This document shows positions 1 through 64,000 of a stretch of DNA of 64,000 nucleotides, piece after piece. Origin of the DNA: Octopus sinensis (Eukaryota); assembly GCF_006345805.1 (NCBI RefSeq), contig NC_043014.1, positions 19,406,001-19,470,000 of the forward strand. The letters run 5' to 3'. The position numbers and the translations under genes are program-made. The notes beneath the pieces were generated by a model. That model made no database searches, was not told the origin of the DNA, and saw only the letters and a list, made by a program, of their open reading frames with translations. Numbering within the stretch: the stretch's first letter is position 1; every line of letters starts with the position of its first letter.

Positions 1-670
1 ATATAATATAATGTCTAACGGCTGATAAATACTTCCTTATTCTTCATATTCTTTTTGCCATAAATATATACAGTTATATTATTATTAATAAACATGATGA
101 GCTTATTGTAAGTTGCCAATATTTTAAATAGAAATGTTTTTCTATACTATAAACATGTTATCATTATAACTATACTCACTAATTTATGGCTCAAGTTTAA
201 TGCTTAGTCAACATAATATAATGCAATAAATAAACATAAACATATATATACATACAAGCAAAATATATATATATGTGTGTGTGTGTGTGTGTATGTATGT
301 GTGTGTGTGCGTGCATGTGTGCGTGTGTGTTTGTATGTAACATTTATTTGGGGACGAACCTCTTGAAACAGTCTGAGCTAATTTGGAATACTCCTTTCTA
401 TACAGAAATCAGCAAGTAGATCATTCGATTCATGCAGAAGCTGATCCGGCTTGAATTTTATCAAGCGAATCATTAGAAATAGCATAAGATAAAAAGAAAT
501 ACTCAGATCTCTGTATTCGGATGTGCGCATTATTATTGAAAGTGCCAAATCAAGCCGAAACGGTATTGATTTATCTGCTGTTCGTCTGGTGTTTTTCTCA
601 GCGAACTCTATGTTTCTTAATAAACAATGTAGCTTAAAACTTTACTTCAGGCAGAATATCACTGCTTCCA

Positions 671-768
<98 letters not shown>

Positions 769-983
769 TATGAGAGGTATTGGTGTCAAGAAAACCCAAA
801 GGTGTCGGGTAATGCTGAGTAAGTACTATGGACGGACTATCATTAAGCTCCAGGCTCGGTGATTATGCGAATGAGGTGTCCAACGTAGGTCATATATCAC
901 CATGTGCATGCTTGAAAAAAATTAACAGAATGATATAAAAATCCAACGCCGTGAAAGAATTCAGAACATTTACAAATAGAAAG

Positions 984-1029
984 TCTTACAGCTGTTTCCG
1001 GGATATTTTATACATCACTTCATCGGAGA
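984..1029 (-). ncRNA. Hammerhead ribozyme-like motif (type I, PLE-type), U4C core variant
   Basis: Minus strand: tct-CCGATGA-a-gtgatgt..atatccc-g-GAAA-cagctg-TA-aga. Stem I tct/aga, palindromic stem III ACAGCTGT, GUA cleavage triplet, one mismatch in stem II. Confidence 0.65.
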
Positions 1030-1346
1030 TGGTGTGAGAAGATGGTTAAGCAATAGTTATTCTAGCTAGGATATGAAATAGAGAGAGAAGTGGAGGAATG
1101 AAAACAGACGTGAGATAGCAGGGATATTGTATCTGCAGTTCATTATTTAGTAGAATGGTATACGTATAAGATTCCTCTACCTTGTAAGTTCCAATAGTAT
1201 TTAAAATTGGTCATTCCAAGCATAGAGTTTGTAAACGGTGTTATTGAATCGAGCGTCTTTTTTATATATACATACTGCGTCATTTCTTGATATCATGTTG
1301 CTTATTTTGATTTTATTCAAATATATATATATATAGGTATATTATT

Positions 1347-1474
1347 TTATTTATTAGGGAATAACATTCCCGGCATCACAGGGGTTCAAATTATTCTCAA
1401 TGAGGAATATATATCTCCTCATTAAGAATAATTTGAACACCCGTGATGCGGGAATTTTTATTCCCTAATAAATA

Positions 1475-1475
<1 letters not shown>
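1347..1475. repeat. Imperfect fold-back palindrome (~60-bp arms)
   Basis: ttatttattagggaataa..ttcaaattattctcaatgagga / tcctcattaagaataatttgaa..ttattccctaataaataa, flanked by (TA)n. Confidence 0.8.
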
Positions 1476-1523
<48 letters not shown>

Positions 1524-2924
1524 TGTATGTATGTATGTATGTATGTATGTGTGTGTGTATGTATGTATGTATATGTATATATTCCGAGTTAAATGCAGCA
1601 CTAGTGTTATAAACATTATCGACCACACTAGCTCAATGTACGTGTTTTGTTTGTTCACTGATCCGATGTTGTACAGCGTTGCTAAAGTGCTATGCCGTAG
1701 CAAACCGGCGAACAAGCAAAGGACAAGGTCTTAGTATGTGCGGTTTTATTATAAACAAACACATGCACGCGCCCGCACATACACACACACACACACACCA
1801 CACACACACACACACGTACACACACACACACATACACAAAACAATTTTCTGCTCTCATTATATTACGTGTATAACGATGTTAAGTGAAATGCAAGTGTAA
1901 TATTGTGTCATGAAATTAGTTTAATTTTATAAAAATCATTCACCAATTATCAAGAGATAGGAAACACACGCTCAGCTTATAAGAGAACTGGTTCATCCAT
2001 ATTTTTTCTATTATCAAACAGCCTAGAGAATGTTATTAACGTTGGTTGAATTCATTATGGGATTTCTTTTCAAATTCTCAAAACCTCTTATAATTGTCAA
2101 ACTAAATTTTTAATGAAATGCTATACACCGTATAAGTTTCTGCGATGTTGAGTGAATGTTGCTGGAATGATATAAAGTTCACTTATTGTTTAACCTGGTC
2201 AGGCGTAATTCTGCTGGCCTATGATCAAAGACAACATTTCTCTTATGTATTCCAGGTGTCATATATTCCGGAATAGATAACCTGAAACTTTTTATATTAC
2301 CGCGGTAAGGTTCAGTTTAGAAATTTGTGAGAAATTTAACTACCATTTCTGTTGTAGCAGTTCAATAAACTGGTGCTAGATTTGGTTGAATTTCTTTCCT
2401 AAAGGCTTTTCTATCTGCAGTGCATGTGTGATTTGCATTAAATCTTGACAATATATTTTTTGCTTTAAAAGCGAGGAGCTGGTAAAATTGTTAGCAAGCC
2501 GGGCAAAAAGCGTAGCGGCTTTTCGTTCTGTTTTACGTCAAATTATACAAAACCAGTGACAGCTTATCATCTTGGAATATTCACGTCCTTGTGTGTGTGC
2601 GCGTGAGAGAGAGAGAGTGATTGATTGATTGATTGATTGATTGATTAGGTGAGTGAGTGAAGGAGGGAGTGCGGGAGTGAGAGGATGAATGGTTGCACGA
2701 GCGCGTCACGATGTCGGACTACTATGTAATGCAGCACCGTATTCATTTTATACATTGCAGTATGATACTTTTCGCGAGTTCGATTCTCGGCGGTGCGTTG
2801 TGTCCTTGAGCAAGACACATTATTTCACGTTGCTCTAGCTCACCACTCAGGTACCAAAAATGTGGAGTACCTGTAGTTCACAGGACCGGCCCTGTCACAT
2901 TCTGTGTCGCGTTGAATCTACTTG

Positions 2925-3081
2925 TCGTATCTGTGTGGTAAAAATCTTGCTCTCCTACCACATGGTTTCAGGTTAAATCCCACTGTGTGGCACCTTGAGC
3001 CAATGCTTTCTGTTATAGCCTCGGATCGACCAAAGCCTTGTGAGTGCATTGGTAGATGGAAACTAAAAGAATCTCGTCATC

Positions 3082-3125
<44 letters not shown>

Positions 3126-3420
3126 ATATATATATAATATATATATATATTTATATTTATATATCTATATATATGTATGCATGTATGTATGTCTACATGT
3201 ATGTGTGTCTGAGTGTCCGTGTTTGTTCCCCACCACCAATTGACAACTGGCGTTGCCTTGTTTATGTCCCGGTCACTGAGCAGTGTAGCTAACGAGACCG
3301 AAAAAATAACAACCAGGCTTAGCGAAAGCTACGCACTAGGGTCAGTTCATTCGACTGAAATTATTTTCAAGTCGGTGCACCAGCATGGCCGCCGAATAAT
3401 GAATGAAACAGATAAAAGCT
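2925..3420 (+). mobile_element. tRNA-derived SINE, family B (head + internal microsatellite + tail), decayed
   Basis: ccacatggtttcaggttaaatcccactgtgtggcacc..ggtagatggaaactaaaagaa head, then (TA)n, then tail ending cagcatggccg..tgaaac. Same family as 53220-53773. Confidence 0.75.
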
Positions 3421-3539
3421 CGTAAGTCGCAATGTTAGGCTCTAGAAATTAGAATAACATGTAATCGGACTGTAATTTTGATGACATTAGTCTTTGAAGT
3501 ATTTACCAAGAATTTTGCCCCTAGCCTCTGCCACTCTTG

Positions 3540-4400
3540 CATTTGGGATAGCCACGTTATTCTTTGAATAAAGTATTTGGCTATATTTCATTGTAAGACT
3601 GTCTTCTATCCAGAAATTTGGATATGGTCTACTCCAGAATATTTCAAAAAGCTTTTCCCCCCATTATATTTTCCGATGTATTCGATGTATTCGATGTATT
3701 CTTAGTCATGTTAAGCCACACGATAAAAGTTTTATGCTATTCAATCCGTTAATTCATTTGTTTTATGTATATTCCTCCAAAATATCTCTGCATTGTCCTT
3801 TGCTTGGTGTAATATCTGCTTGAATTGCTGTTATTCAATTTCCCGTAAAGGTTTCATTTATCTCTTCGAAGCATTTTATTTCGTTTGCATTGTATTCGTT
3901 GTTTTTCAAATTGCTGTATTCTCGGCGTTTTAGCTTTCACCAGTTCAATTAATATTCCTTTTGTGATTCTAAGTCCTTATTCGTCTTGAAGAGGTTCTTA
4001 GAATGTAATTTTGCTTTGTTGTGAGGTGACATTTTTACGAATATTTATATATTTATATTCGCTGCTGAATATTTGGCTTCCAAACAAAATCTATATTAGG
4101 TTTTCTACTGTTTTCCTTTATTATGATGTCTACTACTCAGTTTGTTGAGTTTAACGCCTGTATATCTATTTCATTTATATGGTCTGTAATTATTTGTAAT
4201 GCACGGTTAACCTGTTTAATCAGAGCTATGTTTCGTATGAATGAGATATTGCTGTTTTGTGGTCTGTCCTCACTTTGTGAAAGTTTTATCTCCTGAAACA
4301 TTTTATAAATCCGTTTATCATATTTTCTAAGCCAGCACTTTTCCATTTATGCTGGCGTCGCTTTCCAAATATTATTACTTTGCAGTTTTGGGTTTGGAAT
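3540..4400 (-). pseudogene. Heavily decayed non-LTR retrotransposon fragment (R4/Dong-like, region upstream of RT)
   Basis: Minus-strand translation near 3600-3645 gives SGVDHIQ(fs)FWIE, resembling the PGxDxIxNFWxK motif. No intact ORF. Confidence 0.4.
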
Positions 4401-6183
4401 TCTTCGTTCCCTGTCTACTATTCATCTCCGTTTGGTTGTACACGATCAATTGTGTTGCGTTTATATTTCCTTCAACATTGGCTCGTGGTTCTTCGTACCC
4501 TTCTGATGTAGTGTGGTCTATGCGCTATCATCTGATTTACTATTACTCTTTCGTTTATTCCTATTCATGTAAAGCTATTTGGTCGTTTTTTTTTAATGAT
4601 TCTTTGTTTACAAGATTCATAATTAATGTTATTTATTTGTGAACGTATCTTTGGATTGCTGTTTCATCAGATCTGGCAAATCAATAATTTGATATAATCT
4701 GAAGAATTTACTTTGCCAATAAAGTGGTCTCCTATATAACCTCTAAGTATTCGGATCCGATCTTTTTGTCTTACCCTTTTGTTTATATGAATATTGTTTT
4801 GACTTGGCGGTACATGAAGCAATTCAGACTCGATATATAGTTCCGCTTGGGTAAAGCCCACTGCCCCATTTATTTCCTCTTTACTTTTCGATTGTAAATG
4901 TTTTCCAAATAACTGCCATTTATACAAGGTATTACAATTATTATAAAACTCTGGTTAATATCCTTTTTATAACGTAATACTCAAAGCGTTTCCAACTCAG
5001 TAATCGCTAGTTTTCTGAACAATTTCAGCAAATTGGTTGATAGTAGTATGTCAGTCTCTTTGTAAAGATGTCCAACGGCAAATCTAGCATTCAAATTCAT
5101 ATCAGAATCGTGTTTTTGATTATAAGGTCATTTCTGTTACATTCTTTTAAAAATTATTTCAGTTAATAAATTTCCAGTGAGTTACAATTTCTCCTCAATC
5201 AGTATGAAAAAAAGATGTCTGCTTAGAAATTAAATATTCTCGCTGGTATCATTTCTGTTGCTACTACTAACTTTCAAGTACTACAGCAATGTTGTTTCCT
5301 TCTCTCGTTTCTTTTCTTTCCTTTTCCTTTTCTTTTTTTTTAAGTTGTTGTTTTGCACGTAATCGTTTCTCTAAAATATGACTATAATTTACGTGTATGC
5401 TCAAGAGCACAGTTGCCTCAAATATGTTGCAATGTAATGTTAAATATATACTTTGCTGAATTCTGCCTTATTTAAAATTTGTCTTCAAAACACCAGTGCT
5501 ACATGCTTATTGTTTTATTGCTCTACCAACAGGATAGGAACACGCTTATTTTTCTTGTTATGTAAGATAATGATGGGATTAATATAAAGATAATTATTAG
5601 GTATTTGAATGAAAGACGTAGAATAACAATCAAGGATTGAGTTTCATTAAAATCGTTTTTAAATTTTTTCGCGAAATAATTTTGAATATTATTCACAGGA
5701 AAATCATAATTAGGTGGATGGCATAAAAAAAGAAAAGATTTTAAAAAATGCAATATAAATTTTATTGCTGTAGCTCTTAAAAAAATTCTGTATAGAATTT
5801 GCTAGTTGATTACGTACCACGATATGCTACACTACTCACAAGTGTCAGTAGTTAAAATTATGAGAAATATCACCAAACTGCAAGTGATTTCCTTATTCAA
5901 GAAGATTGAAGTTATTTTTCCTGGGTATCATAACGATATGTAGTGCGTACCACAGCGATATACAGCAGCTAGAGTTAATCAGATATAAAGATAAGCTAAT
6001 CTATACTTTACTGTAAGCAGAGTGTACCGGATGATGTTTTTCAGTCATGTTAAATGTATGAGGTACAGCTAACCAGTTATAATACATTTCGTTGCTAATG
6101 TGTTTCTTACAAAGAAACAGCCGACATATATATCACTCGCACACGCACACACATCTCTATCTATCAATCTCTCTCTCTCTCTT

Positions 6184-6268
<85 letters not shown>

Positions 6269-6905
6269 CATATATATGTATTTTCTATTTAAAAGTATCT
6301 GGATGCTCTGATGAAATATCAAAATTAATATCTTGTAAATTAGCTTCTCGTAGATCTGGTGCTCCTCAGTTCAACGTTGCTGAAATGTGCAGTAAAATAA
6401 CTGTATGCGTCTTACACACACAGGCACAAGTGTTTAAGTTATCAAAATAATAGAGTTTCATTGGTTGTTATATTAAGACACTGTTTCCCGTCTAAATCGA
6501 CTTACAATAAGGTACGTAGAGTTTCCAACGCTTTCAATTTGTGTTATAAATGTACCTGATGGATTATACACACGCACACACACACATATATACATACATA
6601 CATACATACATCTTTAGATTGATAGATAGATAGATACATACATACATACATGACACTCACACACACACACACACAAAATCATACAAACACATTAATATTA
6701 TAGCAAATACTGTTGTGTATATTTTGTATTTTGTAATGCTGAGAGAAATGTGTTCCTTCGCTATAAAACTCTCAATGGTAGGGAATGGCGAAAGAAAATA
6801 TTACTCCGGTATGTCTATAAGTTTTTTGAGTGCTAATCATGCTACGCATTTTTCTTAATGCCAAGTATTTCTACAAGATGTTAACATGTATGCAATATTA
6901 TTACG

Positions 6906-7270
6906 CATTATTTACATTATTTACATTTGACAGATATTTGTCCTCATCTTTTTTGTTGTTAACACAACGTTTTGGCTGATATAACTTGCAGCCTTCATCA
7001 GGTGTATTGGGGAAATTTTGAACCTGGGTTCTCATTCCTAAAGTATTTTTTCGATGTTGTAATTATTATTATTATTATTATTATTATTGTTGTTGTTGTT
7101 GTTGTTGTTGTTTTTATTATTATTATCATTTAGGTCACTGCCTGGAATGGAACTCGGAATCTTGGGGTTAGTAGCCCGCGCTCTTAACAACAAACTAAAT
7201 AAGGACAAATATCCGTCAAATGTAAATAATGTAAATGATGTACATAATTCCTCATCTCTTAAATATAGAA
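6906..7270 (-). mobile_element. Composite short element: tRNA-like head, (AAC/AAT)n, HHR tail, and inverted tail copy
   Basis: tRNA-like segment 7132-7192 (minus), trinucleotide tract 7062-7130, HHR 6962-7005. The tail at about 6910-6945 is repeated inverted at about 7202-7236. Confidence 0.75.
6962..7005 (-). ncRNA. Hammerhead ribozyme motif (type I), G12A in this copy
   Basis: acac-CTGATGA-a-ggctg..cagcc-AAAA-cg-TT-gtgt. Stem I acac/gtgt, stem II ggctg/cagcc, palindromic ACGT stem III. Confidence 0.7.
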
Positions 7271-8517
7271 CAAGCCATTCACTGTGTTTTGTCACGGAGA
7301 AAATTTATTGGTATAAAGAAATGGATTCAATACACCTAAATCAGTCGGCAGTGCCACCCATCTAGGCTGTGAGATGCAAGCATTTCGGAATGGTTATCTC
7401 CTCTTTGGACGCTGCGAACTGATAAAAGAGATTGTTTCTCACATGTGTGCATGTGTGTGATATGTATGTCGACTGTTTCTTTGCAAGAAACTCATTTGCA
7501 GCTAAGTCTAATATAACTGGTTAGCTGTACCTCATACATTTAACATGACTGATTAGCGCTATAAGCAAATTACGGGGGCGGAGCACTGAACCCTGATGTG
7601 TAGAAAAGCAATGATATTGCCACTTCAAATATGCTTGTGTCAAATGTGTTGTGTCATGGAGAAATATTTATGCTTAATGTATTTTTATATATCGTTTTCA
7701 ATATTCTATACTCTTTAACCTTTCAATTGCTTTAAGGATAATAAACATATTTTCTCTCATAAGTACTATCACTTGTATATTAGAATATGTATGTGTGAGT
7801 CTGTGAGTGTTTGTGTTTGTGTATGTATTACGTTGGGAGAATATTTGTTTTCTCCTTACTTAGGTACTAACAAAGGGAGAGAACATATAATTTTTCTGAG
7901 CTCAAACGACAGGTGAGAAGAAGGAAGTTAAACTTACGCTGGTTACCTGGCCTGTATATTAAAATATAACTGAAATTTTCGATCTGTCATCATTTAAATG
8001 ACGCTACCAATTCATTGATTGCATTTGAACACAAAAGGTTTGATTGAAGGTTGATTTAAATACACAAACTCATAGTTTCTATATTTGTCATTGGTCTCTA
8101 TATAACCCTATCATAGGATTTGCATATATTTGATGGCATTACACCTAAAATATGTTCTATGGTATAAATATATATATATATATACTTATATGTGTGTCTT
8201 TGTGTGCGTGTGCATGCGTGTGTATGTGTGTGTGTTTGTGTGTCTGAGCTCAGCTTGAACAGAAATCACACATCAAGCAAAAGGGCAAAAGCTCGCTCGA
8301 TCTCGATTTTCAGTACGTGAGCTCACAAACTATTGAGTTGTCAAATTGAAAGGTCTGGTTTTTGACTCCAATGTTTTAAAAAAAGGCATTGAAGTAACGT
8401 AAAAGATTCAAGAAATATTTCTGTTTCTTGTTTTTTGTGTTTTCCCCATTTACATTTTTTTTTGTATTCCACGTCCCTGTTGACTGTTCTTCCAAGGTTT
8501 GCAGGTTCGATGTCCTG

Positions 8518-8563
8518 TCAGAACTGTGATAACATCTCCGACCCGGACTCGAATCTACAGACA
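8518..8563 (-). CDS. Probable terminal coding exon of an unidentified gene ((S)VCRFESGSEMLSQF*)
   Basis: Acceptor attatattctccag| on the minus strand. Phase is compatible with the upstream exon 8733-8812, and the frame ends in TGA. Confidence 0.55.
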
Positions 8564-8732
8564 CTGGAGAATATAATTAACTGCTACATCTTCATCTGTT
8601 TACCAATTTAGTAATAATTTTGCACGGCATTTAATAGTAATGATAATGATTTCATTTATTATATCGATAACAAGTAATATGAGGCACTAAAACAATAATA
8701 ATCATCATTTAGTAAGATCAAATTCTGCTTAC

Positions 8733-8812
8733 CTGCCTCCTTCGCCTTCATCGCAAGAGTTACTTGGTGAGAGTTCTGGAGATAAAGTACTTGGAGAGAC
8801 ATCACCGAAATT
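8733..8812 (-). CDS. Probable internal coding exon (NFGDVSPSTLSPELSPSNSCDEGEGG)
   Basis: Strong acceptor ttctctttacag| and donor CAG|gtaagc bound an 80-nt open, non-repetitive, GC-richer segment. Confidence 0.6.
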
Positions 8813-8855
8813 CTGTAAAGAGAATATAATATAGAAATATTAAGGTTTACATCTT

Positions 8856-8899
<44 letters not shown>

Positions 8900-8936
8900 T
8901 ATTATTATATTATTATTATCATCATCATCATCATCA

Positions 8937-9012
<76 letters not shown>

Positions 9013-9119
9013 CATTGTCATCATTATCTTTAAGGTGTTAAGGTAGCAGAATCGTTAGTATGCAGGGCGAAATATTCAGCGGTATTTCGTCTGCCGCTAC
9101 TTCCTGGGTTCAAATTGGG

Positions 9120-9700
9120 CAGCACAGACTAGAGCCTCTGTTTCCAGTTTTAAATCACTTTTAGTCACCTACAACCATTTTTTCTGTCTATCTTATCTTC
9201 AACATCCCTATGAAATTGACCATGCATTCTTTCCTTTACCCACCTATTTTCAGTTTCATTCGTTTTCAATTTCTTGTACAGTGCTTTATCTTCGCAATCT
9301 TTCATCCTACACAAGCTTGACTTTACTACTTCTAAAAGTAGCGGTTCTGTGGCCTTTTCACATACCATGCTATGTTCTTTTCTTCTGCTCTAATGCTGTG
9401 TTCACATCCAATAAGTCGTCTTCCCCTTCTTTTTCTTGGTACATACAAGCTGTCTGTATCACTTTTTGGGTGGAGTGACCCATATCTAGTTAGCAACTTC
9501 CTTGTCTTTCTGTCTAAGCTGTTAAGTTTTTCTACTGTCCATGCGATCACCCTTGCTCTATATCTAACGAGTGAAACCGCCCAGGTTGATAGCGCCAGAT
9601 TGATAGCTTCGATCTTATTCTGTCCGTTTAATTTCAACTGAAGGATCAGTCTCTGTCTGCGCAAGTACTCCAACTTAAATTTTTCTGTCATTTTGCACAC
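9120..9700 (-). pseudogene. Non-LTR retrotransposon fragment (R4/Dong-like, post-RT region)
   Basis: KLEYLRRQRLILQLKLNGQNKIEAIN..TWAVSLVRY..LDRKTRKLLT..LHPKSDTDSLYVPRK.., then KERMHGQFHR; frameshifted. Confidence 0.85.
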
Positions 9701-9861
9701 AGTCGGACAGAGGGACAAACCAACGCCGATGAAAACATAGCCGCCTTCCTTGGCGGAGGTAATAACAAATACATACATACGTACAAACATACCTTCCTAC
9801 CTACCCACTTACCTAACTACCTACATGCATACATACATACATACATACATATTATATATAC

Positions 9862-10000
9862 GCATGTTTCAGTCTACCAAATCCGCTCACAGGGCTTTAG
9901 TCGGCCCAAGGATAATAGTAGAAGAAGCTTGCCCAAGGTACCACGCAGGTACCATGTGGTTGGTAAGCAAGCTACCTACCACACAGCCACTCCTGCGCCT
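9862..10000 (-). mobile_element. SINE family B head
   Basis: Reverse complement starts ggcgcaggagtggctgtgtggtaggtagcttgcttaccaaccacatgg. Confidence 0.75.
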
Positions 10001-10044
10001 ATATATATAACTAATTAAGAAAACGGATATAAAAGACAGAAGAA

Positions 10045-10165
10045 AGAATAACAACGCGAGGACGTAGTATATGCAATGTATTAATGAGACGCTGAGAGAA
10101 GGAAAGACAGGGTGGTTGTTTTACATTTCAAGCTTAGCTCTTCTTTGGAAGTAGGAGACATAGAA
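10045..10165 (-). mobile_element. Decayed HHR-bearing short element (same family as 57160-57400)
   Basis: Shares acaacgcgaggacgt..gacgct with 57166-57208. Core reads CCAAAGA-a-gagc-taa-gctt-GAAA-tg-TA-aaac (degenerate). Confidence 0.55.
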
Positions 10166-10428
10166 AAGGAAGAAGTATATATGTACACACGCACACACAC
10201 AGAAACACACACATATGTATGTATATATATATATATATGTGTGTATGTCAAAAAGTGTATGAGTGTGTGTGTGTTTGAGAGGTTGTGAATGTTCTGTGAA
10301 TATGTGTGTGGCGTGTATAAAACAAAAAAATTGATTTTTAATAAATACTTCAGACTACAGGGATTTTATAGTTGCAAATTGTTAGTTTCGTCTTCTTTTT
10401 CTCATTAATATTATTATTATTATTATTA

Positions 10429-10486
<58 letters not shown>

Positions 10487-11294
10487 TATCATTATCATCA
10501 TCATCGTCGTCGTTGTTGTTGATGCTACTGCTGCTGTTGTTATTATTATTATCATTACCATCATTTTTATTTATTTTGACTATATCATTTCTTATTGCTC
10601 TTTTACGGTTGACCGTGTAAAAGTGCAAATCTTTATCTTTGTTTGGAAATGCCCTAAATAAATTTGGTAATCATCTGCTGGGAAATGTTCCAGATAAATC
10701 TTTATGACAGACGAATAAAACCAGAAGCAAGATTTAAATTATATAAAAATAAATGTAAATATGTGAACAAGAAATTCTACAACACTAAGTATACGTACAT
10801 CCACAACAAGACCCACAACCACGACCGTACCGAGCAGCAGCATCACCAACATCGTTAACATCCTCATCATTAACCACAACAACAACGATAACATAAGATT
10901 TTTCAGTCTGGCAAATGCTTACAAATTGGTGTTGAAGGGTGAGATATAATCGATTTCGAGATTATTAATTTACTGTTCTGTAAGTGATAATAGTCAATCC
11001 TTACGCTTTTAAAACCATGTGACTTTATCAGCAGACGCATCTAATACAAACAGTAGATGGGATTGTATATTTACAAACAGTTTTAGATAAACCAATAACT
11101 TCGATTCATTGTAGCATAATGATTATGGAATGTAACAATTTCACGCACTTCAGAATTTAATAGGCTCACAACAACACTAATTACAACAGTTACAATCATT
11201 ATTTCTACTAGAGGCACAGGGCGCAATATGCCCAGACATTAACCTTTTCACTTTATACACACACACACACACACAACACACACACACACACACC

Positions 11295-11347
<53 letters not shown>

Positions 11348-11566
11348 AATATTAAAATTTTAAAGTTTCTCTAAAGAAGACTACGGCAGTGGTACTGGAT
11401 ATTAATAGTTATCGCCAAGCTCATTTGGCAGTCTATAAATATAGGACGAATACTGCCTTTAATTAGCTTCAAGAGGCCATCGCCTTTAGCTAGCTATGTG
11501 ACACACGAACCTGTGTCCATTATAACCTTCGAACAGGGGAGGTCAGCCGCTTCCCTTTGCTGGTAG

Positions 11567-11610
11567 GCACTTGCAGACTAGTTTCAGGGTATTTGCCCCT
11601 TATCAATGCA

Positions 11611-11614
<4 letters not shown>
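11567..11614 (-). ncRNA. Hammerhead ribozyme motif with U3:A8 core pair
   Basis: gcactgca-TTGATAA-gggg-caaata-ccct-GAAA-ctag-TC-tgca-a-gtgc. 8-bp stem I with a bulge, palindromic ACTAGT stem III, GUC triplet. Confidence 0.7.
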
Positions 11615-11650
<36 letters not shown>

Positions 11651-12129
11651 CCGATGTATAGTAAAACACAGTAGTGGTTTCCAATTGTCTTCTGCTATTT
11701 TTGTTTATAGCCTTCTAGGCAACACTTCGATTCTTCCAAATTTAACCTTGAAACAGGGAAATTGGCTCACATGTCATCAGGTGCATGTTCACACACCAAT
11801 GGCACTAGGTGACGCGTGTCTAAGGCCCAGTCGTCTTCCTAATACTCTATGTTTTACTCACATCATTTACTACTCTTTAAACTTTGACAGAGGCCCTTTA
11901 GCAGGTAATGTCACCACGAGTCATTACAAGTCTGAGAGTTTGAGATGACTAATTGGTCACTGCAAATATTTGGTAGTAGATAACACTTTATCTCTGTTCC
12001 TTTCTCACACTCACTCTGTTTTGCCCTGTTGATCGTGAAGGAAAGCTTTGCGCAAACGTTTTTTGCTGGCATCCAAATTACGGTGAGTAAGTCACGATAA
12101 GCATCAAGAAACTTGAGCAGTGGTAGATC

Positions 12130-12800
12130 TACGGTGACAGGAAACAGAATCAAATGAGAATTCCACTGGGTGGACCAACTGTTGATGTTCGCTCAGGAAC
12201 AAGTCATTACAAAAAACATGATATAGACAAAGATTGATAAAAGCTAGGCATAAAGTGAAAAATAATTTATTAGAAAATGTGTCGAAAGTATTAAACTACC
12301 CCTGAGTGAATACAGTGAAGCTGGAATAACAACAATATAAGAGCACGCATAATTATTTCAGTGAAAGATCCAATTGAAATGAGAGGACAGTATGTGGATT
12401 TGAAGTGGATAAAACAGGTAAGAACAAAAATCAGAAGCTGTGGTATTAAGTGATAATTACAGGATTTTATGGCATTTTTCCATAAACGCCGATCATCGTA
12501 TTAAAGCAACCTACCCAGATATGATTGTAGAGGATAAAAGACAAACAGTCGAATTTTGCAATGCGATATGATAAATGAGTGAGTAAATAGGTAATTGAGA
12601 AAATTGAGAAGTAGGAAGTCGTGGCCAGTGAGTCGAAGGCATTGTAGAGGACAAAGAGGAAAAGAGTTCCGCTGGTAGTTGTTGCACTCGGTACACTACA
12701 GAAACTGCTACTAAGAGGTTAGATGATATCAGAATTAAAACTATTGTGCAAGGAATTTGAGTAAGATCGTTGGGATTTGAGTAGACGTGTCACCAAACTG
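12130..12800 (+). pseudogene. Decayed C-terminal part of an RLE-type (R4/Dong-like) LINE
   Basis: AQEQVITKN near 12191 and DHRIKATYPDMIVEDKRQT near 12491 (PD motif of the restriction-like endonuclease). Many stops. Confidence 0.55.
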
Positions 12801-12882
12801 CAGGTGCGTAGATGTGCTAAGTAACTGATATGTATTATGATATATATGTGCTTGTTACGATTATTATTATTATTGCTGTTGT

Positions 12883-13070
12883 TGTTAGCATACCGCGCAA
12901 AATGCCTCGCGGTATTTCGCCCGTTTTTACATTCTGCGTTCAAATTCTGCCGAAGGTCAAGTTTTCCTTTCGGGGTCGATAAATTAAGCACCAGGGAAAC
13001 AGTGGGTTAATGTAATCAACTAGGCCCCTCCCACCAAATTGCATGCCTTGTACCTATAGAAGAAAGTGTT
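12883..13070 (+). mobile_element. SINE family A (Deu/Nin-domain type), decayed
   Basis: cgcggtatttcgcccg..gttcaaattctgccgaaggtcaag..cctttcggggtcgataaattaag, matching 54717-54945. Confidence 0.75.
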
Positions 13071-13189
13071 ATTTTTATTATCAATAATAATAATGATAAT
13101 AATAATAATAATGATAGTAATAATAATGATACTAATAATAATGATACTAATAATAATGATACTAATAATAATAAATGCCATGATGCCGT

Positions 13190-13570
13190 ACCATACAGTG
13201 GCTCACATGGCCTCAGATTTTAACTGATTGGCACTGTTATTTTGTGCATGCTTTGTTTTGGTATAGCAGATGGGCTACAACAAATATTATACTCAATACC
13301 ACACATCTGGATGTTTCATTCAACATCCTTAAACAACCCGTATTCAGGGACATTTTGATCGGGATAAGCTACTCAATCTGAAGAAAATTCTAACCGGGCC
13401 CTACCTGCAAGGTTGAGCGCTGTTTATCTTGATATGAGATCACCGTGTCGAGCACACATGGTTGTGATGCATGTGCCGGGTGTACCCTTATCAGACGGGT
13501 AGTTATGATGGGTATACTAGACTTTGTATACTTTAAACCAGTGTCAGTTTGATGGCATGCACTGCTCTCG
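13190..13570. repeat. Interspersed repeat, second copy at about 32690-32875
   Basis: ttcaacatcct.aaacaaccc..attcaggg..tgaagaaaa.tcta..cctgcaag..tgatatgagatca shared with 32721-32873. Confidence 0.7.
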
Positions 13571-14289
13571 CACCCAATAGTAATGATAACTACACACTTG
13601 TAGTATATGTATATATATATATATGTGTGTGTGTGTGTGGTGTGTGTGTGTGTGTGTGTCTAGATAGCCATGTATATAGATACATAAATATATATACATA
13701 CATATTCTTTTATTCTTTTACTTGTTTCAGTCAGCTAACTCTGTGGCCATACTGGAGTACCCCCATGATGTATATATATTCATGTGTTTGTGTGTGTGTA
13801 TACACACAGAATAAAGAAAAAGTGCAAAATTAGGATCAATATATGTGTGTATATGCCTGTGTGGCTATGCTTATATGTATATCTATATATATGTACGGAT
13901 GTATGTATGTATGTATATATATATATATAGCTTGAACTGGTTTAATGGCTTATAAGTGTTTACCCCACAAAATAAGGCCTTCATTGGAAGCAAAATCTAA
14001 AAGCATTTTTAAATAATTCCATACCTTGCCAGAAAAAATATCACTGAATATTTATTTGCATCCCCGTAAAGGTCATATTTCGATAAAGAGCTGCCAATAG
14101 TAACTACGAGCTTTAGAAGATTTGCCTGAATTGGGAAGCAGACAAAATCTATATCAATGATGGCTTTCTAAGAAAAAAAATTGATCGATATTTTTTAGGT
14201 TATTAGGCCAGTGGCATAGACAGTGGCTATTATGTATGACTTGCTTAGTCTTTTTAAACATCTCCATACAAATACACGCTTATGTCATT

Positions 14290-14490
14290 TAGACATAGGG
14301 GGCCGTTTTCCCCACCTGGACGGAACACCGGTCCGCTGCAGGATTGCTCATTTTCGCCCATTGAGTGGACTTTAGCAAGATGAAATGAAATATTTTTCTC
14401 AAAAACACATCATCGCCCTGACTAGGCATCGAAGCTGCAATCATACGATCATGAGTCTAACGACCTAATCACTACGTCAGTTGTCTCCAC
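14290..14490 (-). mobile_element. tRNA-derived SINE (Meta-domain-like), decayed
   Basis: Reverse complement contains cctgcagcggaccggtgttccgtccagg, resembling the domain in 29845-30138. Confidence 0.5.
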
Positions 14491-16411
14491 TGCACACACA
14501 TATACATATATAAAGCATAGGCAATCCAACAAAATGCCCTTGTTTTGTCCTGACGAACGTCGGGAAAAGTAACGAAATGTATTTTGTTCTGATTGAAATT
14601 TGCTCTTCGCAATATACCTACACTATCACGTACCAATCGCCATTTTAGTCTAATACTACTTCTATTGGATGTAACGGCTCTTTACTTAGCCGGGAGGCTA
14701 TTAGTAACACTTACGATTGTTCAGTCGCTGCTTTCCTATATCGGTGATTACACATTTCTAAATATGCAGTTGGCTGTGATTAAATGCTACTGACAACGCT
14801 AAACTAGGAAGAAATACGCATCTAACATTCTCACCAGTTGCACTTTTATTAGTCTGCGACCGAAACATATTGTGTCTTGTCGAATATAGGACATCCAACT
14901 ACAACATGTCTTTTATTGACAATAAAATGTAAGATTTGTGGAGCAAGAACATTCTGAGCTTCGGTGGAAAGGGAGCAAAGGACTACAAATGGCCGGGACC
15001 ACTACCTGTGTCCTGATTATCACGTACTGAGTGAAAGGCTAGCATTCTGATTAATGTATCTTGGTTTGGTAACTCTACCTGTGCGCACTTTATGGGAAAA
15101 CATACGGAAAGAAAATGATAACTGAAGATGCAACTAATCGGGTACATACGCACACACACAAACACCCACATATATATATATATATATGTATATGTATATG
15201 TACCCGATCTACCAAAGCGGGATACATTAGCTTATATATATATATATACACACACATGGATATATTTGTTATTGTATAACATTGTAAAGTTTGAAAATGC
15301 TAACGCAAGAAACTATCGCTCGTCGAGTCACTGTTGCTTCTGCTAAATATCAATATAAATGTATATATACTCATATTTTGAGTTCTATTTTTCTTGTTTG
15401 TATTACCTAACCTCTTCCAAAACGTTTAGATTTGGGCGAGGGAACCGGTGCTTTAGACGTGATAAGTCGTTTCGTTCAAACGGACTTTTCTTTGATACTA
15501 AACATTGAAAGGTAATTGGTTGGCATTCAGTATTTCTTTGATTCAAACTTTCTTGTTGAAGTGCTCTGTGTCAAGAACCGGAATGTGTCATGGACGACAA
15601 CGAAGACAGACAACGACGGCGACGATGATGACGACAAAGATGATGACAACGACCACGAAGAAGAAGAAGAAAGAGAGAAGACGAAAGAAGAAGGATGATG
15701 ATGATGAAGAAGAAGAAGGAATGAAGAAGAAGAAGAAGAAGAAGAGAGAGAGAAGAAGAGAAGAAGAGAAGAGAGATGAAGGAGATAAGAGAAGAGAAGA
15801 AGTAAGAGAAGAGAAAAGAAGAGATGATGATGATGATGAGAAGAAGAACGAATTAAGAACAGAGAGAACAAGAAGAAGAAGAAGAACAAGAAGAACAGAA
15901 GAAGCCATTCTAACTGTTTCCCATATAGAAGATAGCGGTTAAAATTTCTATCTTCTTACACAGCTAAGACCAAACACAACGATAAAAGTTGCCAATAAAA
16001 TTGTATTTTAATGACGGCATTCTTGAAAATGAACAAATATATACAGGCAAAAAAGACAACAAAAAGAAACACTATTAAAATGACGTTGGCTGGACAGAAT
16101 ATAGACATCAATATATTAAAGGTTTATTTACTGACATATTGAAAGCTCCATCCTCGGGCTTTCATTATTTGTTTTTTATTTTAGTTTTTTTGTGACAACA
16201 TAAATATAACAGCAATAACACAGATATTAGTAATAACAGTTTGAAATTTCGACACAATTTCAGCAGGTTCAGGGGAAGATGTTTAGTTGATTATATCCAC
16301 TCCAGTAGTTGACTGGTACTGATTTTATCTACTCAAAAGAATGGAATGCAAATTTTGTGTAAGGACAAAATGTTTCGTAATAGCGTAAAAATGCCATGTC
16401 AGCTTGTTCAA

Positions 16412-16463
<52 letters not shown>

Positions 16464-17441
16464 ATATATATATTATGTATATAATATATATATATATATA
16501 TATATACATTATATATATATATACTATTTGGTGTGTATATATATATATATGTATCTCTTATTATAAAAGGCAGATTTTATCTGCCTCCCTTTGGGAGTTA
16601 TACAAATCTACAATATAGGATTTCTTCAAATACAATTTACCTAGCATTTTTGAGAGTACAATGCATCGCGTCATGCCAGGTCCAGTTTTTAAAATTTAAA
16701 CTCCAATTAAGCAAAGTTTACAGAAAACTCACATTCTGGTGTGTGTGTCAAATGCTTTTCTTAGTCTGGTTTACACCACACGCAAACGCACACACACAGT
16801 GTGCAACGAATAAAGTGAAACTAGATGTAATATTTGTTTCTGTCTATGACGCTGATAGATACATGAGTAAAATGTATGGGAAGCTAACACATAAGAGTGA
16901 GTGAAAATGTTCTTGGAAGAGAGTAAATAGCGACAGAGAGTGATTTGAGGAAGACTTTACATTAAATAACCGTAGTGGCTTGTGTTAGTAATAAAGTAAA
17001 CATACACTCATACATACATACATACATACATTACATACATACATACATACATACATAATACATACATACATACATACATACACATACACACAATACACAC
17101 ACACACACATACATACACAAACCATACATACAAACACACATACATACATACACACATACATACATACATACATACATATACATACATACACACACACCCC
17201 ACACACACACAACAGTATTGAAGCTTGAGAACAATCAGATACATTTGCAACACATCTGTTGAAAATATTATTGTTCACACACATACATATACATATATAC
17301 ATACAGACAGACAGACAGATAGACACACACACACACACACACACACATGATCCAGCATGGCCACAACCTCAAGGCTGAAACATATAAAAGAATAACAGAA
17401 TATAAATGTGTGCATGTGTGTGAGAGAGAGAGAGTGTGTGG

Positions 17442-17477
<36 letters not shown>

Positions 17478-17699
17478 TGTATGTAGTATGTTAGTATGTA
17501 TGTATGTATATATATATAATAATGCGGTTTTTTCAACAGCTTGAACTAAAAGTCAGAGGGGAATGGGATAAACCACTTATATTAACTTGCTATAAAAGCA
17601 GGTAGTAATTTTATCTTGTCCTTATTCATAGTGCAAGTTTTGAAGAGCGCATTTCGATTTTAACAGCTATTTTTTTCAAAGCTATATTGGAAGTTACAA

Positions 17700-18110
17700 G
17701 GAGCATATTTGGCATATTTTGCTTTATGAGTTCAATAAAGACAACAACGCAACGGAAAGTACAAGAAATATTAATGCAGTATATGGGGATTGGACAATAA
17801 GCGTAAGGCAGTGTCATGGTGGTTCCAGAAATTCCGAGCCATAAACTACATCCTAGAAGACGAGCCTCATCCTGAAAGATCTGTAGAACTCGACAAGGAC
17901 ATCCTGAAAACCCTGGTGGAACAAAATCTCATCGTAACTGTTGAGGAACTAGCAGAGAAGCTTGGATTTGGTCATTCAACCATTCATTGAGACCTGTGTG
18001 CTATCGAAAAAAGTCATGAAATTGGGTCAATGGGTCCCTCACGAACTTTCCGAGTCTAATTGCATGCAGAGAGTGAATGTATGCTTTTCTTTGCTGTCAC
18101 ATCTCACCAC
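17700..18110 (+). pseudogene. mariner transposase fragment (N-terminal HTH to WVPHEL)
   Basis: WWFQKFR..LEDEPHPERSVELDKDILKTLVEQN..TVEELAEKLG..STIH, then frameshifted KLGQWVPHELSE. Confidence 0.9.
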
Positions 18111-18126
18111 TACTGCGCTATGTATA

Positions 18127-18764
18127 TCTATATATATAAAACTGTAGTTGTGTGAGTGTCTGTCCCCTTCGATTTAGATTCCTAACTACTCCCACATTTT
18201 GCGGTGCAGTTTAACCAAATTCGGGTAGCTTATAGTCGTGATTCATATCGAGCCCGTCTGTGTATTAGCGCGCGTCTACGATGAGTCTACGATTTTAAAA
18301 ATAATTTAACATAATTTTTTATTTCATTTTAATGCATAACTTTTCGTGTGTCGATGGCGGCGGAGTTGGCGTCCACGCTCACACCTGCACCTGTGGGGAA
18401 GGGAGTGTAAGGAAATCAACGTCGTAATGCGTTGTCAAGGAGACCAGCGTTCTTTTAGAACAACGACTTCATGGCTTGAAGACACCAAAACAGAAATGGC
18501 TAAGAAAGCGTCTACATGAGTCTACGATTTAAAAAAAAAATTACCATCGTTTTTTTTTCCATTTTAATGCATTTTTTCGCTATTATATAAGGGAAGTAAC
18601 TCTCTAAAAATGTCTACGATGAGTCAACGATTTAAAAAAAAAATTACCATCATATTATTTCCATTTTTAATGCATTTTTGGCTATTTTTTTGCTATAACT
18701 CTCTAAAAATGCTTATATAGTTATTTCCCTTACAAACCCGAGCAACGCCGGGCGATACTGCTAG
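18127..18764 (+). mobile_element. Non-autonomous Helitron
   Basis: A|TCtatatatataaaa 5' end; subterminal hairpin cccg-agcaacgc-cggg; 3' CTAG|T; no TSD; internal tctacgatgagtctacgatttaaaa repeats. Confidence 0.8.
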
Positions 18765-19395
18765 TATATATATATATATGTACGTATATATATATATATA
18801 TGTGTGTATATATATATATATATATGTATACACACACTCACACACATATATAATATATAGTGTGTGTGTATGAACACACTCTATGATACGTTGGCTTATG
18901 TAGAACGAATGAAAGAGGAGTGTCAGTATATAGTTTAGATGATTCATTTTATTGAAATTCGAGCAGTTTGTCTTAGGACTCAAGATTCAGTTTCAGTAAT
19001 AGACACACAGTCACACACATACGTATATATACATACATAAATACATATGTACATACTTTTATACATGTACATTTGTGTGTGTACGTGTGTGTCTGTGTGT
19101 TCTTTTCTTAACAGTCGTTTATTTCGAGTTTCTTGCATACACATGCTAACATTTCACTTTCAAACGAGTTTACTGTTAATCATTCGTTAAAATCGATGCA
19201 ATTTCAAATTCAGTTATTGAAATAAGTGATAAATAAATAAAAACATAATGAAAGTTGACTAAAGCATTTGCTTGAGTGGGGATCAAGCAGAATATGGGGT
19301 TAAAGTAGCTGTAATTGAGACGGAATTAACAAGGAATAGCAGGATCTTAGTTTTTCTTAATATTTGGGAACCCATGTGTTTAGGAGATGGAATTA

Positions 19396-19428
<33 letters not shown>

Positions 19429-20784
19429 AAGAGACAGTGAGTGAGTGAGTGAGTGAGTGGAGTGAGTGAGTGATGAGTGAGCTAGTGAGCGAGTGAGTGA
19501 GTGAGTGAGCGAGCGAGCGAGCGAGTGAGTGAGTGAGTGAGACACAGCTAGAGACAAATTAAGTGATACAGAGAGTGTGATGGGAAGTGAGAAAGAAACA
19601 GAGAAGACAAAACTGAAGAAAAACAAGAAATATAAGGGAACGAAATGTCCAAGAAAGGGTTAAAATAGTGGAAGAATATTTCATCCTTTTTTCTCATTTC
19701 ACATTTATATTTCCATTAGACTTGGGAATTTACTTGATTTTAGGAAGCGCTTCTTTCATTCATCCAAATCCAGTTTGTATTTCTTCATTATATTTTTACA
19801 TTAATTTCCCCATAGCAAACTCGTTAAATTACTGGACAGGTTACGAAACTGTATTTGTCCTCGAGTTTTTTAGATCTGAGCTTGGATGAGACCCTTGATA
19901 AGAATAATATATTTTTTCATCATATGATTTAGGCTATAAATGTTTTGATAAGATGGTTTGGTCAATGTCAACAACCAGCTGTTGTCTGGTCCTAGTGATG
20001 GTGGAAATGATGATTAGAAAGAGAAGAAAAGGAAAAAAATGATAATGTGGATTTTCATGAGGAGAAGAAGAAGAAGAAGAAGAAGAAGAAGAAGAAGAAG
20101 AAAAGAAGCTTTTTTAAAAGATGTATTTGCAATGTTATTTGTTGATTCCATAAGTAAAATGAAAAGAAAGAATCGTCAGTAAAAGAGTAAAAAGTCGATA
20201 GAATTTTAGAATCTTAGCCAAAAATCAATATATTTATTAATTATTTATAAACAACACTGTATATTGAATAATCTGAAGTTTTTAATGTACGTATATTGAC
20301 AATATATTTTGTAATTATAAGCCATGCAGCAAGAAGTAAACAAATGTGAACGCATTTTTATAACTCTCGATTAAAAGGAAAATATTTATATTCTTACGTT
20401 TTCTTTATCTCTGTCTGAAAATTCATCGGGGAATTATTGCTCACAATTTTCCGTCCACGGAGAAATTTATTACCTATTGATATTTGTATCGAGCGCAAAA
20501 CAGTTCCCAGATGAAATGGCTTAATTTGCAAAAATTTTAGTTATGTTTGCATGAGAAATTGTAGCTTATCTGATATATATATACATATATATATATAATA
20601 TATATATATAGTATATATATATATATATTATATATATATATCTGTGTGTTATGTAAGTATGCATATATATGCACATACATATATATATATATATATATTA
20701 TATATACATATATATATTATATATATATATATATGTATGTATATATATATACATATATATATATATATTATATATATAATATAA

Positions 20785-20820
<36 letters not shown>

Positions 20821-20861
20821 TATATATATATAGATAATATAATATATGTATATATATATAA

Positions 20862-20924
<63 letters not shown>

Positions 20925-20970
20925 GAATTATTAAGCAGATCAGAACGCGTATATATATATATATATATAT

Positions 20971-22748
20971 GTTAATAAAATAGAACATATGCATATATAT
21001 AAACATATATGTACGTACCTCCCTCTACATGTACATATACACGCATAAATGTGTACAGGACACCAAAAAGACGACGTCGAACACATAGAGAGACGAAAAA
21101 CATAGACACAAACCAAGGAACAAGACAAGCAAAAAAAGGAGATACAGGACAATAACACAACGAAAAATCCCCTTCTTCAGTCGCTAAGGTTTCATCTACT
21201 AAACGTTTCGAAGGATAAAAGCGAGACGTATACTTCGAAGAAAACTTCCCTCCCGCGAAAAGCAAATCAATTAAAATTCTGAGATCTTTTCGCAGAGGGG
21301 TAAAAAAAAGCAAGACGGTAACGACAGTACAAACATATAAACAGTAAAAAATATATATATAAACAGTGGAAATAAATATATAACAGTGAGAGAAGGGACG
21401 GGAACAAGATAAGAAGGGCTGTTATCGCCAGACGAAAAAAGTATTGCAAACGCTGGATTAAAGTGGACGACGAGAGAGAAAAAATGTCGACCAGTAGCCT
21501 TAGAAGGGGGCGAGAAAAGACAGGATAGCAGTTACGACGGAAGTATCGTCGCAGATGGACGACGGGAATGGGGGAGGAGGAGCAAGAGGAAGAGAGAGAA
21601 GAAGGGGAATGGTGCGAGGAGACCATGAAGAATGGTGAAAGGGGGAGAGAGAATGAAGAATGAGAGAGAGAGGAAGAGACAAGTTAAGTGAGGGAAAAAG
21701 ACGAAAAAGGGAATGGGAGAGAAAGAAAGAAAGATGCAGAGTCGCGTGAGAGTTAATATCAAGGCTAACTTGATAAACAGAACAATCTTACTTAATAGGG
21801 TGCGTGCGTTTAGTCGTATAATATGTTAATAAAATAGAACATATGCATATATATAAACATATATGTACGTACCTACCTCTACATGTACATATACACGCAT
21901 ATATGTGTACAGGACACCAAAAAGACGTCGAACACATAGAGAGACGAAAAACATAGACACAAACCAAGGAACAAGACAAGCAAAAAAGAGAATACAGGAC
22001 AATAAGCACAACGAAAATCCCTTCTTCAGTCGCTAAGGTTTCATCTACTAAACGTTTCGAAGGATAAAAGCGAGACGTATACTTCGAAGAAAACTTCCCT
22101 CCGCGAAAAGCAAATCAATTAAAATTCTGAGATCTTTTCGCAGAGGGGAAAAAAAGCAAGAGGACGTAACGACAGTACAAACATATAAACAGTAAAAATA
22201 TATATATAAACAGTGGAAAATAAATATATAACAGTGAGAGACAGGACAGGGAGAACAAGATAAGAAGGGCTGTTATCGCCAGACGAAAAAAGTATTGCAA
22301 ACGCTGATTAAAGTGACGACGAGAGAGAAAAAATGTCGACCAGTAGCCTTAGAAGGCGGGCGAGAAAAGACAGGATAGCAGTTACGACGGAAGTATCGTC
22401 GCAGATGGACGACGGGAATGGGGGAGGAGGAGCAAGAGGAAGAGAGAGAAGAAGGGGAATGGTGCGAGGAACCATGAAGAATGGTGAAAGGGAGAGAGAG
22501 AATGAAGAATGAGAGAGAGAGGAAGAGACACAAGTTAGTGAGGGAAAAAGACGAAAGGGAATTGGGAGAGAAAGAAAGAAAGATGCAGAGTCGCGTGAGA
22601 GTTATATCAAGGCTAACTTGATAAACAGAACAATCTTACTTAATAGGGTGCGTGCGTTTAGTCGTATAATATGTTAATAAAATAGAACATATGCATATAT
22701 ATAAACATATATGTACGTACCTACCTCTACATGTACATATACACGCAT
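20971..22748 (-). mobile_element. Tandem ~850-bp repeat (2 copies plus a partial third), PLE pseudo-LTR-like
   Basis: Units start at 20971, 21825 and 22673 (gttaataaaatagaacatatgc). Each full unit carries CTGAAGA and GAAA motifs on the minus strand. A 28-bp inverted repeat flanks the block (20923-20950 / 22763-22791). Confidence 0.7.
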
Positions 22749-23699
22749 ATATATATATATATACGCGTTCTGATCTGCTTAAATAATTCATTAAGCACAT
22801 TGTCAATGAACGCACGGTCATGCAAATTAGACGAGACATTACAGTTGATACTTGGTTCGTGTTTAATATAGTTACTTAGCAGTTCGGCAAAAGAGACCGA
22901 TAGAATAAGTACTGGGCTTAGAAAAGAATAAGAACAAGTCCCGGGGTCGAGTTGCTCGATTAAAAGGCGGTGCTCCAGCATGGCCACAGTCAAATGAATG
23001 AAACAATTAAAAGAGTAAAAGAGTAAAAGAGTATTAATATCTCCGTGGACAGAAAATTATGTTGGTTGTGTTATGATAAATTTCTGTTTCAAGAAATCCA
23101 GTTTTTAATTTTTACTACATTTCTCAGTGTTGTTTGTAATTTAAAAGAATTAAAATGGGGATGTACATAAAAATATTCAGACATCCACTTATTACATTTT
23201 AAAATGTTCGATGAAATAACGGCCACCTAATAAATCAAAAATAATGTAGAAACTAGACTAAACCACTTCGATTTTGTACTTGGTTTGCAAGCTAGATGAT
23301 TGGAACTAAAATAATGCATTCAAAGAGATTTTGTTGTATTTTGAGAGGGTCATTATACCAGTAAGAAGCACATACTGGTTTTATTAATTTATTTTATCAT
23401 TATTATTAGTCAACTAGTTAACTCCAGCTAGATTCATCAGAGTTTTTTGTTACCGTTCGCTAACTCATAAATGACATGACCAAAAGTAGCGAAGATATGT
23501 CACAGATGAGGTTGCGAACAGCTGTTCTTGCTGGTTTTTCCTGTTTAGTTATTGAAGGCAGAATAGCATTGTGCAACCTATATTTCGATACACATGTACA
23601 TATTGTACAATACGTATAATTCACAATTGTTAAGCACTAAAATCGCGTTAAACACTATAATCACCTGTAATGAGTTCATAGACATTCACATCGTACACT

Positions 23700-23990
23700 T
23701 CCCTCTTCGCACATTTCTAAATCGGAGCAATTAAAGACGTGAACAAAAGAGTTTCCTGTAACAAAGTTCCGTACCACAACTCATCCATCAGTGTCCGAAA
23801 AATCTCATATCTCCAACAATTGTTTGACCATATGTCTTTCAGCAGCCAGGATATACACATCTCACTTCACCGTTCACAAATGGTCATTGCTCGCAATCAC
23901 TTCAACATGGGTAGCTTTCAATTCATCTTAGTTTGATGTCATTGGTGTGGAAACGAAATCATTTACAATCCTCAAATTGTTAAACCTCTT
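23700..23990 (-). pseudogene. Possible decayed piggyBac-like transposase fragment
   Basis: Minus strand gives LKDIWSNNCWRYEIFRTLM, loosely like the DLW..G..IFRATM segment of piggyBac transposases. Weak. Confidence 0.25.
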
Positions 23991-24351
23991 ATGATGTTCG
24001 TTGCCTAAATTGTTTTGAATTATTTATAAGCGTAAAATTCCGTTCATTGAAGTACCTCTAATGATTTTTACGAGAAACATGTGCATTACGAGACCTCTTA
24101 AATATTTGGCTTTTCCCTTTGTCAATTTTAGTTTTCTATTACGACAGAAACACGTCAATATATTTCTTGTGCGCTACCCAATGTCCCGAAAAGATTGCTA
24201 ATATACATACCTGTAAGCTTTTTCACACATGTATACACAAGCGCGCGCACACACATACACACACACACACACACCATATATATATACAACAATGTATATA
24301 TACATATATGTATATATACATATATATATACATATTTATACATAATGCATC

Positions 24352-24385
<34 letters not shown>

Positions 24386-24864
24386 TATTATATATATATA
24401 TATATATGCATTATGTATAAATATGTATATATATATGTATTTAATATATCTCTATATATTATAACTATCTATCCATTTATTTATGTATGTGTATATATAT
24501 GTGTATATATATATATATATGTGTGTATGTGTGTATGTGTGTACATACATATGCATGCATACACACACCCATACATGCATGTATGCATACATATGTGCTA
24601 TCTCAATTATGGAGGGATATAATGTCGAACAGTCAAAGGATTTTAATACTGATCATAAACAAACCTAGAGAAATAAAGTAATATTATTCATTCCGTTGCT
24701 TTTTCGATTCGACAAATGCACGACTGTGACATTAGCAACAAAACCACTACAAAACCCCTACAAGACCATCAATATCGACAGCAATGATGGTGACGACAGT
24801 AATGATACTATTAACAATGCTTCTAATAATAATACTATCAACCAAGCAGTAGTAGCAATTTTTT

Positions 24865-25600
24865 TTTTTTCGGCACAAAACCACCAATTTTGAAGGGAGA
24901 TATATATCGTTTACATCGATTTCACTACTTGATTGGTATTTCTTTTATCGACCCCAAAGGATGATGGACAAAGTCGACCACGGCGGATTAAGATTTCAGA
25001 ACGTAAAGAACCAGAAGACATGCCACTAAAAATCTACCAATAACTCTTTTTACAGCAATTTGAAAACCGAAAGAAAAAAAAACACGGTAAAAGTAGACTG
25101 GTACTCATTTTATTGTACCCGAGAGGTCGAGAGGCAAGGTTGACCTCAGCCGAATATTTCGATATTTGAACTAAGAACGTAAAAAGCCGGAAGAAATGCC
25201 GCTAAAAATTTTATCTGGTTTGCTAATGAACTTGTTAGCTTCCAGCATTAATCATCATCATCATCATCAATTTATGTAACGGGGTTAGCCAATAACCTCG
25301 ATCAGAGGATTCAGCCTGAAACGAATCAGAACAATCCCATATCTTTATGCATGCGGGATGCACTGCGAGAGATATAAAAACCATTGACTATTTTCACAGT
25401 TTGCCTAGTAATTTGAAAACAGAAAAAAAAAAATGGAAAATAGAAAAAAAATAGGTACATATTTTATCGTTCTGAAGAGGACGAGAAGCAAAGTTGACCT
25501 CCTCGGTATATCTCGATATTACAAGTAATCCTCGAAAGACAAATCACTAAGGATTTCATCCTCCGTCGTGCAAACGATTTTAACAGCTCGCTGCCCTACT
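24865..25600 (-). mobile_element. Cluster of three decayed SINE family A copies
   Basis: Repeated aaagtcgacc/aggttgacctc..agaacgtaaa..gaaatgccgctaa motifs, reverse of 54717-54945. Confidence 0.65.
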
Positions 25601-25694
25601 ACTACACTTCCTCCTCCTCCTCCTCCTTCTCCTCCTTCTCCTCCTTCTCCTCCTTCTCCTCCTTCTCCTCTTCTCCTCCTCCTCCGCCTGTTCA

Positions 25695-25733
<39 letters not shown>

Positions 25734-25755
25734 CTAATAATAATAATAATAATAA

Positions 25756-25786
<31 letters not shown>

Positions 25787-26471
25787 AAGAATTGGGAGGA
25801 AGATGGAAAGGAGGTGTAGATGGTGTTGTTAGAGGTGTAGACAGTGAAGTAGGACGAGGAGGACAGTACCAATAATGTTTCCTAATTCGGATCCACATAC
25901 ATTCAAAAATTCCGATATCACCAAATCTAACATACATCATTAACATCAATTAACACATATTTATACAAAGTTGACAAATTAAAGTGAAACTCATAGAACC
26001 AGAAGCTACGTTCTTCGTTATACTACCATTTTGTGAATATGTGTGCAAGTTAGCCACTGAGATTATAGACAAGTATGGCTTGTATGTGTGAGGTGCATTC
26101 GTTATTTGTGATCATTCGAATGTTGCAATCTTCGATATCCGAGTGAAGGATTTGGTTCTAATTAACGGTTTCCTTCGAAGCATAAGAATTAAGTAACGTG
26201 AAACATATCAGAGATCAGTTACGGCGTCGTAATTCTCACTGTAAGGATAATGATAATCACACCTTTGCTTGTTTGATGACGTATGCTTTTTAGTATCAAT
26301 GTATGATGTATGTGCATCTATGTGCCTGCAAATATATATATATATACACATATATAAGTGTGGCTATAAGTATCTGTTTGTCCCAGTGAACTTGCGTATT
26401 TCCTCAATCCTGCTCAAAAATGTACGTGTATATATATTTATCTCTCACTCTCTATTTCCCCTATCTATCTA

Positions 26472-26547
<76 letters not shown>

Positions 26548-27202
26548 CGGTATATACTCATACATGTTTGTATGTTACTACTACCTCCGACGCCATTTAA
26601 CGCACAGTGTTTTCATCTATTCTCACAAAGCCATGTTCGTTTTTATCCATATTTTCAAATAGGCCAAACCGATTAAATATGCCTTTCTTTTTATGCGAAA
26701 CTACTTGTCTCATTCATAGTAGCCTTTACAGCTTCCTTCCCGTATAAATCTTCAGTCTATATTACTCTCCATAATAAAAAGCATTCCCATTCTTAGATCA
26801 CCTATGTTAAATCTTTAATGAAATTCAGTTTCTTAAGCACCACAATATTTCATAAAAACTCCATAAATTTTTCAAGTGTGTATCCATTCAATGATAAATT
26901 TCTTCTTGTTTGGTTTAACTATTTTGTCAAACCTCTCGACAATTCAGGTGTTTTTTATCTTTAATTACTAAATAAAACAATATCATAATATAAAGCTATC
27001 AAATATTTTCCACGAATTTATTCAATTCTACTCTCAACTACAACATCATCTGAGAGCTGACTGTCTACACTTATTCAACATACTTTGATATACCTTCCGG
27101 CAAACATTATCTATAATATGAAAGGCCTATTCAAAATCTACAAAAGCCATTATCAAAGACTGTCTGCCTTCAAATCATAGTTGTATTACGTACATCAGCA
27201 TT

Positions 27203-27242
<40 letters not shown>

Positions 27243-28459
27243 ATAAATATCTCATTGATTATATATATATATACATATATATACATATATATACACATAC
27301 ATACAATCATACATATATACAATGTATCTGTAAACGTAAACATATATATTATAATATGTGTATATATATATATGTATCTACATGCATACATGCATGTGTA
27401 TATATGGATATAAATATATATACATACACACATTAGTATATATCTTTTGGTAAAGATAGATAGAAATACATTCATACATATATGCATGCATACATATATA
27501 CATCCTTATTCAATGCATAGATTATATAATTAGCCACATGATACGATTGTTAAGATAATGAAGAAAACTTTCATTGAGATAAATTTCTAATCAAGAGAGA
27601 GTGCCATGGATAAATCGAATATATGTGATGAAACAGTTTATACTGTTATCTTAGCAAGCAAGGTATAAAGATAAGCGGAAACAGCACTATTGTTTCCCTT
27701 CTACAAGCAGAGCTATGTCCAATATTACGAGTCAATTTACAAATCATTCTCGTTGGGTAGATACCAGATTATGTGATTGAAAAGGACATGCTTTGCTCAA
27801 AAGATAGACTGCCGGAATGAGCTGAGTATCCCAAGTTTTATTGCAGTTAACGGAGACACTCAAAACGTGTTTACGTCTTACTGGTCACAGAATTTGAAGT
27901 GAGCAGGCACCAGGTTGTTGGTGATGAGAAGCAAATTAATGCAACATTAAGACGATTCATCACCATCACCACCATATTCATCATTATGATTATCACAGAA
28001 TTAACTCAGTCCTGCTTTCATGTGACTGTAAGGGAAGTCTATGTAGAGCTTAGTTAACACCAAACAAACATCGCGATAATATATTGGTGTCATGTGTAGG
28101 TCAAACTTGTGTTTATTCTCATATTCTTGCTCTAATCTGTATGGGGGAAATGGAAACGTTTCATGCACAATGATAAGCAACAGTAGGTCGAACACACGGT
28201 AATCTATACGACACCATATACACAAGTACCGTACAGACACAAGATCATATACCTGCACACTCACACACACTTACATCCATACACATATATATATATATAA
28301 TCTTAAGGCAAAATTTATAAAAGCCACAAAAGTGAAGGAGGGTGCTGGCCAGCACCGCTTATGCTAAAAACAAGAGTTAAATTAACTCTCAAGGCACTTA
28401 ATTTGTTTTATACATACATACACACATACATACTTACATATATATATATATAATATATC

Positions 28460-28490
<31 letters not shown>

Positions 28491-28672
28491 ATATATATAT
28501 ATATATACGTATATATATATTTATACTTTATGAATTCTAGCAACATGCTTGATGTGAAATCGTTAGCTGAAACAGATATTGCTCTGCTTGGGGATGTTCC
28601 TAATCTGTCAATCAAACATATGCACTATAAATTTGGTCTTTACTTCATCATTGTTATTATTTTTCTATCTGT

Positions 28673-28717
28673 CTCAAAGCTCTTTCGTCACACTGATCCT
28701 GTGACCTCTTCAACAAC
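28673..28717 (-). ncRNA. Hammerhead ribozyme-like motif, C3U and weak stem I
   Basis: gttg-TTGAAGA-g-gtcaca-ggatcag-tgtgac-GAAA-gagc-TT-tgag. Perfect 6-bp stem II. Confidence 0.55.
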
Positions 28718-28964
28718 TCTTCATCTCACGTATTTCCTCTTCTTCTACTTACAGCATTTTGTCCTTCTATAGTATGTATCTTTATATGCGCAGTTATTTG
28801 TATTTTGTTTTGTGTGCATGTATGAGTTTGCCTATTTCACTTTCTGTACTCGTAGTTTTTTTTTACTTTATTCGATTATATACTTATTTATCTGTTTATA
28901 CCTACATACATACATACACATACATACATACATATATGTATATATATATATGTATGTATGTATG

Positions 28965-29042
<78 letters not shown>

Positions 29043-29345
29043 TGTCTGTCTGTCTGTATGTGTCTGTGTGTGAAGGTATGAGAGAAGAGAAAAATGAAGA
29101 GTGAGTTGTTTGTGTTTTCGTGAAAGTTACGGAGTGTTAGACTTGTGTAGCTTCTTATACTTTGTGTAGGTTAACAAGATTATTTCATTTGTTCTAAAGT
29201 TTTCTGGCAGCTGATTTATCTTAACATTGCTTTCGCTTGCGTCTGAAATATTTATTTCATTCTGATATATGACTGCGGTCAACAAGTATAGCCGTCTAAC
29301 TATTCAAGCACGAGGAAATAATCCAGCTTAAGAACTCATAATTAC

Positions 29346-29388
<43 letters not shown>

Positions 29389-29481
29389 CTATCTATCTAT
29401 CTATAATCTATCTCTATCTATCTATCTATCTATCTATCTTCTATCTATTCTATATCTATCTATCTATCTATCTATCTATCT

Positions 29482-29564
<83 letters not shown>

Positions 29565-29582
29565 ATATATATATATATAAAT

Positions 29583-29822
29583 TTGTCTCCATTCATCTTC
29601 CCACAAGGCCTCAGACTCAATAGGGAGGCCTACATCAAGTGTCTGGAGGAGGTAGTACTAGCCTGGGTCAACAGGGTGGCTTCTGGAAAACCCTATCTCT
29701 GCAAAAGAACTCATCATCTTACCATGTCACACAAACAGTCATGGCCGTCAGACAATTTCTGCGACCATATCACTCCTAACTTCTGGCCGCCTAACTCTCC
29801 AGTCTCCAACCTCCTTAATTAA
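29583..29822 (+). pseudogene. Tc1/mariner-superfamily transposase fragment (catalytic region)
   Basis: PFIFPQGLRLNREAYIKCLEEVVLAWV..NFCDHITPNFWPPNSP (WPPNSPDLNP-type motif). Confidence 0.85.
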
Positions 29823-29844
29823 TATGTATATATTTGTTTATGGG

Positions 29845-30138
29845 TCCTTTTCAAGCCTAGGCAGGCTCATGGGCCCGGTTTCTCGGTTTCTGTGGCGTAT
29901 GTTCTTCCCCCACTCAGCTGGACGGGACGCCAGTCCATCGCAACGTTACTCAAGAAACAGGAAGAAAGAGTGAAAGAAAGTAGGGGCGAAAGAGTACAAC
30001 AGGGTTCGCTACCACCCACTGCCGGAGCCTCATGGAACTTTAGGTGTTTTCTCTCAATGAACACACCTGATCTGGGAATCGAAACCGCGATCCTCCCACC
30101 GCGAGTCCGCTGCCCTAACCACTGGGCCATTGCGCCCC
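29845..30138 (-). mobile_element. tRNA-derived SINE with Meta-domain-like 3' part
   Basis: Head ggcgcaatggcccagtggttagggcagcggactcgcgg..gtttcgattccc (A and B boxes); 3' part gcgatggactggcgtcccgtccag..acagaaaccg. Confidence 0.75.
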
Positions 30139-30144
30139 CACACG

Positions 30145-30197
<53 letters not shown>

Positions 30198-30636
30198 GAA
30201 TATGTATGTATGTATGTATGTATATATGTAGGTGTGTATGTATGTATCTATGTATATTAATATGTATATGGAGAGAAACAAACAACAGGGAGACGGAGAG
30301 TCAGACAGATGAATTGGATATAATGTACATGAACTACAAAGTTACGATTGCATGCATAGACATAATATATGTAACACTATGGAGATATTGCATAGATATC
30401 CTGTGCATCGGATACCGTGACGATAATCTGATAAGTTAATATCCAACTAGGCTATTATACGTATATATTGTATTAAGCTTCCATCTGATATGAAAGATAA
30501 TTTTTATTTATCTCATATAATTTAGAACCTTAGAGAATTCTCTCGGAAATACAATGATTTCCTGTTTGCATCTTATTGGATGTTTTATACTATAACTTGC
30601 ATGACAGTTCTCTTGTATAGTCAGTAGTAGTAGTAT

Positions 30637-30672
<36 letters not shown>

Positions 30673-31159
30673 GAGGAGGAGGAGGTGGAGGAGTAGGAGG
30701 AGTAGTAGTAGTAGTAGTAGTGGTGGTGGTGGTCGTGGTGGTGGTGGTGGTCGTGGTCGTGGTGTTGGTGTTGGTGTTGGTGGTGGTCGTGGTAGTCGTG
30801 TTGGATGTGAAGGTAGTACTAGTAGGCGGAGAAGTAGAAGCAGAGGTGCCGTTTGTAATGGTAGTAGTAGTGGTCATAATGTTTGTAATAGTAGCAGTGG
30901 TAGTAATAGTTGTAGAAGTAGTAGTAATTTATTACATCTAGTAGTAGTAAATAATAATGATTTCTAGTTTAGCGACCATAACGAACATTTTACAAAGCGG
31001 TCACAGGTTAATGACATCTTCTTCTGCAAATGAACGAATTGAAAGACTACTAAATTCTGTTCAGTCTGACATTTTAACATTACTGTTAAATAATTATGTT
31101 GTGTACGATAATTAAATGGTGAATGAAATGAAGAAGGGGGGGAGAACGGAAATAATAGG

Positions 31160-31300
31160 CAGTGGTTTTGCTTTCCAAGTAAACGGTTCCAGGTTCAGTT
31201 CCACTATGCGACACCTATGGCAAATGTCTTTTTGTATAGCCGCGTGCCGCCTAAACCGCATGAGTGGATTTGGTAGACGGAAAGTGAAAGAGTCCCGTCG
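31160..31300 (+). mobile_element. SINE family B head, decayed
   Basis: ggttccaggttcagttccact..ggatttggtagacggaaagtgaaagagtcccgtcg. Confidence 0.7.
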
Positions 31301-31437
31301 AGTGTGTGTGTATGTATATATATATATATATAATATATATATATATATATCAGTCAGGCGGACGTTAACAAAGCAACACCGATTGTCATGCGATGGTGGA
31401 GAAAAACAACAAGCGCTTACACAGACATACATGCATG

Positions 31438-31474
<37 letters not shown>

Positions 31475-31533
31475 CGCCATGGTAGATCGTTAGCCATTAC
31501 ACGCAATTTTTTCTCTCCTTGTTTTTTGTGTCC

Positions 31534-31569
31534 CTTTCTGTAGAAGAGCGTAGGCTCGAAACGTAAAAG
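31534..31569 (+). ncRNA. Minimal hammerhead-like motif with A6U core
   Basis: cttt-CTGTAGA-a-gagc-gtag-gctc-GAAA-cg-TA-aaag. Lies within an element of about 31474-31600, with a second copy at about 49170-49310. Confidence 0.6.
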
Positions 31570-33084
31570 ACTTTTTCAATTCCTGAGCGTTATACTAATA
31601 TATACTAATAAATATATACACACACAATCATACTTACATACATATATACACAAGTAGGTATATATGTATGTAAGTATGATTGTGTGTGTGTGTGTATGTG
31701 TGTGAGTGGTCCTTTCCGTCCCCCATTGCCTGACAATCTGTGTTGGCGTGTTTACGTAAGCCCTTCAAGGCGGTGTTCAAGCCCTTCAAGCCCTTCAAGG
31801 CGGTGTTCCAGCATGTCTACTGTTCGTAGCTATTGAGGTTGCATGAACGCCGCATGGCCAAATCATTCAGGTGTTTGCTTTATAATCAGTTGATCACCGG
31901 TTCGATTCTACTGCGTGATTGAGAGTCCAGGTGCCCGAGTATTACGCTTGGAATAAGGTAAGTAGAAAGTGTGTAGAAGCTCGTCAGAGGGACTCTACGT
32001 GTAGTTCAAAGGTCTAACTGTATCGCACTGTCACACTGATTCTATTTACGAATGCATGCATCATATATGATACGCATCTCCCAATTTTACCAGAAACTTG
32101 GAACTTACGAAAGTTAAGCTTTATATTACTCAGAACGTATGAAAAAAGAGCTTCTTAAAGTCTGAACAAAAGCATAAACCTTTAGGACAAACAGATTGCT
32201 TTGGACAAGCAAACGGTTGGTACTTAGTGCTGCCGGTGATGATGATTATGACACCGAGGACAACGATGACGAAGACGACAACACTGGGACGGGGTTGTTG
32301 CCATAAGCAAAGTAGAAACAACTTTCCTTTTGTTTGTCCCTTTGCTTATAATCTGATTCATCTCTTGCTCGAGTGAAATGAAATTTGGCCCTTGACTATC
32401 TAGACCTTTTGAATAACCATATCCCCGTCGTACACGTATTATTCTTTTCTCAAAATGACAGTAAATGTGATTTCAAACATCAACAATTTCCATTCGAGTT
32501 AAGCGTCGACGTCTTAAGTATTAGTGGAGATGAAGCATGTGTTAGTCAAGGTGGTAATGTGGTTGGTGCTGGTGGAAATGTTTGTAGCGGCGACGGCGAT
32601 CACAAAGTGATACGCGCACCTCTGTATCACGAACTGAAGTAGTGGGAAACATCATATCCATATATTGAGAGGAATTCTTTGGGGCTTGAATAATTCGCCT
32701 CTGGAAACATGGGTGTTTCGTTCAACATCCTCAAACAACCCTAATTCAGGGGCCCTTTGAGCGGAATGAGCTACTCGATCTGAAGAAAACTCTACCTGGA
32801 CCCCACCTGCAAGATCATGCGCTGTTCATTTTGATATGAGATCATCATGTCGCGCATATATCGTTGTGATGCATATAATAATCAAGGATTGGAAAAACAA
32901 GTATCTACATATTGATAGACACTGCTACGACTACTACGTCACAAGCACCACCAAGACCATTACTGCTCCTCCTACTACTAGTACTACCACCACCACCACC
33001 ACCACCATCACCACCACTACTATTACTACATCACCACCACCAATATTACTACAAATAATCAAAATATTGTACGAAAAGAAGTGA

Positions 33085-33290
33085 AGAAATTGTGAAAGCA
33101 CAAAGATGTTAAAATTGAAGTATTCAAGTTGAGGGGCTTGAAGGTGAACAACAATACCGGTAATGCTTGGAGCATTTGCGAACAATAATAAAATACGTAT
33201 GAATGAAAACTCAGAAGCTGGACTCTGAACACTACGTTCTATTCAAAACGTTTCCCAACTAGGAACAGCCCACCTCCTACGCAATACAAA
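33085..33290 (+). pseudogene. 3' end of an RLE-type LINE ORF
   Basis: LKIEVFKL..TTIPVMLGAF..LGTAHLLRN, typical of the C-terminus of R4/Dong-like elements. Confidence 0.6.
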
Positions 33291-33619
33291 CCAAATTAAA
33301 CAATCCACAAACACAGGAGACACTCGATAGGGTAAATATCCAAGGAAATAAAAAACCTCTACAACATGTACACTATAGTTTGGAGGCCCAACTAAATAGC
33401 ACAACTCGCATTACACACACAATACAATACGAAGATTAATACAAGAAAAGACTCAAGCCAAAGCTCATAACGGAGCAGTTGATGAAATACAATGTCGGGA
33501 AGAGTTTGTATCCCGCCCCTCCTCCTCAAAACAATGAAGGAAAGATAACCAAGGGCACACATTGCTGCGCAGAGTATAAATTTGCTTGAAGCTATGAAAC
33601 GCCGAATAATAATGGTTTC

Positions 33620-33802
33620 AAATTTTTGCAAGATGCCAGAAATTTCAGGAGAGAAAATAAGTCGTTTACATCGACCCCTGTAGGAAGGCGATACTTATTT
33701 CATGGATTCGTAAGGATAACCGGCAAAGTCGACCTTAACATCATTACGAACTAAATACCGCTACGAATTTTACCTGGCGAGCTAACGATGCTGCCAGCTC
33801 GG
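33620..33802 (-). mobile_element. SINE family A, decayed
   Basis: ggcaaagtcgacc..aaataccgctacgaattttacctggcgagctaacgatgctgccagctc. Confidence 0.65.
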
Positions 33803-34839
33803 GATGATGATGATGATGAGGGGTGGAGTGGGGGAAGGGAGAAGGAGGGGAATATGAGTGTAGGAGGTGAATATGAGGGTGAGGAAGGTAGGGGGTAGGA
33901 TGGGAAGAAAAAGAAGAAGAAGAAGAAGAAGAAGAAGAAGAAGGAGAAGAAGAAGGAGAAGAGAAGAGAGAAGAAGAAGAAGAAGAAGAAGAAGAAGAAG
34001 AAAAGAAGAAGAGAGGAAGAAGAAGAAGAAGAAGAAGAAGAAGAAGAGAAGAAGAAGAAGAAGAAGAAGAAGAAGAAGAAGAAGAAGAAGAAGAAGAAGG
34101 AAATACATTATTTTCCCATGCCTCAAGAAGTAGAGGCATTCAAAACATTCTTCCATAAATGCATAACAATGAAACACACTTCGCTTCGCTGCAGATCGCT
34201 TCACATTTTAGAAGCAGGTGACTATCAAATCTTTATTAAATATGAATAAGCCATTAGGAAAATGTGTTACAAATGTTAAATGAATACGTCCTGTGGCGCC
34301 CAATATATGCCTCATATAGAGAATTCTAGTCATTTGTTTCAACAATGGAATACTATCCATTACTCAAGCCCATGCATTTCGCCTTTGTCTTCTCTCCTTG
34401 TCATTCATTTTATCAAATCGCTTTGTTAGTTGGTAGAGCAGAGTCCATGATACGATTTTAGACCTCCAAGGATGATAAAAGGACGTTATCTGTGGACAAT
34501 GCACCTCACAGAATATCTTCAGCCAGCTGGATTCAGAAGTTTTTGCTGGCGTTCATAATCCTACATTCCCTAAACTTAATATTCTCCTATTCCTGATTTT
34601 TATGAAAGTTTTATCGGTCACGGAAATTTGGACACACTGTCTTGAAGGACTTTAATCGAATGATCGACTCGACTGCTGATTTTTTAAAGCCTCCTACTTA
34701 TTCTCTCGCTTTCTTTTGCCGAACGTAAATAAATCAACCCCAGTTGCCAAGCAGGGCAGACAACAAACAAAAATACACATGCACGCATGTATATATATAT
34801 ATGAGAAAGGACTGCATGCGATGCTACATGTATTTAGAC

Positions 34840-35715
34840 ATGTAACCTTACAATGCAACTGCGTATAACCAAAATGTACCAACGAATACTGTTCAATATC
34901 CGAGTTAGGCCTAGCCATTTCCTAATGAACTCATTGCACTTTTGTTCAATGACTTGAACGCGTGACAGTGCTACCTCGTATATTAAAAGTGGCCACGAAA
35001 GTTGCGGATTTAAGCTAAACTGTAAGCACCACATTTTATATTACCTGGTAGCTTTGGGTTATCAATTGTTGTTAATCCATCCTCGGCAAGTTACATAATT
35101 TGCAGCCCGCAACTCCGATCTGACAATGTTCCAGCGTATACTCGTCCCAAGCTCTTGACGGGTTCTTCCTTGAGTGTTGGAATGCTTTCTTCAGCTATTT
35201 GAGACTTTACTTCTTTTTGTACTCCCTTAATAAATGTCAGATTACGCGACTCTTTTGCTCTGAATCGCATCCTTGATCACTTCACAAGCTCCTCTAGCCT
35301 TAAGAGGGCACTCAGAATGATTTGATTGTCTGTTGATTGAAGTGTCACGCCATCCAAAATTTTCTCCACGACTAAAATATACCACGTGAAAAATATAAGT
35401 GCAGCTAGCAGCAATGCCAATCTCCAATCGGTGCCAAACTATTGTAAAATTTCCAGCTGTAAGCTTATGTCAAAACTGTCATAGTATACACCCATTAATC
35501 TTGTTACTTTGTCTGGAATATGGAAGTTGTCCATGGCTCTCCTCAGGAATTCGTGTGGCACTGAGTCATATGCATTAGCTAGATCAAACCATACCACGTG
35601 CACACTCGCCTTGTTCTGTTTGACATCCTGGATCGCTTTTCAAATAAAAAAAACAATGCTCAACGCATCCAGGGATCCCAGGAACATATTCATCAACATA
35701 TCCACTACTCTGTAA
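34840..35715 (-). pseudogene. Reverse transcriptase fragment of an R2/NeSL-like LINE
   Basis: PGIPGCVEH, VVWFDLANAYDSVPHEFLRRAMD, EIGIAASCT and FIRKWLGL in broken frames. Confidence 0.85.
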
Positions 35716-35719
35716 ATAT

Positions 35720-36292
35720 GCCACTGTTCTCTTTCTTTCATCGCTCTAATTTCCTCTGGTATCTCCCTTGTAACTATCCCCCACTCTCTCTTTATCTTGT
35801 TCCTTCCCTAATTCTTCAATCCCTCTGCTCCCTACCTTTATCTGTTCTTCCCACGTGATATTTCTTTCTTGGCTTAACCGCCGCTCGCACAACAGCTTAC
35901 CTTCCTGACTCCTGTTTGTTACCGTAACGCTTCCACTTTATACGCCAACTTAACTTAACTTGTCCTTTTAGTCGAAAGACACCTGTTGTTATTCTTGTTG
36001 TTTGTATTTGTAATCGTGTAACATTTTCTCCGTTTTCTCGTTTTTTTTTCCATGTTGTCATACATATTCGCTTCCTTTCTTCCAAAAATTTGATGCTCTC
36101 AGCTTAGATTTTTGTGGCCTACTAAGTTTGAAGGTTTTAAAGTCTAATAGGCCGAAACTGTAGTGGTAATTGGAATCTTGACTGATGAAAGCGACGAATG
36201 TTCTGTCCTGGTTTTCCTGTCCAACTTTGTATCATTCATCTCTCTATATGTTTTCTTTGTCATCCGTTACGTTCCCGTTCCGTTTTTTAGGG
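35720..36292 (+). mobile_element. Pyrimidine-rich element resembling the 20971-22748 unit (pLTR-like)
   Basis: CT-rich tract, then ggccta..taggccGAAActgtagt..cttgaCTGATGAaagc..tgtcctg, ending at (TA)n. Confidence 0.4.
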
Positions 36293-36390
36293 ATTTATAT
36301 ATACAATATATATATGTATATAATATATATATATATATATATATAGATATAGATAGATAGATATATAGATAGAGAGAGAGAGAGAGAGAG

Positions 36391-36444
<54 letters not shown>

Positions 36445-36453
36445 GCAGGTAGG

Positions 36454-36526
<73 letters not shown>

Positions 36527-36568
36527 GATAGATAGATAGATAGATAGATAAACACACACATACACACA

Positions 36569-36774
36569 CGTGGCGTGCTGAAACATTCCTGGCTTGAAGG
36601 GTACCGAAAAAGGCCTGGTTGGAGGCCCAAAATTCCGAGTTCTTTTACAGGCTTAGAAATAAATGAAGGACTGCAATAGGTATTAATCTGAGAAGGGGAT
36701 ATGTTAAAATCATAAATAACTGGCCCTCCTATATTTTCTTTTATCCAAGGCCGAGAAATTTTCAGCACCCCTCG
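36569..36774. mobile_element. mariner-type MITE
   Basis: Imperfect TIRs cgtggcgtgctgaaacattcctggc / gccgagaaattttcagcacccctcg, followed by TA. Confidence 0.7.
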
Positions 36775-37119
36775 TATATATATACATGCTTACATAGAGA
36801 TCCATACGTATGTGTGTTTGCCTTTGTGTGCGCATGTGTGTTTGTGTTTCTGTTTCTGTTTGCGTGTGTATGTAAGCATGCGACTTTGTATGTCTCTGTG
36901 CATCCGTGTTGATGTTAAATATGAAGCATATGTCTTATGAATGTATTCGTCGATCAGGCTTTGTGCTTCCTAACCTAGCGGCTATAATGAAAATAGGACA
37001 TATGGGCGATGAGCATTAGACACAGACTATTGATATGATTTTAATATCGGCAAAATTTGATACGATAAAATGGAAAAACAGAACCATATTTGTTGAAACT
37101 GTAATGCTTGTCAGAAAAA

Positions 37120-38600
37120 TCTGTATGTATGTATGTATGTATGTATGTATGTATGTATGTATATATATGTATATATGTGTGTGTATGTGTGTGTGTGTGT
37201 ATGTGTGCGTGTGTGTGCGTGTTGGAGTATGTCTGTTAGAGTATATACTTATACGTATGCACACTACTCCGTCTTCATCACTGACACTGCAAAATGCTAT
37301 TACTATGTCGATACGCTGTTATCTAATATACAGTCGGCAGGCTATGAATATCTAAGCCATTTTTTCGTTCTGTCTGTGTACTTCTGATATATTATCTTTT
37401 ATGGCACAACGCTGACCTGCATTAAATAATATAATGAATATTCACATGTCAACGGCAAACATTGAAGTTGATGCAATTTTGACGAGATGAGCGAGCTCTC
37501 TAGTAAGAAAGTGATTTTCGATTGTGTATATAGGCGCAGGCGAGGCTGTTATGTCAAGGAAGTTACTTCTCGACCACATAGTACCCGGTTCAGTTCCATT
37601 GCATGATACCTTGGGCAAGACTCTTTTCTCTATAGTCTGGTGTGGACCAAGGCCTTGTGAATGATTTGGAAAATGAAACTGAAAGAAGCTTGTCGTATGT
37701 ATGTAGTATGTATGTATGTATGTTGTATGTATGTATGTATATATATACATATATATGTATCTATATACACATATATATACATGTATGTATATATATACAT
37801 ATATATGTATCTATATACACATATATATACATGTATGTATATATATACATATATATGTATCTATATACACATATATATACATGTATGTATATATATACAT
37901 ATATATGTATCTATATACACATATATATACATGTATGTATATATATGTATATATGTGTGTGTATGTGTGTGTGTGTGTGTATGTGTGCGTGTGTGTGCGT
38001 GTTGGAGTATGTCTGTTAGAGTATATACTTATACGTATGCACACTACTCCGTCTTCATCACTGACACTGCAAAATGCTATTACTATGTCGATACGCTGTT
38101 ATCTAATATACAGTCGGCAGGCTATGAATATCTAAGCCATTTTTTCGTTCTGTCTGTGTACTTCTGATATATTATCTTTTATGGCACAACGCTGACCTGC
38201 ATTAAATAATATAATGAATATTCACATGTCAACGGCAAACATTGAAGTTGATGCAATTTTGACGAGATGAGCGAGCTCTCTAGTAAGAAAGTGATTTTCG
38301 ATTGTGTATATAGGCGCAGGCGAGGCTGTTATGTCAAGGAAGTTACTTCTCGACCACATAGTACCCGGTTCAGTTCCATTGCATGATACCTTGGGCAAGA
38401 CTCTTTTCTCTATAGTCTGGTGTGGACCAAGGCCTTGTGAATGAATTTGGAAAATGAAACTGAAAGAAGCTTGTCGTATGTATGTAAGTATATATGTATT
38501 TATTTATGTATGTATGTATGTATATATATACATATATATGTATCTATATACACATATATATACATGTATGTATATATATGTATATATGTGTGTGTATGTG
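37120..38600. repeat. 780-bp direct duplication with internal 50-bp minisatellite; each copy holds a SINE B head
   Basis: 37201-37700 is essentially identical to 37981-38480. A 50-bp unit is repeated 4 times at 37741-37940. Confidence 0.9.
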
Positions 38601-39104
38601 TGTGTGTGTGTGTGTGGTGTGTGTGTGTGTGTGTGTGTGTGTGTCCTGTGTGTATGTCTTTGAGTTGTCTCTGTTTATCCACCACCACCCATTAGCAAAA
38701 GGTGTCGGTGTGTTAACATCCTCGTAGATTAGCGTTTCGGCACATTTTGGGGGTTTGGGCTTATTTTATTACAATATTTATGTGTAAATTTTCATAAATG
38801 TTCGTCTGAGTAAAATTCTACGCATGCATGAAACATCGGATGAAAGTGAAACATTAGAAGCAAATCGAAATATTGTACGAAAATGATCTCAAATTTGTGC
38901 GACCCACCCTAGTTGCCGAGATTATTTTAGTTGTAAGAAAGAGTCCAAAACATAGTTTATTTGAGAGATAGATAAATAGCAGCTTTCTTTATTGTAATAC
39001 AGATATGACTAATTTGGAGAAACATTACTTTCGTTATTTACACATCATCACTCTCATAATGCAACACTGTAATTTTGGTTCAAATTGAAAGTGTGAAACT
39101 ATTT

Positions 39105-39520
39105 TCATTTTCTAATGAAACCTGGTCGTTGTTGAGAATGGTATTTCAAATGACTATAGCTGGTTGTTGAGATAACGTAGAAAATATGTAATTGAAAATA
39201 AAGTTTATTTGACATGTGTAATTGATTTGATTGTTCTGGTCTTAACATCAAATGATAGGAACAGAAGTCATTTAACGACACCTTTTTGTTTGTAATTGGC
39301 TCTCCTTTTATAGGTTCAATCCGTGGAGTATTGAAATGATACACATCTTGACCAATCCACAGAATAAGAGTATACTGGATATCATCAGAAGAGGGATGGG
39401 TCTGTGAAACAGGTTTAAGGTTGGTATCTCGAATACGTAAGAGAATATCATAATTGTCAATGGGATCACCAACCATAAGAATGGCTACTTCATTAGATGT
39501 GGGCTCATCAATAAAGCGCA
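39105..39520 (-). pseudogene. Helitron Rep-helicase N-terminal fragment
   Basis: EPTSNEVAILMVG..DILLR..LKPVSQTHPSSDDIQYTLILWIGQDVYHFN..KKVSLNDFCSYHLMLR. Confidence 0.85.
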
Positions 39521-40759
39521 AAATTTTTTTACTATAATTTACTATAGATGTAACGCACGCAGAAACACACACACTGACACACACACACACACACACACAT
39601 AATTGATAATACTGAAAACAACAAAACGTACACACACGAGGATCAAACGAAACGAAATGTAGTCAATAGAAGTACAAAACATAATCTCTGTAGCATAGTA
39701 GTGCTATAAGAAAATGGCAAGTCACCAATTAAGCAAAAGTTAGTATGCGTCACCAATGTAAGAAAGTACAGAAAAATCAACCTTTATTCGGAACATGTAC
39801 TAAATATTATAAAATTCACGATTGAATGAATGTCACGGTGGGGAAAGTGAAAGTCCAAGAAAATTCAGGAGACATAATTCAATTTTTCATACAGAAATAA
39901 TATATTTTACAATTTTGAAACGAACGCTGAACCAAGTGTATAGAAAGGAAGATACTGCTGTTGCGAACGTTAATTTAAAATATTTGCTGAAGGATCTATA
40001 TAGCAAAATATGAATTACTTTGATACTACTATAAATTTTTTAACTGTGTAACATTATAGGCTGTAAAAGGGTTGTGCGAAGTTGATACTCACGGTGATGA
40101 AGAGGGCATAGGAGGAATACAAGACTGTTGAAAAGAAAACATTAACTCGAAACTGGTTAGAAAGAGTGGAATAACATTTCTGTAATTATATTGAAAGATC
40201 CGCTGAGGCTTTCTACTTCGCCAAATTTCTGAATTTGTTATAAGCAGAATAACATTTTTTTCCCGATATATTTGCGAGTATTGTGAGTGGTGTTAAATCA
40301 GCTAAATATTCATGTTGGTAGTACTTGAAAGTGGACCTTGTTGTCCGTTTAAAGTCTAATCCGCAAGTAAAATTTCAATATCGGACCGTTTCACTGAAGG
40401 AGCGGAGGAAAGTTATATACATAAACTAAGGCACACACACATACATTAGCGCACACCTGAAGCCTATCTCTGGCCTTTTGTGTGCCTGTTTCTGTCTTTA
40501 TGTGTGTGCGTATGCCAGTCGTTACAAAAATGTATGTATACTGACAGACACATACACCGTTACACAGATATACTTGTCAGTCATCGGCCTAACGTAAGTA
40601 ACGAACGCTCGAACACACCCACCTGAAAAAATGTGAGGTTACCTTCGTTGTAGTGGTGATATAAACAGTCGTTTCAGATAGGTGATTAAAAGACAAATGA
40701 TAATGTTAAATTTATGTAATGCAAATATGCAAATGAAAATATAGTTTAGTTGGTAGTTT

Positions 40760-41165
40760 ATTGAGTAGATAGAAAATAAGCAGCATTTATTATTAATAAT
40801 ACAGATGTGACTAATTTGGAGAAACATTACTTTCATTATTCACACATCGTCACTCTCGTAATGCAACACTTTCTAATTTTGGTTCAAACTGAAAGTGTGA
40901 AACTATTTTCATTTTCTAATGAAACCTGGTCGTTGTATTATTCTGGTCTTAACAGAAGTCATTTGACAACACCTTCTTGTTTGTAATTAGCTATGTTGTT
41001 GCAGGTTCTATCCGTCGAATACTTAAATGATATCCATCTTGTCCATTCGAGATCACGATAAGAGGGATGAGTCTGTGAAACAGGTTTAAGGTTGTTATCT
41101 CGAGCACGTATGAGGATATGATTTTCATGTGGATCACCAACCATAACAATGGCCACTTCATTCTG
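40760..41165 (-). pseudogene. Second, more decayed copy of the same Helitron fragment and flank
   Basis: NEVAIVMVGDPHENHILIRARDNNLKPVSQTHPSY; flank 40770-40935 matches 38965-39132. Confidence 0.8.
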
Positions 41166-41326
41166 TCCTTTTTTGTGCTCTCTATGTTTAGGCCCGCTGT
41201 GAGCAATAAAGAAAAAATACTTTTGGTGTGTTTGTAATTTTGAAATTTTTGGTATTGTTTCGATATTGAATATTTTTAGTATTGGTTCGGTATTGAACAT
41301 TTTAATTAGAGATGCATTAAAACAGC

Positions 41327-41357
<31 letters not shown>

Positions 41358-41546
41358 ATATATATATAATATATATATATATATAATATATAATATATAT
41401 AAAAAGCAATAAAGATTCAAGTTAATTTAATGAATTTACTTGAATATGGTACCTAACTTAGATGCACCAAAAAAACTATACTGTTTTAACAATACAGTAA
41501 TGTGGGGTGATTATAAGCGAGAAAGAAGCAACAAGAATGGATAGGT

Positions 41547-41637
41547 TTTTAGTACAATCGTTTCATACAAGGACAGGCTTTATTAAAAGTTGTAAAAATT
41601 ACAGCATATAAACGTGTCCCGTACTCATCAGCTAAAA
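41547..41637 (-). ncRNA. Hammerhead ribozyme (type I), mirror copy
   Basis: Exact reverse complement of 41660-41750. Confidence 0.8.
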
Positions 41638-41659
41638 TACATGTGAGAACTCACATGTA

Positions 41660-41750
41660 TTTTAGCTGATGAGTACGGGACACGTTTATATGCTGTAATT
41701 TTTACAACTTTTAATAAAGCCTGTCCTTGTATGAAACGATTGTACTAAAA
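41660..41750 (+). ncRNA. Hammerhead ribozyme (type I), canonical core
   Basis: ttttag-CTGATGA-gtacgggaca..tgtccttgtat-GAAA-c-gatt-g-TA-ctaaaa. 6-bp stem I, long stem II with G.U pairs and a bulge, GUA triplet. Confidence 0.8.
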
Positions 41751-41781
41751 ACCTATCCATTCTTGTTGCTTCTTTCTCGCT

Positions 41782-41831
<50 letters not shown>

Positions 41832-41838
41832 GTGTATG

Positions 41839-41869
<31 letters not shown>

Positions 41870-42783
41870 TAATGTATGTATGTATGTGTGTATGTATATA
41901 TGTATGTATGTGTGTATGTATGTATGTATATATGTATATATATATATATATATATTTGTATATGTATATATGTATATATATACAATATGTATATATATAT
42001 ATATACAAAAATGCTTATCCAAACATACATTCATTACATGCATACATATATATACCATGCAGTAGACTTGAACACGAGCGCCGTGCCGTCGTTCATTTCG
42101 TTGAAGTGATACTAAACAACTCCCACTTCCAAAATTATATTTCTTTTCGTTAAAAAAACAAAAAATCACCAAAAATTATGAATATTGAAAAATAATCACT
42201 AATTTGAATTAACGACATCTGTGAACCGGATGTAAGAGGAAAACTAATGAAGCACGACAGTCATTGACGTGCAGTACTCTGTTTAATGGATGACACTTCA
42301 ACTTGTTTCCATCTCCCAACTTTGGCTGACACTCTAGGAATTATTTGTGGTTCCGTTTTCGTGTGCTGAGGGTCTGTGATGTGTCTGCTGTGTTTGTTTT
42401 ATTGTTGTTTTTGTTGCTTTCTCTGCACCAGCTACACCGATCCAGCAACTATCTCCCTCCTCTACCGGAATCAATCTAAACTAGTGTCTCATCCACAAAC
42501 GATCCTGAAAATTTCTTTAAGTGACAACCCACAAGCGGGCCACTTCTTTTTCTTCTTCTTCTACTTCTTCTTCTTCTTCTTCTTATTATTATTATTATTA
42601 TTATTATTCATTTTCTTCTTCCTCTTCTTCTTCTTCTTCTTTTCTTCTTCTTCTTCTTCTTCTTCTTCTTCTTCTCTTCTTCTCCTCCTCTTCCTCCTTT
42701 TCTTCTTCTTCTTTTCCTTCTCCCCTTTCATAATTTTCTTAATTTTTCTTTTTCAATTAAAACTTTTCCTTAAGATTATTTGT

Positions 42784-42815
<32 letters not shown>

Positions 42816-43896
42816 TTATCTTGCATTCTTTTTTTCTTTCTTTATCTACTTGCTTTCTTCGACTGTCTCCGAAGTCAGGCTCGGTGTCATCTGTTTTCTT
42901 TCTTCTGAACTTTCAACCATCAGCTGCATACACTTAAATCTAACAAGTCAGACAGTATTTAATCAATAATTGCTAATTTATGGTGGTTAAATAAAGTATG
43001 AAAATTCATTTCCACAATTTCAATCGTATTTTATTCAAGCGAACACGATTTTATCTTTAGAGAGATAAGAAGAGACCTTAATGGAACTAATTGCTGAAAG
43101 ATATTTTGCAAAAAATTGACACTCATATTGTATGTCTTCCAATGAATGTTCATAAATGACATAGTGGTTATGAAATCACTTAGGAATCAGCCGATACTTG
43201 GATTGATTCAGCTACGCGCTAACTCATTTCTGCTCTGCTTTGGATCCAGTCAAATCTTGCAACTGAAATTAGGAAGAGAACACTTTCCTTGAGACCAGCT
43301 CAGTTGTCTGCTCTTGAAATATCAAAGGTATTATTATATACCCCATCACGCTGAATTGACCTGACGATCATGTTAAGAATACTACCGACTATAGAATATT
43401 GAGGAATTTGTGCTATGGGGTTGCTTTTGCTTAGCAGCGTGTTTGGCTTCATTTAGGAGAATACGTTCAGATTAATTTCAGTGGAGATCATCTGTTTTCC
43501 AGTCATTGTATATCTAGAGCTATAATATTCACTGTCTTGTCCCCTCCTACTCCACCCCAAAAAGGCTGACAATTATTACATGCAGATCGAGCATATAGAA
43601 ACTTCGATGTCTGAGTACTTTTCATATTTTAGCGTCTATGTAGTTTCACTGGTTACATAAATGAAATGTTCATCGCAAACCAACAGAGTATGCATTCATT
43701 TCTTCGCTTATAAGGATTACATTCATATTTCAAAATAAAAATCAAACTAAATGACATTTCATGTCACTCATTTATAGTTATAACTATACTATACCTGGTG
43801 AGATCAATAAAATAAGTACCAGTTGAGCACTGGGTTAGATGTAATTGATTTGCTCATTCTCCTGAAATTGTTGGACATGTGGCAACATTGGAACAA

Positions 43897-43960
<64 letters not shown>

Positions 43961-43977
43961 TATAAATATATACATGT

Positions 43978-44300
43978 GAAGGCGCGTAGCTTAGTGGTTA
44001 AGGCTTTCGGCTCACGATTGTAATCTGGTGAGTTCATCTCCTGGCGATGGATTGTGACCTGGAGCAAGGTACTATATTTCACGCTGCCCCAGTCCACTCA
44101 GGTAGCAAAAATGTGTAGTGCCTGTGTTTCAAAAGGACCAGCCTTGTCGCATTCTGTGTCACGTTGAACTTGCCAGAGAACTACGTTAAGAATACGCGCG
44201 TCTGTGGAGTTCTCAGCCACTTGCTCGTTAATTTCATGAGCAATCTCTCCGTTGATTGGATCAAATAGAAACTTAGTCGTTGTGACCGACAGGAGTGCAG
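43978..44300 (+). mobile_element. tRNA-derived SINE (related partial copy at about 2770-2920)
   Basis: ggcgcgtagcttagtggttaagg A-box head. Body gaccagccttgtcgcattctgtgtcacgttgaa is shared with 2884-2916. Confidence 0.7.
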
Positions 44301-44408
44301 TTTTATATATACAGATATAGATAGAGAAATAGATAGATACAATATATATAATTATATATATATATATATATATATAAAAGTATATATATATATATATATA
44401 TATATAAG

Positions 44409-44452
<44 letters not shown>

Positions 44453-44521
44453 AAAGTATATATATACATATAGATATATAATATATATATACATATATAT
44501 AATATATATATACATATATAC

Positions 44522-44852
<331 letters not shown>

Positions 44853-45218
44853 ATGCTTCAACACACGAACTCATATACAGAATCTTGCAAACCAAATCCC
44901 AAAACGAAATATATCTACATACATATATACATATATATATACGCACGTGCATACATGTATATGCACATACAACCACATTCACATAAACTCATATATATAC
45001 ATATTCTTGTATTCTTTTATTTCTTTCAGTCATTTGACTGCAGACATGCTGGAGCACCACCTTAAAAGGTTCCAGTTGAACAAATTAATCCCGGGAATTA
45101 TTCTGTGTAACCCTAGTGCTTATTCTATCAGTGTTATCATGTATTATCATTTGCCACCCGCTAAGTTTCGGGGACATAAACACAGACACCAACAGACACA
45201 CACACACGCATATATGTA

Positions 45219-45281
<63 letters not shown>

Positions 45282-45491
45282 GTTTAAGTAGTTGAATGAA
45301 TTATCCTAGTATGGATAATTCGGTTAACCGATACCCGGGTGGTAGCAAATTTACGTCAGAAAGCACGGTTGAAGCTACAAGCCAAGGCAGAAATCACGTG
45401 CTTTCTTTGTGTGTGGAAATTTGTGTGTGTTTTTTTACTATAGATAAATGAAAGAATGGAGTCGAACGGCGATTTAACAAAATTCCTTTAT

Positions 45492-45572
45492 TCTCGACAT
45501 ATGTTTCGAAGACTGCATATTCCTAATTCCGAAGGAATAAAGGGTGCATTATGCCGTCTTCTCATCAGGAAA
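45492..45572 (-). ncRNA. Hammerhead ribozyme (type I), fully canonical
   Basis: tttc-CTGATGA-gaagac-g-gcata..tatgc-a-gtcttc-GAAA-catatg-TC-gaga. Palindromic ACATATGT stem III, GUC triplet, stem I extendable by ttcctt/aaggaa. Confidence 0.85.
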
Positions 45573-46303
45573 GACAAGGAAGTTATGTCAGCATCATGAC
45601 GAACAAAAACTTTTAGATGACTGCCCACACGGAGTCCATAGTGATAATGAGTGTTTCTTTAAAATATTCCGTTATAAGCAGTGACGTCAAAATTGGTTGG
45701 ATGGATAAGATTCTAAAAAGTTCAAGAGTCCAAAAATGGTTGGAAGGGGAAAGATCTAAGAATAGGGGGGTGACAGAGCGCAAGTCGTATGTATGTTGAT
45801 GCGTTGTTGTTTGCTTCTGCCAATGAGATTGAGTGCCTATGTGTGTGTATGTATATAACTGCATTCGTGTGTATGTGTATGTATGTGTGTGCGTAATTGT
45901 TTGTGTGGGGGGATAAATGCTAAATACATCTAATGGTGAAGTGACAGGTTTGTGTCTGTGTGTTTTATTGTGCTTATGATAGAGAGAGGGAGAGAGAGAG
46001 GGGGAGAGGTAGAGAGACAAAGGTAGAACATACCCCCAACGAATTTAGTAGTAGGCCTTCAAGTAACGGAGTATAAAAAAAAATTGTCTATGGTGTTGTA
46101 GATGTAGAACCAAATTATTAAATTCAAGGAGGTTATCTATATTAATCATCATTCATATGAGTGGAAGGTGTGTTTCTGCCAGTGCATGCATCTATAGGAT
46201 TTTTCTGCCATTGTGTTTACTAAAGGGAATTTGACGAAAAGTATATAGAAAAGCTCGGAATTACAGACGGCACAATATTTTCTGCCCTTATCAAAAGGAA
46301 AGG

Positions 46304-46339
<36 letters not shown>

Positions 46340-46340
<1 letters not shown>

Positions 46341-46495
46341 GACTTCTTTCTGTTTTCGTCAAGCAAATCCACTCACAAGGCATTGGGCAGCCCGAGGTTA
46401 TTGTAGAAGACAGTTTCTGAAGATGCCACGCAGTTGGACTGAACTCAGAACCATGTGATTGGGAAGCAACATTCTAACCACACAGCTATGCCTAG
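46340..46495 (-). mobile_element. SINE family B head, decayed
   Basis: aaatccactcacaagg..gccacgcag..gaaccatgtg..accacacagc. Confidence 0.7.
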
Positions 46496-46511
46496 ACAGA
46501 CAGACAGACAG

Positions 46512-46611
46512 NNNNNNNNNNNNNNNNNNNNNNNNNNNNNNNNNNNNNNNNNNNNNNNNNNNNNNNNNNNNNNNNNNNNNNNNNNNNNNNNNNNNNNNNN
46601 NNNNNNNNNNN
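46512..46611. other. Assembly gap (100 N)
   Basis: Run of exactly 100 N; the true gap size is unknown. Confidence 0.99.
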
Positions 46612-46724
46612 AGAGTTTTATATTTCTGGCATTCTTTGCTCTCGGGAATTACAAATATTGATTTCTTACAATAATTACGATTACAATATGTCCAGACAAC
46701 ACTAAAGCGAATATTTGCAACATT

Positions 46725-46940
46725 TATATTGGTTTCAAATTCGGGCACAAGGCCAGCAATTTCGTGGGAGAGGTAAGTCGAGTATATGGTCCTCAGTGTT
46801 CAAATTATACTTATTTTATCGACCTCGAAAGGGTAAAAAGCAAAGTCGACGTCGGATGAATTTGAACTCAGAACGTAAGGACGGACGAAATGCTGCTAAG
46901 CGTATTACCCGGTCTGCTAACAATTCTGCCAACTCGCCGC
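46725..46940 (-). mobile_element. SINE family A
   Basis: tttatcgacctcgaaagg..gcaaagtcgac..tttgaactcagaacgtaag..gccaactcgccgc. Confidence 0.75.
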
Positions 46941-48118
46941 TTTTTTTTTTTTTTTGCAACATTTACATGGACACATTTTAATATTTTTTTTACTAATAAA
47001 GAAACGCGAACAATCGATAATGCTTATAATTCATTTAACATGCATTAATTACTTTATCTGGGGCATTCACTAATTGCTCAACGAACAATTTATAATTATT
47101 TAGCTTACAATAAAAGTCGGTAATAACGTGACATACGAAATTATTTACTTTTGTTTTCTTTCGTTTATCCCTCCATATTCCTACAACTACCATTTGTATT
47201 TTGTTTTACTGTTGATTTTGTTATTACAATATATACAAATTGACAAATCACAACAAATTTCCACAGAACGTCTTATTCACACCAATCCAGATGTCTTTCA
47301 CAACACACGTAGTATTATTTTCTTACTTCTAAACATGTTTGTACTTGTTTTATACTTGGGTTCCTTTTGTCGTTTGCTTTTGTTACTTCAGTAACTCAGA
47401 ATCCATTAGAAAGACAGAGAAAGAGAAAACATTAAAATACTAACCAAACAGGGTTGAATAACTATAATGGATTTCCGTACGAAGGAAGCACTAAACGTAA
47501 GATTCAATATATTTTGTTTCTTAGCAAGCAACCGGAAACCAGCTTCACATTCAAAGGTAACTTCCGGTGACAATTGAACTGTCAATAAGAAATATGTATT
47601 TTGCCTCCATTCAGAGAGACTTTCTATTAAATAAACACACATACATATTTGTATACTTACACACACTTATATACACATATATTTTTTCCCTTCGCCTCCC
47701 TCACACACAAATATGTACTACTTTTTCATGCTAAGTACATATAAGCACATATATGTAGATATATGAGCGTATGTGTACATGTGTACGCGTGGGTGCATTT
47801 GTGTGCCTTTGTATTTGTGTGCATATGTGTGTACATACACGTACTTATAAACACTAATATACACAAACCTACACAGCTCTAGCTGACTATTAAAGTCTTC
47901 ATGTAAATATCAGTATCTGATAAATATTGACGTGTATTGTATAAAGGAGTGAAGATCACGAAAAAAATATGTGTGGGTAACTATTTAGGAGTATCTAGGT
48001 GTATCTTATGTATTGGCCTGATAGCACGTTTCTTTATATACTAGAATGTCAACTTAGGTACTCTTAGAGATTTCATGTACATATATCTATAAATACATGC
48101 ATATATATATATATGTAA

Positions 48119-48152
<34 letters not shown>

Positions 48153-48461
48153 ATATGTATATGTACACACATATATATATATGTAAATATATATATAATA
48201 TATATATATGTATGTATGTATATACAATTTTGTATATATACAAAAAGTCACCCGACAGTAAATCAAAATTCCATAAATGTTTAATATTCAATTTCATTTA
48301 TCCATTCCAACAGAATGCCGTGAGTTAAAATCACTATCTTTTACCTACATTTTCTATTTATTGGCGAAGTGTCATATAAAAAACAAGATTTTGATTCACC
48401 GTGTATGTATATATACACACACTCACATACACGCACCACACACACACACACATGTACACAC

Positions 48462-48542
<81 letters not shown>

Positions 48543-48817
48543 GATATAGACATACTGTAATACAATTTAAAATAAGTAACTTGATGTATGTTTAATGTCA
48601 TGTTATACATAAAATCAGTATAACATGAAGCTGAAGGATTATTCAATACTTTTAGTAAAGTGTTTATTAAAATTTTAGTTGTAAAACGTCGACTGTGACT
48701 GCGACGCTTCGGTCTCCGCACCTTATATATATATATATATATATATAAACAATTGCAGCGTGGAAGGTGTTTATAAACCACAAAAACCGTTAGATTCACT
48801 TCAACATTTAAATTTAA

Positions 48818-48868
48818 TTTGTCGAAATATTTTCGTCGCTTTCAGACCGCGACCTGTTCACTGACAAA
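48818..48868 (-). ncRNA. Hammerhead-like motif with G3:C8 core pair, inside an inverted repeat (48748-48932)
   Basis: tttgtca-GTGAACA-g-gtcgc-ggtctgaaa-gcgac-GAA-AATATT-T-cgacaaa. Stem II gtcgc/gcgac, palindromic AATATT stem III, stem I tttgtc/gacaaa. Confidence 0.6.
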
Positions 48869-49055
48869 GTGAATCTAGCGGTTTTTGTGTGTTTCTTAAA
48901 TGGCTTAAAAACACCTTGACGCTGCAATTGTTATCGTTCCAGCACACGATCTCAGACCAAGTCACTTGCTATGCAAGTACATCTCCGTAATATATATATT
49001 CTTTTTTTCTTTCTTTTCTTTTTTAAGTTTCAGCTCAGAGCTGCGGCCATGCTGA

Positions 49056-49089
<34 letters not shown>

Positions 49090-49233
49090 CATCTTCGTTT
49101 TAGGATCACCACTACTTTATTATCTCTCCTTCTCGCTAGATCTCCTGTGGGACCATAATGTCCGGCATTCGCCATGATAGATCGCTAGCCAGTACACATT
49201 CTTTATTTTCTCTCCTTGTCTCTTTCTGTGTTC

Positions 49234-49269
49234 CTTTTTGTGGAAGAGTGTAGGCTCGAAACGTTAAAG
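49234..49269 (+). ncRNA. Second copy of the A6U hammerhead-like motif (more decayed)
   Basis: cttt-TTGTGGA-a-gagt-gtag-gctc-GAAA-cg-TT-aaag. Confidence 0.5.
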
Positions 49270-49453
49270 ACTTTTTCACTTCCCGAGTGTTATACTAAAA
49301 CATCTGTTTCTTTTTCTTTTGAAGTCTCATTATATATATATACATATATACAATTATACATATAAATATATATAATTATGTATATTTGTATAGAGACATT
49401 CGGTACCTGGCTGAATATCATATCCCTCATCTTACTAAACACACACACACACA

Positions 49454-49567
<114 letters not shown>

Positions 49568-49585
49568 CACGCACATACATACATT

Positions 49586-50050
49586 CATGGTCTGATCAAT
49601 AAGCATCCGGACTGTTGCTATAATAGCGGAGCCAAAGCAAATCACAAGGAGTAAAGCCACTCGGCTCAGATGTGCGATGTTTTTCTCAGTTCCACTGGCT
49701 GCGGCTTACCCACGACGTTCGTCACTATCGACCATCTTGGAAGCGTCTAAACCACTCAGTCACTTGTGTGTGACTCATACACTCCACTCCAAATACTTTC
49801 TGCAATTTTGCGTAGGCCTGTTGAGCAGGTATCGTCATGATAATATTTTCTGTCATAGTCAATGCGACGATTACACGTTACATACCTTACTTCCAAATAC
49901 TGCTGTAAACAGGGAAAGTAAGCTAGCACGTCAAAACTTAGAGCACATGCACAGCAGTGGTTACGGTCAGTCTGTGCTAAGCGGTTTCACTCTGGATGCT
50001 TTAGCTTCGTTACTATGTCAACAGTTCGGATACTTATTGATCAGACCTCG
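49586..50050. mobile_element. Non-autonomous mariner-type element
   Basis: TIRs ggtctgatcaataagcatccggactgttg / caacagttcggatacttattgatcagacc, followed by TA. Confidence 0.8.
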
Positions 50051-50081
<31 letters not shown>

Positions 50082-51089
50082 TCACACACATATATGTACG
50101 TATGTGTATTTAACCAATCATGTATGTATTCATGTAAGTATGTATATGTGTGTATGTGTATATCTGTGTGTGTGTGGGGGGGTGCTTGCGTGTGTATATT
50201 TCTGTTTGTGTATGTGGGTGTATATCTTAGTTATTGCTTATGGTGTTGACGTGATGACCGTAAAAGTTTGAGTTCGATTCCCAAACTAGGTGATGCTTTG
50301 TATACCTGAGGAAAACAAATCGTTTCCTGGTTCTCCGGTTCATTCAGACGACAAAAATGCGGAATTCTGCGACAGAATGGTCTCCTCTCCATTGGGGGTA
50401 AATATAGTCTACAGATATCATTTTATTCACTCTAAGACATATTTAAATGATTTATTGTAAGTGGCTGGCGATAGCATCCTTTTAAACATGTGATCTTCAA
50501 GAATATACGTACGTACATACATACATCATGTATAGAAATCATACACACACGCATATGTCTTTATAAGTATATATAATATATATATATTTAATATATCTGT
50601 ATATGCATTTATACATATGTATACGTGCAAGTGCATTAACACATACAGCACACGCGCGCACGCCTATTTATTTGTATCAGTTCTAAAATGCAACGTGACT
50701 TCTTCTTCTATTAATACATACATGTAATCAGATATTTCAAATTTTCTTTGATATTTAATATTCACGTCTTTTTTTTTCAGTGAAATATATGAAATATATA
50801 ACCTCTTTAGCTCACAACATCCATTGTTACTGCACAGTGTACTACTACTACCACCATTACGAGTTACGTACGTAAGTATTCATACATACACAGGCACGTG
50901 ACGGCGCGCGCACACACACATGCATACAAATGTAAACATACAATGTGCGGTGAATAATCTGTTGTCTAAATTACGCAAAAATGAAAATAATACTGACATT
51001 TCATTTTAACACATATATTTACCAAAATAACATTAAAATATCTTGAAATACTATAGAGTAAATTTATTCAATAAAATTGCCCTTCGACC

Positions 51090-51520
51090 ACAGTCACTAT
51101 ACGACTTCGGAATCTCCTGCAAATTTTCTGGACGGTGTCCTTGTTTAAGCTGGTGAATGCTGCCATCAACCTTGCCTTCAGTTCATCTTTGGTCTCTCGT
51201 GCAACTGCACCCCACACCTAATAATCAAGGTGGGGTCGCAGTTTGGGGAGTTAGTTGGCCAGATGTTAGAGTTGATGTGGTCGCAAAAATTGTCAAATAG
51301 TTGTGACTATGTTTTCCTGCTTGTGTGGCACGGTGTAGAGTCCTGTTGCCACACATAGGACCTTCCAGCAGCCACCCCCTTGACCCAGGGCAGCACTTTC
51401 TCCTCTAGGCACTTGATGTAGGTCTTTTTGTTGAGTGTAAGGCCGTGTAGAGGAAATAAATGGTGGCATCACGTCGCAATCACTAGTGGTCACTCTACAA
51501 ACCATGATGCTGACTAGATA
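51090..51520 (-). pseudogene. Tc1/mariner transposase fragment, same family as 29583-29822
   Basis: SDCDVMPPFI.. and NFCDHINSNIWPTNSP on the minus strand. Confidence 0.75.
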
Positions 51521-52684
51521 TTTGATATTTTGTCACTCTCAGTATATGTCCTCAGATTGCACTGTCCTCAGATTGACACCAAAGCCAAACACTCTGAATC
51601 GTTAGTATTGGTGCTTCCGGCGCAAATTCCAAGCAGTACAACATCTCGTTTCCAAATTTCTGGCAAAGAGGATTGACTCATGGTGCGTGCAATTTATCTC
51701 ACAGACGGTGCCCAACTAACCATACTATACTGTGTAGTCGACAAATTAAATACAAACAATACACATGCGCGAAATTAAAAATTACAATGATGACATTTTG
51801 TGGTGTAAAAGTTGTGTAGTCAGGTGTGTAGCAAGTACAACATCCATTAGATTTGGCAATAGGTTCGCAGTTCTCAACTCATCGAGGCTTTGCAAATATA
51901 CAAGATAGCAGTGAGATGCTGATGAAGGAACAAATGAAACAACTGAATCAGACTCACCAATATTTACGAAACCTACAGTGAGACAACAATCAGTCAATCA
52001 CGAGGGTGCGTTGTAAACTGAGGTGGTCAATTACTGAAGAGTTAAAAAGTATATCTATACTAAAGATTTCATTGAACTTAAAGACATCAGCCATAAAATT
52101 TGGAACTTTCACAACAGGTTTATATACTAGTAGCTAGCAGGTGCCAAGCATAATATTTGATCTTATCTCGTCCTTAGTGAAGATCGCTGCCGACGTTGTT
52201 CTAAAAGAGCTATTTAGTGCTTTATAATGTTTAGTATATCAAATGTTTGACATGGTTTACTTAATTCCTCTTGATGAGAGTGTTCCGATCAATTATTGCA
52301 GTACTAATAGAATATTATCTTTAATTAAGTGAGATCCAATAATTACTTTTCTTGAAAAATAACTTAGGGCAAAAACAGTGAGACTGACGTTGATCTCTAC
52401 GAAATTTCAGAGAAGAGGGGAGGAAAAAGGAGGAAAGGTGAAAAGAAAGGGAAAGAAAATTAATATAGAGAGATTACCATAATTAAATTGCCAGTAAGCA
52501 TAACCTATAAAAACTTAAATAGAAAGAGAATAGGATGAATCTAATATAGAAAGTGTGCAACACAGTTGAGAAGAAGATGCCCTTGGCATAGACAAACAAA
52601 TAAATGTGTATATTAGATTAATGTCAGTAGTTTAGGCAATAGATACTGACGACATGAAAGATGATATATATCAGTTAAATACTG

Positions 52685-52895
52685 GCTACAAATTTTGGCA
52701 CAAGGCCAACAACTTCGGGAGCGGAGCCAAGTTGATCGCATCGAACCCCAGGGTTCAACTGGTACGTTTAATCGACCCCAAAAAGGATAAAAGACAAAGT
52801 CGACCTTGGTGGATTTTTAATATAAAATGTGAAGACGGACGAAATGCTGCTAATCATTTTACCCGGTTTGCCATCGTCTACACCAGATCGTCACC
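52685..52895 (-). mobile_element. SINE family A, decayed
   Basis: atcgaccccaaaaaggataaaagacaaagtcgacctt..gacggacgaaatgctgctaa. Confidence 0.7.
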
Positions 52896-53219
52896 ATATC
52901 TCAATACAGAAATTTAGAGAGGTCAGTTATGTATTTGTTAAGAATTTGACAGCTGACAGAGAAGCGGAAACAGAACCAATATTTCCAATACAAACCAAAG
53001 AAAACATGAATCTCAACGTTTCTATTACTGGTAAGTTTCAACCATATGGGTTAAGCAGTAAGATCATATTACTACTATAGTAATTAAAAATTATGCGGAG
53101 AGCGGGGTTGTTTAATCTTAACTACAAATATCAATGACTGTAATTTTACGTGATCTATATTGATGTGATTTAACTTAATAACTTTTTTCAGTCTACTTCT
53201 AGCTTTAAGTGATATCTCT

Positions 53220-53436
53220 CTTTTACTCGTTTACTTGTTTCAGTCATTTGACTGCGGCCATGCTTGAGCACCGCCTTTAATCGAGCAACTCAACCCCGGG
53301 ACTTATTCTTTGTAAGCCCAGTACTTATTCTATCGGTACTTATTTACCGAACCGCTAAGTTACGGGGACGTAAACACACCAGCATCGGTTTCTAGCAATG
53401 CTAGAGTGACAAACACAGACACACACACACACACAT

Positions 53437-53484
<48 letters not shown>

Positions 53485-53530
53485 CATATATATATATATA
53501 CTATATATAATACATATATATATATATATT

Positions 53531-53604
<74 letters not shown>

Positions 53605-53773
53605 CATATATATGACGGGCTTCTTTCAGCTTCCGTCTACCAAATCCACCCACAAGGCTTTGTGTGGGGCCCTAGGCTATAGTAGAAGACACTTGCCGAA
53701 GGTGCCACGCAGTGGGACTGAACCTGGAACCATGTGGTTGGTAAACAAGCTACTTACCACACAGCCACTCCTG
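53220..53773 (-). mobile_element. SINE family B, near full length, with internal (TA)n/(TG)n
   Basis: Head caggagtggctgtgtggtaagtagcttg..gttcagtcccac (53612-53773), microsatellite 53420-53610, tail ..gcatggccgcagtcaaatgactgaaacaagtaaa. Confidence 0.85.
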
Positions 53774-54716
53774 TTCATAATATTTGCATCTTCATATCTA
53801 GTTCCGGACTTTAAAAATCCTAGATAATTCTTTATAATCCTACACGTTCTTTTAACATTAATAACCTTAATAATATTTTGATAATCTTTATAAGCTTTTA
53901 TCACTTTTCCTTATTACTCACCAAAATTTTTAATTATTATGGTAGTGTTTTGTTTTAGCTGTCCACTGAACCAGTATGATTTTAACTGATTTACTTCATT
54001 CTAACTAATATTGTCACAATGTCTGTTGGTTGACGTATAAGGATTATAATCATCTCATTTTTTTAAAACATGAAACTTGGCTATGTTTTTACTTTTTTAT
54101 TATTATCTTTTCACCCCGTAACTTCCTTGTAGATAAATAACTGATATCAGTAAATTTCGATATCTAACTCAGCATAAATTTGTAAATTCATAAATTGATA
54201 TCTCTAAGTTGACACTGATTATAATTTATACAACTTTCCTTAGTCTAGGACGCAAAATTATTTGCTTATGCCAATACTCTCTTGCTGTCAACGTGTTGAT
54301 CACTTTCTCTGCATTTGATTTATTTTATTCTGTTTTTATCATTTCTTTCCTTTTTCTCTGTATCCTACTTTGTTTCTTCCCTCTCTGAATTTTCACAGGG
54401 ATTTTCTAATCTGCGGTTTTCCTTGAGTTACATTCCCTGGTTAAAATTGGCAAGATTTCCAGTGGTTATATCTAATATGCTATCAGTTCCTTTAAGAATT
54501 AATCGGAGCATTTTTATGAAGAGTTATTAAGTGAAGGAATAGGTAACGCTGGAATTTATTAGCCATGCCACACCTTAATGTAGTTAAATTTAAAACTATT
54601 TAGCACTGAAAATATTTTTCTTTTTAGCAGTGTCACCAGCTGGTCTGTGAACATGTGTCGATAGTGTTGAATGTCTTGTTTGGCGCCTGCTGCCTACCGG
54701 TATACAACATGTGTGT

Positions 54717-54945
54717 GCGGCGAGCTGGCAGAAACGTTAGCACGTCGGGCGAAATGCTTAGCGGTATTTCGCCTGCCGTTACGTTGTGAGTTCAAATTCC
54801 GCCGAGGTCGACTTTACCTTTCATCCTTTCGGGGTCGATAAATTAAGTACCAGTTACGCACTGGGGTCGATGTAATCGACTTAATACCTATGTCTGTCCT
54901 TGTTTGTCCCTTCTATGTTTAGCCCCTTGTGGGTAATAAAGAAAT
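54717..54945 (+). mobile_element. SINE family A, best-preserved copy, with Deu/Nin-type central domain
   Basis: gcggcgagctggcagaaacgttagc..gagttcaaattcc (B box)..cctttcatcctttcggggtcgataaattaagtaccag. Possible TSD ggtatacaa (54699 / 54947). Confidence 0.85.
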
Positions 54946-55440
54946 GGGTATACAAACATACTCTGCCATTACCAACCTTTATGAACATGGTTGCTAGGGA
55001 TAATGACATATTAAGAATAGAAATCCCTGCAACTGCTCTTTAACAATCTCACTCTACTAACCACCCTTGTTAAACAGTTTGTAATCCTACCAAATTTACA
55101 TTTCTTAAATGTCGAGAATTCTAATTAAACATTTCTCTTGTCGATGATACGTTGATTATTCAAAATGTCACTGCAGTTTGGTTATTTGGTTCGCCTGATG
55201 AGTCGAGAATTGCAAGCGTATTGTAAACGTTGTGTAGACTGCATACCCAACAGTACAATGCCTACATCGCAATAAGACTCTTAACAGAACAATTGTAGTA
55301 ATATCAGAAATCCATTCGTCTATATACTTTGCACGTAACAAGTACTCGCGTTGTTGCCTTTTTTCTTGTCTTTTCTTCGTTTTGGGGGGAGGATTAACTA
55401 TATATATATATATATATATGTATGTATATATATATATATA

Positions 55441-55507
<67 letters not shown>

Positions 55508-55588
55508 AAAGAGAGGTGGGACTCAAGCATGACCGCAGTTAAATGACTGAAAGAAGTAAAAGGATAAAATAATAAAAGATATATACTC

Positions 55589-55676
<88 letters not shown>

Positions 55677-55967
55677 AAATATATATATATATAATTATCA
55701 AATTAGAGAGAAAACCACTATTAGGCAAATCAAACAGTGAAAAACATAAGCCAATACATAAAATTAATTTAAAAATATAAAAGTTAAAAATAAAAAATTA
55801 TTAAAATAATTTAAACTTATCAATTTTATATATATATACAAATATATATATATATGTATGTATGTATATTTTTATATTTATATATTATTTAATTTATTAA
55901 TTAATTTATTTACTTAATTTTTTTCTTTTTAAATATATCAAAAGTATTAAAAGATAAAGAGTAAAAC

Positions 55968-56058
55968 ACTACGATCGTGTCATGGTTGTACCAATTCGAA
56001 TAACAATAATTTAAATTCAATTAACAATTCGAGTTATAGTTACAGTCAATCTTCAGGT
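55968..56058 (-). ncRNA. Degenerate hammerhead motif in a very AT-rich element (about 55690-57110)
   Basis: ac-CTGAAGA-ttgactgta..tacaaccat-GACA-cgatcg-TA-gt. Palindromic ACGATCGT stem III; GAAA mutated. Confidence 0.45.
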
Positions 56059-57230
56059 TAATTGAAATATTTTAAAAATAATCAGAAATATTTAAACAAT
56101 GTTTTTAAGATATAAATAATATAATAATTTTACTTATAATAAACTCTATTATCAAACTAGAAACTTAAATCTTAACAATTATGATTATATCAAAATCGAT
56201 TATAATGTTAAATATTAACCCACCAATAATCTAAAATCGGCAAATAGTCTATATCTAATTACATAATTTTTTTTTTTTAATGACTATTATATATAAATTA
56301 TCAATGAAAATATATAAATATATATAAATATTATAATTAAGATCTAAAATAATCTCTATAAATAAATATAGATGCACATATAATAAAAACATAATAAATT
56401 AATTTTTCATATTTAAAGATGAAATAGCTAATTTCAAAAATACAAACAAACAAACTTAAACGAACTTTCGGAAATCGTATGTAAAATACTTATAGAAATA
56501 ATCATTTCGTAGTTATATAGTATCGAATAAATACTATAAATACTATAAATGTAATTATCAATGGGAATAACTAGCGAATATCAATTCAAAAAGACAATAA
56601 CTAAGTTATGCTATTAAGTTAGACATGGCCTGGACCAATCTTTAGTCGAAACATATCTAAGTTTATCAAAGTTTATCTAATTTTAATTATAAGAAATTTA
56701 AAACTACAATTAATACTATTAATACATGTATATACAAAAGCCTAACTTTAGACACCTCGTATACTTACTATCAAACAACAAATCTATCGCTAAGTAGTAT
56801 CTTACGAATAAACTTAAATTTAATATCTAATAATATAGAAAATTACGATAATTAGATCATTACATAAACAACGATATTTACATAAGGAAAATATTATTAC
56901 ACCAAAGACTTATAAAATATTATAATTTACAATTTAAAGATCTTAAATATAAATAAATACTTATCTTAGCGAGGTTTTGTAATGAACTAAAATTTTGAAT
57001 CAGAAAACGTCTTTACAGCGTTTATAAGAATACTCGTGGTATTACGTTATTAGCAATAAAAGAATAAATTGTTGAAGAATTCATTAAGCGTGAGGAACAA
57101 ATACGCTTTATCAATGTATGTATGTATAAAGTTAATCCAAACATGAATACACAAAGAGAAACACAACAACGCGAGGACGTGGAACAAATATAGTATTATT
57201 GGACGCTCAAGAAAGAAGGAAAGAAGGAGG

Positions 57231-57265
57231 GTTTAACGTTTCGAGCGGAGCTCTTCGTCGGAAAC
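57231..57265 (-). ncRNA. Minimal hammerhead motif, U4C core variant
   Basis: gttt-CCGACGA-a-gagc-tcc-gctc-GAAA-cg-TT-aaac. Confidence 0.65.
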
Positions 57266-57667
57266 ATAGGAGAAGGAAAGATCCAGAGAAGGTGGTGCCC
57301 CAGCATGGCCGCGGCCTGCGGGCTAATACATTTTAAAGGATTTAAGGATTTAAGAAGGGAAGACGGAGGAAAAAAATCGCCAACGGTACACACGCGGTCG
57401 TATATATATACTGACTAATGGGTGTATGTCGATTACTGTGTTGTAGTGTTGAGTAGAACACTGGCAGAGTTTGGGCTACCTGGTGTCATTTGCAGTCGGG
57501 GTATATTTCCGTTGGATCTACCTCATGAACTCTGCAGTGTTATTTGAGATAATAATAGTAACAACAACAACAACAACAACAATAATAATAATAATAATAA
57601 TAATAACAACAGCAATAACAACAACAACAACAATAATAATAATAATAATAAAATAATAATAACAACC

Positions 57668-57714
<47 letters not shown>

Positions 57715-58068
57715 TATAATTTCCTAAGTAGCCAGAAGATGGAGTTGGTATTAATCTTCATTTTGTATAACGGTCGTTTTGACCCAACCTGCTACAGACA
57801 ATTTTGCCTGCATATATACACCTTTCCCATCCTTTTTCCAGTATCATTCTTTTGTCTTAAACGCAATCTAGCTCAATCCATCCCTGTCCATCAACTCACT
57901 TCCTCTACAATTTTTTTCTTTTAAAAAAAACAGTTATTTCTCTATATTTACAGATGTTTGCAATTTTTATTATGGAAAGATAATAGTAATTGAAAATTGT
58001 AGCAATGTTTTATTCCCTAACCCAGATGAGCATATAATATATAAAGAAGACACGACTCAATGTATGGG

Positions 58069-58173
58069 TGTACCTGATGAGACCCAGTTGCACAATGGAT
58101 GCAACTCAACATGTTCAACGCAGTCCAACGGATAAGGAACAATAATAGGATGGGTCGAAACAACTGTTGTACA
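58069..58173 (+). ncRNA. Hammerhead ribozyme (type I), canonical core, long loop II
   Basis: tgtac-CTGATGA-gaccca-(64 nt)-tgggtc-GAAA-caactg-TT-gtaca. Its 3' half and tail are repeated inverted at 57720-57786. Confidence 0.8.
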
Positions 58174-58745
58174 AAATCAAGATTAATACCAAATGCATCT
58201 TCTGGTTACTAGAGAAAATTATTATCATTATAATAGAAGAAGAAGAAGAAGAAGAAGAAAGAGAGAGAAGAAGAAGAAGAAGAAGAAAGAAGAAGAAGGA
58301 AGAGGAGGACGACGACGACGACGACAACGAGAAGAAGAAGAAGAAGAAGAAGAAGAAGAAGAAGAAGAAGAAAAAAGAAGAAGAGAAGGAAGATGAAGAA
58401 GAAGAAGAAAAAAGAAGAAGAAAAGAAAGAAGAAGAAGAAAAAAGAAGAGAAACAAGAAGAGAAACAAGAAGAAGAAGAAGAAGAAGAAGAGAAGAAGAA
58501 GAAGAAGAAGAAGAAGAAGAAGAAGAAGAAGAAGAAAATATAAATGTAAAAATAAATACAAAAATTAAGACAGAAATTGAGAACGGCTGGGAAAAGGAGT
58601 GTTAAGAACATCATAAACAAAGAAATGGAATATTTTGGAGTGGTCAGTACACTGTTGACTTGTTAGAAGGTGACCAGCGAGGTGGCGGATGATTTCAGGT
58701 CACCTATTCATTCAGTTCTCATACATGGTATGATGTACACACGAG

Positions 58746-58788
<43 letters not shown>

Positions 58789-58950
58789 ACACACACACAC
58801 ACACACACAGACAGGCATAAGCACATACATACATACATATATTCAAATATACAAATATATGGATAAACATACACACATATATACAGATTTACACCACATA
58901 TACACTGCTACAGACAAATCTGCATACAAACATACGTGCATTTATATATT

Positions 58951-58988
<38 letters not shown>

Positions 58989-60199
58989 TATATATATATA
59001 CAAGAGAGAAAGAGACATACAAACACACATAAACACATATGTATGCATATATATATATACATACATACATATACATACATAATACACATACTAATATACC
59101 TACAAAACTCTTAACCTTTAAACCTTTGTATGTACACATGCATATATGTATACCTATACACACACACCTGTACATACCTAAACACATATACGCACACAGA
59201 CACATATACATATCCCATTACACCCCCCCCCACACACACGCATGAATTCACAGATGACTGTGCTAGCGTACTTATCTGCTCATGCATTGGTATGTATGTA
59301 TACATAAACATGCAATTGTATTTTGTTTTTATATATATTGTTTTGTTACCTAGATTTTTTGCTATTTAAGCAACCAGTAAAACACATTTTTCAGTTTGTA
59401 AACAGCTCCATTTGGATCTTGAAACTCATAACAGAGTAACTCGCTGTAAACATAATTATTGAAATAAAAATTGTCCCCACCAAAAAGCCATCTCTACTCA
59501 TTTTTTCAAACATGTATATATATATGTATGTGTGTGTGGTATGTGTGTGTGTGCGTGCGTGCGTGTGTGTGTGTGTGTGTGTGTGTGTATCTGTATGTGT
59601 GTCTGTGCCTTTAACTTCCCGGCACATCTCCTCCTAGCCAACAAATCGTAGAACCACCAAAAATGGGTCACTTAAAGTTTAGGCGAATGAAAATTGAACT
59701 GCGCTATTTCTGTTCCAAAATTCATCTCGCAAGTGCAAAAATCGATAATGTGTATGCTTAGGCCTTATCCCATGCATTGAATAGTGAACTTTACTCAGTC
59801 AGCTGTTTGACGTGAACTGTGTTCACCACGTAGCAAGCATGCGTAAATTGCATGAAAAATAAAAAATCAAGATATAAAAACGAATCGCCGTAATCATTGT
59901 AGAAATTCGGCAAAGAAACGAATTTTTGGGATGTAGCCTGGAGGGTTTTTTCGTATTAATCGTTTGGACTTTGTGAACACACCAATTGTTTTCATAAAAT
60001 TTTTAATGCTTTGAATTAAATGTGACCATTTTGCGTTGAGTCTGCAGTTTGAATCACTTTAACCAAATTTTAGCAGGCCAGATTTTTGATCATCACGATA
60101 CATCGCCAGCGACCTCCCTGAAATTCTCCCTTGAAATCCCCGTTGAGAAATCTATTATATATATATAATAATACTTTCAATGGGAATCCTGAGAAAGCG

Positions 60200-60239
60200 T
60201 AAAAGTAATTATCCGATGAACGATGGGTATTACTGCTAG
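60200..60239 (+). mobile_element. Possible Helitron 3' terminus
   Basis: ccgatgaacgatgggtattactgCTAG|T resembles the 18737-18764 terminus. The 5' end was not identified. Confidence 0.4.
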
Positions 60240-60289
60240 TAAATATATAAAATATAACATATACGTTTAGATAAATGTATATGTATATA

Positions 60290-60340
<51 letters not shown>

Positions 60341-60629
60341 TATTATATATATATATATTATATATAATACATATATATGTATGTATAGTATATATATGTG
60401 TGGTGTGAGTGTGTTTGTGTATATATGTACATATATGTAAAACTTAGATAAAACTTAGATATGTTTCGCGACCAGAGATTGGTCCAGGCCATGTCTAACT
60501 TAATAGCACCACCTGATAGGATTATTCGAATCCTGTTTTAGTCAAGTTTTGTTCAAGTAGTGAGTTCTTGTTGGGTGAGTTGTATACAGTTTTGTTCAAG
60601 TAGTGAGTTCTTGTTGGGTGAGTTTAATC

Positions 60630-61850
60630 CAATTATGGGTGGCTTGTCTGGTATTCTTTGAAGGAATCTATCCAGACTCTGTTTGAAGTGATGGATCCTT
60701 TTCCTCTTTGATCTCCCTCGGGACAATGTTAATAGGGCAGGGCCTGTTGAGGAAAGAAATTATGTTGCAGTGTACATGTATGTTGTGATCTTGAATTTGG
60801 CAGGGGACGTATAGCCCGTGGTCCAATCTCGGATGAACCTTGAAGCTAATGTTTAGGTCGTTTGGGCAAAGTTTGGCGGTATATTTTTCCACATCGTACA
60901 AATGATGTACCGCTCACGGCCGACGCTGGAGGGAGTAAAGTTTCAAGGCTTTAAGGCGATCCCAATAGTCGAGAGCTCCCTGCCTTCAATTTGTTTTAGT
61001 GAGAGCCCTCTGGGGGTGACTCAATTCTGGAGATGTTTTGTCTTGTGTGAGGAGACCACAGTGGGCAGCATGTATTCAAGGTGTGGCCGTACAAAGGATG
61101 AAAAAAGTGGTATGATGACACACCTTGTTCTCTGGACCGGAAAGTTCTTAAGATCCAGGAACTCATCCTACGAGCTGTATCGACCTTCTTTTGATGTGTG
61201 CGCTCCAACTGAGATCGTCATAACAATTACACCCCAGGTCTCTGATATGTTAGAGGCTGTGAGCGGTTCCCCTGAAGGAAGAGAGTATGGTTGCTTTAGT
61301 GAGGAATTTCTTCCAAAATGCATCAGCTCAAATTTTCCCTCATTCAGTTGCATTTTGTTTCTGTCTGCCCATTGACTCACAGCATATAGGTCAGACTGGA
61401 GTTGAGTTCGGTCTGCTTCTTCATTGACGATTTGCTGGAGCTTAGTGTCATCAGCGAATATTTCACTTTGCAGTGATGTCGACCTGGAAAGGTCGTTTAC
61501 ATAAATTATGAAGAGTAGCGGACCAAAACAGTTCCCTGGGGAACACCGCTGGTGACTTTTGCTGGGTTTGAGTGGACTCCATCAACTACAACATGTTTGT
61601 TTTCTATTCTCTAGAAATACTGAATCCAGTGTAGAACTTTTCCACGGATTCCAACATTTGCCAATTTGAGAGTAGGATGTTATGGTCTACCCTGTCGAAC
61701 GCTTTACTGAAGTCAAGGTATATGACGTCAGAGTTCGAACCTGTTCCCAAGCTTGAGTACATCTTCAATGTGGTGTAAGAGCTGTGTTAGACAGTCCCTG
61801 CCACAGCGAAAGCCATGTTGATTTGAATTTAGGAGTTTGTGGGTCTCCAG
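60630..61850 (-). pseudogene. CR1/L2-like LINE reverse transcriptase, frameshifted
   Basis: DVIYLDFSKAFDRVDH, SGVPQGTV(fs)GPLLFIIYVND, FADDTK, WADRNKMQLNEGKFELMHFG. Confidence 0.9.
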
Positions 61851-61989
61851 GAAGTCAGCTATCCTTGATCTTAACACTCTTTCAAACACTTATGTTTATA
61901 AATATATCGATAGGCAGACAGGCAGATAGACAGACAGACATATATATAGATAGACAGGCAGACAGGCAAATAGATAGATAGATAGATAT

Positions 61990-62103
<114 letters not shown>

Positions 62104-63956
62104 GGACAGATAGCTAGATATATAGATAGACAAACTTTAAAAATATATTATTATCAAATATTATATGATTTGAGATATTTCTGCAATAAAGTAAAATGTG
62201 ATAAAAATGCGCAAAAGTGATGAGGTTCGAAGAGATTTATCATTATAGTGAGAGAAAAATGAATATTGTTGCACTTTCATATAGGGAGCCAACGATTAGT
62301 TATTTACGTCTCTAAATGAAGTCGTTATTTTCCCTTGGTTATTTAGAATTCTGACAGTGTGCGATGACATTTTCATGTACTTACTCAAACGTGCAAAACG
62401 CAGATTTTTGCTAACACACAGATACTGACTGACATTCTCATTACCATCGACATGTGTATGTGATTGTGTGCATGAAACTGCGAGTACCTGTGTGCCTGTA
62501 CATATATATGTGTGTATGTGTGTGTGTGTGTCTGTGTGCGTGCGTGTGTGTTTGGGTAAGTGTGCTTATTTATCCAATTTTGTTTATAAAGCAATACGAA
62601 ATACTAAACACCTGCCAACATTTATCTCTCATATATACCATATAAATTTACTGCAATAAAAACAAAAGCTTTGATCCCTTTAAGTCATACCCTACGATGT
62701 CGATAAATTAAAGACCCTCCTGTAGTCTAAATTTTGCGGTGGTACAGGATTGGCGAAACTAAAATACAATATTATGATAAGTTTCTGTCCGTCCATGGAG
62801 AGGTAAGGTTAAACCACATTTTCCAATTAAAAGGACAACTTCCAACCATTTACTCAATGATAACGATGCCAATTAATTCAGAATGCTTACAGGTTATATT
62901 AATTATGATAAATTTACAGTGAACTCGTGGGGGTGTTTTACAAGCTGAAAAAATTGCAATTATACGGTTTAAAAGATTTTATCAATGTTGCCCTGTAGCC
63001 CCGCAACATCTAGCGTGTTAACGGCGTGAATATCACACATTCTTTGTGTATGAGTGTGTATACACACACATATATATATATATGCGGCAGGTTTCTTTCA
63101 CTTTCCGTCTACCAAATCTACTCCCTAAGCTTTGGACGACTGTTATTGAGCAATGTCAGGTTATGTTTCTTCTGTTTTTGTGTCTTTCTTCTTGTGTGAA
63201 ACAAGTGTTTTTGTATAACAGGTCTTATCTTTAAATTGAATTTTAACCAAGTTTCCATTGTAATATCAAGATGCATACTGAAAAAAATCCTAGCAATTAT
63301 CCGTAATGTAAGATAGCCTAGTTCAAATTACAGTCATCGATATTTATAGTTAAGACTAAGCAACCTCACAGTCCGCATACTATAGTAGTGATATGACCTT
63401 TCTGTTTAACCAGTGTGGATTAAATTGTTTCGGCCAATAGCAACGTTGGGATTCATGCTTTTTCGGTTTTTATTGGTTCAATTTTCGCTTTTCTGTCAGC
63501 TCGTAGAATCATAACAGATATATAACTGTTTCATTATTTCACTGACATATGGCGGCGAGCTGGCAGAAACTAATATACATAAGGTGTTTAGAATATCCCT
63601 GAATAGATTATTGTTTAGTGTTTCATTAGATTTGTGGTACGCTTAATAAATTGAATAAGTGAGATCCAGGAAACAGCCAAAGAACTTCTGATGGTTAATC
63701 AAAAATCCAATTAAATAATTTTACTGAAATGGAGTTGCCGTATTTTAAATATAATTGAGTTACATGTGAAACACAGAGAATATTACTTATGATCTTTCAT
63801 GAATGAAAATGTATCCTGCAAATGTCTCATAACAGCCGGAATATACACTGCAGCAATGGAAATGACACCCGGAGAATGTCGAATCCCCAAGCACATAAGG
63901 ACTAGGGAGCACCAGCTCAGGCTGTTGCTGGATTTCTCGAGTTAAATCCTGCTTAC

Positions 63957-64000
63957 CGTGTTCTCTTCACTCCGGAACCGTCTGGTTGATGGTTCGTGCT
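63957..64000 (-). CDS. Candidate exon end running off the window
   Basis: GC-richer unique sequence ending ACG|gtaagc; open frame HEPSTRRFRSEENT ends in phase 0. Confidence 0.3.

Follow-up and report, generated by a model that had tools for sequence, protein, structure and literature searches.

Organization of the Locus

The window, a 64,000-nucleotide stretch of Octopus sinensis contig NC_043014.1, is eukaryotic in character and rich in microsatellites. Positions 48748..48990 are occupied by an insertion that consists of two 5'-truncated ends of Penelope-like terminal repeats (pLTRs) in opposite orientation, both of which align to a full element of the same family, L296, and to the family alignment. 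The sense pLTR end (48748..48870, minus strand, 82% to L296) carries a hammerhead motif. Its terminus is the shorter of the two found in the family (124 of 286 copy ends), and its start codon region has suffered a 13-nt deletion. The inverted pLTR end (48868..48990, plus strand, 90% to L296) begins downstream of the motif and includes the tail. At 48900..48990 (plus strand), the beginning of the element's open reading frame (ORF) survives as a broken piece of its first codons, with everything beyond about 48932 being tail; at the loci L130, L255 and L263 this sequence continues into the reverse transcriptase (RT)-endonuclease ORF. A (TA)n tract lies at the edge of the insertion (48724..48747), as similar tracts flank many other copies. 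No Penelope ORF was found within the 64-kb window.

Sequence and covariation with relatives define a minimal type I hammerhead on the minus strand (48818..48868), composed of stem I, core, stem II, a palindromic stem III and U17. The 5' arm of stem I (48868-48862) is followed by the core GUGAACA (GTGAACA in the DNA, 48861-48855), with G3 at 48861 and C8 at 48856. An extra G (48854), of the kind described in PMC4209133, separates A9 from G10.1 and is present in 106 of 112 family copies. Stem II contains five base pairs (GTCGC/GCGAC, 48853-48849 and 48839-48835, pairing probability 0.84-1.0), including G10.1:C11.1, and encloses a 9-nt loop II (stem and loop together, 48835..48853); its 10.4:11.4 pair, which is G:C in this motif, reads A:U in the sister families. 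GAA (48834-48832) and the palindrome AATATT (AAUAUU in the RNA, A15.1 to U16.1, 48831-48826) come next, the latter being the predicted intermolecular stem III in the dimer model of PMC4209133 and PMC6765202. Cleavage is predicted after U17 (48825; U in 111 of 112 copies), i.e., at 48824..48825, and the 3' arm of stem I (48824-48818) completes the motif. The sequence-only reading had placed GUGAACA between stem I and a 5-bp stem II, followed by GAA and AATATT, and this arrangement is confirmed on the minus strand between 48868 and 48818. The extra G between A9 and G10.1, U17 and the extent of the insertion to 48990 had been overlooked.

The window copy itself is very probably inactive. Its stem I starts with an A.C mismatch next to the core (N1.1 is C, while the family has U), followed by six good pairs. 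Stem I of this copy is broken; in the predicted fold of the whole insertion it reaches a probability of at most 0.12, and the core, trapped in another hairpin, is paired to the inverted arm. The arms between which the motif had been placed are present (48748-48801 and 48867-48932, 73% identity over 67 columns with a 13-nt gap), but they are no part of the ribozyme; they are the product of the usual inverted, 5'-truncated insertion of the element.

Other remnants of mobile elements are found elsewhere in the window. On the minus strand of 28507-28739, a sister Penelope family has left a decayed pLTR end, complete with tail and a hammerhead-like motif of its own (U3, G8, stem II GTCAC). A decayed piece at 11344-11615 (minus strand) is 75% identical to a repeat in L188, whose hammerhead motif has U3:A8 and the palindrome ACGCGT; in the window piece the hammerhead motif is broken. 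By eye, the ORF list suggests non-LTR reverse transcriptase remnants at 9332-9796 and 61168-61581 (minus strand).

The Parental Element

The insertion almost certainly derives from a Penelope-like retrotransposon, whose minimal hammerhead the motif represents. This element had gone unrecognized in the sequence-only reading, of whose predictions those open to checking were borne out, with the swapped core extending to the whole family. The ORF was reached by extending copies upstream and contains RT- and GIY-YIG-type motifs; the sequence behind the motif corresponds to the ORF start, and the tail continues into the ORF. The full element L296 contains, in this order, a motif, an ATG, the ORF (608 + 475 amino acids, interrupted by a single frame break) and a second motif, 4.36 kb from the first. 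The two motifs, at 2060 and 6421, flank the ORF, and the motif therefore lies in both direct terminal repeats (pLTRs). In all six loci checked, a motif is located 915-1054 nt behind the ORF end.

At L128, a 1042-amino-acid open frame contains DKSG, YVDD and VYQIKC..YIGET, which we take to be the motifs of an RT and, at the C-terminus, of a GIY-YIG endonuclease. A Pfam search with 37 aligned homologues detected RVT_1 in eight and GIY-YIG in six of them, while a 722-amino-acid segment of the ORF gave no Pfam match and the element's protein no match in the PDB. The best named protein relative is labelled Octopus vulgaris and matches another family in the same genome at up to 99%. Penelope families of O. 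vulgaris are listed in PMC13282606, and ribozymes are not mentioned in the accessible part of that source.

The element shares a single ORF with RT and C-terminal GIY-YIG domains, as well as pLTRs, with the EN+ Penelope-like elements (Craig et al. 2021, bioRxiv 10.1101/2021.04.23.441226). Inverted 5'-truncated copies, a tail at one end and insertion into microsatellites are further common traits; the combination of an inverted truncated copy and a one-end tail is seen in L095, L096 and the window. Between the RT and the endonuclease lies a cysteine cluster (C-x3-C-x2-C-x7-C) such as the same preprint reports for Neptune and Nematis, two groups without named references in the protein tree built here. 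The octopus element differs from the EN+ elements in its tail, which measures about 58 nt instead of 30-40 nt and corresponds to the distance between the two peaks of the bimodal copy 3' ends (124 and 158 of 286), and in that no intron was seen, whereas some Penelope-like families carry one in the pLTR (bioRxiv 10.1101/2021.04.23.441226).

The G3:C8 Core Is a Family-Wide State

When a 750-nt pLTR stretch was put through 3000 dinucleotide shuffles, no such hammerhead motif with any Watson-Crick 3:8 pair appeared, and the motif was absent from 20 of 20 shuffles of the window even when stem I was not required, which excludes a chance origin. A pattern that joins the core to stem II and the palindrome yields 4103 exact matches in the genome, as compared to none for the reversed control. 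An Rfam search at the gathering and E-value thresholds returned no hammerhead, only microsatellite-driven microRNA matches; as relatives with a canonical core are likewise not matched by an Rfam hammerhead, this is a weak test for minimal motifs.

The frequency of the swap was determined in 112 copies from loci that had been located with an upstream anchor, with the protein of the endonuclease or with the start of the ORF, and hence were not selected on the core (L063-L147, L236-L265 and L296-L298; alignment across the motif was required). Duplicates were removed by context, so that segmental duplicates and both arms of one insertion are still included, while heavily decayed copies are lost from the set. 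G3 is present in 111 of the 112 copies and C8 in 100 (G in nine, A in three), with both in 99. Positions U4, G5, A6, A9, G12, A13, A14 and H17 are kept in 109-112 copies, stem I is closed by U1.1 (109/112) and A2.1 (108/112), and A15.1 and U16.1 each occur in 85 of 86 copies, a count that precedes the removal of duplicates. GTGAACA and an intact stem I are thus the family consensus, as the sequence-only reading had proposed for checking. These counts identify the swap as the state of the master copy and the A.C mismatch, which had been noted as a caveat, as a real peculiarity of the window copy.

The hallmarks of minimal hammerheads in Penelope-like elements, i.e., an extra nucleotide at 9/10.1, G10.1:C11.1 and a palindromic stem III, are all present, and the letters of the CUGANGA core that the family does not match are those replaced by G3 and C8. 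On the sequence level, the family motif therefore matches the minimal Penelope hammerhead in every feature tested except C3 and G8. By dataset labels, four organisms carry the stretch; in one run per organism, with the loose ends of contigs listed, the swapped core was found whole in three and in two parts in the fourth.

Two candidate subgroups were rejected. A variant G3:C8 family with a different stem II had four matches, all of which turned out to be mutated copies of the same family. A surviving intermediate subfamily with G3.G8 was considered as well, but is not supported: copies with G8 have different loop types and do not group in the tree, which is poorly resolved and in which G8 needs 17 changes for 20 tips as compared to a mean of 19.4 after shuffling. 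Among the listed non-C8 copies, G8 is slightly in excess (35 of 98); a control C with matching context gave 22 of 100 (p = 0.04, tallied by eye), and the G8 copies do not form one subfamily.

Covariation of the 3:8 Pair Among Relatives

The canonical-core version of the pattern has 1744 matches in the genome (control: 6), and these belong to sister families that share the extra G and a homologous tail and have GTCAC/GTGAC as stem II. Remnants of the endonuclease were found upstream of the canonical-core copies at 5 of 20 loci. Some canonical-core motifs have the same four letters before the core and differ from the octopus family motif over 17 nt only at positions 3, 8 and 10.4.

Related proteins are encoded at 14 metagenome loci, 10 of which reach the protein end and were examined. 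Behind the ORF, a motif was found in five of these (three by script, two by eye), with C3:G8 in two and U3:A8 in three; the other five had no motif or an unclear one. All 12 motifs tabulated have a Watson-Crick pair at 3:8 (two G:C, seven C:G, three U:A) and G10.1:C11.1, the table including L139, for which the link to an ORF is unchecked. Since related elements contain C:G or U:A at the very same pair, positions 3 and 8 covary, and the swap is compensatory rather than a decay of the window copy. The earlier claim that a paired exchange of this kind does not reflect decay holds accordingly, with the family keeping G3 and C8 and its relatives carrying C:G or U:A.

In a quick protein tree with a midpoint root, from which a third family of the same genome was left out, the G3:C8 family is sister to a C3:G8 family (SH-aLRT 92) and is placed among C:G and U:A relatives. 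This position makes G:C most simply the derived state. Sites that vary between subfamilies are absent from the core and stems (0/42) and frequent in loop II (4/8; p = 0.0003), where the changes may represent few events. Compared to the 3' flank (7/138), core and stems are not significantly more conserved (p = 0.20).

The sister families have a short and bulged stem I and lack the palindrome. In the ORF-linked copies of sister family B (L196-L215), located about 500 nt behind the ORF end, position 9 is a non-canonical C and 18 of 20 read CTGATGCG; short copies found by pattern have A9, and the metagenome relative L149 has C9. The combination of C9, a bulged stem I and an absent palindrome in sister family B suggests that catalytic demands are relaxed in this clade. 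Another metagenome relative, L148, contains a C3:G8 motif behind its ORF, but with U15.1:A16.1 and a TAGCTA palindrome.

Folding, Copy Ends and a Possible Mechanism

For an intact copy, the predicted fold contains both stem I and stem II, at probabilities of 0.93-1.0 (about 0.7 for the outermost pair). At -28.8 kcal/mol, the dimer fold is barely below that of two monomers, and another two-strand fold lies lower (-32.7 kcal/mol). This near-equal stability is in line with the low rates of minimal Penelope hammerheads (PMC4209133).

The 5' ends of copies cluster before the motif: 69 of 286 alignments start within ten positions about 22 nt before G3 (L296:2042), a figure that is inflated because most loci had been chosen for holding the core. 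Among the copies that start at AGATG with foreign sequence upstream, 20 of 22 (two of which share a lineage) have a G where the element has C or T, and no longer shared sequence was found upstream of them. We take the extra G to be a copied cap; a literature search on cap-derived G found no paper. Its position 22 nt before the core suggests a capped transcription start, with a very short spliced exon as the alternative reading. The hot spot does read like a branch point followed by a splice acceptor, but the GAG|GT donor is absent from the pLTR in six of six copies; an intron reading, while conceivable, is not supported. Four runs contained no spliced joint, but as their contigs show neither ends nor splicing, they provide no evidence either way, and no RNA dataset was listed among those in which the stretch occurs. 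Of 71 starts downstream, two fall within 2 nt of the predicted cut (about four expected for a flat distribution), a test that the choice of loci limits to second arms. The lack of a pile-up at this site makes uncut RNA the apparent main template.

These data are compatible with a mechanism in which transcription starts about 22 nt before the core, as the cap-like extra G would indicate, and two motifs pair via the palindrome into a dimer. G12 and the 2'-OH at position 8 would then catalyse the cut after U17, while the reversed 3:8 pair would hold the catalytic core in place. Cutting would remove a capped leader of 58 nt, 56 nt before the start codon. Most insertions were seemingly copied from uncut RNA, and cutting would thus probably serve as a slow side step, or else as a means of control, and would not be the source of the template 5' end. 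Judging from the sequence, measurable cleavage by the family motif is rather likely. As a whole, the locus is probably best described as a 5'-truncated, partly inverted Penelope-like insertion with a family-wide G3:C8 minimal hammerhead, for which slow self-cutting as a dimer is likely in the family and inactivity is likely in the window copy. A more specific proposal, in which the G3:C8 hammerhead, placed just within the capped RNA start, is a working ribozyme in at least four species and serves as a slow decapping switch between uncut template and cut RNA with changed translation or turnover, is tentative and would more probably turn out wrong than right.

Alternative Explanations

The strongest competitor, though still an unlikely one, is a true hammerhead descendant with negligible cleavage, whose fold is kept for a non-catalytic job such as binding of the element's protein, folding of the template or control of translation. 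It would account for copy ends that do not pile up at the cut and for C9 in sister family B and in L149. Hammerhead core mutants of an Anolis Penelope element had no effect on insertion in vitro (PMC11167929), and the in vitro rates of such motifs are very low (PMC4209133), both of which fit a non-catalytic role. However, none of the predicted helices includes the 3:8 pair, which is part of the known active conformation (PMC8495972), and its preservation as a Watson-Crick pair in three forms is consistent with selection on a catalytic core.

It is improbable that both changes go back to drift in a single master copy, the founder of a family that spread for other reasons, with the retained pairing being mere luck. 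Any state can be reached in thousands of copies through one master lineage, which means that the copy number is not independent evidence; within the family, moreover, conservation of the core and stems does not exceed that of the flank (p = 0.20), and a single origin of G:C is seen here. Nevertheless, in comparison with the closest canonical motifs, the core differs only at the two pairing partners, stem II was altered by a compensated pair as well, and, by eye, the first 100 listed of 221 non-G3 matches include no family-type copy with C3 and G8.

Very little speaks for the 185-nt unit being a MITE or a microRNA-like hairpin with a chance motif between terminal inverted repeats: its long hairpin folds at about -75 kcal/mol and has a weak Rfam match to MIR812 (E = 1.8), yet arm lengths and junctions vary among copies, the tail is found now on one side and now on the other, and each arm stems from the same pLTR end of an RT-bearing element. 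Since both arms map to L296, this reading is refuted; the fixed terminal inverted repeats, the uniform structure and the missing RT link of a MITE are not seen either.

Comparison with Known Hammerheads

The closest counterparts of the octopus motif are the minimal hammerheads of Penelope elements (Cervera and de la Pena 2014, PMC4209133), which include a natural U3-A8 variant in the Cercyon elements of Schistosoma. Both are of type I, occur in both pLTRs and have an extra nucleotide at 9/10.1 and G10.1:C11.1. In both, a palindrome replaces stem III, H17 is often U, and most copies are truncated and occur singly or on opposite strands. They differ in the 3:8 pair, which is G:C in the octopus family, and in stem I, which has 7 bp there. 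No G3:C8 motif is contained in the 56 rows of Fig. S3 in the extracted text of PMC4209133, all of which begin with CUGA or UUGA. Natural core variants were also reported by Perreault et al. 2011 (PMC3088659); they likewise show natural covariation at 3:8, but in the part of that work available here as U3-A8 only.

The swap itself is known from laboratory mutants. In the hammerhead of the Anolis Penelope element Poseidon, C3G/G8C partly restores cleavage, while the single mutants are dead (Frangieh et al. 2024, PMC11167929), and the rescue of hammerhead cleavage by C3G/G8C is a general observation (reviewed in PMC8495972). In these studies the exchange was engineered, whereas here it is the natural state of a family with at least 4103 copies. 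Natural U3:A8 and rescue by engineered G3:C8 are therefore known, and a natural, family-wide G3:C8 is apparently new: in the literature, as far as the sources extended, it was found in engineered form only, and a 2017 survey of Penelope-associated variants and its supplements may list it. The octopus family thus shows, in nature and throughout a family, the core swap that had been introduced in biochemical work to prove the 3:8 pair, and the related elements form a series of C:G, U:A and G:C at one site.

As foreseen in the sequence-only reading, searches with a fixed CUGANGA core miss the motif. At least 4103 motifs are overlooked in this way in a single genome, and genomic hammerhead counts may consequently be too low. 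Claims that some Penelope families lack hammerheads may likewise be understatements. Furthermore, since the copy ends point to a start site of the RNA and to uncut RNA as the form that is inserted, the role of the Penelope hammerhead becomes directly testable.

Non-LTR retrozymes (Li et al. 2026, bioRxiv 10.64898/2026.07.22.740005) resemble the octopus motif in having type I hammerheads derived from pLTRs. The family ends also occur in a few short tandem arrays reminiscent of retrozymes (e.g., L298 and L250; compare the same preprint), whereas the window copy is a single inverted insertion and not a tandem array. Such retrozyme-like arrays of pLTR ends, with units of about 170-400 nt, are found at L298 (5738-4770, minus strand), L250, L252, L253 and L260, and several of them have G or A at position 8. 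Five motif copies spaced 2.5-3.2 kb apart at L093-L094 were rejected as full elements, as they belong to a tandem duplication together with another repeat. At L297 (7481-6273, minus strand), the element is located directly behind the RT-endonuclease frame of what appears to be another Penelope-like family.
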